A stretch of 64,000 bases of DNA, taken from the NCBI GenBank assembly GCA_964187785.1, contig OZ076409.1:46130001-46194000 (forward strand), read 5' to 3'. A program made the position numbers and the translations under genes. Numbering within the stretch: position 1 is the stretch's first letter; the number at the start of each line of letters is the position of its first letter. Below, piece after piece: positions 1-64,000 of the stretch. Origin of the DNA: Amphiscolops sp. MND2022 (taxonomy: Eukaryota). Below the pieces are notes generated by a model. It searched no databases. It worked only from the letters and a program-made list of their open reading frames with translations, and had not been told where the DNA came from.

Positions 1-1050
1 ATAACGCCGAAAATGTGTATCTTCGGTGTCTTCCGAACTTTTCATTCGAGACGGTAAAATACTGTAATAGTTTGGCGATTTCAGTCTCAACTTGAAGCGC
101 CGAGCAGACTACGAAATGCACGGATCAGATTTCAATTCATCCTAGCCCACACCATAATTTACAAGGTGGAAACCTTATCCAATATGCAATTAATTATTTA
201 ATTTACTTGGCGCTCAAGGTACCAGACATTCGACTTGTTCATAAAAACTAAATCTTACATTTTCTAAATCTGCCAAATTCAGACAATGACCAGGAAAGTC
301 AAAACTGAAACAAGACCAATTCTATTGCCTTTACGCTGTATAAAACATTTCAAAAACCAAGGAAAAATCACCCACGGAAAGAACGCCCAAAAGTTGAATG
401 AAAGACAACGTCAATACGAAATTACGATGACGTAGTCAGCTTTGGTCTTATACTTCTAGTGCCATAAATCCAGGAGCGAAGCGACGTGCCATTACTAATC
501 CAGTGGCTGGTTTTGACGAAGGCCACTCTGAATAGGCACAAAACTCCCCGTCTTAAGGAAGGCCGAGTCATACAAATAATTTTTTGATGATGATCGTTAT
601 GAAATAAAAATAGTTCTGCCAATAATTCAAATGGGCAATTTCTTTTCGGCGTTTTCCATAGTCGTTTTTTCCTATAACCAATAATTTGTATTTTAAGCAA
701 TGATTGATGTGAAATATAACATTAAGTTGATGGCTACCGATTACATGTTACTCAATGGTTTAGTACAAGTTCCACTATTCCAAGCGTTCTGGTTTCAAAG
801 CAGGTCTCCACTGAGTCTCCATTGTGCTATCACAGAGGACACAAACAACAATTGCAGGAAGATCAGATGTGGATCAAAAAAGCCGAGGAACGTTATTTTA
901 AAGAAAATTTGAAAACCTATTCAATATATAAAACTTTTATACCTCCTGATAGACAATCACAGACATCAAACAGACTGACAAAAAATATCAAATTTATCGC
1001 TGATCTGAATTATTTATATACTCATCCACCATTCGGATATTTATCACCAG
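1..1050 (+). pseudogene. Possible highly decayed LINE (endonuclease/RT) relic
   Basis: Scattered motif echoes only: FGDFSLN (GDFN-like) near 70-90 and NGLVQVP (GVPQG-like) near 750-775. No open frame. Confidence 0.25.
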
Positions 1051-1369
1051 CGAGGAGTGAATTAGGTTTTTACCAAAAACGCGTTTATCGCTTGTTCCGC
1101 TTGTGACTGTCCCCGCTTACGCTTAAGCGGCGCTTTTCGGAAGAAAACTTTGGCTCAGCGATTGTAAGTTTCAGAAGTTTTTAAGAAGCAATTTCTTAAC
1201 ATTTCGGAATTTTGGTTACTCCCTTCTTTCAGCAAACTACCACCACAAGAGACAAATGTGCTGGTGTCGGGTGAAACGCTCAGTACAAAAACCGGAGCCG
1301 CATGGGCGGTAAAGGAGTCGGAAACGGATTGAAATATTGAAAAACAAATTACCTACTTTATTGTCATTT

Positions 1370-1665
1370 GGTCATTTTTGGCTATATTTCTCAGATCCCA
1401 GTCGAACGATTTTGATGTCGTTGCACACACATGACCCTAATATGGTGTAGAATGATTGTGAAAAATTTTGTTTGAATCGTACGGACAGTTTTTGAGACAA
1501 TCGAAAAGTCCAAAAATGGTCATTCTTGGGCTAATTTTGACTGACTGTTTCTCAGATCCCAGTCATACGATTTTGATGTCATTGCGCACACGGGAGCACC
1601 TTTTGGTGTAGAATGACTGCAAAATTTTATAAAAAATCATATGGACAGTTTTCGAGAAATTTTCA
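1370..1665. repeat. Two diverged tandem copies of a ~160-bp unit
   Basis: 'tttctcagatcccagtc...cgattttgatgtc...ggtgtagaatga...ggacagtttt' occurs at about 1387 and about 1548. Confidence 0.6.
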
Positions 1666-1861
1666 TTGAAAGGTCCGGGAGAAAAAATGTACGATTGCAT
1701 AAGTAGTGGAAAATTTTTCCGACTCCCAAAAACTTGCCACTGAAAGAGTCGAGAACTTTTGTTACCAAAATAGCCAAAATTTCCGACCAATCAGATAAGC
1801 GCAATCTTCAATCGTTGGCACTTATTCGGATATTACATCGCTTTCGCTGACAAGCGACCTG

Positions 1862-2688
1862 CAGTATAATTCCAAAATGTTGAGTACGGCTTTCATTGCT
1901 GAAGAAGTTTTGTTAGCTACTAAAATCTCATGATCGTGAAATCATTCCACTTGTTTCAACCTTTAAACAAAATCAGAAATCGGAAATGCCAGCACCGGTA
2001 AATCTTTTTCTAGCGTTTCACTTTGAAAAGGGCAGGCTTTTCTTATCGAAAAACTGCTAATGAGCTAGGTTTCAAAGCCAACTCGAGAGTTGAGTCAGTT
2101 TATAACATCGAAACAACAGATACATAGTTCGGAATAGTTCAAGTTTTTCAAAGAAAAAGCAGTTGAAAACTGAGGAATGTGTCAACTGACCGACGATTTT
2201 TCATGTTTTGGGGCGCAATTCGATCAGATGGCCGAAAAATACTTGTAAAGTCTCTGAATACCCTAAACAGCACCATTTCTCTTGATATTCTGAAACGTTG
2301 AAGAAATGCATTTTCCAGGTTTGGTGTTCAACAAGACAACGCACCGGTTCATATGGCATCAAATAAAGAAATTTTTCTTTGAAAATGAGTGGGAAGTCCT
2401 CGATTGGCCACATTACAGTCCCAATTTTAAATTTTTTGAGAACCTTTGGGTTATCGTGAAAAGAAGGCCGGCAGAACAAACAGTTCCGTTGGAAAATTTA
2501 GAAGAAAAAGTTCAAGAAGAATGACAGCATTCCAGACCGACTAAAAGCAGTTATTGGCAGTGATGGACTCATTTCCTGATTCTGACAATGCTGTTTCAAT
2601 ACAGATGCTATTTTATTTTGAATTTATCTTGGATTTATTGTTTTTCTAAAAACATTTTTGCTGTACTCAACATTTTAGAACTAAAGTG
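1862..2688 (+). mobile_element. Tc1/mariner-family DNA transposon, decayed and internally deleted
   Basis: Imperfect TIRs cagtataattccaaaatgttgagtac / gtactcaacattttagaactaaagtg, followed by TA. Transposase remnants QQDNAPVH and WPHYSPNFKFFENLW match the Tc1 WPxxSPDLNPIENLW motif. Confidence 0.8.
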
Positions 2689-3771
2689 TAATTCACAGCC
2701 TTGGATTCAAGTCTAATAAAAAAAAGGTGATGTCGATTTCTAAATTTCAATCAACTTTCAAGTACGATTTTACCAGTGATCAGCTTGATTGAACGAAATT
2801 TAAAATTTGGTAATTCCAACTTTCAAGAGCTTCTGATAGAAAAGAAAGCCAAAATACAAGTTTTCAAAATTCTCGAGAAATAGCGGTATTCGTCTAACCT
2901 TGAGGAAGGTAAGTTGAAACAAGTTCTACGGCTAAGCTGAAATCAAAGAGAGACTTATCCTTTGCTTTGATTCTGTAAAACTATTGAAGTAATTGTCAAT
3001 GGAAAAGAAGTAATTGTGAATTTATTAGCTCTTACAGAAGAGAAGCAATAAAAAGAATTACAAAAAATTGTTACACATCCCTGAATACATTGACAGATGT
3101 GGGGACGAATTTCTCAGAGAAGAGTGGAGACTGTGTATTTAAAATGAAAGAAAGCCTATTACTGGCTGCCGGATTCCAGTTTCACAATCCGGAAAAGGCC
3201 ACTTACCATTGTACAATTTGTTCAGTCACCAAATCACAATTTCTAGTACAATGATGCAGGCTCTAGATTCAAACTGGAACCGATGTTGAATAATAAGGTT
3301 AAGTAGAAAAAGACTGTGAAGCCAATTGTACTGGAAAATTTCAATTTCTGTTTCCAAGATATTTCTTTTCTAAGGTCTGACAACTTGATCTCTGACGTGA
3401 ACCTGACAACAAAAGAAATAGAAAACAGTTTCCCTTGTTGACCTTAATGCAAAATGATGGAATAAATCTGTCAAGGTATGAACAAATTTTTAATGAAAGA
3501 ACTAAAACTGGCTTTATAGTTTGGAGAAATTCGAGTACTATGTTTTCTTGAGCTGATTCAGAGACCTGGTAAAGGCAAGATGAAGAAATTTATTGACAGT
3601 AAGGTCACGAGGTCAATGGTATTTGTGCAAATCCGGCCAAAAGAAATACTCCATTGAATTTTAAGAAATTCCACAGGCTGAGAACGGCCCAAATCGTCAA
3701 GAGCGCAAGGCATTAAAATAATTCATTGGGACGAAACGTTCATTCAAATGTATTTTTGGGATAGCCAATTT

Positions 3772-4299
3772 ATTCGTCGGCGCCCTTCGTAGAAAAATGC
3801 AGACTATAGTAGTGATTTTTTTAAGACCAGCGAAGTGACAGATTTTATAAACTTTATGAGCTGGCTTCCTTTAACTGCCACACTAATGTAAGTTGTGCAT
3901 AGAGGTTAATTGGGATTTTTTGAGGTCTGCCAAGCAGAAGTACGTGGGTTCGAGTCTCGCCCTGGATCACAATTTTGTTGTGCAGGTTATTTCGGCTTTA
4001 GGAGACTTTTTTCGCAATTTTTTTCAATGGGTCCGTCCAAAGGGTCCCTCTTCAATTTTTTTCATTTTGCAAAAGAATGGATGTTCAAAAAACCCCAAAA
4101 GCCCCCCTTTCAGATTTTTCGGCACTATGCGACTTACCGTAGACCTCAAAAATTTCGAAAAACATTCGAAAATTTTTTTTCGATTTTTTTCCTCATGCGG
4201 GTACTGATACTGTAGAAGAGAATACCTGACACTTTGAAGTCCTTTCGCTATTTTTTTAGCCTTAGATATGACGCCGACTTGGGCCGTTCCCGGCTGGTT
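3772..4299 (+). mobile_element. Non-autonomous Helentron/DINE-like element, family 1
   Basis: 5' sub-terminal repeat gtcggcgc with a nearby inverted partner. 3' gacgccgact followed by hairpin gccg-ttcc-cggc and a T-rich end. B-box-like ggttcgagtc near 3947. Confidence 0.65.
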
Positions 4300-4521
4300 T
4301 TTGAATTGAAACCACTTGCAAACATCGTCTGGGTTTTGTCACCGAGACTGGGTCACAGTTAGAGTTAACCGGCTGTTAGAAACTATTCTCGAAACTACTG
4401 TGACATTAGCAAACATTTCGAATTTTCCATGGGTTGACAAAAGCGGAAGAATGATTCAAAAACGAAACTGATTTCAATTACACATCAAAACCTGACCTTA
4501 TAACTGATTTACTCAAAATAG

Positions 4522-5040
4522 CCCCCTCCGGGGCTCAGTACTATTTCTGCTTTAATCTTTCCTTAATAATAGAATCATATCTGGAATACCAATACACTCT
4601 TGTTTAATCATTATTTAGCGCACAATTAATCACTGTACAAGTTTACACCGCCTTTAATTCTTCTCGGACTAAAGAAAATATAACTACTAAGCGTAGACGA
4701 AGTTTCGCATTCGCATTGAATGCAGGCGGAGCTCTCCGTGAACGAATAATTAACACTCATTTGCTTCATCTCAATAACTCGGGGCACCGAAAGCACAATT
4801 ACAAACATTCGCTCGCTTCATCCCAATGACGTCAGCATACGAATGGATAATTACCACTCGCTCGTTCCATCGGACGAGAATTGAATTGTCGTCAGCAGTT
4901 TGAGAAAATTAATTCCCACGCTTACAGTCGCTGCCGAACAAAATATCTGAATTATTCAGTATCGTGCCAAGAATGGTACTGAAAAAAGTAGACATTTTGA
5001 GATGACAATATTATTCCTGCTAAAGCAGAAATAATAAAAA
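4522..5040 (-). mobile_element. Non-autonomous Helentron/DINE-like element, family 2
   Basis: Hairpin cccc-tcc-gggg next to subTIR tatttctgcttta (~4542). The other end has taaagcagaaata within an imperfect palindrome. Internal ~50-bp tandem repeats. Absent from the paralogous empty site near 9710. Confidence 0.65.
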
Positions 5041-5221
5041 ATAGTTTTAGTACTTCTCGGAGATCGGTTTTAATATATTGAGTCTAGATTGCGAGCAACC
5101 TAACCGCAAGACTGAGTTGCACCACTCTTCTCGTATTTTAAGTAACGCATAAAGTTTAGGCCAAGTCACGTAGATCTAAAACAAGCCCGGGACGACGTAA
5201 GTCAGCGCCACGCTTCAGACT

Positions 5222-8200
5222 AAACAAGCCGGGAACGACCCAAGTCGGCGCCATATCTAAGGCTCAAAAATAGCAAAAGGACTTCAAAGTGTCAAGTATT
5301 CTCTTCTACAGTACCCGCTTGAGGAAAAATTGGAAAAAAAATTCCGAACTTTTTAAATATTTTTTTCGATTTTTTTGGTTTCCGGTAAGTCGCATAGTGC
5401 CGAAACATGTAAAAGGGGGCACTCTGGGAGTCTTTGTACATCCATGTTTTGCAAAATAGACAAAAAAATGACGGGTGGACCCTTTGGAGATATTTGCGAT
5501 AAAAAGTCTCACAAAGCCGAAAAAAATTTGCACAAAAAAATTTTGGTCAAGGGCGGGACTCGAACCCATGTCCTTCTGCTTGGCAGACCTCAAAAAAGCC
5601 GTAACCTCTATGCCAAGTGGCAGTGAAGTAGTGTGGCAGTGAAGTAGTGTGGCAGTTTAGTGTTAGTCGGTCAACTTATAAAATTTATAAAATCTGTCAG
5701 TTCGTTGGTCTTAAAAAAAACAAGCCGGGAACGGCCCAAGTCGGCGCCATATCTAAGGCTCAAAAATAACAAAAGGACTTCAAAGTGTCAAGTATTCTCT
5801 TCTACAGTACCCGTTTGAGGAAAAATTGAAAAAGAAATCCGACTTTTTTGAAATTTTTCAAATTTTTTTGGTCTCCCGTAAGTCGCATAGTGCCGAAAAA
5901 TTGTAAAAAGGGGCCCTTTGGGAGGTTTTGAACATCCATTCTTATGCAAAATAGAAAAAAATGAAGGGTGGACCCTTTGGAGACATTAAAAAAAATTGCG
6001 AAAAAAGTCTCACAAAGCCGAAAAAACCTGCACAAAAAATTTGATCAAGGACGGGACTCGAACCCACGTCCTTCTGCTTGGCAGACCTCAAAAAGCTTAA
6101 TTAACCTCTATGCCAAGTGCCAGCATTGATAGCTAGCGTTGCAGTTACTGTTAGTGCAGTGAAGTCAGCTCAGCTATTTATAACTCTTTATAAAAACTGC
6201 CAGTTCGTTGGTCTTAAAAAAACAAGCCGGGAACGGCCCAAGTCGGCGCCATATCTAAGGCTCAAAAATAGCAAAAGGACTTCAAAGTGTCAAGTATTCT
6301 CTTCTACAGTACCCGCGTGAGGAAAATTTAAAAAAATCCGAATTTTTTTGAATTTTTTTTCGAAATTTTTTTGGTCTCCGGTAAGTCGCATAGTGCCGAA
6401 AAATTGTAAAAGGGGCCCTTTGGGAGGTTTTGAACATCCATTCTCATGCAAAATAGAAAAAAATGAAGGGTGGACCCTTTGGAGACATTAAAAAAATTTG
6501 CGAAAAAAGTCTCACAAAGCCGAAAAAACCTGCACAAAAAAATTTGACCAAGGACGGGACTCGAACCCACGTCCTTCTGCTTGGCAGACCTCAAAAAGCT
6601 TAATTAACCTCTATGCCAAGTGCCAGCAGTGATAGCTAGCGTTGCAGTTACTGTTAGTGCAGTGAAGTCAGCTCAGCTATTTATAACTCTTTATAAAATC
6701 TGTCAGTTCGTTGGTCTTAAAAAAACAAGCCGGGAACGGCCCAAGTCGGCGCCATATCTAAGGCTCAAAAATAGCAAAAGGACTTCAAAGTGTCAAGTAT
6801 TCTCTTCTACAGTACCCGCGTGAGGAAAATTTAAAAAAATCCGAATTTTTTTGAATTTTTTTCGAAATTTTTTGGTCTCCGGTAAGTCGCATAGTGCCGA
6901 AAAATTGTAAAAGGGGCCCTTTGGGAGGTTTTGAACATCCATTCTCATGCAAAATAGAAAAAAATGAAGGGTGGACCCTTTGGAGACATTAAAAAAATTT
7001 GCGAAAAAAGTCTCACAAAGCCGAAAAAACCTGCACAAAAAAATTTGATCAAGGACGGGACTCGAACCCACGTCCTTCTGCTTGGCAGACCTCAAAAAGC
7101 TTAATTAACCTCTATGCCAAGTGCCAGCAGTGATAGCTAGCGTTGCAGTTACTGTTAGTGCAGTGAAGTCAGCTCAGCTATTTATAACTCTTTATAAAAT
7201 CTGTCAGTTCGTTGGTCTTAAAAAAACAAGCCGGGAACGGCCCAAGTCGGCGCCATATCTAAGGCTCAAAAATAACAAAAGGACTTCAAAGTGTCAAGTT
7301 TTCTCTTCTACAGTACCCGCGTGAGGAAAAATTTTAAAAAAATCCGAGTTTTTTTGAATTTTTTTTTCGAAATTTTTTGGTCTCCGGTAAGTCGCATAGT
7401 GCCGAAAAATTGTAAAAGGGGCCCTTTGGGAGGTTTTGAACATCCATTCTTATGCAAAATAGAAAAAAAATGAAGGGTGGACCCTTTGGAGACATTAAAA
7501 AAATTTGCGAAAAAAGTCTCACAAAGCCGAAAAAACCTGCACAAAAAAAATTGATCAAGGACGGGACTCGAACCCACGTCCTTCTGCTTGGCAGACCTCA
7601 AAAAGCTTAATTAACCTCTATGCCAAGTGCCAGCATTGATAGCTAGCGTTGCAGTTACTGTTAGTGCAGTGAAGTCAGCTCAGCTATTTATAACTCTTTA
7701 TAAAATCTGTCAGTTCGTTGGTCTTAAAAAAACAAGCCGGGAACGGCCCAAGTCGGCGCCATATCTAAGGCTCAAAAATAGCAAAAGGACTTCAAAGTGT
7801 CAAGTATTCTCTTCTACAGTACCCGCGTGAGGAAAAATTTAAAAAAATCCGAATTTTTTTGAATTTTTTTCGAAATTTTTTGGTCTCCGGTAAGTCGCAT
7901 AGTGCCGAAAAATTGTAAGAGGGGCCCTTTGGGAGGTTTTGAACATCCATTCTTATGCAAAATAGAAAAAAAATGAAGGGTGGACCCTTTGGAGACATTA
8001 AAAAAATTTGCGAAAAAAGTCTCAAAAAGCCGAAAAAACCTGCAAAAAAAATTTGATCAAGGACGGGACTCGAACCCACGTCCTTCTGCTTGGCAGACCT
8101 CAAAAATCTTAATTAACCTCTATGCCAAGTGCCAGCAGTGATAGCTAGCGTTGCAGTTACTGTTAGTGCAGTGAAGTCAGCTCAGCTATTTATAACTCTT

Positions 8201-8336
8201 TATAAAATCTGTCAGTTCGTTGGTCTTGAAAAAAAAGAAGTCACTACTATAGTCTGCGTTTTTCTTCGAAAAGCGCCGACTAAAAAAAGAAGTCACTACT
8301 ATAGTCTGCGTTTTTCTTCGAAAAGCGCCGACTAAA
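5222..8336 (-). repeat. Tandem array of six ~502-bp family-1 Helentron-like units with two terminal hairpin ends
   Basis: Unit starts aacaagccgggaacg at about 5223, 5719, 6221, 6724, 7225 and 7731. The terminus agtcactactatagtctgcg...gcgccgact occurs twice, at about 8239-8281 and 8291-8333. Confidence 0.9.
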
Positions 8337-8371
8337 AAACGCAAAGGAGTTGTAGTAGCATAGAAACTGTT

Positions 8372-8950
8372 TTTAGTCGGCGCCTTCTCCTTTAAGGAAA
8401 AAAGCCCGACTATTACAGTGGCTAATTTTTTTTCTTTTTTTTTCGTCAGACCACAGAGCTCATCGCGTATGTACCACTTTTTACAGAAACTGAGAAGACT
8501 ACTCAGGCCAAGTCAGGCCAATGGAAACTTAGTGCAAAGGGTCCCCCTTTCATTTTTTACGTAACCCTTTCAATTTTTTTTCGGCACTGTGCAAAATTTT
8601 TTTCGAAAATTTTTTAAGGTCTCAAAAGAGTCCCTCCTTCGAGTTTTTTGATATTTTGCAACAGAATGTATGTTAATGAATCCCAAAGGGTCCCCCCTTT
8701 TCATTTTTCGGCACTATGCGACATTTTCGAAGCTTTTTTCAAAAAAAAATTTCAAAACAATTTTCAAACTTTATTCTGTTCCCAGTCGGGAAACAGTGAT
8801 TTTCCAGTCATATCGAGCATGAAAGGCACACTTTGGGTGTCTCGAAAGTGTTTTCAAAGCTTTTCATGAATACGTCCTGAGCATATTTAGAAAACTTTGC
8901 GCTTCTTGAGCCTTAGATATAGTGCCGACTTTAGACGTTCCCGTCTTGTT
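8372..8950 (+). mobile_element. Helentron/DINE-like element, family 1 variant
   Basis: Runs from tagtcggcgcc...gcccgacta to gccgactttagacgttcccgtcttgtt. A close copy lies at 11738-12350. Confidence 0.65.
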
Positions 8951-9999
8951 TAAATTTCAGTGCCAAAATGCAGGAGCATCCTCTGGGTTCAAAGACTTTT
9001 TTCCGAATGAAACGATCAAAAGCCAAACCGGGACACTTGTGTGAATAAAAAAAACATTTTCGAAAACTTGCACAGTGCCGAAAAAACACTGGCACCCTTG
9101 TAATTCAAAAAAGGTTAAATTTAAAACCCGTTGGTCTTCTTTAGATTTTAGGTGATCGACAAGATTTTTCTGGTCACTTCGAGCCGATTGAAATTTTTCA
9201 AAAAAAACACGACGAAAGGCAACTTCAAGGCCTGAAATCTTGTCTCTATATTACAAGAAAGAACCCAAGAAATCCGTCAAAGACAAAAATCACAATACTT
9301 AACGAATCGAAAATTTATCCAAAAATACATTGGTGGAATGAAGCTGAAAATCAATTCCTTTTGCTTTTCGACTCTTCTTTTTCACCATTTAGAGTTTCAC
9401 GCTCTTTGACTATCTATCAAAAGGTTTCACATAGCAAGTTTTCTGACTTAGAAAGACTGGAACAATTTTGAAACTTAGCTTTTACCGTTTCAGTGCTTAA
9501 AACTGTACGCTTCTTGAGAATTTAGTTTTATCCAAGAACCCTAGTCTTCAATTCGAAACCTTCGTGCATTGATGGTACTCAAAGGATAATGAGTGGGAAC
9601 GGAACACTTTCGGAATATTCGGGGCTGACAAACGCGGAAGAATAAAAGCCACCAAAAACTGACTGCAATTATAAATCAAAACCTGGCCTTATAACTTATT
9701 TACTCGAAATAGTTTTAGTACTTGTCGGAGATCGGTTTCAATATATTGAGTCTAGATTGCGCGAAACCTAACTGCAAGACTGATTTGCGCCACTTTTCTC
9801 TTATTTTAGGTAAAGCATAAAACCTAGGCCAAGTCGCGTATATTTAAAACAAGCCCGGAACGACAAAAGCCAGTGCCCGCTTCAGACTCAAAAAACGCAG
9901 AGGAGTTTTATTAGCATAGGAACTGTTTTTTCAAATATTTCAGTGCCACAAAATGGAGCACTCTTTGGGTTCAAAGACTTTTTTCCAAATGAAATGATC

Positions 10000-10740
10000 A
10001 ACAAGCCGGGAACGGCCCAAGTCGGCGCCATATCTAAGGCTCAAAAATAGCAAAAGGACTTCAATGTGTCAGGTATTCTCTTCTACAAAACTCACGTGAG
10101 GAAAAAATAGAGGAAATTTTAAAAAATTTGAAAATTTTTTGGTCCTCGGTAAGTCGCATAGTGCCGACAAATGTAAAAGGGGGCATTTGGGAGTTTTTGA
10201 ACATCCATTCTTTGGAAAAATAGGAAAAAATGAAGGGGGGACCCTTTGGAGACATTTGAAAAATTTGCGAAAAAAAGTCTCACTGAGCCGAAAACAACTA
10301 TTGGAAGCATTTGAAATATATATATATATTTAAAAAGTATTCGCTTAAAGTCGCACAGTGCCGAAAAACCCAAAAAGAGGTCATTTAGGCCCATTAAACG
10401 TTTTTTACAAACCGAAAACTTCAAAAAAAATGCAAGGGGTACCCTTTGATGCTATTCGAAAATTTTCGAAAAAAGTCGCAGAGTGCCGAAAAAACCCAAA
10501 GGGGGGACCCTTTGGTCTCACCTGCTGTACTTTTGGAAGCATAAAAATATTATGGTTTAGTGCGAGAATCGAACCCCCGCTCTCCGGCTTCAGAAATTTA
10601 GTCGAAGATGAACAACAGAACAGATGAACAAATTGTAAAAAATGGACCATTCAGAGTGAGATTGTAAGCTGAAAAAGAAAAAAAACTACCCACTGTAATA
10701 GTCGGGCTTTTTTCCTTAAGGGAAAAGGCGCCGACTAAAA
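10000..10740 (-). mobile_element. Helentron/DINE-like element, family 1 variant
   Basis: aacaagccgggaacggcccaagtcggcgcc at one end and tagtcgggc...ggcgccgactaaaa at the other. B-box-like cassette near 10562-10595. Confidence 0.65.
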
Positions 10741-11737
10741 ACCCAAGTTTTCTGACTTAGAAAGACTGTGGAACAATTTTGAAACAATTTCAGTGCTTAA
10801 AACTGTACGCTTCTTGAGAATTTAGTTCTATCCAAGAACCGTATTCTTCAATTCGAAACCTTCCTGTATTGACCGTCATCAAAGGATACTGAGTGGAAAC
10901 GGAATTTTTTCTCTCATGACTGTATTTGACTCACCCATATTGTTTTATCCTTTGTAGTATCAAAATCATGGCTTTGTAATACTTCCATCTTCAGGACAAT
11001 CTGCTTCTACGTAAAGTTTTTGAGCGATAAACTTGAAAAGGTAACAGCTTGTTTAGGTTTAATAGTTAAACCTATATTGAAAATGATCTGAACTTAACAC
11101 GTTGTTCGAAACAGACTTCATTTTGGACTGGAATCAATTGTTAGTAGCGGAAAAGTGTTAGTAGTGGAAAAGTTACTTTAGCTCCTTCATTCAATTAGCA
11201 GAAAATATTTTTTAAGAAAAAGTTCAAAAACTTCTTGATTGATATCCAAAGAGCCCAAAGATCCATAGAAGAATATGCTAAGGCACTTCCTATAGTTTTC
11301 ATTTCATTGCACACAAAGGCTCCCGTGTACTTCCCTATAATTGAGCAAAGTTCACGAATTGCAACCCTAACTGGATACTAGAAAAAGTTCAATGCACGAC
11401 TGCATGCGAACTCAAACTGTAGACGAAAGGTAGAAGACATCCAAAACACAAAAACTCGAGAAATTAGAATTTGTGAAACAAATGCCACATTGCTTTCTGC
11501 TGGCTATCGAATACTGGGCGTGGGAGTATTCCAACGAGAAGCCGAAAGATCGCGAGTATACACTAAAACAGAAAAAATGTTGATACAAACGAAATAATTA
11601 ACACACCCTTTTTCTCTTGGTATATAAATGGTCGCAGTCATTAACCCTAAAGAACCTAGTGGTGCTTTAAAGCAGCCTACCTTTTTTACAATTTCTGATT
11701 CCTTTTGCCAGTAGCCCATTTTCTCTAACACAGTGTT

Positions 11738-12350
11738 TTTAGTCGGCGCTTTTCTAGGGAAAAGTGCCCGACTCTTACAGTGGCTAGTTTTTTTTCTTTT
11801 TTTTTCGTCAGACTACAATCTCACTCTGATTGGGCCACTTTTCTTACAATCGAAACTACTAAAACTACTAGCATAAGAGGCCAAGTCCGGTCAGCGGAAA
11901 TTAGTGCAAAAGGGTCCCCCCTTTCATTTTTTTACCTTTTTTACGTAACCTACAAAACCGGAAGAGACCAAAGGGTCCCCCCTTTCAATTTTTTTCGGCA
12001 CTGTGCGAAATTTTTTTTGAAAATTTTTTAAGGTCTCAAAAGAGTCCCCCCTTCGAGTTTTTTGATATTTTGCAACAAAATGTATGTTAATAAATCCCAA
12101 AGGGTCCCCCCTTTTCATTTTTCGGCACTATGCGACATTTTCGAAGTTTTTTCAAAAAAAAATTTTCAAATTTTATTTTGTTCCCAGTCGGGAAACTGAT
12201 TTTCCAGTCATATAGAGCATGAAAGGCACACTTTGGGTGTCTCCAAAGTGTTTTCAAAGCTTTTCATGAATACGTCCTGAGCATATTTAGAAAACTTTGC
12301 GCTTCTTGAGCCTTAGATATAGCGCCGACTTTAGACGTTCCCGTCTTGTT
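11738..12350 (+). mobile_element. Helentron/DINE-like element, family 1 variant
   Basis: Same termini and body as 8372-8950. Confidence 0.65.
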
Positions 12351-13463
12351 TCAACAAGTAATTGGTACCTAGATTGATTTGAATGGCACAAGAATGAGAA
12401 AGAGGGAATATGTCTCCAAAGCTGAGAAAATGTTTTTTTTGCACAAAAATTAGTTATATTTTCCCAAAATTCAGTTTTTGACGAAATCCAGTTTTCTCAA
12501 AAGTCTCAATAGAAAAAACCAACCACATACCCTTCCACAGCAAGTCCTGGTGCAGCAAAGCCCAATAATATTCAGTTGTTAGTACTAGCCCCCGCGCAGC
12601 GGTGGCACCGGAAAAAGAAACTAAAATTCTGGAGAAGGGGGCAAGTCCTAAGGGTGACCTCTTTGATAATTTTTTGTTCCAGTGGAAAGTTTTCTAATAT
12701 TGTGGAAAAGACCTACAATTTTTTTCGGCACAGTGCGTCTTCGGAAAAATTCTTATTTGGTCAAAGAGTTATACCCCCTACAATTTCATAAAAGTTTTCG
12801 GCCTGAAAGAAGCGTTTGAGAAGTTTAAACCTCCTTTTTCGGCACTATGAGACTTTCTGGATTTTTTTCGAAAAAATATATATTTTTTAAAACTCAGTTT
12901 TTTGATGTTTGCAGTCTTTTTCGAGCATTATGGGTGTCTCTTCAGGTATTTTCCAGCACTGTAAATTTAATAAAATGTCACAATAGTGTCTCTTTCCATA
13001 TTTTAAAAATTTGATTCTCGTGACCCTTGAGCAGGCGCCGACTTGGGCCACTCCCAGCTTTTTTCAATTAGGTACCATTCGGCTGTCCAAATTAAATCAA
13101 ATAAAAGATGAAATCAAAAGTTGAATTGCGTTGGATGTCTGCTGCGACCACGTATTTTCGACCAGCCGAAGTTGTTACTGGCTTGAAACGATACTGAGAA
13201 ACTTAAATCAATTCTGCAATTGTGAAGTTTTAAAAGCCATGAATCATTCCAAGAAAAAATACAAGGTTGCAGGACATCTCATTCTATGTAATTTCAACCG
13301 TTGCCATTTCAACCTTGACAATTTCAACCTATTGCGTTTTCCACCTACTGCAATTTTGATCTCAACCACTCTTGACTAATTGATCCCATTGTTAGTTATT
13401 TTAGTTGGCGGTTTTCAATTTCATGCATTTATAAAATCAAATACACCATTTTCTTACCCAGTT

Positions 13464-14021
13464 TATAGTCGGCACTTCATGAAGTGAAACGCGACTATTA
13501 TAGTGACTTTTTTCAATCCACACGAACTGACCAAAATAGTTCTACAAAAGTTCTACGAAATATTATGGTGTCAAATTGAACTATTTGGCCTGGCGAACTG
13601 AACCAAAAAGATTTTTCCGCGTAACATACTGTACCGGGCAAGACTAAAGGGTCCACTTTCAGTTTTTTCGGCATTGTGACTTTTTTGAAAAAATTTTCCT
13701 CAAAGGGTACCCCTTGAAATTTTTGATGCTTGGCGACAGCTTGGATGTTGAAAAATCCCAAAAGGTCCCCTTTCATTTTTTTTCGGCATTGAGACTTTTT
13801 TTGCAAAAAAATCCCCAAAAGGTCCCCTTCAATTTCATGATGTTTTGCAACAATGGATGTTAAAAAATCTGAAAGTGTCCCCCTTTTAGCGCGCCAGGGG
13901 CGCCAATTCGGTTCAACTTTTGGGTTTTCCGGGTACTGTAAAAGAATACTTGACATTTTGAAGTCCTTTTGCTATTTTGGAGCCTTAAATATGGCGCCGA
14001 CTTATGCCGTTCCCGGCTTGT
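13464..14021 (+). mobile_element. Helentron/DINE-like element, family 1 variant
   Basis: Starts tagtcggcacttcatgaagtgaaacgcgacta and ends ggcgccgacttatgccgttcccggcttgtt. Confidence 0.65.
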
Positions 14022-14349
14022 TATCTTTTACGTTCATTTTGACTTTTTCATAATTAATTAACCATAATAAGACCCATTTGGCCCATCAATGACCATTGCA
14101 AGGATGAAACAATTCAATTGAGTTAGAAGCATTAAGCCAAAATTAGGTCAAAATTGCGAGGGGTTGAAATTTCAGAAAGTTGAATTAGTCAGCGGTTGAA
14201 ATGACATAGATCGAAGTTGCAGAGGACGAAATCTCCTGACACCCGGCTTTATTATCACACATTATCTTATGGTCTATAAAGAAAGTAGGTCAAAAGAATC
14301 CCTTTTCAACGAAAACTTTTTTGGTTGAAAAGAAAACCAAATACTAATA

Positions 14350-14845
14350 TAGGGCCCTGCAGGGCACACTATCATTTCTTCTTTTAGGCTTTCATCTTCA
14401 ATAATGGAAGCATATCTTAATCATTTATATAGCGCACAATTAATCACTACCAGTTTACACCTTTAACTCTTCTCGGACTAAAGTGAATATAACTACTAAG
14501 GGTAGATGAAGTTTCGCATGCGCATTTGAATGAATGCAGAGCTCTCGGTGAACGAATAATTAACACTCATTCGCTTCATCTCAATAACTCGGCGTACGAA
14601 AGCATATTACGAACATTCGCTCGCTTCATCTCAATGAGTTCGGCGTACGAACGCATAATTACCACTCGCTCGTTCTATCGCACGAGAAACGAATTGTCGG
14701 AAGCTTAAGAAATTTAAATCTCACGCTTATACTCACTGCCGAACAAAATATCTGATTTTTTCAGTATCACGATAAAAATTTTGCTGAAAAAAAGTGGAAA
14801 TCTTGAGGTTTCAATAATATTCCTGCTACCGCAGAAATAATAAAA
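14350..14845 (-). mobile_element. Helentron/DINE-like element, family 2 (duplicate at about 17245-17740)
   Basis: Hairpin gccctgcagggc, the same ~50-bp internal repeats, and end attcctgctaccgcagaaataat, as in 4522-5040. Confidence 0.6.
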
Positions 14846-15031
14846 ATTAAGAGTTCATATAATGACTATCTGTTCGAATACCTATTCAAATTTTCAATTC
14901 CAATTTCACCCATGAATATCTATTTCAAATTTCTGAAGTAATGAATATTCTTTCGAACCAATATAAATCATTCAATAGGAATGATCACAAGTGCTAATGA
15001 ACCAGTAGCAACTAAATTAGTTAAACTAATA

Positions 15032-15718
15032 AAAACAAGCCGGGACCGGCCCAAGTCGGCGCCATATCCAAGGCTCAAATATAGCAAAAAGACTTCCAAG
15101 TGTCAAGTATTCGTTTACAGTAGTCGAAAATCGAAAAATTTTCGAAAATTTTTTTTTGAAAAAATTACATACTAAAAAATGGACCGAGTGGCGCGCCGGG
15201 GCCCGCTAGCGCGAGCCCCTGGCGCGCTAAAGTCTCACAATGCCGAAAAACTGAAAGGGGGGACCCTTTGAGGTTTTTCAACATCCATTCTGTCGCAAAA
15301 CATGAAAAAATTGAAGAAAAAAAAATTTTTTCTTTTCGGGAGAAAATCTCACAATGCCGAAAAAAACTGAAAGGAGGAACTTTTTGGGATTTTCCAACAT
15401 CCATTCTGTCGCAAAACATCAAAAAAATGCAGGGGGGAGCCTTTGAGGAAAAAAAATTCGAAAAAAAAATCCGAAAAAAAATGTCTCGCAGTGCCGAAAA
15501 AAATTGAAAGGGGGGACTCTTTGGTCTCGCCCGGTATGATATGTTACGCGGAAAAACAGGTAAAACTATTTTGGTCCAGTTCGCTAGGCCAAATGGTGCT
15601 ATTTGACACCATAATATTTTGTAGAACTTTTAAGAACTATTTTGGTCAGTTCGTGTGGATAGAAAAAAAAAGAGTCACTATAATAGTCGCGTTTCACTTC
15701 ATGAAGCGCCGACTAAAA
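15032..15718 (-). mobile_element. Helentron/DINE-like element, family 1 variant (duplicate at about 17926-18610)
   Basis: aacaagccgggaccggcccaagtcggcgcc at one end and tagtcgcgtttcacttcatgaagcgccgactaaaa at the other. Confidence 0.65.
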
Positions 15719-15850
15719 ACTTGTCACTTGCTAAAAACACCACGAGCAAGAATTAAATGGAAGATTGCACACGCACAGTCTGCAAAACTAATTCAGGGTG
15801 AAAACGTCTCCTGACCACCGCTCACCAATAAAATTATCAAGGGTTCAAAG

Positions 15851-16283
15851 CAGTGATCTGTCGTGTATTACCGTAGCTTGTACCGTTACTCGAGTATTCA
15901 GTTAAAGATACAAGAGAATACATACACGATTGTTTTCCACAATACCGGAAAAGTTCTGCTTCTATTATAAATTATCGGACAGCGTGTAAACGTATAGAGT
16001 GAATGTCCTGAATGTATACAAAGTTTTGTAAATTTTAATTATCCCTGCTTCATCTGCTACTGTTGAAAGACTATTTTCTGTTGAAAGACCATTTTCAAGA
16101 CTATGTGGCTTGAGGACTTCCAATCGCCGTAATGAAACAGAACCCGAAACAATATATAAAAAGAAAAAAATACCGGTTACAATACTCTAGTATCTCTGAA
16201 TACCTACCGTTACATACACGAAATTTTGAATGTTATACTTAAAATACAGAGTACCGGAAACTTTTATACACGTCAAATCACTG
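15851..16283 (+). mobile_element. hAT deletion derivative
   Basis: TIRs cagtgatctgtcgtgta / tacacgtcaaatcactg. 8-bp TSD gttcaaag/cttcaaag. Internal LIIPASSATVERLFS matches the hAT C-terminal dimerisation motif. Confidence 0.85.
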
Positions 16284-18742
16284 CTTCAAAGAGACCTTTA
16301 TACAACAGCGCTATTCAATAATCTTGGAAAAATGCGACAGATGAAGCAAAGCAAAAATTTGAAGCCATGCGTATGCAAATCAAAATGCGCAATATAATTG
16401 CCATCATTTACCATTTTCTAAAGAACGGGGAAAATTTTACGTTCCGTTTTCTACCAATTTCCGTTCATTATAATTTTGATAACCTGGCGAACTGAACCAA
16501 AAAGATATTTCTGCGTAACATACTGTACCGGGCAAGACTAAAGGGTCCACTTTCAGTTTTTTCGGCATTGTGACTTTTTTTGAAAAAATTTTCCTCAAAG
16601 GGTACCCCTTGAAATTTTTGATGCTTGGCGACAGCTTGGATGTTGAAAAATCCCAAAAGGTCCCCTTTCATTTTTTTCGGCATTGAGACTTTTTTTGCAA
16701 AAAAAATCCCCAAAAGGTCCCCTTCAATTTCATGATGTTTTGCAACAATGGATGTTAAAAAATCTGAAAGTGTCCCCCTTTTAGCGCGCCAGGGGCGCCA
16801 ATTCGGTTCAACTTTTGGGTTTTCCGGGTACTGTAAAAGAATACTTGACATTTGGAAGTCCTTTTGCTATTTTGGAGCCTTAGATATGGCGCCGACTTAT
16901 GCCGTTCCCGGCTTGTTATCTTTTACGTTCATTTTGACTTTTTCATAATTAATTAACCATAATAAGACCCATTTGGCCCATCAATGACCATTGCAAGGAT
17001 GAAACAATTCAACTGAGTTAGAAGCATTAAGCCAAAATTAGGTCAAAATTGCGAGGGGTTGAAATTTCAGAAAGTTGAATTAGTCAGCGGTTGAAATGAC
17101 ATAGATCGAAGTTGCAGAGGACGAAATCTCCTGACACCCGGCTTTATTATCACACATTATCTTATGGTCTATAAAGAAAGTAGGTCAAAAGAATCCCTTT
17201 TCAACGAAAACTTTTTTGGTTGAAAAGAAAACCAAATACTAATATAGGGCCCTGCAGGGCACACTATCATTTCTTCTTTTAGGCTTTCATCTTCAATAAT
17301 GGAAGCATATCTTAATCATTTATATAGCGCACAATTAATCACTACCAGTTTACACCTTTAACTCTTCTCGGACTAAAGTGAATATAACTACTAAGGGTAG
17401 ATGAAGTTTCGCATGCGCATTTGAATGAATGCAGAGCTCTCGGTGAACGAATAATTAACACTCATTCGCTTCATCTCAATAACTCGGCGTACGAAAGCAT
17501 ATTACGAACATTCGCTCGCTTCATCTCAATGAGTTCGGCGTACGAACGCATAATTACCACTCGCTCGTTCTATCGCACGAGAAACGAATTGTCGGAAGCT
17601 TAAGAAATTTAAATCTCACGCTTATACTCACTGCCGAACAAAATATCTGATTTTTTCAGTATCACGATAAAAATTTTGCTGAAAAAAAGTGGAAATCTTG
17701 AGGTTTCAATAATATTCCTGCTACCGCAGAAATAATAAAAATTAAGAGTTCATATAATGACTATCTGTTCGAATACCTATTCAAATTTTCAATTCCAATT
17801 TCACCCATGAATATCTATTTCAAATTTCTGAAGTAATGAATATTCTTTCGAACCAATATAAATCATTCAATAGGAATGATCACAAGTGCTAATGAACCAG
17901 TAGCAACTAAATTAGTTAAACTAATAAAAACAAGCCGGGACCGGCCCAAGTCGGCGCCATATCCAAGGCTCAAATATAGCAAAAAGACTTCCAAGTGTCA
18001 AGTATTCGTTTACAGTAGTCGAAAATCGAAAAATTTTCGAAATTTTTTTTTGAAAAAATTACATACTAAAAAAATGGACCGAGTGGCGCGCCGGGGCCCG
18101 CTAGCGCGAGCCCCTGGCGCGCTAAAGTCTCACAATGCCGAAAAACTGAAAGGGGGGACCCTTTGAGGTTTTTCAACATCCATTCTGTCGCAAAACATGA
18201 AAAAATTGAAGAAAAAAAAATTTTTTTCTTTTCGGGAGAAAATCTCACAATGCCGAAAAAAACTGAAAGGAGGAACTTTTTGGGATTTTCCAACATCCAT
18301 TCTGTCGCAAAACATCAAAAAAATGCAGGGGGGAGCCTTTGAGGAAAAAAAATTCGAAAAAAAATCCGAAAAAAAATGTCTCGCAGTGCCGAAAAAAATT
18401 GAAAGGGGGGACTCTTTGGTCTCGCCCGGTATGATGTTACGCGGAAAAACAGGTAAAACTATTTTGGTCCAGTTCGCTAGGCCAAATGGTGCTATTTGAC
18501 ACCATAATATTTTGTAGAACTTTTAAGAACTATTTTGGTCAGTTCGTGTGGATAGAAAAAAAAGAGTCACTATAATAGTCGCGTTTCACTTCATGAAGCG
18601 CCGACTAAAAACTTGTCACTTGCTAAAAACACCACGAGCAAGAATTAAATGGAAGATTGCACACGCACAGTCTGCAAAACTAATTCAGGGTGAAAACGTC
18701 TCCTGACCACCGCTCACCAATAAAATTATCAAGGGTTCAAAG

Positions 18743-19175
18743 CAGTGATCTGTCGTGTATTACCGTAGCTTGTACCGTTACTCGAGTATTCAGTTAAAGA
18801 TACAAGAGAATACATACACGATTGTTTTCCACAATACCGGAAAAGTTCTGCTTCTATTATAAATTATCGGACAGCGTGTAAACGTATAGAGTGAATGTCC
18901 TGAATGTATACAAAGTTTTGTAAATTTTAATTATCCCTGCTTCATCTGCTACTGTTGAAAGACTATTTTCTGTTGAAAGACCATTTTCAAGACTATGTGG
19001 CTTGAGGACTTCCAATCGCCGTAATGAAACAGAACCCGAAACAATATATAAAAAGAAAAAAATACCGGTTACAATACTCTAGTATCTCCAAATACCTACC
19101 GTTACATACACGAAATTTTGAATGTTATACTTAAAATACAGAGTACCGGAAACTTTTATACACGTCAAATCACTG
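18743..19175 (+). mobile_element. hAT deletion derivative (copy inside the tandem duplication)
   Basis: Same TIRs, TSD and motif as 15851-16283. Confidence 0.85.
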
Positions 19176-21128
19176 CTTCAAAGAGACCTTTATACAACAG
19201 CGCTATTCAATAATCTTGGAAAAATGCGACAGATGAAGCAAAGCAAAAATTTGAAGCCATGCGTATGCAAATCAAAATGCGCAATATAATTGCCATCATT
19301 TACCATTTTCTAAAGAACGGGGAAAATTTTACGTTCCGTTTTCTACCAATTTCCGTTCATTATAATTTTGATAACCTCCGAGTTATAAGACTGTTGGCCG
19401 ACCAAGTACGTACCACACACAGTGAATATATATAACGGGGAAAAGTGACTTAATGAAAATTGTAATTTAATAAAACTTCAAATATTTCATTTCAGTAGAA
19501 TGAAACTTTCCACGGCTCAACTTTCACCAATAAAAAACTTTCACATGAGTTCTTGCGAGGCACTAAAAAGGCTAAAATGTCAAATGGCTTGGATGCTCTC
19601 ATGTGGTAATTTTTGGGGGGCATAATTGGAGGACTACTTTACCGTAGACCAGTGTGTATCAAACATCAATGGCCATTAATTCCTACAGTCTACTTGGAAA
19701 AAAAATAGCTATTAATGGTAAATTTAAAAATCAAAAATTCAAATTTTTCCATTAACGGCAAAACGAGTCGCTCTAAGATTCCACATCTGAGCTTGTAATA
19801 ACATTTTCGAAAGTCATTTCATTCCAAAACTTGTGGTTGCCACTGAGGAATAATTCTCAAGTCTCTGTTGATAAACTTCCGATAATCATCAATTGTGAAA
19901 AACCCACTTTTTTGCGGCAACAATCAGAGATTCAACAAAATCAGATTCTGTCGATTTAGGTTATTTCCAATTCCAAGATTTTTGATGGGACACGCCAATA
20001 ATTTGCATGTTTTGAAATGAAAAACATGGTTTACTTGCAGTTTATTCTGTGTCTAAGCTAAAACTGTCTGAGCTAAAAAAAAAATTCGTATTTCTCAGAA
20101 AAAGACATGTTCCATTAGCGCGTGTATTCATGAATAATTAATGGTAAATATAACCAATTTTTCCATTAAGGAATTGTTTCAAAATCCCTTTTTATTTCAG
20201 CATTCATTTCAACACAGAGGCGAAGTCGTACTTCGCAAACACTTGCGAAAAAAATTGTGAACTTGAAGAAAACCAAATAAGCAATATCATACGGAGAACC
20301 AAGGGTAAAAGGACATTGCTAAAATTTCATCAATTTTACAGCGCCAAAAATACCCGAAGGGATACGCATAAATCTCGAAAGCCATTCTTCCCCAACTGGA
20401 AACAACAAAAACCCATCTTTCTCAACCGAAAACGTTATTTAAAAAAAACCCAGAAAATTAGGGAATTTTTCGAAAAAATTTTTTGAAGGTTTCCGATAAG
20501 TCGCATAGTGCCGAAAACCTTGAGGAGTCCTTTACGCTCGCAAAACGTTTCGTTCCTTGTAAAAATTGAGTGGGGCTTCGATGAGAACGAATTTTAAAAA
20601 AGTCGCATATAAAAAACACCGGTCTTTAAATAAACGAAAATCGGATATAACGTGCTGGGCCTGAGAAAACCTAATTTGAAGACAAAAATTATTATTTTTC
20701 AAAAATCTCACAATGCCAAAAACTGTCCTCTTGTACAGTTTTTGGCATTGTGAGATTTTTGAAAAATAATAATTTTTGTCTTCAAATTAGGTTTTCTTTG
20801 AGATTTTTTAACATCCATTCTGTTGCAAAATTTCAAAAAAAACTGAAGAGAGACCGTTTGGAGTCTTTCGAAAAATTTTCGAAAAAGCAAAAAATGAAAA
20901 ATTTCGACAGTCTCATAGTGCCGAAAAATCTGAAAAGAGGGACCCTTTGGGATTTTCTAACATTCGTTCTGTTGCAAAATATCAAACAAATTGAAGGGAG
21001 GACACTTTGACGACACAAAAAAATTTTCGAAAAAAAGTCTCACAAAGCCGAAAAAGGGGTGCCCACAGTTCCCACAGTGCCGAAAAAAGTGAAAACCTTC
21101 TGCTTCGGAATACTTGTAAGAAATTAGA

Positions 21129-21200
21129 GCATACGCACGGGTTCGAACACGAAACCTCCAGGGTTGAAAAGCAAACATCTGACCACTAGACCACGAACGC
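21129..21200 (-). pseudogene. tRNA-derived sequence (Glu-TTC-like) inside a repeat
   Basis: 72 nt on the minus strand with acceptor stem gcgttcg/cgtatgc, A-box TGGTCTAGTGG, D-arm gtct/agat and B-box GTTCGAACC. The anticodon stem does not pair. Confidence 0.55.
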
Positions 21201-21699
21201 GTGAACTGTGCGACTTGCCGCGTGAAACGAGAGTTGTTGCCCGGAAAAAAAAGCGCCCGCACTTTCCCATAACACTTGCATTTCTCCAATTGACTGTTTT
21301 TGGTCAATCTTTCAAAACGAAATGGTTCGTTAACGAATAGAAGCGAAAGGGTAAAATAGCAATATCAAAAGCCGCGGTTTGTATTTGAAAAACTGTTTAG
21401 GGATTTCTATTGAAACAGGCCAAATCACAGTTCAAAAAGTTTACCTAAATGATAAAAAAGTAATTTCTAGATGGAACATTCGGGTCCTCAATATCATGAT
21501 TTTCCAACTGATATCTATTAATCATGGATGATCGTCAAAAATCAGCTGCTGGATTTTGATTTTTTCAATAAAGAAGCTGTAACGTGCAGTAAAATGCGGA
21601 ACAAACCTGATCCGTTGGTGCAGTTGCGTCTGAGTTGTTCAAGGTTTGAATTAGCAGCAAGTGAGAGTGGCTGGCTAGAACTGGAACGACTGGCTAGAG

Positions 21700-22410
21700 A
21701 CGGAGCAAAAAGTTAGTGTGCCTCTGGAAGACGAAGTGGGTGGAAAATCCCAACTGAGCAATATAGGGCCTTTTTCAGGCGAGCGATGCTATGGAAAGCA
21801 GGACAACACCTGATGATACTTGACGGCATCCGCAAATTGGTGGCGTCTCGTTGAAATGCAGTCTTAAAGTAACTACAAATTTTTTATTAGACTAATTCTA
21901 TTCTCAAGGGCGTAAATTTTGTAGCAAAGATCCTTCTGGAAGCCTGTAGATTGCCATGTATGTGAAGCATCAGCTGCCCACAGTTACAATACAATGTTAT
22001 CTAGCAACTCGGAACGTTGCGGGAATTTCAATTGCACTACTTCATGCGTTAACATCTCCAGACGTATTTAGCTGTGCCCTCAAGGGACAATATCAAGTCG
22101 ATGTTGTTGCATGTCGGCCTGGATTTAGCTACCATTGTATGTGCCTCCTGCAGTCTACTTAATGTCAAAATACGGTAGCTTCCTTCAGGTGGCCTCTTTG
22201 CACATCGGCAACACTAGTGTATCACAGAGGCAATGATGCATCGAATTTGAGAAACTCTTTTAGTTGTCAAACAAATCGTCTCCTGCAATCGAAACATATC
22301 TCTATCCAAACATCTATTGTTTACTCCACCAGAGCCTGGTTACATCTTCCAGAGAATCATACCCTTCAAAGGCCTAAAGCTAAACTCGACGATTTCTTTA
22401 ATAAATAGGC
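21700..22410 (+). pseudogene. Decayed 3' part of a LINE RT ORF
   Basis: Motif echoes only: AWLHLPE...KAKLDDFF resembles the WNxLP...KxKLD C-terminus of CR1/L2-type ORF2. Many stops. Confidence 0.35.
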
Positions 22411-22578
22411 GGAGACCCATGAATATTTGCCTTTTTGATTTATCAAGGAGGTTTTCTTCTTTCTTATATCCGGAGTAAAAAGGTGATAGCGAAAATACAT
22501 CAAAATTAGACATCAAAGATAGATGTGTTGTGACACGAAATCTGGTGTATGTACAATCTTTACAAACAATTCAGCAAT

Positions 22579-22763
22579 TTACATTAATGAAAATTTTCGC
22601 TTGAAGTTCTGAGCAGTCACCAAAGCCAGCTTGGAAGGTATTTCCTGTCCAGACATCAAGGAGTACACATCTTTTGTAGAGACTATAAGCGCCCCCAAGT
22701 CATTTAGCTTTTTCTTAGTGTCTGCAATTCCATTTTTATCAACGCCCCTGCAAGCATCTTCCA
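22579..22763 (-). CDS. Naam: Nicotinamidase last coding exon
   Basis: gttttag acceptor in a phase that restores VVEDACRGVD. TAA stop at 22579-22581. The four-exon model is 927 nt, or 308 aa. Confidence 0.9.
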
Positions 22764-22962
22764 CTAAAACATCAAAGAGTATGGTAAAATTCTACTGTTT
22801 ATACCCTAGAAATGACCCCATTTACGGGAAGCATGCCAGACAAACATGCATGTACATGCCTCGCTGCAAATTAACGACTTGGAGGCAACGCCTTCTTTAA
22901 CCATAATAGCAATTTTATAGCTATCGATACAATTTCGATGCTATTATGTGATGCCCAATCGT

Positions 22963-23396
22963 CTGGGGTGTGGGATTTTTAGACCGTGGACCGAAACCCG
23001 TAGTGCCAAACCGTAACCCGTAAACCGTAGTTGTGAAAAAAGCGAACCGTACACTTTTGAGAAATACGAGCGAATTGTTTTATACATTTAACAGCAGTGT
23101 TTCTGTGAAAATTTTGGAGCGAATTCAATTGTTCATTCTCAAATAAGAACGTCTTTAAAAGACGAATTCGTTCAAAATTTTTTAACGCTATAATTTGCAG
23201 AGGGCGTTCCCTCAAATGCTTTTTTGGGGCAAGAAACATGAGTGCTTTGAAAACACCATTACAAAGATTTTTGATGAAGAAATTTAAATACTTCTGAAGC
23301 AAAAGTGTTTTTCAAACCGTACGCTAAAACCGTAAACCGTAGACGATAACCCGTAAACCGTAATTTCAATTCAAACCGTACGGTTCCACACCCCAG
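22963..23396. mobile_element. hAT-type MITE in the nicotinamidase intron
   Basis: TIR ctggggtgtgg / ccacaccccag. Perfect 8-bp TSD ccaatcgt. Subterminal aaaccgt repeats. Confidence 0.9.
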
Positions 23397-23673
23397 CCAA
23401 TCGTTCATTAAATTTCAGCTGAAATCTGAAGACAGTTTTCATTTTGACAGCAAAATCAGGCAATATTGTCGTGGGTAAAATGAAATTTGCAATGAAGTTC
23501 GTTTTTCTGAGAAATATAAGCCTTCGCTCTGTACGCATTTACTGTTTAAATATGGTTATTCGACCAAATATGGTTATCCCATACAGGTTATGTGTTACAT
23601 TTTACATTTGATTGTCGGTTTAATGAGCGTCCCGCTTACGAGAATGATAAAAGTTTCAGGAGCAATCGCTTAC

Positions 23674-24101
23674 CAACTATGACACGGAAATTGTGTTTGC
23701 AAGCATGTGTTGCAGTGAAATTTACACAAACGTCAGTAGCCAGACCTCCGATATACACATCAGTGACTTGTCTCTGCCTCAGTTGATCCAACAAACCCGT
23801 GGGGGTAATATCCCCGTTATCCCAGAAGGCGGAATAAGATTCTGATTTGGGTTGGCATCCCTTGAATATGTTAATTGCCCCGTCCACAATCTTCAAATCC
23901 TTATGCAGCTTGGCACCTTCTGAGCCCTGAACACAGTGAATCGGCCACAAAGTCTGGGTCAGAGGCGGTTTACCTTCGAAAACCACCTGGTCAAACAATT
24001 TAATGTTTTCCCAGTCACCGATGTTTGGCTCCACAAGCATATTTTTGTAGATTGATAGGTTCGGGTGGAATGATATGTGGTTTTTAGGATGCCAATCATG
24101 A
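23674..24101 (-). CDS. Naam: Nicotinamidase exon
   Basis: tttttag acceptor, then SHDWHP (metal ligands), LWPIHCVQ, IFKG (catalytic Lys), SYSAF and GLATDVCV (catalytic Cys). Ends GTT G|gtaagc, phase 1. Confidence 0.93.
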
Positions 24102-24248
24102 CTAAAAAAGTACCTTCATGTCAAAACTAAATATCTACAGCCCAAAGCCAAAACCAAAGCATACTTGCAAAAATGGTCGAAATCCTAGAAATCCATATAA
24201 ATTGGTTTCATGTTTACCTAAAGAAACTACAAACTAAGATCGACCAAC

Positions 24249-24505
24249 CTGTATACAACATGATCAAAAGATATATTTTCCAGAATTTCGTTAAGGACTG
24301 GAACAACTTCGGCACCATCTTCTTGAGCAGGGCAATTTGACAAAGCCAGCGATCCAGAAATGAAATCATTTTGGACGTCAACAGCGATGAAGGCAGTTAC
24401 TGGCTTCAAAATTGGGTTAACGAAATTGAACCACACAACTTCGAACTGTTGCTCACTCAGAGAAGTTTCGCGAACTTTTACTAAGCAATCGGCAATTTTT
24501 GGCAC
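24249..24505 (-). CDS. Naam: Nicotinamidase exon
   Basis: Encodes AFIAVDVQNDFISGSLAL (catalytic Asp) and EVVPVLNEIL...FDHVVY. Ends TAC AG|gttggt, phase 2. Confidence 0.9.
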
Positions 24506-24561
24506 CTAAAGAAAAAAAACATGTTCATTCATTCTAGCTCAGTGAGTGGAGTGGAGCATAC

Positions 24562-24618
24562 GTTAATATCATTTACAAAACATAGAAGAAAAGCGGAGTT
24601 TTGGATATACTTGCCCAT
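24562..24618 (-). CDS. Naam: Nicotinamidase, putative first coding exon (MGKYIQNSAFLLCFVNDIN)
   Basis: ATG at 24618, 19 codons, GTATGC donor in phase 0, matching the tttctttag acceptor at 24506-24507 (56-bp intron). No homology support for this exon; the true 5' end may be further upstream. Confidence 0.45.
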
Positions 24619-24656
24619 TATTCTAGTGCAACTGAATAGTTCAGATCCATTATAAC

Positions 24657-25089
24657 CTGGGGTGTGGAACCGTACGGGTTGAATTGAAATTACGGTTTAC
24701 GGGTTGTCGTCTACGGTTTACGGTTTCAGGGTACGGTTTGAAAAAACACGTTCGCTTCAGAAGTATTTCACTTTCTTCAAAAGTAGTTGTTATGTTATCA
24801 AAGCACTCATGTTTCTTGCCCCAAAATAGCAAGTGAGGGAACGCCCTCTGCAAATTATAGCGTAAAAATAAAATATTTTCAACGAAATCGTCTTTCAAGG
24901 ACGCTCTTATTTGAGAATCAGCAATTGAACTCAATACAAAATTTTCTTTTTCTTAGAAACACTGCTGTTAAATGTATAAAACAATTCGCTCGTATTTCTC
25001 AAATGTGTACGGTTCGCTTTTTTCACAACTACGGTTTACGGTTTAGCACTACGGGTTTCGGTCCACGGTCTGAAAATTTCACACCCCAG
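24657..25089. mobile_element. hAT-type MITE, same family, inverted relative to 22963-23396
   Basis: TIR ctggggtgtg / cacaccccag. Perfect 8-bp TSD attataac. Confidence 0.9.
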
Positions 25090-25100
25090 ATTATAACATA

Positions 25101-26105
25101 AAACAAGCCGGGAACGGCCCAAGTGGGCGCCCCGCTCAAGGTTCAAAAAAGTTTTTCAAATATGCAAAAGAACACTTCTGTTAAAATTTCATCAACTTCA
25201 CAGTGCCAAAAAAATACCCTAAGGCATACGCATAAGACTTGAAAACCACTTTTCCCCAGCTGGAGACTTTCAAAAATTATTTTGATGAAGGTCTCCGGTA
25301 AGTCGCATAGTGCCGAAAACCCTAACTAGTCTTCTATGCTCACAAAGCGTTTCGTCCTTAGTAAAAATCGAGGGGCGTCCTTAAAAACAAATGAGAAAAA
25401 GTCACATATGAAAAATGCCTGTCTTAAAAAAACTAAATTCGGATATAGCCTTCTGAGAGAACCTATAAAAACCTAGTTGAAAGACGAAAATTGTTCATTT
25501 TGAAAAATGCCGAAAAAACCTGAAAGGGGGATCTTTTAGTCTACCCCGGAATTCTATGTTACGCTGAAAAAAGTAACAACTTTTATATTTCAGTTCCTTG
25601 TGCCAAATGGTCCAATTTGGCACCATAAAGTTTCGTAGAACTTCGTAGAACTATTTTGGTCAATTTGTGCGCATTGTGAAGAAGCGTCGACTAATAACAA
25701 TAAACCAACAGATAGGGAGATTACACTGTAAATTGTTCATATTTATATGTGAGAAAATACAATAATTTTTCGATCCACACGAACTGACCAAAATAGTTCT
25801 TAAAAACTTTAAGGAGCCAATTTGTACCATTTGGGACAGGAAACTGAACTATATTAGTTGTTCCTTCTTGAGCGTAACTTACAATACCGGACCAGACTAA
25901 ATGGTCCCCCCCATTTATTCGTCTGAGATTTTTCGAAAAATGTCTCCTACGGGTCCCCTCTTCAATTTTTGCATTATTTTGCAACCGAATGGATGTTAAA
26001 TTCCAATGGGTCCCTTTTTATATTTTTCGGCACAATGAAACTGTTTGAAAATCCATTTTTATTCCAAAAGTTTCAACGGGGCGCCATGTCATTCCCGGCT
26101 TGTTA
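25101..26105. mobile_element. Two decayed family-1 Helentron-like copies in opposite orientation
   Basis: First runs aacaagccgggaacggcccaagtgggcgcc to gaagcgtcgacta (~25693). A second fragment ends attcccggcttgtt (~26104). Confidence 0.5.
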
Positions 26106-26109
26106 AATA

Positions 26110-27378
26110 TACTGTGTCTCACAAAAATGTGACAAAAGATTCTCCGAACTCCAAAAGCACTAATTGATAAGGTATACCCTATTAAAGTAATTTATTAAAT
26201 GCTGCTGGACAGGACTTTATTGTTTTCAAGTTGATAGTTTTGACCTCAAGCATCAATCGGATGCAAAACCTTGCTTTTTTCATCGAGCATATTGTTACAA
26301 TTTGTGTGATTAAAAATGGTTCTAACGGATATCAGTTTTTGCTAGATTGAAAACTTTCCTTAGGTTAACTGAAGAACATGATAAGCTGCAATTTTTGTTC
26401 GAAAGGATAAAAATGATACCAACGGACATCAAAAATTTTGACAAAGCAAAGTAAGGGTTGTCATCAAGTCAAGAAACAGTATCACGACAACATTCCGTTA
26501 GCCATCAAACAGTACCGAGGATGCGAAAAAACTTGGAAAACGTGAGCCGCTTCCACGAGCATGTCGCCCTTCAAAGTTGTCGAAACAACACAAGCGAAAA
26601 ATGGTTCGAGATATTGGTTTGGAGAAAAACAAAAATTCCTTTTTTAGCATGTCGCAAGCTAGAAAAAAACGATTAATCAGCTGGTGCACCCTGAAACCAT
26701 CCGCAGAGCACTCAGAAACGCAGGTGTCAAGGCCATCGAGAAAAAGAAGCAATAGCTGCATCAACAACATCAGAAACTCCAAATAAACTTTGCGCCAAAA
26801 AACGCTGATTGAATAGTTTGGTCAAGGCGAAACAGAACTTAACAGGACTCAAAAGGAATGCAGTGGATCTGGAAGAAACCCAATAGTGCATTACAAGATC
26901 ACCATGTGCAAGTAACGACCAAACACGGAGGCGGGAATTTGATGTTTCCATGACGTGGGATGGAGTAGGACAAGCCTGTAAAATAGATGGAAACATGGAT
27001 AGTTGTTTTTTCTGAAACTTTTGTATTCTTCCTGGGAACGGTGAACTTCTTCATTCTGGATATTGAAATAACATTTTTCCAGCAGGATAACGACCATACA
27101 TCCTGATTGGTTAAACAATAGTTCTCAGATAATACGGTCTCTTCGTGGACTAGCCTCCGCAATCTCCTGACCTTAATCCTATCGAGCAACTTTGTAATGC
27201 TCTGAAAATTTGATTACAGTTGAATGCTGAGCCTACGAAAAGTATCCATGAGCTCTGGGAAAGGGTACAAGATAAATAGGTACAAATACCGGTATCGACC
27301 TGCCAATATCTTACATCGAGTATGTCCACACGAATTCAAGCTATTCTGAAAGCAAAATAATCCTACACGAAGTACTAA
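26110..27378 (+). mobile_element. Tc1-like transposase relic
   Basis: Frame-broken motifs KHGGGNLM, FQQDND, PPQSPDLNPIEQL and SMSTRIQAILKAK...YTKY*. No right TIR found. Confidence 0.8.
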
Positions 27379-28299
27379 AGTGTTTCCGATTCACGAAAAG
27401 TTATATCTGTAACTCTATCGACAATCAACATATGGTGTTGGGAAAAATCACAAAACTGGAACAATAAGAATTCTCCTTCAAGTGCCTTGATAGATATTCA
27501 TGTCGATAGCTTTAATAGTTGTACAGCTTTACCATTACTTGTCTAAAGAATTCTGCTTCGTCACTTAACTACAAAGAATGATTTACTAAAAAGCTGAACG
27601 AAATCGATCATGATGGCTGATGTGCTTGGCAACGATGTAATGGAAAGAGGAATGACACAGTCAAACAGTAATGAGCAATGGTCAAACAGATACAGAGCTT
27701 TCACCTCATTTTATTCAGTGGATGGTCTATGAAACCGTTTACGTTCCGTTCTTCGATATCAATTGTAAGTGAATTTTCTCATTTTTGACACATCACATAT
27801 TTCACAGAATATCATTATCTACAAGGGATGTGATTCGACTTAAGGTCAACAGATTTCCATTGATTGTAAAACGCACCGCAGAATCCCGAAAGACATTAAT
27901 GAAGCGGTGATATTGAAACTCAAGATGGGTCACTCAGACGATGTGACGTATGGGATAGTCCACAACAAGCATAATTCTTATGATAAACTTAATTAGTTCA
28001 AGGGATGAGCCAGCAAGGCCATGACTGAACGTGGACAACCAACAAAGGTCCAGGCTGGGTTCTTGCGATGCCAACCTTACATTCTGAGATGGTTGAAAGT
28101 AATGATCAAGACCTACAGAAGTTTTTAACAAAACGAAGCCATCTATCAATCGGAAGACAAATCCTTGAAAGCCATCGCCGACATCACGGCGATTGCTAAT
28201 GACATTACGGTCACTTTGGAAAAAATAATAGCTACAACCCCTTGTCTGGTACCTGAGAATTCCTCACCAACTATTTTTACAACAAAGCTTAGTACTCCT

Positions 28300-28800
28300 T
28301 AAAAAATCTTTTGGTCTTTCTTTTTCTGCTTTTTAGGCTTTCATGTTCATTAATAGAAGAAGCATATCTGGAATAACCTAACACTCCTGTTTAATCATTA
28401 TATAGCGCAAAATTATTCACGGTACCAGTTTACACCGCATTTAATTCTTCTCGGACTAAAGAAAATATAACTACTAAGAGTAGACATTCGCATTTGAATG
28501 CAGGCGAAGCTCTCGGCGAACGAATAATAACACTCGGCGTACGAAAGCATAATTACGAACATTTGCTCGCTTCATCTCAATGAATTCGGCGTACGAATGC
28601 ATAATTACCACTCGCTCGTTTCATCGCACGAGAAACGAATTGTCGGAAGCTTAAGAAATTTAAATCTCACGCTTATACTCACTGCCGAACAAAATATCTG
28701 AATTTTTCAGTAGGTACTCGAATCGCTTAGAAAAGTTGACTGAAAAAAGCTGCATAGTTCAGATTTTTAAATTATTCCTGCTATCGCAGAAATAATAAAA
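28300..28800 (-). mobile_element. Helentron/DINE-like element, family 2
   Basis: Same body and palindromic end ttattcctgctatcgcagaaataat. Confidence 0.6.
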
Positions 28801-30229
28801 ACAAGACGCCCGCTGAGCAGCGGGATATTTTCCGCCCCGAACTGTTCTACAACTACATAAGTTTGAGGCTCAAGAATAAGCCAATGGCCAATGCACTATA
28901 AAAATGCCAATAAGTTCGAAGAAAAGAAAACTTTGATTCATCGTACCCCATTTTAAAGGAAACCCCTAATTTATCATTTCAGAGAGCTGGCCACCTTTCG
29001 TTTTTTCGGCACTATGCGACTTACCGAGAAAAAAGAAAGTTTTCAATAAATTTTTTGAAAATAATTTTTTTAAAACAATTTTCAAAATTTTTAGTTTTCG
29101 AGTTTTTCTGTAAAGGAAACAAGTTTTCCGAGTCTTGAGGGTGACCTCTTTGTTACTTTTGATCACGTGGAACTGATGAGTTTTCTTCTTGATTGTGGGA
29201 AATACCTGATTCAAGTTTTTTTCGACTCTGTACCTCTTTCCGAAACTTTCATTTGGTCAAAATGTACCCCTTGCTTTCATAGCACATTTCGGCTTGAGAA
29301 AAGCAGTTTCGCGAGCTGAAACTCGTTTCGCCATAAATGAAAAAAAGGAAAATGGTAAAAGCTTGAAATTAGGTCTGTTTCAAATTTAGGAAAGTTGATC
29401 GAACCCGGTTTGTTATATTATTGTAAATTGTTTCACCAGAAGTGTCAAAAATTGCAAATAGTTTTGACAACTTTAGGGTCACTGTGAGGAACTTTTCGAA
29501 CATGAATCTACAGATGTCTCTTCAAAAATAAGCCTACTGGACACCGAGTTTAGCTGTTGTTGAATGTTTACACCATTCTAACCCACGAGTAGCTCGAAAC
29601 ATCTTTCTTAGGAAGATGTACTCCATATCTAGTGAATTTGCTTGGAGGTTTTTGAATAACAAATATTGGCCAAATGAGGTTGAAATTTATGTTTTCAAGT
29701 AAAGTATTTGAAAGTTGTGCAAACAAACTTGTCTGATATCTTTTCGGAACACTACCGGTAGCTAGACGTTTCAATCCTGAGCCTATGATATTTATGATTG
29801 AAGTAAGTTTTAGGAAAGTGTCCAAAAATGGGACTATATTGTCGAAAATAAAGAAAGTTCGGAAACTTTGACATCTTTGCTGTAAACTCGGTGAACTTCA
29901 TGCCCATTTTTCCCACAATTGCGTTTTGAATACCTTATTGTTTAAACGCTGAGGTCATTGAAATTTCTCTTCCTTAAAAACTTTCATGGCTTGAACAAAA
30001 ATGGGATTAGTTTGTCAAACATTGTGCTTTTTTGTTGTTTCATGGATTTTTGGGTGTTTTTGAGAAAATTGCCTACTGGAGATACCCGGAGTAGTTAGTG
30101 TTGAGTGTTTAAAACCATTTTATGCAAGGAAGTAGGTCAAAAAAACCAAAAAACTGCCTGAAATTGTAAAAAAAACTTGAAAATTTTCAGTTTTTCCAAA
30201 ATATTCAGTTTTCCAAGGCTCACCGAAAC

Positions 30230-31270
30230 AACAAGTTTGCCCACGCCTTAAGCGTTTAAACACTGTAGTCCACGAAGTCTATCGATATTTTGACAAAAAG
30301 TGGAAAAAAAGGAATTTGAAAATTTTTCGAAATTTTGTCTTTTTCGATCTCGATTCCGGACAATTTCCTATTGAAAAACTGTATTTATCTCTTTTTTAAG
30401 CATACTAGACAACACTTATTTTCCTTGTTGACCCTTGTCAACGTTCCAATTGGCGAAGTCTATCAAAAATTTGGAAAAAATGCATGAAATCTTTGAAAAT
30501 TGGAAATTTTTGGGATTTTTGTCATTTTCGGTGTCAATTTGAGACATTTTCAATCAGAATATTGCAATTATGTCTTCATTAAAGACTACGGGACGTACCA
30601 ATTTTTTCATTGTTGACCCTTCAAAACATTCCAATCCACGAAGTCTGTGAAACTTTAACAAAAAAGGCATAAAACTTTACTTTGAAAGTTGGAAAATTTT
30701 GTGTTTTTTTTGTCAATTTCGGTGTCAATTTGAGACATTTTCATTTAGAAAAATGCAATAAACTCTTAAAAATGGTCACTGGACAACCAACGTTTTCCTT
30801 GTTGACCCCTTAAAACATTCCAATCCACGAAGTCTCCAAAATTTGACGAGAAATGCGTAGAAACTTTGAAAAATGGAAAATTTAGGGACTTTTGTCATTT
30901 TCGGTGTCAATTTGAGACTTTTTTCAGTAATAAAACAGCCATTATCTTTTCGGAAACGCCTACTGGACAACAAACCTTGTACCATGTTGATCGTTTTCAA
31001 CATTCCACGAATTCTATCGAAAATTTGACAAAAACTGCTTAAAAACGTTAAAAATCTGGAAATTTTTGGTTTTCTTTGTCATTTTTGGGTCTTTTTCTTT
31101 CCAAAAAACCGCATTTATCTCTTCATAAACGACTACTGGACAACGAGTTTTTGTCTTTGTGAATCTTTTCAACATTCTAATCCACGACATTTATCGGAAA
31201 CTCGACAAAAATTGCATTAAAACGTAAAAAAATGCAAATTTTCTTTTTTTGGGGTCATTTTTAAGTTATT
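30230..31270. repeat. Degenerate ~180-bp tandem array, about 6 units
   Basis: Variants of cattccaatccacgaagtct recur at about 30265, 30445, 30628, 30817, 31003 and 31173. Confidence 0.7.
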
Positions 31271-32329
31271 TTGGGGTCATTCTGGGGCCCTTGGGGTCAA
31301 CTAAAAAAGTCCGGAAATCTCCACAAATACAATTCGCACGAAGCTAAATTTATGTGAGCTGAATTCTATGGGTGAAACCCTTTAGCTTTGATATAAATAA
31401 ATTCTTGGCAAATTTTGTAAAAAAAAAAACCCGTTCGATTTAAATATTTTCCTTTCCCATATGAAATATGGGCGGAAAATAACAAATACGGATTCCCTGT
31501 GGGCAAGAACAGAGCGTTACTTTGAAACAAATCGATCGGTCATTAGCCAATAAACTAAGTGATAAAACCCTCAACAATCTTGGTAAAATGTCCAAATCAG
31601 TGACGTGTACAGAAAAGGTCCCCATATACCTGATCAAAACAAAAAGATAGTTGAACTCATTAATCAATCGGATGGGCCACAGTTTTTGGCGCTGCGATCA
31701 AGAAAAAAGTTTCCGTGAACGTGATTTTCTGATTACACATGAACTACCCCGGCCAGGAACACGAATTGGAGCAAAAAATACTTCTAAAACGTTTTGACTG
31801 GTTCAAAACCAGGGCTCCAAAAAGCTATTTAAAAATTCGTGGTCTCCAACTCTTCAAAAACGATCAAGAGGTAAAAATAAAATGACTATCAACCCCAACA
31901 ATCCTCTATGGTAACATGAAAAGCCTTCTTTCAATCAATTGACGTCTGGTGTTCGTGAAGCGTTGATACCCGTATAATGCTGATGTCATATGAGCATCAG
32001 AAACCTGGTTTGGCGACAAAGTCTCAAACATCTCTCCAGAGAGTGATTGTGGTTATGTCATCGCCTGTAGAAAATATAGCAAAACTGGGAGTGAAAATAT
32101 AGCAAAGCATGGTTGCGTTCGTATTCTTGGAAAAATCACTCAATAGTAAAGTTGATTTTGCCACTGCATGAATTATTAGGACAAACGAATCTTCCTTGAT
32201 AGGAGCTATCTTTTGTAACGCACCCAAAAAAACCCTTACCGAGTACAGGAATCAGCTATACTCAAAGTCTCCGAAGTTATTGGAAGCCTTGCATTTATGA
32301 GTCAGTCTAACTATTCTCAAGACGCATTC

Positions 32330-34330
32330 TTGATCGTAATGGTGATGCCCCATCTTCTACTCCCCCGAACGAAAGTGTTGAATAACAACCAAACGCTAGT
32401 GCGACGTTTAGAAATGTGGCTGAACGGACGATTCGGCGATGTTTCATGAAGCAAAAGCCCTAGAATTACGTCTCCAGCCAAACAAAGACATTTTCAAAGA
32501 CTTCAATCAACATGTACCACCAGGAAAATTTTGGAACCCGCTCAGGTCTCTAGAGGTAGATCAGAAAGGTAACGTACTGTCGGTCAGCGATAAAGTTGCT
32601 AACAAAACCGAACCAAATCTTGATCGCAAAACATCGAAAGCCAGCAGACAGTAAGGAAAATAACTTGGTTAAGAATTCCCTTGAACAGACTCTCATTCCA
32701 CACCTCAAGTTTTGACCAACTTAACGCCCGAACGATTCCAAAAGCCGCCATGAAAACTCAAGGTGACCAGAGACCGCCAGATTTAGACGGAAATGAATGG
32801 CGACGCTTTGACACTTTTCGGACAATTCTCGGTTAACCTCTGCAAAAGCTTAGCTGACATAGCAAAACCTATCGCCACAACCGAGCAACCTTCCGTAACC
32901 CTCAAAACCTATAACGCTTGCCGTTTGATTCCATTGGACAAGAATCACAATGTAAGGCCTATTGGCGTAGGGGAACTTCGACGAACAATTGGAAGAAGTA
33001 TTCTAAAAGTCATCTCCCACGACCTCAAACAGCTTGGAGGCAACCTGCAGCTTTGCCTAGGCCAAAAATGCGGAATAAAATTCGCCATTCACTTTCAGAG
33101 ACTCCTTTGACAAACCTGAATCGACAGGAATGCTCCTAATTGACGCCACCAATGCATTCAACAGTTTCAATAGAAAATTAGCACTCAAAAAAGGAAGCAT
33201 GTGCATCCCTTCTCAATCCTATGAAGATCTTTCATACATCGCCTTGCTCCCTATCTGTCAACGGTAGAGTGATTCTCACAAACAGACACAACTGGAGCTG
33301 ATCATCGTGCAATGGCAATGAATGGAATTGCCCTTTTGCCATTACGAGCACTCAGATCGGTCATCGGCAGCGCATCTGCCAGTCAAGACTTCAAAACAAA
33401 AAAGTCAGAGCAAGCAAAGACCACTTCGAAACTCTCACAGAACGCCAACACAGCCCCTCAAAATAAATATTAAGGGTATACCAAAGGCATGGAAACCAAA
33501 GTGTCGTTATTAACTCGAACAACGCCCAACATGTAATAGTGTCTGCAAGAGCCCGAGACACTAAGCAGAGAAAATCTAATTCCATTACTGACACGAGAAA
33601 ACGCAACGACTACAGATGAAATTTTATTGTCCCTCACCGTAAGAAATGGAGGTCTCAGGACAATTCCTCCCGAAGACAAAAATAACCGCAACATAGGATC
33701 AAGCGCGTTCAAAAAATTTTTGACGGATTAAATAGTGAAACAAGACGCTAGAAAAATCAGCTCTACAACCACCAACTGGGGACGGAGTAAAGGGCATCTC
33801 ATTGGCTCAGTGCCATACCCCTCAAAAGATACGGGTTCTCAATAACAAAGTTTCGCGACGGTCTTGCGAAACGACATGGATGAAATACGAAGAATATTCC
33901 ATCATCATGTCCCTGTGAAGAAATTTCAATCTAGTGCACGCACTGCATTGTACCAAAGGCGGATATACACATGAGACATAACGAAATCCGTGACGTTTTG
34001 CAAATCTCATGAAGGGTGTTTGCTTCGATGTGAAACTTGAACCAAAGCACCAGCCGTTAGAAGGCAAGTCCTTTAATAACAACGACCACTGAAGAGGCCA
34101 GGTTGGATTTCAAAGCAAACGAGATTTCATCGTACGTTTTTCGATGAGAAAAAAATCAATCCTCATGCAAGATCTTGCCCCAGAACGATCAAGAAAGCCA
34201 AAATCATGAAGCTCAAAAACGATTGAAGTACGAGCAATGAATTGTCGAAGGTGAAAGCAGCTCCTTCAAGTCGCTCGTGTTTGCCATCACAGGTGGAGCC
34301 ACACCGACTGCCTCTAAGGTCATGACCAGT
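32330..34330 (+). mobile_element. Decayed CRE-like (restriction-like endonuclease) non-LTR retrotransposon
   Basis: RT motifs ACRLIPLDKNHNVRPIGVGE...LQLCLGQ and LLIDATNAFNS. C-terminal HALHCTKGGY...RHNEIRD, ARLDF and SFKSLVF..TGG. Many frameshifts. Confidence 0.75.
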
Positions 34331-35148
34331 ATCACATCTCTCCTCTTCAGCTAGAGCGGGTACTTAATATTTGGAAGTTTTCAGATGATTGTTGAAAATG
34401 CTCTATGGATGCGGGGCTCCGCGGTTTGACTTGCTCCTTGAAGTTCTCACCAAAACTGGTTAGTGCAGAATACGTTTTATTTCTCTCCCTCTTGCTCTAA
34501 ATATTTCAAATGTGTTTTTTGCTTATATACAGTCATATCTATTTGAATTCTTCCCTTCATTCACTCATCAGTAGTAATCAATAATAAATGACATCGGTTA
34601 GCGCCATTTTGACTTTAAGATAAGTTTTAAAGTTTACAGTTCATTAAAGGAATGTGGGGTCGTTAAATGATTGAGGGGTGATTAGGAGATTAAGAGAGTA
34701 ATTTACACGGGCTATCTCACTTGGACTTTTCAGGCTCGAAATCAATGAGCGAAAAGAGTGAAGACACTTATGCAGAGGTAACGGGCTACTTAAGAACGAA
34801 AGTTAGTTCTGTGCCTCTGCGGGTGATGTTCACTCAAACGACAACCCGAAATCATCGATTCAGCTATCGTGGCATTAGTGGAAGAAGGAAGACTGTCTTA
34901 GTGGCACTACCGCAAGGTATCCCTTGACGTTCATTTATTTGCTAATTTCCATTTCACGATGAGCAATGTCTAACACTGTGATATTACAGCAGTAAATTTT
35001 CCACCACTTCTCAAGATTTCAAATATTTATTTATGTGGGACTCTGCAAGGAGACTCTGCAGATTGCACCGTATACGACACCCTCTTCAACTCTTATCGCA
35101 AGTGTAATCAGCTGAGTTCCACAAGGGTTCATTCTAGAACCATTATTA

Positions 35149-35367
35149 TTATTCACCAATGAACTTTCGGACTCAATCCGATCAAGCTTTCCACGAATGA
35201 TACAAAAACGTCCAAAATCAACAATCTGTCTCCGATATCCTTATTCACCAATGAACTTTCGGACTCAATCCGATCAAGCTTTCCACGAATGATACAAAAA
35301 CGTCCAAAATCAACAATCTGTCTCCGATATCCTTCAACGAAATGTTCCGATATCCTTCAACGAAATG
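35149..35367. repeat. Exact ~92-bp tandem duplication plus a short ~23-bp duplication
   Basis: ttattcaccaatgaac...ctccgatatcc occurs twice, then tccgatatccttcaacgaaatg is repeated. Confidence 0.85.
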
Positions 35368-35396
35368 AAATCACTTTCATCAAAAGATCTTCATCA

Positions 35397-35710
35397 AGCG
35401 CTGCGATACGGATGGGAACCAGTTAAACTTCCGAGTAACTGTGCTTGCAACGAACCATTCACAGTATCCCACGCATTGCACTGCCCTAAAGGTGGTTACA
35501 CCCACATAAAAGTACGCTATAAAACTGGCCAAAGGGCGCCTCCTGCTGGCTCAATGCCCTGCCGCTTAAGAAATATCACTTAGACTTAACAAAAAGTGAA
35601 TTTCGCGACGGCATAGCGCTGCGATACGGATGGGAACCAGTTAAACTTCCGAGTAACTGTGCTTGCAACGAATCATTCACAGTATCCCACGCATTGCACT
35701 GCCCTAAAGG
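35397..35710 (+). pseudogene. Duplicated CRE-like zinc-finger fragment
   Basis: LRYGWEPVKLPSNCACNEPFTVSHALHCPKG is encoded at about 35400 and again at about 35619. Confidence 0.7.
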
Positions 35711-37634
35711 AAGGTAGACTGCTGATCTAATATAAAATGCCTTAGTGCTATTCACATGACGTGCTTTCAAGCTAGACATTTATATTTGATGCTATTATTA
35801 TTTTTTATAAATTTAGGAGCCTCCACTTGCTTAATTTAATTGATGATTTTTTACTAATAATTGTAAATTATTGGGGGTCGTCGTTGACACCTGGGGAGGC
35901 TTCGGGCTTGGAACGTATCGGTGCCACCCTTTATTTCTAGACTGCCCACTATTTAATTTCGGGCTACACATTTAAAAATCATCCATCCTAAAACTTGGCC
36001 CCGATGCGCTCGACCCCTTATTCAAAGTAAGAAGAAAGCAAAGTGAAGAAGAGTTCATCAAAAGATCTGGCCGTTTATCTCGTCCGATCTTGCGTGGAAT
36101 GAACATTAGAATCGAAAACTATGTCACCTCTACTGCCTGCTAATTAAGCTAAAACGTGGTGTCATTCCGTTCTACACTGGAACTAATATGAAGATAATGC
36201 TCTTATTTACTCTCCAGTCCATTCTAAAATTCTCGAATAGGGTAACCTAGGGTACCCAAGGTAAAAAAGAAGAGCAAATTGAAAATGCTTTCAAAAAGAC
36301 TATCATCATCATCACTCAAACCGCTTAGGGATTTTCAAATCTTTAAAAACTTCAACTTTCCTCAATTATGAGTAAAAAAATTGATGAACTAACGTGAACT
36401 GTGGCAAGGTTATCAGTGAAGAGCTCATTCAAGAAATTACAGAGGCCGCTGTTGGTCAAACCATTCCCATTTGAATATATTTGAAAAACTTGTCGAATTT
36501 CGTCTTTACTTTCCGTGTAGGCAAACTTCATGTTGATTAGCTATGGGAAATTGATCATCTATAATTCTGAAAAGAGATCGGATGGGAACCTGGACTCTTT
36601 GGAACTTAGATATTTGGCCTTATTCATATAGTATCGAACAAACTTAGGGAATTTTAATTTATTTAAACGTTTCTGTGAACGCTGAAACTGACACAGAGTC
36701 TCAGAAATAGTTTTCAATTAATGATATCGGTGCCAAGATCTTTGACGAGAACTGCAAAAGTCTCCAATTTCAACCGCTGTGAAGCATTTTTCTCGGAATT
36801 CTAGCATTAACTCAGGTTAGAAGTGTGAAAAGTTCCTTTCTGCAGCAGTAAAATTAACACGCAGTTTCCATTTCTGCACTAAAATTATTTCCACGAAAAA
36901 CTTTTACACATCATCAAAATTTAATGAGGACAGAACGTTTTTTTTCGATATTTATGCGCATTTTACATTCAAAGCTTAATTGTGGTAGGCTGGTCGAATG
37001 GCTTCAGACAATTCATGCTCGAGACTACTTTTGAAATACACGCCGAAGTTTATAAGTACTCACTATCTTACCCTCACTTTTTTATGCAGCACCAATTTGG
37101 CTTGAGAAAAACCTCAAATACGTCACAGCAGTACAGAACAATTTCATAAGGACAGTTTTTAGACACGGATTTTCGCCGAATATCGACTCATGTCAAGTTC
37201 TGCTAGGAACGCCGCCCCTTGATCTTCTGAGTACAGCCATCAACGTCAAATTTCTCTTGAAGCTCAAACTAGAAGACGATTTACTACATTGGACCCATGA
37301 TGCATCTTCATCTTTTCCGGACAGTGTTGCTGTGAAAGTGAAAGAATGAATTGACGTTTCTATATAAAACAACTGAGATATAAAGTACGCGTACAAAATA
37401 AAATCGCACGTGTAAAAATATGTAATAGAGAATAGAGCGAAAAGGTTATGAAAGTTATGAAAGTTAAACACTGATTTATTCATGAAAATGGTCAGTCAAG
37501 TTTTTGAAGAGCAAACCGGGCCTTGAATGAATGAATGAATGAATGAATTCCGGGCCTTTTCACAACCGGGCCTTTGTGTGGGCCAATAAATTGTTCAGCG
37601 GGGCGCCTGTAAAGGTGATCAGGGATTCCAATAG

Positions 37635-40324
37635 TCAAATGATTCGGGGTGGGGTTTTTCTGGATTCTATTTTATCATAAATAAGCCGCAGTTTCTTGAG
37701 GGTATCTGATGATTTAAGCCCCAGGCAGTCTTCCAAATGGTTGGGGCTCTCACAGTTTTCTCCGCATTCATCACAAATACAGGGGTGTCCGTCGTCCTGG
37801 GGTCCATAGCAGTTTTCTTTTCGGCAAAAGCCATGATGTAGTCCATTACAATAGTAAATGGCGATGATGCGTCGCATCAGGAGATTTGCAGAGGTAATCT
37901 TCAAATGATCATCGTAATAAATTCCCTCGATTAATCGTCGGGAGCTGTATCGGTAGCTTATTTTACACCATTTTTTCCAGAAGTAGCCGATAATAGTCAG
38001 TTGGTGAGTCGTAAAGCTTTCATCGAAGGCGTTTCCTCCATCATCGAATATTTCACATCCATACGTTCCACATGGCATTACAACAGTCGTTAAAAGTCTA
38101 TTGCCAGAGTCTAATGAAATTCTCGATAGGTCAAGTCTTGCATTGATAGAGTTAACAGAATTGATAGCCTTGGTTTTCATAAATTGAAGATGCCGGTTGA
38201 CAGACAATCTGGGTGTTAGTATAACCCCAAGATAACAGAAATTATTAACGAATTCAACATTCTGGTTTTGGTATGTCAGGTTGTCTCCCTTTGCCAGAGG
38301 TCCTCCATACCTGAGTTTGACCACCTGTGTTTTCTCAATATTCACGATTAGGGAGTTATTGAGGCAGTATTCTTGTAAAATATCCATGCTCCATTGTATA
38401 TTATCAATGACTTTGGATCCGATAGCTAGGTCGTCTGCATAAAAGAGGATATTACATCCTGTGATTTCCAAGTACCTTGATAAATCGGCTATAAATAGTG
38501 AGAATAGTAGAGGAGAGAGCTTGTCTCCTTGTGGGACGCCAAGATCGGTTATTATTTCATTTGACAGCAGATTCCCATCCAAAACTTTGATGACATTATC
38601 TTTCAAAATTGACAGAAGGACATTTCCCATTGTATTACCAATTCCCATCTGGAGTAATTTCAAAAGTAGGGTTTGTCTATCAATACTATCAAAGGCCTTC
38701 TTAAAGTCTACAAAACAAACATAGTATCTGCCAATGCTGGCGAGGGACGATTTTATGTTACTGACTAGGTGGGTGACGGCTTGTAGTGTAGAATATCCTC
38801 TACGAAAACCAAACTGGTTTGGAGGAAGTAGTCGGTAGGTTTCGGTCCATTTGTAGAGACGTTCATAAATTAGCCCAGTATATGTTTTCAGTAAACAGGA
38901 TAGTAGGGTTATGCCTCTATAGTTCGTAGGGTCATTTTTCTGTCCTTTTCGTTTAAAAATAGGCATGACTAATCCCAATTTCCATTCATCCGGAATCGTT
39001 CCGGTGTTCCAGCAGGTGTTTATAAGAGATGAAAGGAAAGGTCCTGTGAACTGGAACGATTGTTTCAGGGCTTCGTAGGCTACTCCATCATTACCTGTTG
39101 CTTTATTGTTTGGTTGTTTGCGAATTTCTTCATAAAGTTCATAGATACTGAAGGGTAAAGTAAGAAGGGTCAACATATTGAGGTGGATATTGAGGAACAA
39201 AAGGCGGTGGTTTGTTTGAATTGAGCAATTTCTCATAATAGCTATACCATTCATAAATATCTATTGGGTTCGATGTGGCGGTTCCTTTGCGAATTTTGAG
39301 AAGATCCCAGAATTTCCTTTTATTGTTTTCAGCTGTAAATACAATGCGTTCCTCTTCCTCTTTAAAGAATTGTTGCTTAGCATATCGAATAGCTCGTTTA
39401 TAGATAGTTTTCAAATAGGCCTGTTCGGGGGCATTATTTTGTCGAAGTTTCTTCAGTTTTGATGCAACTCGTAAAGTTGACCGTTGAACCATGGTTTGGA
39501 TTTTCTTGGTTTCTGTTGTACTTTGCAGTCATGGAGTAACTTGCAAATCGAATTGGCGTATTCAGACACATCAGATTCAGAGTTGCAGAAGTCCATGTCA
39601 TTGAAGGCTATTGCTAATAGGGAAGGATCCATTTTTCGCAATGAGGTTTTCTTTATTTGCCACTTATCATTCGAGGACGCTATTTGGGTTACAACTAGAT
39701 TGTGTTTGGTTACGTTTGAGTTCAGTACATGCAGTTTCAGGTTATTCGTCAAGGTTGGGGACGCAAATACTAAATCTATCACGCTCGTTCCGTTCGATGC
39801 ATGGAATGTGGGTTTTGTGGGATCGTTAATGCATCCAAAGCCAATATTTAGCATCAAATCGACTAACTGGTCACCTCTACCATCATCGACATCCAACGAC
39901 AGTTGAAGTCACCGCATATTAGGACATTTTTCCAATTGTTTTGGGATGTGATATCCGTAATGTCACTAATGATTTCTTCTACCTCTGTGAGTGGTGGAAA
40001 GTAAGCTGCTATAAGGAAGATTTGTATGTCGCTAAAATTGAGTTGGATAGCCATTACGTGTTTCGTTCTGGTTACAGGCTTTATTTTGGCTCGGAGATTT
40101 TTGTTGATTGCCACAGTTATTCCTCCCATTGGGCGCCCTTTTTTAGGTTTTACTGCAGCTTGATTGATACATTTAAAGGAAGGTATCTCCAATTCTCGAA
40201 TACTCATTGTTTCGACCAAAATGAGAACGGAGTAAGAATTAATGTCATGTTCTTCTTCAGTCGCTAGAGTAGATTTTGCTCCTTCTACATTCCATAGGAG
40301 GAAATGTAGCTCGCTATTCGATAG
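37635..40324 (-). pseudogene. LINE ORF2 (AP endonuclease + reverse transcriptase), three frameshifts
   Basis: WNVEG, LVET, GDFN, SVIDL, QFGFR, FVDFKKAFD, GVPQGDKLSP, YADD and a Cys-rich C-terminus. Frame breaks near 39890, 39480 and 39200 could be real decay or read errors. Confidence 0.9.
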
Positions 40325-41119
40325 TCATTCCTGTTTGATAATTTTATTCCTATATATTTTGTAGTTTCCGTTTGGATCCGATTCTCGCTTTTCTTTCAAT
40401 TCTTTACGCAGTTGGGTATTTAAACGCCGTTGCTCTGGTGTTAGGTCAGGGTTGATGTATGTGTTTTCATACTCTTTACTGTTTCTGAGATCTTTTGCTT
40501 TACTGATGACCAGCCATTTACTTTTGCTGTCCGTCATTTGTACCAAGAGCATCCGGCGATTGTTTACTTTTTGTCTGGTTATAATTTCCTCAACTTTGAT
40601 AGGTATGTCGTTGATTCCGAGTTTCGAGATGATGCCAGTGGCGGTTTCAGACACTGTTTCGTTTTCTTTGTTCGGTGGGTTAACAATAATCAGGTTGCAT
40701 TCCTTTGCTTTTTGTCTTCTTTCCTCCATGCGAATTTCATTTAGAGTAGTTGCTCTGTTTTCTTCTTCATTTTTGAGTTCGTACTTTTGCTTTTGTACAA
40801 TTTCGGCAAAAGTTTGTTGCAACTTCTCTGGGTTATGTTGCCGAATCGTCTGATGTAGGCGAGTGTTTTCAGCAATTAGTGATTCTATTCTTTCGGACGA
40901 GCAGAACCCGCAGGTGTATGGTCTTTTCAGTACTTCTGGATTGATTTTCTTTGGTAGCCAAATATCCGTCCAAATTTCGCAACCTACAGTAGTGCAAAGT
41001 ACTTGGTGATTAAAACCGGTTTCATCAACCTTCCCTTGTTCGCCGTCTTCTTCGCTGCAGTAGAATTCGTCTTGTTTTTTCGTAACATTTTTTCTGGGTT
41101 GAGAACCTTTTGGTCCCAT
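40325..41119 (-). CDS. LINE ORF1 protein
   Basis: ATG at 41119. Cys-rich PHD-like N-part, coiled coil, NLII and YINPDLT motifs typical of CR1/L2-group ORF1. Confidence 0.8.
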   Translation of the reverse strand: MGPKGSQPRKNVTKKQDEFYCSEEDGEQGKVDETGFNHQVLCTTVGCEIWTDIWLPKKINPEVLKRPYTCGFCSSERIESLIAENTRLHQTIRQHNPEKLQQTFAEIVQKQKYELKNEEENRATTLNEIRMEERRQKAKECNLIIVNPPNKENETVSETATGIISKLGINDIPIKVEEIITRQKVNNRRMLLVQMTDSKSKWLVISKAKDLRNSKEYENTYINPDLTPEQRRLNTQLRKELKEKRESDPNGNYKIYRNKIIKQE

Positions 41120-41204
41120 GTTGCTCCTTTGTCTCCAGGTGCCTTTTTCCAGGACAGTGTTGCTAACCTCCTCGAGAGTCATGTTACCAGATTCGGAAAG
41201 TTTT

Positions 41205-42059
41205 GGATTCGGGACGTTTCGGCAAAAACATGGCGGCGGACGTTTCGGCAACAAAAATATGCCGAAACGTCTCAGGCTAAAAACATTTGCCGAAACGTTG
41301 CATATGATATGTGGGGCATATCCGGTGTATGCACGCTCGCCCTCACCATCGCAAAGACCAGCTCCCACTACGATCGCTTCGCGATCTCCGTTCCCGCTGG
41401 GTCTTTGCTCCTGTTCGACCTCGCTTACCAAGATGGGAATATAAGCGGCCCCAAGAGGCCGCGGGGCACTAGAGGGAATGGGGACAAATCCGAGGCACGT
41501 TTTATGCTTTCCATCATTCCTACATTAACGGACTTACCGTTTTTCTTCAATTCCAGAATTCTACAAACTGGACCTAACCAGTTTGTAGAAAACCAGAAAC
41601 AAAACCAAGATAATACAGGACAAGATAACACGGGACATTTCGACATGAAAAATTTGCCGGAACGTCTCGAATTTTTTTGCCGAAACGTCTTTGCCGAAAC
41701 GGGTGGCTGTAAATAGGTCGAATTTTTCTGGTCGAAAGGACAAAAGTCGAACTTTTTGATCGAATTGCAGGGATCGAATGGAATGCGGTCGAATTTTATC
41801 GTGTTTGTTGTATGGCTCGAGCGCTTCGCTCCCTTCGCCAAGTAGCAACATTAAAGCATGGCCATAAGGCACGTCGCTCCGCTTCGCATTCAGGGTACTA
41901 GGGGTATGTGAACATATCTGACTACGCTATAAAAATTTTGATCCGAGTTGTTTCGATCCCGTTCAAAAATTTGGTATGTCGACCCCTAGAACTAACTCTG
42001 ATTTTCGATCCCGTTCCTTCGACCTACTTCCGCGCACCCTGCCGAAACGTCCTGCTCCC
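41205..42059. mobile_element. MITE (Mutator-like) with ccgaaacgtc subterminal repeats
   Basis: TIR core ggacgtttcggca / tgccgaaacgtcc. TSD aaagtttt at 41197-41204 and 42060-42067. Confidence 0.7.
41701..42039. mobile_element. Nested Mutator-like MITE
   Basis: Imperfect TIR gggtg...aataggtcgaa / ttcgacctact...caccc. Perfect 9-bp TSD tgccgaaac. Confidence 0.75.
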
Positions 42060-42606
42060 AAAGTTTTTGAGGATTCATAAATGTACGAGATATAAACAGC
42101 AAGATGTAAACCTTTTCATAAACTATATTTGGAACTTCAGGTGGAAAAATAATGACAACAGGTCATTTCTGAAATGTTACACCAGAACCCCACCAACTTG
42201 TAACACTATATCGCCCCTTTTCAACCTTCAAAGGTACGAAGCCATCAAAATTTGTGAAATGCTGCTCGGCAATTCTTTCTCTTTAGCCGATTTTGCTTGG
42301 AAAAATTGACAGACGGAATCTCCGATGTGTCATTGTGGCAAAAGTGAAGAGACTACAGAACATTTCTTCCTGGCATGTGGCCTATACCAAGACATGAGAC
42401 CTGAAGACATTGACTCATTGAATCTCCTTGACCCTGAAGATTGCTATACCATTGTCGACTACATCTCACATTCAACGAAGTTAAAAGGAATCGTATATTT
42501 TCATCATTAAATCCTAACTTAACTTTATCCAACTTTATATATATATATATATAGCCTAATTGTTGTGATAAACTTATTAAATAGTTTCCGGTTATATGAA
42601 AACTTG

Positions 42607-43458
42607 ATGATGGTTCTCACAAGAAGTGCACTTGTCTCCTCTTCCAACAGTGATGGGACAACTCAACTGGGTGGAACATGTGCTGTGGATCATGGACTCT
42701 GTTCTGTATGTCATGGATCGCAACAAACGAGGGACTGGATTCAATGTGAAAAATGTTCTCACTGGCTTCACTCTCAGTGTCTGAAAATACCAAAGGAAGT
42801 ATTCGTTTACTTATCCTCGTCTGAAAATTTCTCCTATTTTTGTGATTCGTGTGTTAGCAAAAAATCAGCCTTTGATGACTCAACTGAAAATGCTAAACTA
42901 GATGAACTTAAAAAAGATATCAAAACAATCGTCGAAAACGTCATTGAAGAAAAGTTGCCGAACAAAATTCCTATATCTACGAAAGAACCTAAAACACGAG
43001 ATCGGCATGTACCTGAAACGACCATAACTGAGGACAATAATTACCATTACAAAATCAGAATATCCGGAATTGAGGAAATGGATTCCAAGTTTTTCATAGA
43101 TAGACAACTGCATGATAAGTCCGAAGTCGAAAAGATTCTTGATGATTTAAATTGCTCCGGAAATGTTATTGAAACTCAACGACTTGGGAAATTTGATAAA
43201 AATAGAACTCGGAACCTACTTGTAACATTTGGATCTGTATGGGATGCTCGCAAAGTCATCGCAAAGGCCATCGAGAAAAAATATTTCCTAAACAAAAGGG
43301 TTTTGATCACCCCTGAACTGTCCCCAAAGGACCTTTTACTGGAAAGACAACTGTTAGCCAAACGTTACGAATTGATCAGTAGTGGCATAGATCGTAGCCG
43401 TTTGAAAATAAAAAAATTGAGACTCTACAAAGACAACGAACTGGTAGAGGTGAACTGA
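42607..43458 (+). CDS. LINE ORF1 protein with PHD finger
   Basis: CSVC...WIQCEKCSHWLHSQC...YFCDSC, then IRISGIEE, RLGKF and ITPELS. Confidence 0.88.
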   Translation: MMVLTRSALVSSSNSDGTTQLGGTCAVDHGLCSVCHGSQQTRDWIQCEKCSHWLHSQCLKIPKEVFVYLSSSENFSYFCDSCVSKKSAFDDSTENAKLDELKKDIKTIVENVIEEKLPNKIPISTKEPKTRDRHVPETTITEDNNYHYKIRISGIEEMDSKFFIDRQLHDKSEVEKILDDLNCSGNVIETQRLGKFDKNRTRNLLVTFGSVWDARKVIAKAIEKKYFLNKRVLITPELSPKDLLLERQLLAKRYELISSGIDRSRLKIKKLRLYKDNELVEVN

Positions 43459-46215
43459 CTAGAAAATTACGAAAATGTCCACCGCATCTTTCTTTTAAAC
43501 TGCCGCAGTATCTTATCCCTAGAAAAAAGACTTCACTTATCGTGTATTCTCCAATCAAGATTACCTGATATTCTCTGCCTTTCTGAAACCTGGTGGGATG
43601 AATCTTCTTCAGACAATACTTTTCTCACAGCTGCCTACTCAGTCATAGCAAAAGCCGTGCGTGAAACAAATCAGCATGGAGGTGTGGCTATTATGGCAAA
43701 AAAAGAACTGGTTGCATCAAAAATAGAATGCTTGGACAATACATTTTGTTGTGGTATATCATTTGATACCTATGGAATTATTGTTTTATACAATCCTCCA
43801 AACCCTAGTGAGTATCGTGTTCCTGATGATGTAATCTCAAATTGCTTATCCTCGGCCTATAATGTTCTCAGTAACGCTTCCATTGATAAAGTATTAATTA
43901 TGGGCGATTTCAACTTATCAAACGAGGATTGGGCACAGTTCCCAGCGATCAGTACAGAATATTTCTGTGAAACCGAAAAATTCCATACTGCTAAAAATTT
44001 CACCCAGCTTGTAAAGGAACCAACGCACAAAGATAGTAATGTCCTTGACCTGGTCTTTACAAACTATGACGAGCCTGAAGTTCTTGATATTGAAAAACAT
44101 CCAACTTTTTCTGATCATTTCAGCATATCTGTGGGTATCCCTAAAAACTCTGAAACAATGTACACACAAACTGACCTCAAACAATACAGTCTCGCAGCAA
44201 CCGACTTAAATTCGATTGACCTAACACTAGCTCAGTCACTATTCTCGTTCGAACTAGACCAAAATTCTGTCGACTTCATTGCGGACTGGCTGATTTCATT
44301 TCAAAACATTCTCAAACAGTTCTTAGTTAGCAAACGGCAAAAGCGAAAAATGTTGCCGGATTACTTGAGCTCTCACAGTATTCATCTCTTCAACTGCCTC
44401 CAAACAGAATTAAAGCAACTAAATGGCCTCAACTTGAAAAATTATATGAAATACAATACTATCTGTAAAGAACTTGAAAATTCTATTGAGTTGGACACAA
44501 ATGTATTCCTCGACAAGTTTTGTGCCGTAAATGGTGATGTAAATGATTGTTACAAACTGATTAGAAAACTCAAAATTTCCGACATTCCGAAGACAATGAT
44601 TGTTCCCAAAAAGAAAAAAATTACTGGAAGTTCCAAAATTGCAAACGCCTTCAATCAGTATTTTGGATCAGTATTCAATGCTTCTGACGATACATTCACC
44701 GATTTTACTGATAATGTACTGAATGATGTAGAACTATCTACCGAAATCGCAAATGAGGCTCTAGATTTATCAACTGATGGCATTGGCCCTGATGGTATTC
44801 ATGGTCAAATTTTACGAAAGTGTTCAAACAGTCTCTCAATACATTTCTACAACCTATCAAAGGTTATCGTAGAAACTGGAGTGTATCCTACATCCTGGAA
44901 AAAAACCATTATCACACCCAAATTCAAAGAGGGATTGAAAAATGAGATAGCCAACTACCGTCCAATTGCTTCTTTGAGCAAACTTTCACTCGCATTTGAA
45001 AGAATTCTTTTCAGGAGCATTTCCAAGCATCTACAGGACAAACTATCCTCCCATCAATTTGGTTTTCGAAAATCCCGATCATGTATCATCCAGTTACTGT
45101 CGTTCTTTGATAAAATCTTTGAGTGGATCGATTCCAAAGAAAAAGCCTTTGCAATCTATTTGGATTATTCTAAAGCATTTGATCGAGTCCCTCATTCTAT
45201 ACTACTGAAAAAACTACGATCTCTGGGTCTGGGTGGATCTCTACTCAAACTAATAGCTTCATATTTGCAAAACCGAGTGCAACAAGTTAAAATTGAAAAC
45301 TGTCAATCAGAAGAGTGTCCTATTACAAGTGGTGTGCCCCAAGGCTCAGTGGTCGGCCCGCTTTTCTTCATTGCGTTTATAAATGACCTGCCCGAGAATT
45401 GTGAGTGTGTTCCATTTCTATTCGCTGACGACCTTAAACTGGCAAGTTCATCTCTGTTCGAGCTTCAGAACGATTTGTTATCACTAATGAAGTGGAGTGA
45501 AGAAAACAAACTCGACTTTAACTTGCAGAAGACGAAATTATTACACTTCAGTAAATCAAAGATGCAATGTGATAACCTTGTCCTACACATGGGAGAAAAT
45601 GATATCTATCCTACAACAAAGAGTATTCGTGATCTTGGTGTCTGGGTCTCTCCAAATTTGACATGGAACGATCACATAAATATTAAAATAGCAAATTGTT
45701 ATAAACGCCTAGCCATGTTACGTCGGAACCTTCCTAAAATGCTTAACCCTGACATGAAATTTAAATTGTACCGCATCTACATTTTACCCACACTTGCTTA
45801 TGCTTCAGGTGTTTGGCATCCGAACAGAGGAGACTTAAAAAAAATACAAAGGCTGCAGCGGATCTGTTTCAAGTGGATTGACTATAGGAGCTCATTTCAT
45901 CAACTTCTTGACAAATATCACCATTTACCGATCTCTTTACATCTTCAAATGCAGGATCTGCTACTGTTCAACAAGCTCACAATGGGCCTTTATGACTTCA
46001 CCATATGGGATTATGTGTGTTCAAATCAACACAACAATAATTATGAGCTCAGAAGTAACACCAAAAATATTTTCATGTCTGACTACACACGTTTAAAGTG
46101 TACACGGGAATTTTTCTTCAATCGAATCATCAAACTTAGCAATTTTGTACAACAAGAATACAACATTAAACTGCCAAACCACCCTGCCGCATATGAATCC
46201 GATCTAAAGAGAATT
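43459..46215 (+). CDS. LINE ORF2 (AP endonuclease + reverse transcriptase), in frame with ORF1
   Basis: LLNCRS, LSETW, GGVAI, MGDFN, LDLV, SDH, QFGFR, LDYSKAFDRVPH, GVPQGSVVGP and FADD. No stop before the gap. Confidence 0.93.
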
Positions 46216-46415
46216 NNNNNNNNNNNNNNNNNNNNNNNNNNNNNNNNNNNNNNNNNNNNNNNNNNNNNNNNNNNNNNNNNNNNNNNNNNNNNNNNNNNNN
46301 NNNNNNNNNNNNNNNNNNNNNNNNNNNNNNNNNNNNNNNNNNNNNNNNNNNNNNNNNNNNNNNNNNNNNNNNNNNNNNNNNNNNNNNNNNNNNNNNNNNN
46401 NNNNNNNNNNNNNNN
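46216..46415. other. Assembly gap
   Basis: Run of N. Confidence 1.
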
Positions 46416-46483
46416 AAAATCCTTTTTACGGTGATTCAGTATATAAATCTTGTGAAGGGACCCAGCGAGATCCTAAGTCTCCA

Positions 46484-49400
46484 GCCTAATTGTTGTGATA
46501 AACTTTATAAATAGTTTCAGAGAACCATGCCTTCTATAAGAATGGCATCATCCAGTCAAGATGAAGATGAGGGCTCGTCACACCTTTTTTTCTCTTTTTC
46601 TCTATCAGATATCATGGATCTTCGTCATCAATCAAGTGCCATGTGTATCATCATGTTGGGGGATGAAGACACACACCCGTGGTCTGCAACGAAAGTGGGG
46701 AACCCCATACCAGCCACTATACCAGTAACAAAAAAAATGTTGTACTGATGTGACCAATCTCGTCACACCTGATTGAATGTACAGGAAAAAGGCAGACCGG
46801 AAAGGGCTGTGTGGCGTGGATCCCTACTTGGCTCCCAGTTAAAAAATAACCAAAGGATTCATGAATCGTCCTTTTTTGTGTGGCTTCTGTGCAGCTTCGC
46901 TATCAGGAAAGAATTTGCTAAAATCTTTCCATTGAAACGACTCATCTACGCCTTAACCACAGTTAGAGGTAATATCCCTCTTGAATTCCTGACCGAAACG
47001 GAAGCCACAGAAGTCTTCGAGAAATAGGAACAAACTTTCCTTGGAAATCAAAGTAAAATCCGAAGAGCCAGCGAGATTGAAAAACCAAATAAAACTGTTA
47101 ATGTCAAGAGGGTCCCCACTAATATAGACGACTCCGAAATAGCCCTTTCAATCCAAAACAATCACTCCTTTGATGACGTCAAAGTTACGAGGTTCATTAA
47201 ACGCGACCAAACGAAACTCGAAACAGTTAAAATCAACTTTAAAACAGTAAACGACGTGGAGAAAGCCCTCAACGAAGGTTTATTCTTTGACTCACTTTTC
47301 TACGAACCAACACGCTTTGAACAGAGGACTCTAACAATAATACGCTGTTTCAACTGCCAAGGTTTGGACACATTAGCTTAAAATGTAAATCGAGTCGATC
47401 CTGTGTCCACTGTAGCAGAAACCACAGTTATAACCATTGCTCAAAATCAGAACCACCAAAATGTGCTAACTGCCACGGAAATCATCCCGCCGACTCTACA
47501 GACTGTCCAACCTACCTGAAACAAGTATTCACCGTATACAACGCTCGTGGGATACCGATTCCTGTATCAGCTCAGCAACGGATCGAAAGCCTAGGAATTA
47601 AGATCAATGAGACTTGACTACTGCCGTTTCTTGGTACTGAATATCAACGGAATCAGCAACCATTGCAAAAATGCTTTAGAAAAATACGTCAAAGAGCAAC
47701 AACCGATCTGCATGTGCCTAAATGAGACAAATAAACACCTCGACATTGACGCCTTCACAAACTATAACACCGAGAGCTCAAATAAATACCGGGGCTTAGC
47801 AATACTAATGAGACAAAACCTTCGTTACACCAGATTGACCGAACTTGAATCCAGCGAAATTGATAGATTTTTCTTGTCACAATCATCCGCGGTCATAAAG
47901 TTCTGATTAGCACAGCTTACATACCCCCAAATAGCCCCCAACAAATGCGAATCTGGTTAGAACAATACGATTCTGCTTTCGATCAGATCGTCCGAAACAA
48001 CTTCGAAGGCATGCTCTTTTTCGGAGACCTGAATGCCCGACATACATACTGGGGAGACACAACCGCAAACGACCATGGAACCATGTTAGTGGATAGATTG
48101 AACGAAGATGTCGCTGTAATCAACAATGGTGCATATACTTTCCTAGCAACAAATGGTCATAGCGTCATTGACTTATGCATTCTGACTCACTCCTTATCTT
48201 CAAAACCGACATGTCTTATAACAGACGAGGAAACGGAACTTTTCACTGGTGCTCCTACCAGAGGACACATTCCAGTCTTTCGTGAGTTAAAATTATCAGC
48301 AGAACCTCATGCCGTACAATCCAAGCCGCCGTGGATAGAAAAGGCGGATTGGGAATCTTGGCGAAACTTTTTAGAACAAGAAACTTGTGGCCCAGTAAAA
48401 TAGAATGATGACCCCGAGTGCTGCTGGAAATCACTTGGAGGCATACTGACGGAAGCTACGAATCTCTACATTTCGACAAAACGAACCAATAGAAACAGCA
48501 AGCTGTTCTGGAACGAGGAACTCAGCAAAGCCAGTAAAGAATTAAGAGCCTTGAGGCGCAAGTTCAAATACAACTCCAACTTCCGAAACGGTCAACATCT
48601 AGCACAAGCTAGCGATCATTTCAAAAAATTACTGTCAGAGAGCGCATCAACATGGATGAGTAAGATTTTAGCCGAAATGGGACATAAACACGGAAAACAG
48701 TTCTGGTCAATTTACAATAGGCTTTTCATAAGAAAAACCTGCGAGATGGGCCCTATTAAAGACTCCAAAGGAAAATTGCTCTGCGAACATAAGGATATTG
48801 CCGAACATTTGAAACAGACTTTTTTGAAGCCGTTCACTTGAAAAACCACAGATTCGACGAAGATCATCGTCAGAAAATGGAGAAGTATCTGCAAACGGAA
48901 GTCAGTATCTCACTGCAGGAGACATTAGATATTTGGCAAGACGAATTCTCACTCACTGAACTGGAGAAAGCCTTGAAAACTGTCAAAAACAGCTCGTTGG
49001 ACAACGATCTCATCCATCCCAAAATGTTTCAAAACTGGGGACACGATACCAAGTTGGCAGTTCTTGATTTATTCAATATGTGTTGGACTAAATCAATTTG
49101 GCCATGGGGAACTTCAAAGATCAATTTCATCAAGAAAACTGGTAAGAGCGCTTATGACATTCCACCAAGCTTTCGACACATATCAATAACAAGCCACATT
49201 GGGAAGTTGTTCGAAAGAATGATCAAGCGACGACTGCGTACCTTCCTTGAGGAAGAAAGTATCATCGAAGAAGAACAAGAAGGGTTTCAAAGTGGAAAGA
49301 ACACGCTTAGATCCCTCTACAGACTCGATCTCGAATGTGAATGGGCAAGAACGCATGAGGAATCTGCTGCACTTCTAAACGTTGACATTGAAAATGCTTT

Positions 49401-50472
49401 CGACAGTGTGTGGCTCGATGGCTTGATCTACAAATTGAAGAATCTGAAAATCAATATGAAAATGATAAAAATGATCGACGTCTTCCTTCGTTCCAGAAAC
49501 GGACAGATTCACCCAGATCCTTACACCTCACCCCTCTTCGGTATCCATATTGGACTACCACAAAGAAGAGTTTTCTCCCCTGTGCTGTTTATTATTTTCA
49601 TTTCTGATTTCTTATCCAACTCATTGAAATGCTTTAAATTTGCCGACGATTCTTCAGTACTTCTATCCGGACAAAAAATTACTAAATCGTTAAAGGACAC
49701 CTGCTCAGATATAGAAATGTGGTGTAGACGCTGGAGAAGGGCTGTAAACGGGTCAAAAACCGAAAATTAGCCTTTAACCAACTCACACGAAGATTTTACC
49801 CAGATCAAATTGAACGCAGAAAACTACAAAATTAGCGAAACCACGAAATCACTTGGACTCAACATCGATTCCAAACTCAACTACAAAGAACACACTGAAA
49901 TCTCAGTTGCCAAAGGTACGCGAAACTGGCATATCCTCCGAAAACATGGCAGCTCAAAGTGGGGCATCACCATTCCGACCCTAGTCTATCTTTACCGATC
50001 TGTCATACAACCCCAAGTTTTATTTGGAGAACCAATATGGGCACAAAAGAATATCAAATCACTACAACTCTTCCAAAACAATATCCTGAGATCGATCTTT
50101 AAAAACTGTTTATCGCCATCTATTAGTACAGCTGAAGCTCTCACAGGGAGCCCACCAATCGACCTTTTATGCCAAAGTCTAGCAGTCAAATTTTTATTCA
50201 AAACAAAGCAAAAAAAGACCTAATTCAAGCAGCCCACAACCAAGCATCAACCCGAAATCGCGGCAATAGTTGCGTCCTCGAAAGTTTCTGGAGAAGGCAT
50301 TGCAAAGTGACCAATACAACCAAAATTGGTTACACCCCTGAGTCGATATCCGCATTTCTAAATACTTTATGGCTAAACCGTTGGAAAAGTCCACTGACCG
50401 ATGTCTTTCTAAAAAAGTTCATTCACTCGAAACCCGCTGTTGGTAAACCCCGTCCACTTATAAGATCAAATT
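46484..50472 (+). mobile_element. Decayed LINE retaining its 5' end, with CCHC-knuckle ORF1 (I-group-like)
   Basis: ORF1 remnants CFNCQGLDH, CVHCSRNH and CANCHGNH. ORF2 pieces LNING, LNET, GDLNARH, SVIDL, QEGFQ, DIENAFDSVW, FADD and ALTGSPPIDL. Many frameshifts. Confidence 0.88.
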
Positions 50473-50616
50473 AGAAGAGATTTTTAGATCTGATTATTTA
50501 GATCAATTTATTTAGATATCAGTTTTGCCCACTCTCTTAGATCTATTTCATTAGACCTGATTCCACGTAGCCGTCAGCGTATCATTATAACATGTCATAT
50601 CAAGTACCCCTCGGAT

Positions 50617-50795
50617 ATGTCCCCATTTCCTCTAGTGCCCCGCGGCCCCTGGGGGCCGCTTATATTCCCCTCTTGCTACGCGAGGTCGAACAGGAGCAAA
50701 GACCTAGCGGGAACGGAGATCGCGAAGCGGTCGTAGTGGGAGCTGGTCTTTGCGACGGTGAGGGCGAGCGTGCATACATCGCATATGCCCCACAT
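50617..50795. repeat. GC-rich ~180-bp module, inverted copy of about 41310-41487
   Basis: The same sequence gives EVEQEQRPSGNGDREA.VVGAGLCDGEGERAY in ORFs 50592 (+) and 40325 (-). Here it sits among ttagatct repeats. Confidence 0.8.
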
Positions 50796-51010
50796 TTTAT
50801 TTTCGCTTTCAGAACACATATTAGATCATAAAGGGGTTACACCTAAGTATTTTAGATTAAATTAGATCTGAAAGTTAGACCTAACAGTTAGATCTAATTC
50901 CATTAGAACCAAGCAATTAGATCAAGGCGTTCAAACCTACGCTGACTACGTTATAAAGATAATTTTGACAAAATTTGCCACATGTTTTCAACTAAGTGGT
51001 TTTAAGTCAA

Positions 51011-54000
51011 TGTAACGTCCGGCTAGCAGCGCACATCTAGGAAGAGGGACAATGCCTAGGGTGCTTAAACAAGAGACCGTTGTCTTACTACAGCCCTAGA
51101 CACTAGTTTTTGATCCCAAAATGGTCTCCAAGGGGGACTTTTCTTTCGTCTAAGGAGGCTCATCTAATTAGAGCTCCGAGGCGACGTGCCGGCACTCTCA
51201 AAGTCCGGACACGCCCCACAACCCTGTAAAAACAAATCCTAAAGTTTCTAGCGTGTTCCCGCGACTTCCCACAAACTTCCGAGGCCAAAAAACAGAGGTT
51301 TAGCTAAAGTACATCAATTCTGTGAATAAGATCTAAAATGGGCAAAACAGGGATCTAGTAGATCCTGAACCATCGTAAATCTGCGAAATAAAACGCAATA
51401 GCTACAAACGCACTGAAAATGATAAAATATGCTGATCGTCATGCAGTTCCAAAATCTTCAGGCAAACCACCGTCGGGTTCTCGATCTCCTTTGGGCCTTC
51501 CAGGACATCCTTTGGGGTATGACACAACCCGTGGTTTTATTCTCTTTAGCCTCTTCTGGGTTTCTTCGGGTGTCAGGGACAACGAAGTCTGTCTCTCGGG
51601 CAGGGTCTGGCTCCGTTCTGTCTTTTTTCGCTTCGTCTTCGGTTTTCGTACCTATCGGGTCGGCCATCTTGAAAGTGCTTGTTTGATGCCGCACATTTCG
51701 AGTTTTTGATCGAAGTTTTCAAAAACTTCAGCAACGCTTCAGCAGTCTTGAATGTGCTTGTTTGATGCCGCACATTTGGAATTTTTGATCGAAAATTTCG
51801 AAAACTTCAGCAACGCCGACTGCCGGACGTTACATCTTTCCCGGGCCGTAGTTTGTCGTCCTCTGCAAACGAGAGAGGAAGTTCACATCTTGATTGCCAC
51901 CATCCAATGATCCAGTGAGACCGTTGCAACATGGTACTTCAGGAATCTAAATCGAAGTCGTTGCCCAAAAACACGTTATTGCCCAAAAAGATCAGTTTTG
52001 CCAGCCTAGCAGGCTTCCTTGGTTTCCACGCCAAATACGGGTTCTTGCTTTTGAAAAATATTAGCAACTTTAGACACTTAGCTTTATATTCAAAACAATT
52101 TCAATTTTTTAATTTCGCACCAAAATTTCAAAATTCTTAGCACCTTTTTGCATCTGCATAAAAAACACTCATCACAACAGGTCTGGCACTGACCAGGGAC
52201 CCACCTGATAGGTTAGGTTTTACAAAAAGCACGATAGCACTTGGAAAGTGAAAAATGAAAGTAACAGCTGTGGTCTTGCAAAGTTCATGGCCAACAGAAA
52301 CTGCACAATAACTAGCACCAATGGTGAAACAGGCCTCAAAAAATCAAAAATATCACCAAAAGTGAGGACCCATTCAGTCTATTGTGTTAGCAGTGTACGC
52401 TCAGATATAAGTATTGTCTAGGTAGTACAAGAACCAGTGTATATGCAAGAGATGGAAATAAACTGCTTTTCAAGAGGATGACAATGTCACTAGCGATGAT
52501 AGAGCAGAACCAATAAAAGTCAAAAATCAGGCAGGATAGATCATGAAAACAGTCTCCGGCATTAAAAACAAGTTCCAGGGCAATCATTCGAGTTCTAAAA
52601 GCACGACCGCAGGCCAAGCAGTTCTCAGAGCTTCGAAGCTCTAGGTGTTTCATAATGCTTGGTGTTGATTTCGCTCGGGAGAGTACGGGTACTTCCCGGG
52701 CCAATCTCTGGTCCGGTGTTTTCACATTGACATTGTTCACGCAACTGTGGTACCGAGCACCAAGGTACACATTAGGCATGAATCGAGCAACGAATACTGA
52801 TTTTTTGAGAAGGCTGCTTGGCTACAGATGTTAGATTGTCTGAAAAGTCCGTTTGTCACTCATGCTGCCCTGTTTCTGGAGAGCACAAGTAATAACAAAA
52901 ATGTGATTAGAGACAACGGGTAGACCTTGGAGGTAGGTAGGAGGAGAGACACTGAGTTTGAAGTGGTTTCTTGTCTTACGATCGTAGTACGGTCAGAAAA
53001 AGCGTTCTTTTTCAACTATGGTAGTCACTAGTGTACTTGTTGTTCTGTTCTGAGACGCACTTCGTTCAAGGTCTGAACATATAAAAGTGCCTATAAACGA
53101 ACTCCAGCACCCACGAGATACAAAAAGCATCGCGCATGCATGTTCGCAATGGATAGATTGCTCTTGGGTGACTTTGATAGCAGTCAGGAGACGAATTTCC
53201 AATTTCGGTTTTCACCTCTATGTTTCGTAGACCGGTTTTTTCAGAGACCCGAGATCTTAGGGTCAGCTTAGCACTAATCAAAGTGATTCAACAAGGCAAG
53301 GCGTCCTGAGGGGCCTGATATGCTATTGGGGTCGCCTTGGCCCTCACCGGCACGTACACTGACAAAAACTATGTGATTTGTTCGCAAAAATGCCCAAAAC
53401 CAACAATTTTCTCGTCAACATGCACAAATCACTTCTAGCGCTGCTAGCGACCTGAAAAATTCACACCGTCTAATACACTGGTTGAATCGTGGGGAAAAAA
53501 CCTCCGATTGCGTCAAAATTGACCCTGTGGGTGTCACGGCCACTTAACATTAATCACTGAAAATTTAACTATGTCGAGAAATTCACAAAAAGTAGTTAAA
53601 CTCGACTTCTAGGCGTCCCAGCCACCTGAAATTTTGCATGCGAGCGTAACTTCTGCCCACGTAACAGAAAACCCAGCGGCGAGGTGCCTGGATCAACATC
53701 CGGCGATCCGAGGTGACAAAACCTTGATGTGCCAGAGGTACCACTTTTTCGGGTCAAAATTCACAAAAATGTCAATTTCTCAGCTTTGGCTAGTAGTCAG
53801 CTGCTCAAATTGCACAAATCGTCGGGATCTAGTGCCGTGCGTACGAAAATGCAAGAATTTTAGTGCTGGGATACCTGCGAGGTATTGCACTATGCTGAAC
53901 TAAAAGTCCATTTTTTCGACATTTTCACACGATTTTTGAGCAAAACTGCGGCTAAGATTTTTCCACGAGTTATAATGGAAGCGCCATCAAAATCACGCTA

Positions 54001-56685
54001 CTACCATGACTTTTTGCGCTCTACACGATGGTGCAATCCGTTTTTGGCTCTTCCTGCTAGGAGAGATTCCGATTTGTCAAAGATACGTGATTGCGGAATT
54101 CCCAAAATGTGGCAAAAAAACACGTTTTTGGCTATTTCTCAGCAACCACTGGTTGGAATCACTCGCGGTTTTCTGCGTTTTCAACGTTATATTTTATACT
54201 AACAGAAAATAGGCAAGCAAAACCTGGCAGGTTCCAAATAAGGTCTCTCAAAAAGTTCTCAAGTTACACCTTTTACATTCTGGGAACAATGTGAAAAATA
54301 CGTATTTTCAATAGGAACTTTTTATTTCCCGGTTCCCAGATGTTCGGGATTGTTCTAAACGTAACCTAATAAGGTGTAATAACTTTATTCAGGGGACTGG
54401 GGTTGTTTCAATTATTAGTTTTGATGTTATAACTCTCAGGTCTATGCGGTCCTCTACTCAGGTCTATGTATATCAAAGAAAATTAAGGGTTAAAGTTTCA
54501 GTTTTTATTGGGGGATGCTAAAAATTTTCTTGGCAAAAGTGTTTTAAACTACCGGGTTCGGAAACAACGTTTTAGGGCTAATCTAAAAGCTTGGGAACAA
54601 ATGCCTAAGGCTTCGCGCTCACCGATTTTGGTCTTTTAGGCCAAAATTGATGTTTTTTTCAACAAAAATCGCTAAATTTTTTGATGTTTCAACAATTTAG
54701 CCAAACAAGTTTTTCTGTTCCCGACCAAACAGGTCTAATGGAACGGTTTTATTGTATTGCCATTGGCCGGTACCCTCTTCTAAAAACTTTGGCTTTTGTA
54801 ACTAATGATGACCGATAGGCGGCTATCGTATGTAACATTTAAAATTGGCTGTTAACTTATTCAATATCTCGTTGGAGGGCCTCAAAAAACTGCTTGACGA
54901 TAACGTTTTCTGATATCTGGCTCGGGAAAAAGAGTTTTAGGTGGCTCGCAATGCTCTGAGAAAAACAAACAGGGCTTCGCCCTCACCATTTTTTGTCTCA
55001 AAGTCCAAAGTTGACGTTTTCAAACAAAAATCGCTAAAGTTTTTGGTGTTTTTGACAATTTAGCTAAACAAATTTTTCTGTTCCTGACTTGATAGGTCTA
55101 ATGGAACGTTTTTATTGTATTCCCATTGGCCGTACTATCTTCTGAAAAATTTCGACTTTTAAAAGTAACCAAATCGATATTTGAGCTTATTGGGTGTTAT
55201 GGCTAGCTCGCTATATTTTTTCAGAAAACAATCGGAATACCCAGTGGGTTTTTTCTCAGTTATTACTAATGGGAGTACGCCTGGGAATAGGCTTTTAAAG
55301 CCACAAAAAAAGGGAGATTTTAACCCAGCCGATTCGTAGTGATCCACCAGTGGGTCAAGAGGGTGTTGCCGTGAAGGACGTCACTCCGTCGTCACAGCTA
55401 ATGGAGGCGCTCACACCACGTCCCTGCAGTCCCAATTCATTACAACTAAGCTGAAATGAGACTACAAAACCCTTTAAAACAGAATCCGGTTGAGCCGGAT
55501 GGTTAATCTTGGTAAGCAGAAACGGTACTTTGCCGAAAAACAGATAATTCTCTTTCCAAACCTAGAAAACAAGCATGAAACGCAGGAATTCAGCTAGAAG
55601 AAAGCCTGAAAAGCTTGATTACGGCAATAAAAATAATCTAGGACTCTCCAAAATGTTTTCCTAGATGTGAACCCCCGGGGCCGGAAAGCAGGAGTTGCTC
55701 TTCGCAGGACGTGGAAATTGAAAAATATCCATTTGTGGTCGCCATAAAAACTACTCCAGATGTAACGTCCGGCTAGCGGCGCACATCTAGGAAGAGGGAC
55801 AAAGCCTAGGGTGCTTAAACAGGAGACCGTTGTCTTACTACACCCCTAGACACTAGTTTTTATCCCAAAATGGTCTCCAAGGGGGAATTTTCTTTCGTCT
55901 AAGGAGGCTCCTCTAGTTAGAGCTCCGAGGCGACGCGCCGGAACTCTCAAAGTTCGGACACGCCCCACAACCCTGCAAAAACAAAGTTTCAAAGTTTTCT
56001 GTAACAAATCCTAAAATTTCTAGCGTGTTCCCGCGACTTCCCACATACTTCCGAGGCCAAAAAACAGAGGTTTAGCTAAAGTACATCAATTCTGTGAATA
56101 AGATCTAAAATGGGCAAAACAGGGATCTAGTAAATCCTGAACCATCGTAAATCTGCGAAATAAAACGCAATAGCTACAAACGCACTGGAAATGATAAAAT
56201 ATGCTGATCTTCATGCAGTTCCAAAATCTTCAGGCAATCCACCGTCGGGTTCTCGATCTCCTTTGGGCCTTCCAGGACATCCTTTGGGGGAATGACACAA
56301 CCCGTGGTTTTATTCTCTTTAGCCTCTTCTGGGTTTTTCCGGGTGTCAGGGACAACGAGGTCTGTCTCTCGGGCAGGGTCTGGCTCCGTTCTGTCTTTTT
56401 TCGCTTCGTCTTTGGTTTTCGTACCTGCCGGGTCGGCCATCTTGAAAGTGCTTGTTTGATGCCGCACATTTCGAGTTTTTGATCGAAGTTTTCAAAAACT
56501 TCAGCAACGCTTCAGCAGTCTTGAATGTGCTTGTTTGATGCCGCACATTTCGAATTTTTGATCGAATTTTCCAAGAATTTCAGCAACGCTTCAGCAATCT
56601 TGAATGTGTTTGTTTGATGCCGCACATTTCGAATTTTTGATCAAATTTTCAAAAACTTCAGCAACGCCGACTGCCGGACGTTACA
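51011..56685 (-). mobile_element. Non-autonomous LTR retroelement (LTRs 51011-51834 and 55761-56685)
   Basis: Both LTRs run tgtaacgtccggc...gccggacgttaca. PBS-like tggcgaccac on the minus strand at 55735-55744. Purine-rich cccgggaaaga abuts the other LTR. No gag/pol ORF. Confidence 0.88.
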
Positions 56686-56812
56686 CAAATGACTTTGAGC
56701 CAAGTGATCAATACCCGAGGCACTTAGCCTAAAAAAACTAGGCCTAGTGACCAATTGTATTAGGCCAAATGACTTTAAGCCAAATGGCATTAAGACAAGT
56801 GACCTATTACTA

Positions 56813-57452
56813 TCGGAATCATGTCGACTCTGGACCTCGGAATCGGGAATTGGAATCGAATGCCATGCAACTCTGAAATGGAATCGAACCGATTGTAATA
56901 TTGACTAAAAATGGCTATATTTATATATTAACGATTAACTGAAACATCGGCGACAAAAAACAAACATTATGACAACCTAAATTATTCAAATCAAGCAAAC
57001 ATGATCAAAATTAAGTGGAAATACTTGAGGGAAAACAATATTTTGCGATTTAAGAACACGTTTCTTGAATGACTGGCGGTAAACAAGCCGTTCTGAAGAA
57101 AATTTCTACTCAATCTCGCAAAGGAAAACATCCGTTCTGTATCCACGCTGGTTGGGCGAAAAATTAGGCAGCACGCTTCGTCATAGCAGAAGAAGAAGAA
57201 TCGGGGCTTTTAATGCAACTGTCTCATTTCACACATTTCCGATATTCTGTCTTTTGCCCATTTCTATATTCAACCAAAAATCGCGACGACCACGAATGAC
57301 TTTTCTCAATTTTGCATTCATTGACCACATCCACATCATGTTGGTTGTTAGTTTCGGTTATTTCCTAATTCTTGAAAATGAAAACAATTTAAAACAACGT
57401 GATTTCCTAATTCTTAAAAAAACAGATTCCATGAAAACGTGTGTAGTGCATC
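56813..57452 (-). mobile_element. Truncated copy of the hAT element at 62552-63786
   Basis: Shares ggacctcggaatcggga... and the BED-finger region, with an internal deletion. Confidence 0.7.
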
Positions 57453-57459
57453 TTGCTCA

Positions 57460-58093
57460 AAAAAATAGAAACCCTCCAGCTAGGTCCTGCTAGGAATTCC
57501 TCCTCTGGACATGTACAGCGACTCGCTCGACATCAAATTTCTAATCAAAGTTACCTTACAATCCGACCTTGTCCCGACAGCTCAAGCTGAAGCTCTTCTT
57601 GTTAAAAGCACAGCGCATAACCTTCAATGCTCTCTGAATAGATATCTTTAAAACTTCAACATAATCAATGATGCTTGTTTTTACACTAATGAAATTGTAG
57701 CTGAATTTATAAACAATGTGGAATCAACGTTGGTGTTGTCCTACGAATACCTGCTTCTTGAAACATTTTTTTGTACAACCTTCTGGCTCTACAGTTAGTC
57801 CCTTGGTAAACGGCCGCCCCTAGGAAGCAAACATGATATGCCATCTTCTCTTCGGCAATTCTCCAAGATATAATGAAATTTCGTGGAAAATGTATAAACG
57901 TGCTTCACCCATGTGCTCCTGTGGATTATCTGAAGAAAATGCTTACCACTTTTTGTTCAGTTGTACCCTGCATGAACTGCGAACTCTTAACATTATGAGG
58001 ACCAAAGACTGCACTTCCTTCAGAACTTCCCTTCTAAAAACCATGAAACTGCATGAATCACAAAGTCTTTGGCTGCTGAACTATAGATACTAA
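57460..58093 (+). pseudogene. 3' fragment of I-group-like LINE ORF2
   Basis: LLGIPPLDMYSDSLDIKFLIK and CSCGLSEENAYHFLFSC, paralleling the relic at 36200-42510. Confidence 0.7.
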
Positions 58094-58243
58094 TTTTACC
58101 CCAGTTACAAACATTTGACACAACATTCGCCCTCAAATAGGGGCCTAATTTAGACGTATATTAAAATTAGGCGTTTTTCTCTAATTTAGACGTTTTTCAG
58201 ACGTATTTTGACCATTTTTTTGTATTTTGGACGTTTTTCTGTG

Positions 58244-61200
58244 CGTAACGTCCAGCAGTTTTACAATTTTACAAAACTTCGATGAAAAATTCGAAATGTG
58301 CGATTCAAAATGGCCGACTTGACAGGTACTGGAAATTGAAAAGGATGATGGAAAAGAGGAAAAAGACACCACACACCCCCCCACCCAGCCCGAGAGAGAA
58401 CACCTTGCCGTAGAAGTATCCCCGAAATCGCCGTGTGGTGCCATCTCACTTGGAAGACGTCCCAGTTACCAGTGGAACCCGAAAATGGCCCAGAAGATGA
58501 AGAAACTGAGAAGTTTGCATATTTTCCATGTGCCACCTAGCAAGTCAAAGACTAGCTGACACTGACGCTTGATGTTTGTTCAATCCATTGTACCGTATTT
58601 GTGGTTTTTGCGGATGTTTGGTGATGTTTAACCCCTATTTTTCTTAATTTAGACGTTATTCAACTAATTAAAATGTACTTTAGCTAAACCCCTGTTTTCG
58701 GACCTCGGAGGGGTTTAGCTGTAGTAAGACATCTGTCTTTTGTTTAAGCACCCTAGGCATTATCCCTTTTCTGTGATGTACTCTGCTAGGTGGCTGACGT
58801 TACATCTAGAATAGTTTTTTTGGCGCCCCACAAGGGACAATTATCAATCTTTTTGTCATAATAGGAGTTTTTCCTGCTTTCCGGTCCCGGAGGGTCCAGA
58901 TCTAGGAAAACTTATTGGAGAGTCCTAGAGTATTTTCATTGCTTTTGTCAAGCCTAGTAGGCTTTCTTCCAACAGAATTCCTGCGTTTCCTGCATGTTTC
59001 CGAGGTCCGGAACGAGAAATAACCGATTTATAGCAAATTACCGTTTTGATACCGTTTCCGTTTGTTGAAATTAACCATCCGGCTTAACCGGATTTATGTC
59101 AAAGTGTTTGTAGCCACATTTCAGCTTAGTTGTAATGTATTGGGACTGCAGGGACGTAGCGTGAGCGCCTCCACTAGCTGTGACGACGGAGTGACGTCTT
59201 TCACGGCAACACCCTCTTGACCCACTGGTGGATCACGACAAATCGACTGGGTTACAATGTCCCTTTTTGTTTTTGTGGCTTCAAAAGCCTATTCCCAGGC
59301 GTACCCGCATCAGTAAGAACTGAGAAAAATACCACTGGGTATTCCGATTGTTTTCTGAAAAAATATAGCGAGTTAGCTATAACACCTGATTTTTGACTCG
59401 ATTTTCAACTTGGTTACTCTCAAAAGCCAAAATTTTTCAGAGGAGGGTGCGGCCAGTGGGAAAACCTGAAAAACGTTTCAACAAACCTATCAAGTCTGGA
59501 ACCAAACCTTTTGTTTAGCTAAAATTTAAGAACCCGTCAAATTTGGCCATTTTGACCAATTTTGACAAGGGCGAAGCCTTGGGCGTTTGATCCCAAGCTC
59601 CTAAAACAGCCCAAAACACTTTTTTCTGAACCTGGTAGTACAGAACACTACTGCCAGGACGTTTTCTAGCTTTCCCCAATATAAATTGAAATTTTAACCC
59701 TTGATTTTTATTGATATATATAGACCTGAGTAGAGGACTACACAGACCTGAGAGTTATAACACCAAAACTAACAATTGAAACAACCCCAGTCCCCTGAGT
59801 AAAGTTATTACACCTCACGACGTTACGTTTAGATCCATTCGGAACATCTGGGAACCGAGAAATAAAAAGTTCCTAGGGAAAATACGTGTTTTTCATATTG
59901 TTCCCAAAGTGTAAAAGGTGTAACTTGAAAATTTTTTTGAGAGACCATATTTGGAACTTGCCAGGTTTCGCTTGCCTATTTTCTATTAGTACAGAGTGTA
60001 CCGTTGCAAACGCAGCAAACCGCGAGAGATTCCAGCAATTAGTTGCCGGAAAATTGCCAAAAACGTGTAATTTCAGTGACAATTTCGGAACACTGGAGTA
60101 GTATTCCTGAGAAATCTCTCCTAGTCAGAGCAACCCAAAACAAATTGCACCATCGTGTAGACTGGAAAAGGTTACGTTAGTGGTGTAATTTTCCTTGCGC
60201 TAGCGTTACCAGTGATTGAGAAATCTTAGCCAGAGCTTTGCTCAAAATTTGTACGAAATTGTCGAAAAAATCGAATTTTAGTTGGGCATAGTGCAGTACC
60301 TTGCGAGTATCCCAGCACTAAAATTCTTGCATTTTTGTACACACGGCACTAGATCCCGACGATTTGTGCATTTTGAGCAGCTTGCTACTGTCCAACTTGG
60401 AGAATGTGACATTTTTGTGAAATTAGACCCGAAAAGGTGACATATAGGGTACATCATAGTTTTGTCAATCCGGATTGCAGTATATTGACTTGGGCACCCC
60501 GCTAAAATGTTTATCAGTTATGTGGGCATACTTCACGCTCGCATACCAAATTTCAGGAAGCTAGGAGGCCTAGAACGCGAGTTTGACAGACTTGTGTGAA
60601 TTTCACGACATAGTCGATTTTTTGAACAACATTGTTACGCGGCCCCAAGTCACGTGTCATCAATATTGACGCAATCAGAGGTTAATTTCCCTGAATTTAG
60701 CTAGTATTGTCAAAGGTGTGAAGTTTTCGAGTCGCTACTATCTCTAGAAGTGTTTTTCACTTTTCCCAGGCGTGCATATTGGCGAAAAAACTGGCAACTT
60801 TGTGAATTTTTGCAAAAAATCGCACAGTTTTCGTAGATGTAGTAGCAAGTGAGGGCTTAAACAACCCTAGTTCTACCCTAGCTACCTATAGCACGTCTCT
60901 TTGAAGCATTTGGAATAAAGCTGGCTCAACGCTAAGATCTTGGGTTCGTCGAAAAAACTGCTTACGAGACATAGAGGTGAAAAACCGAAAATGGAAATTC
61001 GCCTCCTGTCTGCTATCAAAGTCACCTAAGTGCAAATTATTCGTTAAGAACACGCATGCTTGTTGCCCGGTGTACCCTGTGGATGCTGGAGGCTGTTTAC
61101 TGGCACTTTTAGAGGTTCAGACATTGAACGCAGTGCGTCTCAAAACAGAACTACAAAGACAGTGGTGACTGCCATGGTTGAAAAAGAACGCTTTTTCTGA

Positions 61201-62551
61201 TCGTGCTACAATCGTAAGGCAAGAAATCACTTCAAACTCAGTGCCCTTCCTTTTACTCAATCCCAAGGCCTATTCCCCAGTCCCTGATCACATTTACGTC
61301 CTTACTTGTGCTCTCCGGAAACAGGGCAGCATGGGTGACAAAAAGATTTTTCAGACAACCTAACGTGCGTAGCCTAGCAGGCTTCTTAAGAAACAGTGTT
61401 CGTTGCTCAATTGATGCCTAAGGTGTTCCTTGAATCTCGCTACCACTATTGTGCGAACCATGTCGATGTGAAAACACCGGACAAGAGATTGGCCCGGGGA
61501 GTACCTTGTACCCTCCTGAGAGAAATCAACACAGAGCACGATAAAACACCCGGAGCCTCGAAGCTCTGAATACTGCTTGGCCAACGGTCGTATTTTTAAA
61601 TTTCAAATGATTGCTCTGAAACTTGTTTTTAATGCCAAAATTTGTTTTAATGATCTATCTTGCCTGATTTTTAACTTCCATGAGTCTTTGTCTACCATAG
61701 CCATCGACATAACCATCCTCTAGATAAGCAGTTTCCTATCATCTCTTACATATACACTGGTGCTTATACTACCTAGACAATACATTTATCTGAGCATACA
61801 CTGCTAACACAATACACTGAATGGGTTCTCACTTTTGGTGGTATTTTTGAAATTTTGATCGCTATTTTCCGATTGGTGCTATTTATTGTGCAGTTTCTGT
61901 TGGCCATGAACTACAACACTTTAGCAAGACCACAGCTGTTACTTTTTTTTTTCGTTTTTCAAGTGCTCTCGTGCATTTTGTAAAACCAAACCTATCGGGT
62001 GGGCCCCCGGCTAATGCCAAACCTGTTGTGATGAGTGCTTTTTATACAGATGCAGTAAAATCAAGTGCTAGAAAGTTTGGTGCGAAATAAAAAGTTTGAA
62101 AACTTTTTGAATTTATTGCCGAGTATCTAAAGTTGCTAATGCTATTCCAGTGCTAGAACCCATTGCTGGTGTCGAACATATGGAAGCCTGCTAGGGCCCA
62201 AAAACTGGGTAATGACCTTTCTCTGGGCAACGACTTCCGTTTAGATTCCTGAAGTACTATGTTACAACAGCATCACTGGATGATGGCAACCAAGATATGA
62301 ACATCCACTCTCGTTTGTCGAGGACGACAAACTACGGCCCGGGGAGGATGTAACGTCCAGCAGTCGGCGAACGAGTTTTACAAAATTTCGATGAAAATTC
62401 GAAATGTGCGATTCAAAATGGCCAACCTGACAGGTACTGGAAATTAAAAAGGATGATGGAAAAGAGGAAAAAGACACCACACACCCCCACCCAGCCCAAG
62501 AGAGAACACCCCGCCGTAGAAGCATCCCCGAAATCGCCGTGTGGTGCCATC
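58244..62551 (+). mobile_element. Related non-autonomous LTR retroelement (5' LTR 58244-58804, truncated 3' LTR 62349-62551)
   Basis: LTR ends gacgttaca. PBS-like tggcgcccca at 58821. PPT-like cccggggagga precedes tgtaacgtcc. The interior is collinear with the reverse complement of 51835-55760. Confidence 0.85.
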
Positions 62552-63786
62552 CAGGGATTTCGATTCCTTAAAGTTCCAGAATCGGAATCGCCATGATGAG
62601 AGTCGAATCGGGAATAGGAATCGGGTCGATTCTGGACCTCGGAATCGGGAATCGGAATCGAATGCCAAGCTACTCTGAAATGGAATCGAATCGAATGTAT
62701 TATTAACTAAAAATAGTTATAATTATATAATTACGATTAACTCAAACTTGGGCAACAAAAACAAAAATTATGACAACTTAAGTTTTTCAAATCAAGCAAA
62801 CATGATCAAAAACAAGTAGAATTACATGCGGGAAAACAATATTTTGCGATTTAAGAACACGTTTCTTGAATTACTGGCGGTAGACAAGCGGTTCTGAAGA
62901 AAATTTCTACTCAATCTCGCAAAGGAAAACATCCGTTCTGTATCCACGCTGGTTGGGCGAAAGATGTCAAGCCATTCTAAGATCTCAAAGTTGTCCATCT
63001 CAGTTCATGCTTCAAAATCATGGAACGATATGCCACTAGCTTCACTATACATGTGATCAGCAATTGGAATTTGGACAGATAACTCATCCGATAAAGCCTT
63101 GGCCCGCACTTTCTCAAAAATTGGACATGTTTCATGCAAAATGCTTTGCACCACTTGATTGCTCTTAATCCATTTGGTGAGAACTGACGTGATTGGTCCA
63201 GTTTATAAAAGTTCTCTGCGTCCAAGATGTTGCAAAGACTTAATCACTTTAATCACAAATAGGATGACTTGTACGGAATTTGCGACTGATCCGCTGTTGC
63301 TTCTCGCTTTCCTGTGCATTTCCCAGCATGCTTCGTCACAGCAGAAGTGGAAGAATAGGGGCTTTTATTGCAACTGTCACACTCCACACATTTCCGATAT
63401 TCTGTCTTTTGCCCATTTTTATATTCAACCAAAAATTGCGACGACCACGAATGACCCTTCTCAGTTTTGTACTCATAGACCACAGCCACATCATGTTGGT
63501 TGTCAGTTTCGGACATTTTTTATTTCTTAAAAATAAAAACAAATTAAAACAAAGTTGTTTTTTAATTCCTAAAAAAAAACAAATTCCATGAAAAAAAGTG
63601 TAGTGCGTCTTCTCAAAAAAAGAGAATCGGAACCGACCCGTTTTTTGTCTTGGACCTTGGATTAATCTGGATCACCGCCCTGGGAATCGGGAATCGAAAA
63701 TCGAATTTGAAAAATTTGGAATCGAGAATCGAGCGCTTGAGAATCGGGAATCGGAATCGAAAATCGAATCGGGATCGATAACCCTG
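62552..63786 (-). mobile_element. hAT element, internally deleted, with BED-finger remnant
   Basis: TIRs cagggatttcgattcc / gggatcgataaccctg. TSD gtgccatc/ttgccatc. ggaatcg subterminal repeats. ORF 63253-63516 has VECDSC...STSAVTKHAGKC. Confidence 0.8.
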
Positions 63787-64000
63787 TTGCCATCTGTATA
63801 AAACCATAATCAGACCACAGTTATCATATGCGGAGCCGATATGGGCCCAAAGAAACTATGCAAGCCTAAAGATTGTACAAAATCGAATCATTCGCTCCAT
63901 AATGAAACACAGCATGTCTCCAAAGATAACAGCTATTGAAGTGTTGATGGGGGTTCCTCCTATAGATATTTATTGTTCTTCAATTGAAATAAAATTTTTA

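Follow-up and report, generated by a model that had tools for sequence, protein, structure and literature searches.

The host's trans-spliced leader stands at the start of hundreds of LINE copies in the genome of Amphiscolops sp. MND2022, and these copies belong to at least four distant lineages. The leader is part of the LINE insertion and equals the host spliced leader (SL) exon up to its donor. A central problem for a retrotransposon is to keep its 5′ end intact and to find a promoter wherever it inserts; LINEs are known to solve it with internal promoters, 3′ tandem promoters, ribozymes or fixed target sites. Leader recycling, if true, would be a further answer, adopted by at least four reverse transcriptase (RT) lineages in one genome. 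On balance we lean, by a little, towards most LINE lineages here having given up their own promoters for a self-renewing trans-splice cassette that excises a capped copy from read-through transcripts. In this cassette the old leader would supply branch point and acceptor, TTTCAG would act as recruiter, and a leader-complementary lock would be optional; LINE activity would then depend on host trans-splicing and on which 3′ splice site the germline chooses.

The window, the whole 64,000-nt stretch of contig OZ076409.1 analysed here, contains two leaders (Table 1). The original prediction had described them as 31-nt sequences with two mismatches, each followed by TTTC. Re-reading the sequence bore out the coordinates, the mismatches and the TTTC; the length did not stand, as one more A precedes both copies (at 42553 and 46483) and the unit is 32 nt. 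Among dispersed copies 89 of 100 have the same A, as do the SL RNA genes. Window shuffles give an expectation of 0.01 chance matches to the leader. Genome-wide, its first 22 nt have 1,942 matches, versus 0 for a reversed control.

That the 31-mer is a spliced leader, as had been supposed, is now clear. It is identical to the leader of the acoel Symsagittifera roscoffensis, for which the available text of PMC9911081 reports an SL RNA gene and trans-splicing of 30.2% of genes; the published unit differs in lacking the first A and adding a final A. SL RNA genes with leader, GT donor and Sm site, which the prediction had led us to expect, number ∼1,200 here. In these 5S-linked genes the 32-nt leader ends in AG and is followed by GTAAGT; the 3′ part of the leader plus GTAA has 1,209 genome matches, and 122 of 132 sampled array copies carry the canonical leader plus GTAAGT. 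A site resembling the Sm consensus, AATTTTTGA, lies about 70 nt past the donor, and the SL RNA folds with one stem across the donor and a second hairpin. An Rfam search with the SL RNA gene sequence matched only 5S rRNA and no SL family. On unrelated host mRNAs, the leader is joined at AG acceptors in two genomic retrocopies, L332 (an SL-led copy of WDR36/Utp21) and L351 (see below), and in the available published account of the same sequence. The handful of host acceptors seen are pyrimidine-rich and end in AG, and do not support a strict TTTCAG rule.

Table 1. Leader-associated features in the 64,000-nt window (position 1 is its first letter)
Feature	Position	Strand	Basis
32-nt retrocopied spliced leader heading LINE family A	42553..42584	+	Equals SL RNA gene exon and published leader
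TTTCCG, second (distal) acceptor variant without AG	42585..42590	+	Comparison with copy L151
Family A ORF1, PHD finger, 283 aa	42607..43458	+	Pfam PF00628, E 1.8e-08; ORF list
Family A ORF2, APE endonuclease and reverse transcriptase, open until gap	43459..46215	+	Pfam PF00078, PF03372, PF14529
Assembly gap, 200 N, contains 3′ end of element A	46216..46415	.	Alignment to full copy L093
Second retrocopied leader, substitutions at positions 24 and 25 of 32	46483..46514	+	Sequence comparison
TTTCAG, intact distal acceptor	46515..46520	+	Relatives L306/L307 have the leader without TTTCAG
ORF1 5′ part, related to 'family T'; owner of second leader	46527..46898	+	tblastn, blastn
Decayed 5′-truncated LINE, CCHC-type ORF1 remnant, APE and RT	46892..50460, end approximate	+	L285 identity; Pfam; RT tree

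The first leader heads LINE family A, in which 30 of 30 copies start with the leader, whole or 5′-clipped or decayed. Pfam confirmed the PHD-type ORF1 and the RT, the latter in an ORF2 with APE. The ORF1 ATG is 22 nt past the leader. A 3-codon upstream ORF begins at 42596, before ORF1. Element A is 99.2% identical to a full copy (L093), by which its final ∼120 nt fall inside the assembly gap. Copy L151 lacks exactly the six nucleotides TTTCCG and matches a long copy at 100% identity along 494 nt. We propose that the terminal AG of this leader is the proximal acceptor.

The second leader had been taken as the head of an I-like LINE. Both tblastn and blastn assign it to a different LINE fragment instead: it heads ∼65 codons of ORF1 that match 'family T' ORF1 in two pieces at 65–84% identity, split by a ∼170-bp dispersed repeat (about 46585–46758). 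The CCHC/I-like LINE at 46892 is joined to this fragment, lacks its first ∼1.5 kb, and aligns at 94% identity with the part of L285 that starts about 1.5 kb beyond the L285 leader. Because the I-like family is leader-led elsewhere in the genome (copies L054, L260 and L285), the general claim survives.

One of the two substitutions, at position 25, lies in a general mutation hotspot. T-to-A accounts for 76 of 90 position-25 variants (63/75 dispersed, 13/15 gene-type), and we considered it as a second leader allele freshly donated to more than ten families; we rejected this in favour of a DNA hotspot. SL genes with the change show no compensating change. Outside leaders, 6 of 57 TTA-x-TAA pair-sites show this centre flip too, compared with 0.9% overall; the pairs are not independent. 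The arm of copy L284 carries a matching change, which can reflect the same hotspot. Since the common leader variant is a DNA hotspot, the leader-variant test has no power.

Dispersed exact leader copies number 403; of the first 100, 93 stand at the head of a LINE ORF. When LINE copies were instead found by leader-free anchors, 88 of 90 still started with the leader and shared no common upstream sequence; thus no master copy with an outron or a promoter came to light. Four RT lineages, <35% identical in the RT tree, share the leader without change, while the six bases after it differ between families, and leader variants are singletons on family trees. These elements are non-LTR by Pfam, with RT and either APE or a restriction-like endonuclease (RLE) and no LTRs; the RLE-like C-terminus of L109 was judged by eye. 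From domain layout the candidate clades are CR1/L2, I, RTEX, CRE and Tx1, the RT tree having been built without reference elements. Their 3′ tails are simple repeats: (TAG)n, (TAC)n, (TC)n or (TAA)n. Several families have an extra upstream ORF, for which Pfam and PDB gave no credible match. Among 240 copies, upstream flanks were shared (5′ transductions) only in two neighbouring duplicate pairs.

Downstream of the leader lies TTTCAG, a disabled variant without AG, or a hairpin spacer with YYYCAG at its end. Of 69 5′ groups, 49 keep such a signal at variable distance, as an acceptor-like or TTTC/TTTG start or as a spacer that closes with YYYCAG/T, although splicing there is a one-way deletion. 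Short copies (n = 14, in seven groups) lack a segment that ends at AG, compared with 0 of 351 comparable body sites; the count omits 28 rows reflecting a 4-nt duplication in L159 and six rows with unclear offsets (groups 4 and 13). Long and short forms coexist in one burst whose copies are 99.2–99.7% identical. Short copies, a minority, thus record past trans-splicing at the second acceptor. Together with the leader-led anchored copies, they uphold the idea that LINE RNAs are trans-spliced before retrotransposition. An excess of short forms in families keeping the AG over CG families was not significant (p 0.10). Single copies add detail: in L333 splicing used AATAG, a non-consensus site 11 nt before CTTCAG, with a 5-nt microhomology there, and in L228 foreign sequence is joined at the second AG, which may be plain truncation. 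About ten groups carry arms complementary to leader nt 12–33, and in hairpin families the leader AG lies within or atop a 10–20 bp stem. Family C, whose hairpin has a C(UGCG)G loop, shows the long form in 23 of 27 events.

One copy bears on the leader's own AG. L351 consists of the leader, exon 1 of a Spindle-E-like helicase gene, TTTCAG and the start of a LINE ORF1. The exon spans exactly from its trans-splice acceptor to its GT donor, and the leader replaces the sequence upstream of the acceptor. This points to a host donor spliced to the leader's AG. L351 is one old event, 82% identical to the host exon, at which AG microhomology is possible, and at present no LINE lies within the 30 kb examined downstream of the host exon. 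Two further chimera searches gave two and eight matches (control three for the second) and no second case; all were decayed leaders, L351 itself or unrelated. Both acceptors that had been suggested therefore have fossil support: TTTCAG, used in a minority of copies, and the leader's AG, via L351.

From these sequence patterns, we consider it probable that LINE RNAs are re-trans-spliced at the old leader's AG on read-through transcripts, so that the 5′ end is rebuilt each round. The pyrimidine run after the leader would recruit the spliceosome, CTAAT at leader nt 4–8, which resembles the branch-point consensus, would be used as branch site, and the first AG downstream of it, the leader's own, would accept the new leader. 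The resulting capped RNA would equal the parent sequence and then be reverse-transcribed. The LINEs may thus be promoterless and rely on read-through. Splicing at the second AG would yield a short form without the pyrimidine signal, probably a poor parent, so that selection would keep the long form. In some families selection may have removed the second AG and retained TTTC; in long-spacer families the leader-complementary arm probably keeps the finished RNA from being spliced again. Against renewal, the hairpin stem would be expected to mask the leader AG and shift splicing to the second AG, but the long form prevails. Contigs of RNA run X1 (share 0.05) contain relatives 90–99% alike, with leader plus TTTCAG or leader plus hairpin spacer, many with upstream flank, and the SL intron is uncovered; as DNA and RNA are indistinguishable in them, these contigs are not counted for or against any account. 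In the Caenorhabditis elegans germline an AG 6 nt upstream of TTTCAG is preferred (PMC4484395, available text), the same geometry as leader AG plus TTTCAG; that case concerns cis-splicing of nematode host introns, whereas trans-splicing is proposed here.

A shared internal promoter, already raised in the original prediction, would have the leader captured once per lineage through trans-splicing and inherited in cis, with transcription from its first A and unspliced RNA as template; trans-splicing at the second acceptor would be an occasional side reaction or a source of translation-competent mRNA. It accounts for long-form dominance at any spacer length and for the cis hairpin, including the family C loop. 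An internal promoter role of the Ascaris SL exon, which our literature check did not confirm, would also count for it, and retroposed leaders have been proposed as promoters in dinoflagellates (PMC6050394, in excerpt). On the other side, selection must then hold all 32 positions constant in four RT lineages, without their ever co-varying with the hairpin arm. Short copies, which would still have the promoter, would be expected to take over from long ones, but the second signal persists in those 49 groups. L351 is not predicted, and a cap-type extra G precedes the leader in 11 of 170 copies against a background of 18.7%. Weakened by these points, this account is doubtful in our view, though it keeps an appreciable chance.

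Attachment of the leader at each insertion by a non-spliceosomal route, in which the RT jumps from the LINE 5′ end to SL RNA or an SL-bearing mRNA, with the complementary arm as an aid in some families, is improbable. Such arms exist, and template jumping does take place at the LINE 5′ end, as 22 of 240 copies but 0 of 240 controls have part of the leader duplicated ahead of the leader itself. Almost all copies, however, have their junction precisely at the SL donor, the arm is missing from most families, and it is at YYYCAG that short forms end. That the leader is instead a shared target site or dispersed repeat, or the second copy a misjoin, we regard as very improbable indeed. Other elements here do target the SL exon: a separate set inside the SL/5S arrays, to which NeSL/SLACS-type insertion into SL RNA genes is confined, the dispersed LINEs showing none. 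The array elements duplicate leader nt 1–14 or 1–18 only, and no SL intron follows the leader-led elements. As target-site duplications of the latter are mostly absent, empty sites were compared instead: 12 of 36 elements with both ends have contiguous, leaderless empty host-repeat copies (a 13th match was spurious; the remaining 23 had no empty site among the loci compared), which refutes a target site for the families tested. As to a misjoin, the second leader is 67 nt past the gap and continuous with its own ORF1, and its relatives without TTTCAG (L306/L307) occur elsewhere.

Leader renewal by trans-splicing can be set beside several known systems. R2- and RTE-type 5′ self-cleaving ribozymes cut the element's 5′ end from a read-through transcript; here the host spliceosome would cut, and add a cap. 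SLACS and CRE are non-LTR elements that target SL genes. NeSL likewise lies beside an SL exon, but inserts into SL RNA genes (PMC4640811), whereas the LINEs here are dispersed and carry the leader themselves. In dinoflagellate recycled retrogenes the leader is also retrocopied, with further rounds of splicing and retroposition (PMC6050394). There, however, the carriers are host genes, which pile up relict leaders behind the new one; here they are autonomous LINEs that keep a second acceptor, and 0 of 240 copies have a relict sense leader word of at least 12 nt within 80 nt downstream. Hydra transposable element reads with SL (PMC12220107) indicate that retroelement transcripts can be trans-spliced, as proposed here, C. 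elegans Cer1 RNA carries an SL (PMC3315495), and partial leaders at flatworm LINE/LTR loci led to the guess that these loci are retrocopies of trans-spliced RNAs (PMC12582326). The available portions of these three accounts describe no constitutive LINE leader, tandem acceptor or long and short forms, and that of PMC9911081 does not mention leaders on LINEs in S. roscoffensis. All comparisons in this paragraph that cite a paper refer to such portions.

Whether trans-splicing helps LINEs to survive in animals that use SLs becomes testable with this system. Counts of SL RNA genes and calls of 'trans-spliced genes' need caution in such genomes, as they include hundreds of LINE heads. Those heads also form a fossil record of the host leader, and long versus short insertions offer a natural read-out of germline tandem acceptor choice.

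The window carries one leader twice, as the original prediction had proposed: two 31-mers differ at two positions and TTTC follows each. Their common unit is 32 nt long, starting one A earlier, and a 21-nt pattern matches exactly twice in the window versus 0.01 expected (≤3 mismatches allowed). The suspicion of a spliced leader (SL) was borne out. Excerpts of an acoel genome paper list this very sequence as the trans-splicing leader and put the share of trans-spliced genes at 30.2% (PMC9911081); a literature search with a 17-nt leader piece returned this paper alone, in two versions. The first 22 nt of the leader have 1,942 genome matches (reversed control, 0), and GTAA directly follows the leader in 1,209. 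A 200-kb sample of one array holds 132 leader copies, of which 122 are canonical and followed by GTAAGT; the 904-bp array unit also holds 5S rRNA. The SL RNA gene has an Sm-like site, and the end of its exon pairs with the intron in a stem. The published match and these GT-donor gene copies together establish the leader as a genuine SL and make an acoel the likely source of the genome.

The SL/5S arrays also contain site-specific insertions inside the SL exon. One is a 4.9-kb element with two ORFs, APE and RT, which we take to be Tx1/L1-like, flanked by a duplication of leader nt 1–14; several other families of 1.4–2 kb, ORF1-only or non-coding, duplicate nt 1–18. APE elements specific to SL genes may be undescribed so far. 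In a variant array unit the SL intron diverges after ∼15 nt and ∼130 bp are added, reflecting either an insertion or a second SL RNA type. A position-25 leader variant, considered as a second allele, was rejected: the common variant is a DNA hotspot. At all loci examined, A/T flips at the centre of TTA-x-TAA, and of other short AT palindromes, are 5–12× more frequent than background.

Both window leaders had been placed at the heads of LINEs, which holds for element A, led by the first copy, but not for the CCHC-ORF1, I-like LINE. The second leader instead runs into ∼65 repeat-interrupted codons of ORF1 from another family (related to family T), and the I-like copy is 5′-truncated, starting after this fragment. 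Other copies of the I-like family do begin with the leader (genomic loci L054 and L285), and the RT of its window copy is 25.6% identical to that of element A. A family-T copy elsewhere sits in the same dispersed repeat as the second leader-led fragment, at almost the same point, through either target preference or coincidence. A third window LINE is frameshifted, and dispersed repeats overlie its 5′ end; a leader was sought and not found there, so this LINE cannot serve as a leader-less control.

Coordinates of features in the window and at other loci of the genome
Feature	Location	Remarks
First leader	42553–42584	
Second leader	46483–46514	
Element A	42553 to assembly gap	PHD ORF1; APE + RT ORF2
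Family-T-related ORF1 fragment	46527–46898	
I-like element	from 46892	
Repeat next to second leader	46420–46482	compare L013:1439–1500 (family T)
Third LINE	37635–41200, minus	
Isochorismatase/nicotinamidase-like host gene	22590–24510, minus	three exons seen
SL/5S arrays	L231–L242	G000:C1:16.23–16.38 Mb
4.9-kb array insertion	L236:4620–9552	example
Variant array unit	L233:8617; L241:17; L242:7678	
Extra ∼200-aa ORF	L069:496–1092; L109:547–1176; L138:332–1069	also L302, L324, L339
WDR36/Utp21 retrocopy	L332:186–1511	
Host-exon chimera	L351	G000:C12:31.117 Mb
Host gene of chimera	L370–L373	G000:C13:5.44 Mb

Genome-wide, 403 exact leader copies lack a following G; a further 40 + 30 have G next without a gene intron. 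For 93 of the first 100 copies in the set of 403, a LINE-protein match starts within 1.3 kb on the same strand, the protein set being taken from RT-bearing members of the same elements. The 240 non-redundant leader-led sites form 69 5′ groups, of which 55 include a LINE match. In an RT tree of 28 rows, leader-led elements occupy four lineages less than 35% identical, one of which lacks APE and has an RLE-like end; clade names such as I-like are our assumption, the tree having been built without reference elements. Anchors downstream of the leader recovered three families, with 37, 83 and 45 copies. Of the first 30 copies per family, 30/30, 30/30 and 28/30 begin with the leader, whether complete, clipped or decayed, and no shared sequence lies upstream. 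A target-site origin of the leader is removed by 12 of 36 elements having both ends, for which the empty host-repeat copy is contiguous and leader-free.

The extra ORF, upstream of ORF1/ORF2 and presumably SGNH-esterase-like from its appearance, has no credible match in Pfam or PDB. It recurs across RT lineages among the leader-led elements, and so does the hairpin-acceptor module described below, which suggests that 5′ modules have been swapped between lineages. Partial leader duplications, often ending at nt 18, directly precede the leader at 22/240 sites (e.g. L149, L176, L221, L222; control, 0/240), probably through template jumps at integration. Leader-led host retrocopies are rare; one, possibly a young or functional retrogene, is an intronless WDR36/Utp21 copy (L332) whose reading frame stays open for at least 440 aa.

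The leader is followed by TTTCCG in 35/100 copies, TTTCAG in 25/100 and variants in others. By start, the 69 5′ groups comprise 21 with YYYYAG, 13 with TTTC/TTTG without AG, 15 with a spacer ending YYYCAG/T within 48 nt, and 20 others, among them short forms lacking a long partner in the sample. Fourteen short copies in seven groups lack a 6–39 nt segment ending in AG (YYYCAG in 13, an intermediate AATAG in one); two additional copies lack TTTCCG or TTTCCGG. Comparable 6-nt losses at AGnnnnAG in element bodies number 0/351 site-copies. Short forms, scattered over star-like trees, account for 1/30, 3/30 and 4/27 events in three anchored families and 6/27 loci in a fourth search, where both forms occur in one burst of copies 99.2–99.7% identical. 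A segment of 6 nt, or one beginning with CT, cannot have been a cis intron, so the short copies derive from trans-spliced LINE RNA. It is almost certain that these LINE RNAs were SL trans-spliced before retrotransposition, as originally predicted, and that the leader is their standard 5′ end. Separately, an 8-mer after TTTCCG equals leader nt 10–17 in 26 copies (5′ groups 3, 6, 54; e.g. L140, L063), either a relict or chance.

Leaders have been reported on TE transcripts (PMC12220107, PMC3315495), and flatworm LINE/LTR loci carry partial leaders and were taken, as a guess, for retrocopies (PMC12582326). Recycled retrogenes of dinoflagellates (PMC6050394) and elements targeting SL genes (PMC4640811) are also on record. 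Excerpts of these papers do not describe a constitutive leader with a tandem acceptor on LINE families, and those of PMC4558846 and PMC1657053 hold nothing further on leader-led LINEs, within a search scope that excludes subscription journals and Repbase.

Splicing at the second AG deletes TTTCAG permanently and no copy with a longer region upstream of the leader was seen, so leader plus TTTCAG must be remade somehow. We lean towards renewal, in which the old leader's own terminal AG would take a new leader. Within the 32-mer, AG occurs at nt 1–2 and 31–32 and nowhere else, and a branch-like CTAAT lies 25 nt upstream of the end. Excerpts of a C. elegans germline study describe a preference for AG placed 6 nt ahead of TTTCAG (PMC4484395). 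The main difficulty is a hairpin: families with long spacers carry, ahead of the second acceptor, an arm that can pair with the 3′ part of the leader, and the stem buries the leader's AG. Stems reach 14–20 bp in nine groups (19/96 representatives significant versus shuffles), their leader side is invariant between groups, and the fold resembles stem I of SL RNA (family C loop, C(UGCG)G). The stem may lock finished RNA against a second splice. The buried AG is also the main support for an inherited leader serving as internal promoter, a possibility we regard as doubtful; other routes to a 5′ leader seem improbable. G is depleted just before intact leaders (11/170, p = 7e-6), a weak difference from L1, where a cap-derived G is known at the 5′ end. 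RNA is not separable from DNA in the single RNA run.

Bearing on renewal, L351 reads decayed leader, host exon 1, TTTCAG and LINE ORF1 start. The host piece begins at the host acceptor and stops precisely at the GT donor, its frame agreeing with the next two exons; Spindle-E is the top PDB match of the gene (E 3e-16). L351 thus looks like the product of a host donor spliced to the position of the leader's AG, a junction implying read-through RNA. L351 records a single old event (82% identity to the host exon; 17/31 differences at third positions); no LINE now lies in the 30 kb downstream of the matching exon, and two further searches for host-exon chimeras found none beyond L351. The host gene encodes a Spindle-E/TDRD9-like helicase, presumably of the piRNA pathway; a LINE that spliced into intron 1 of this gene would have cut short a transcript serving transposon defence.
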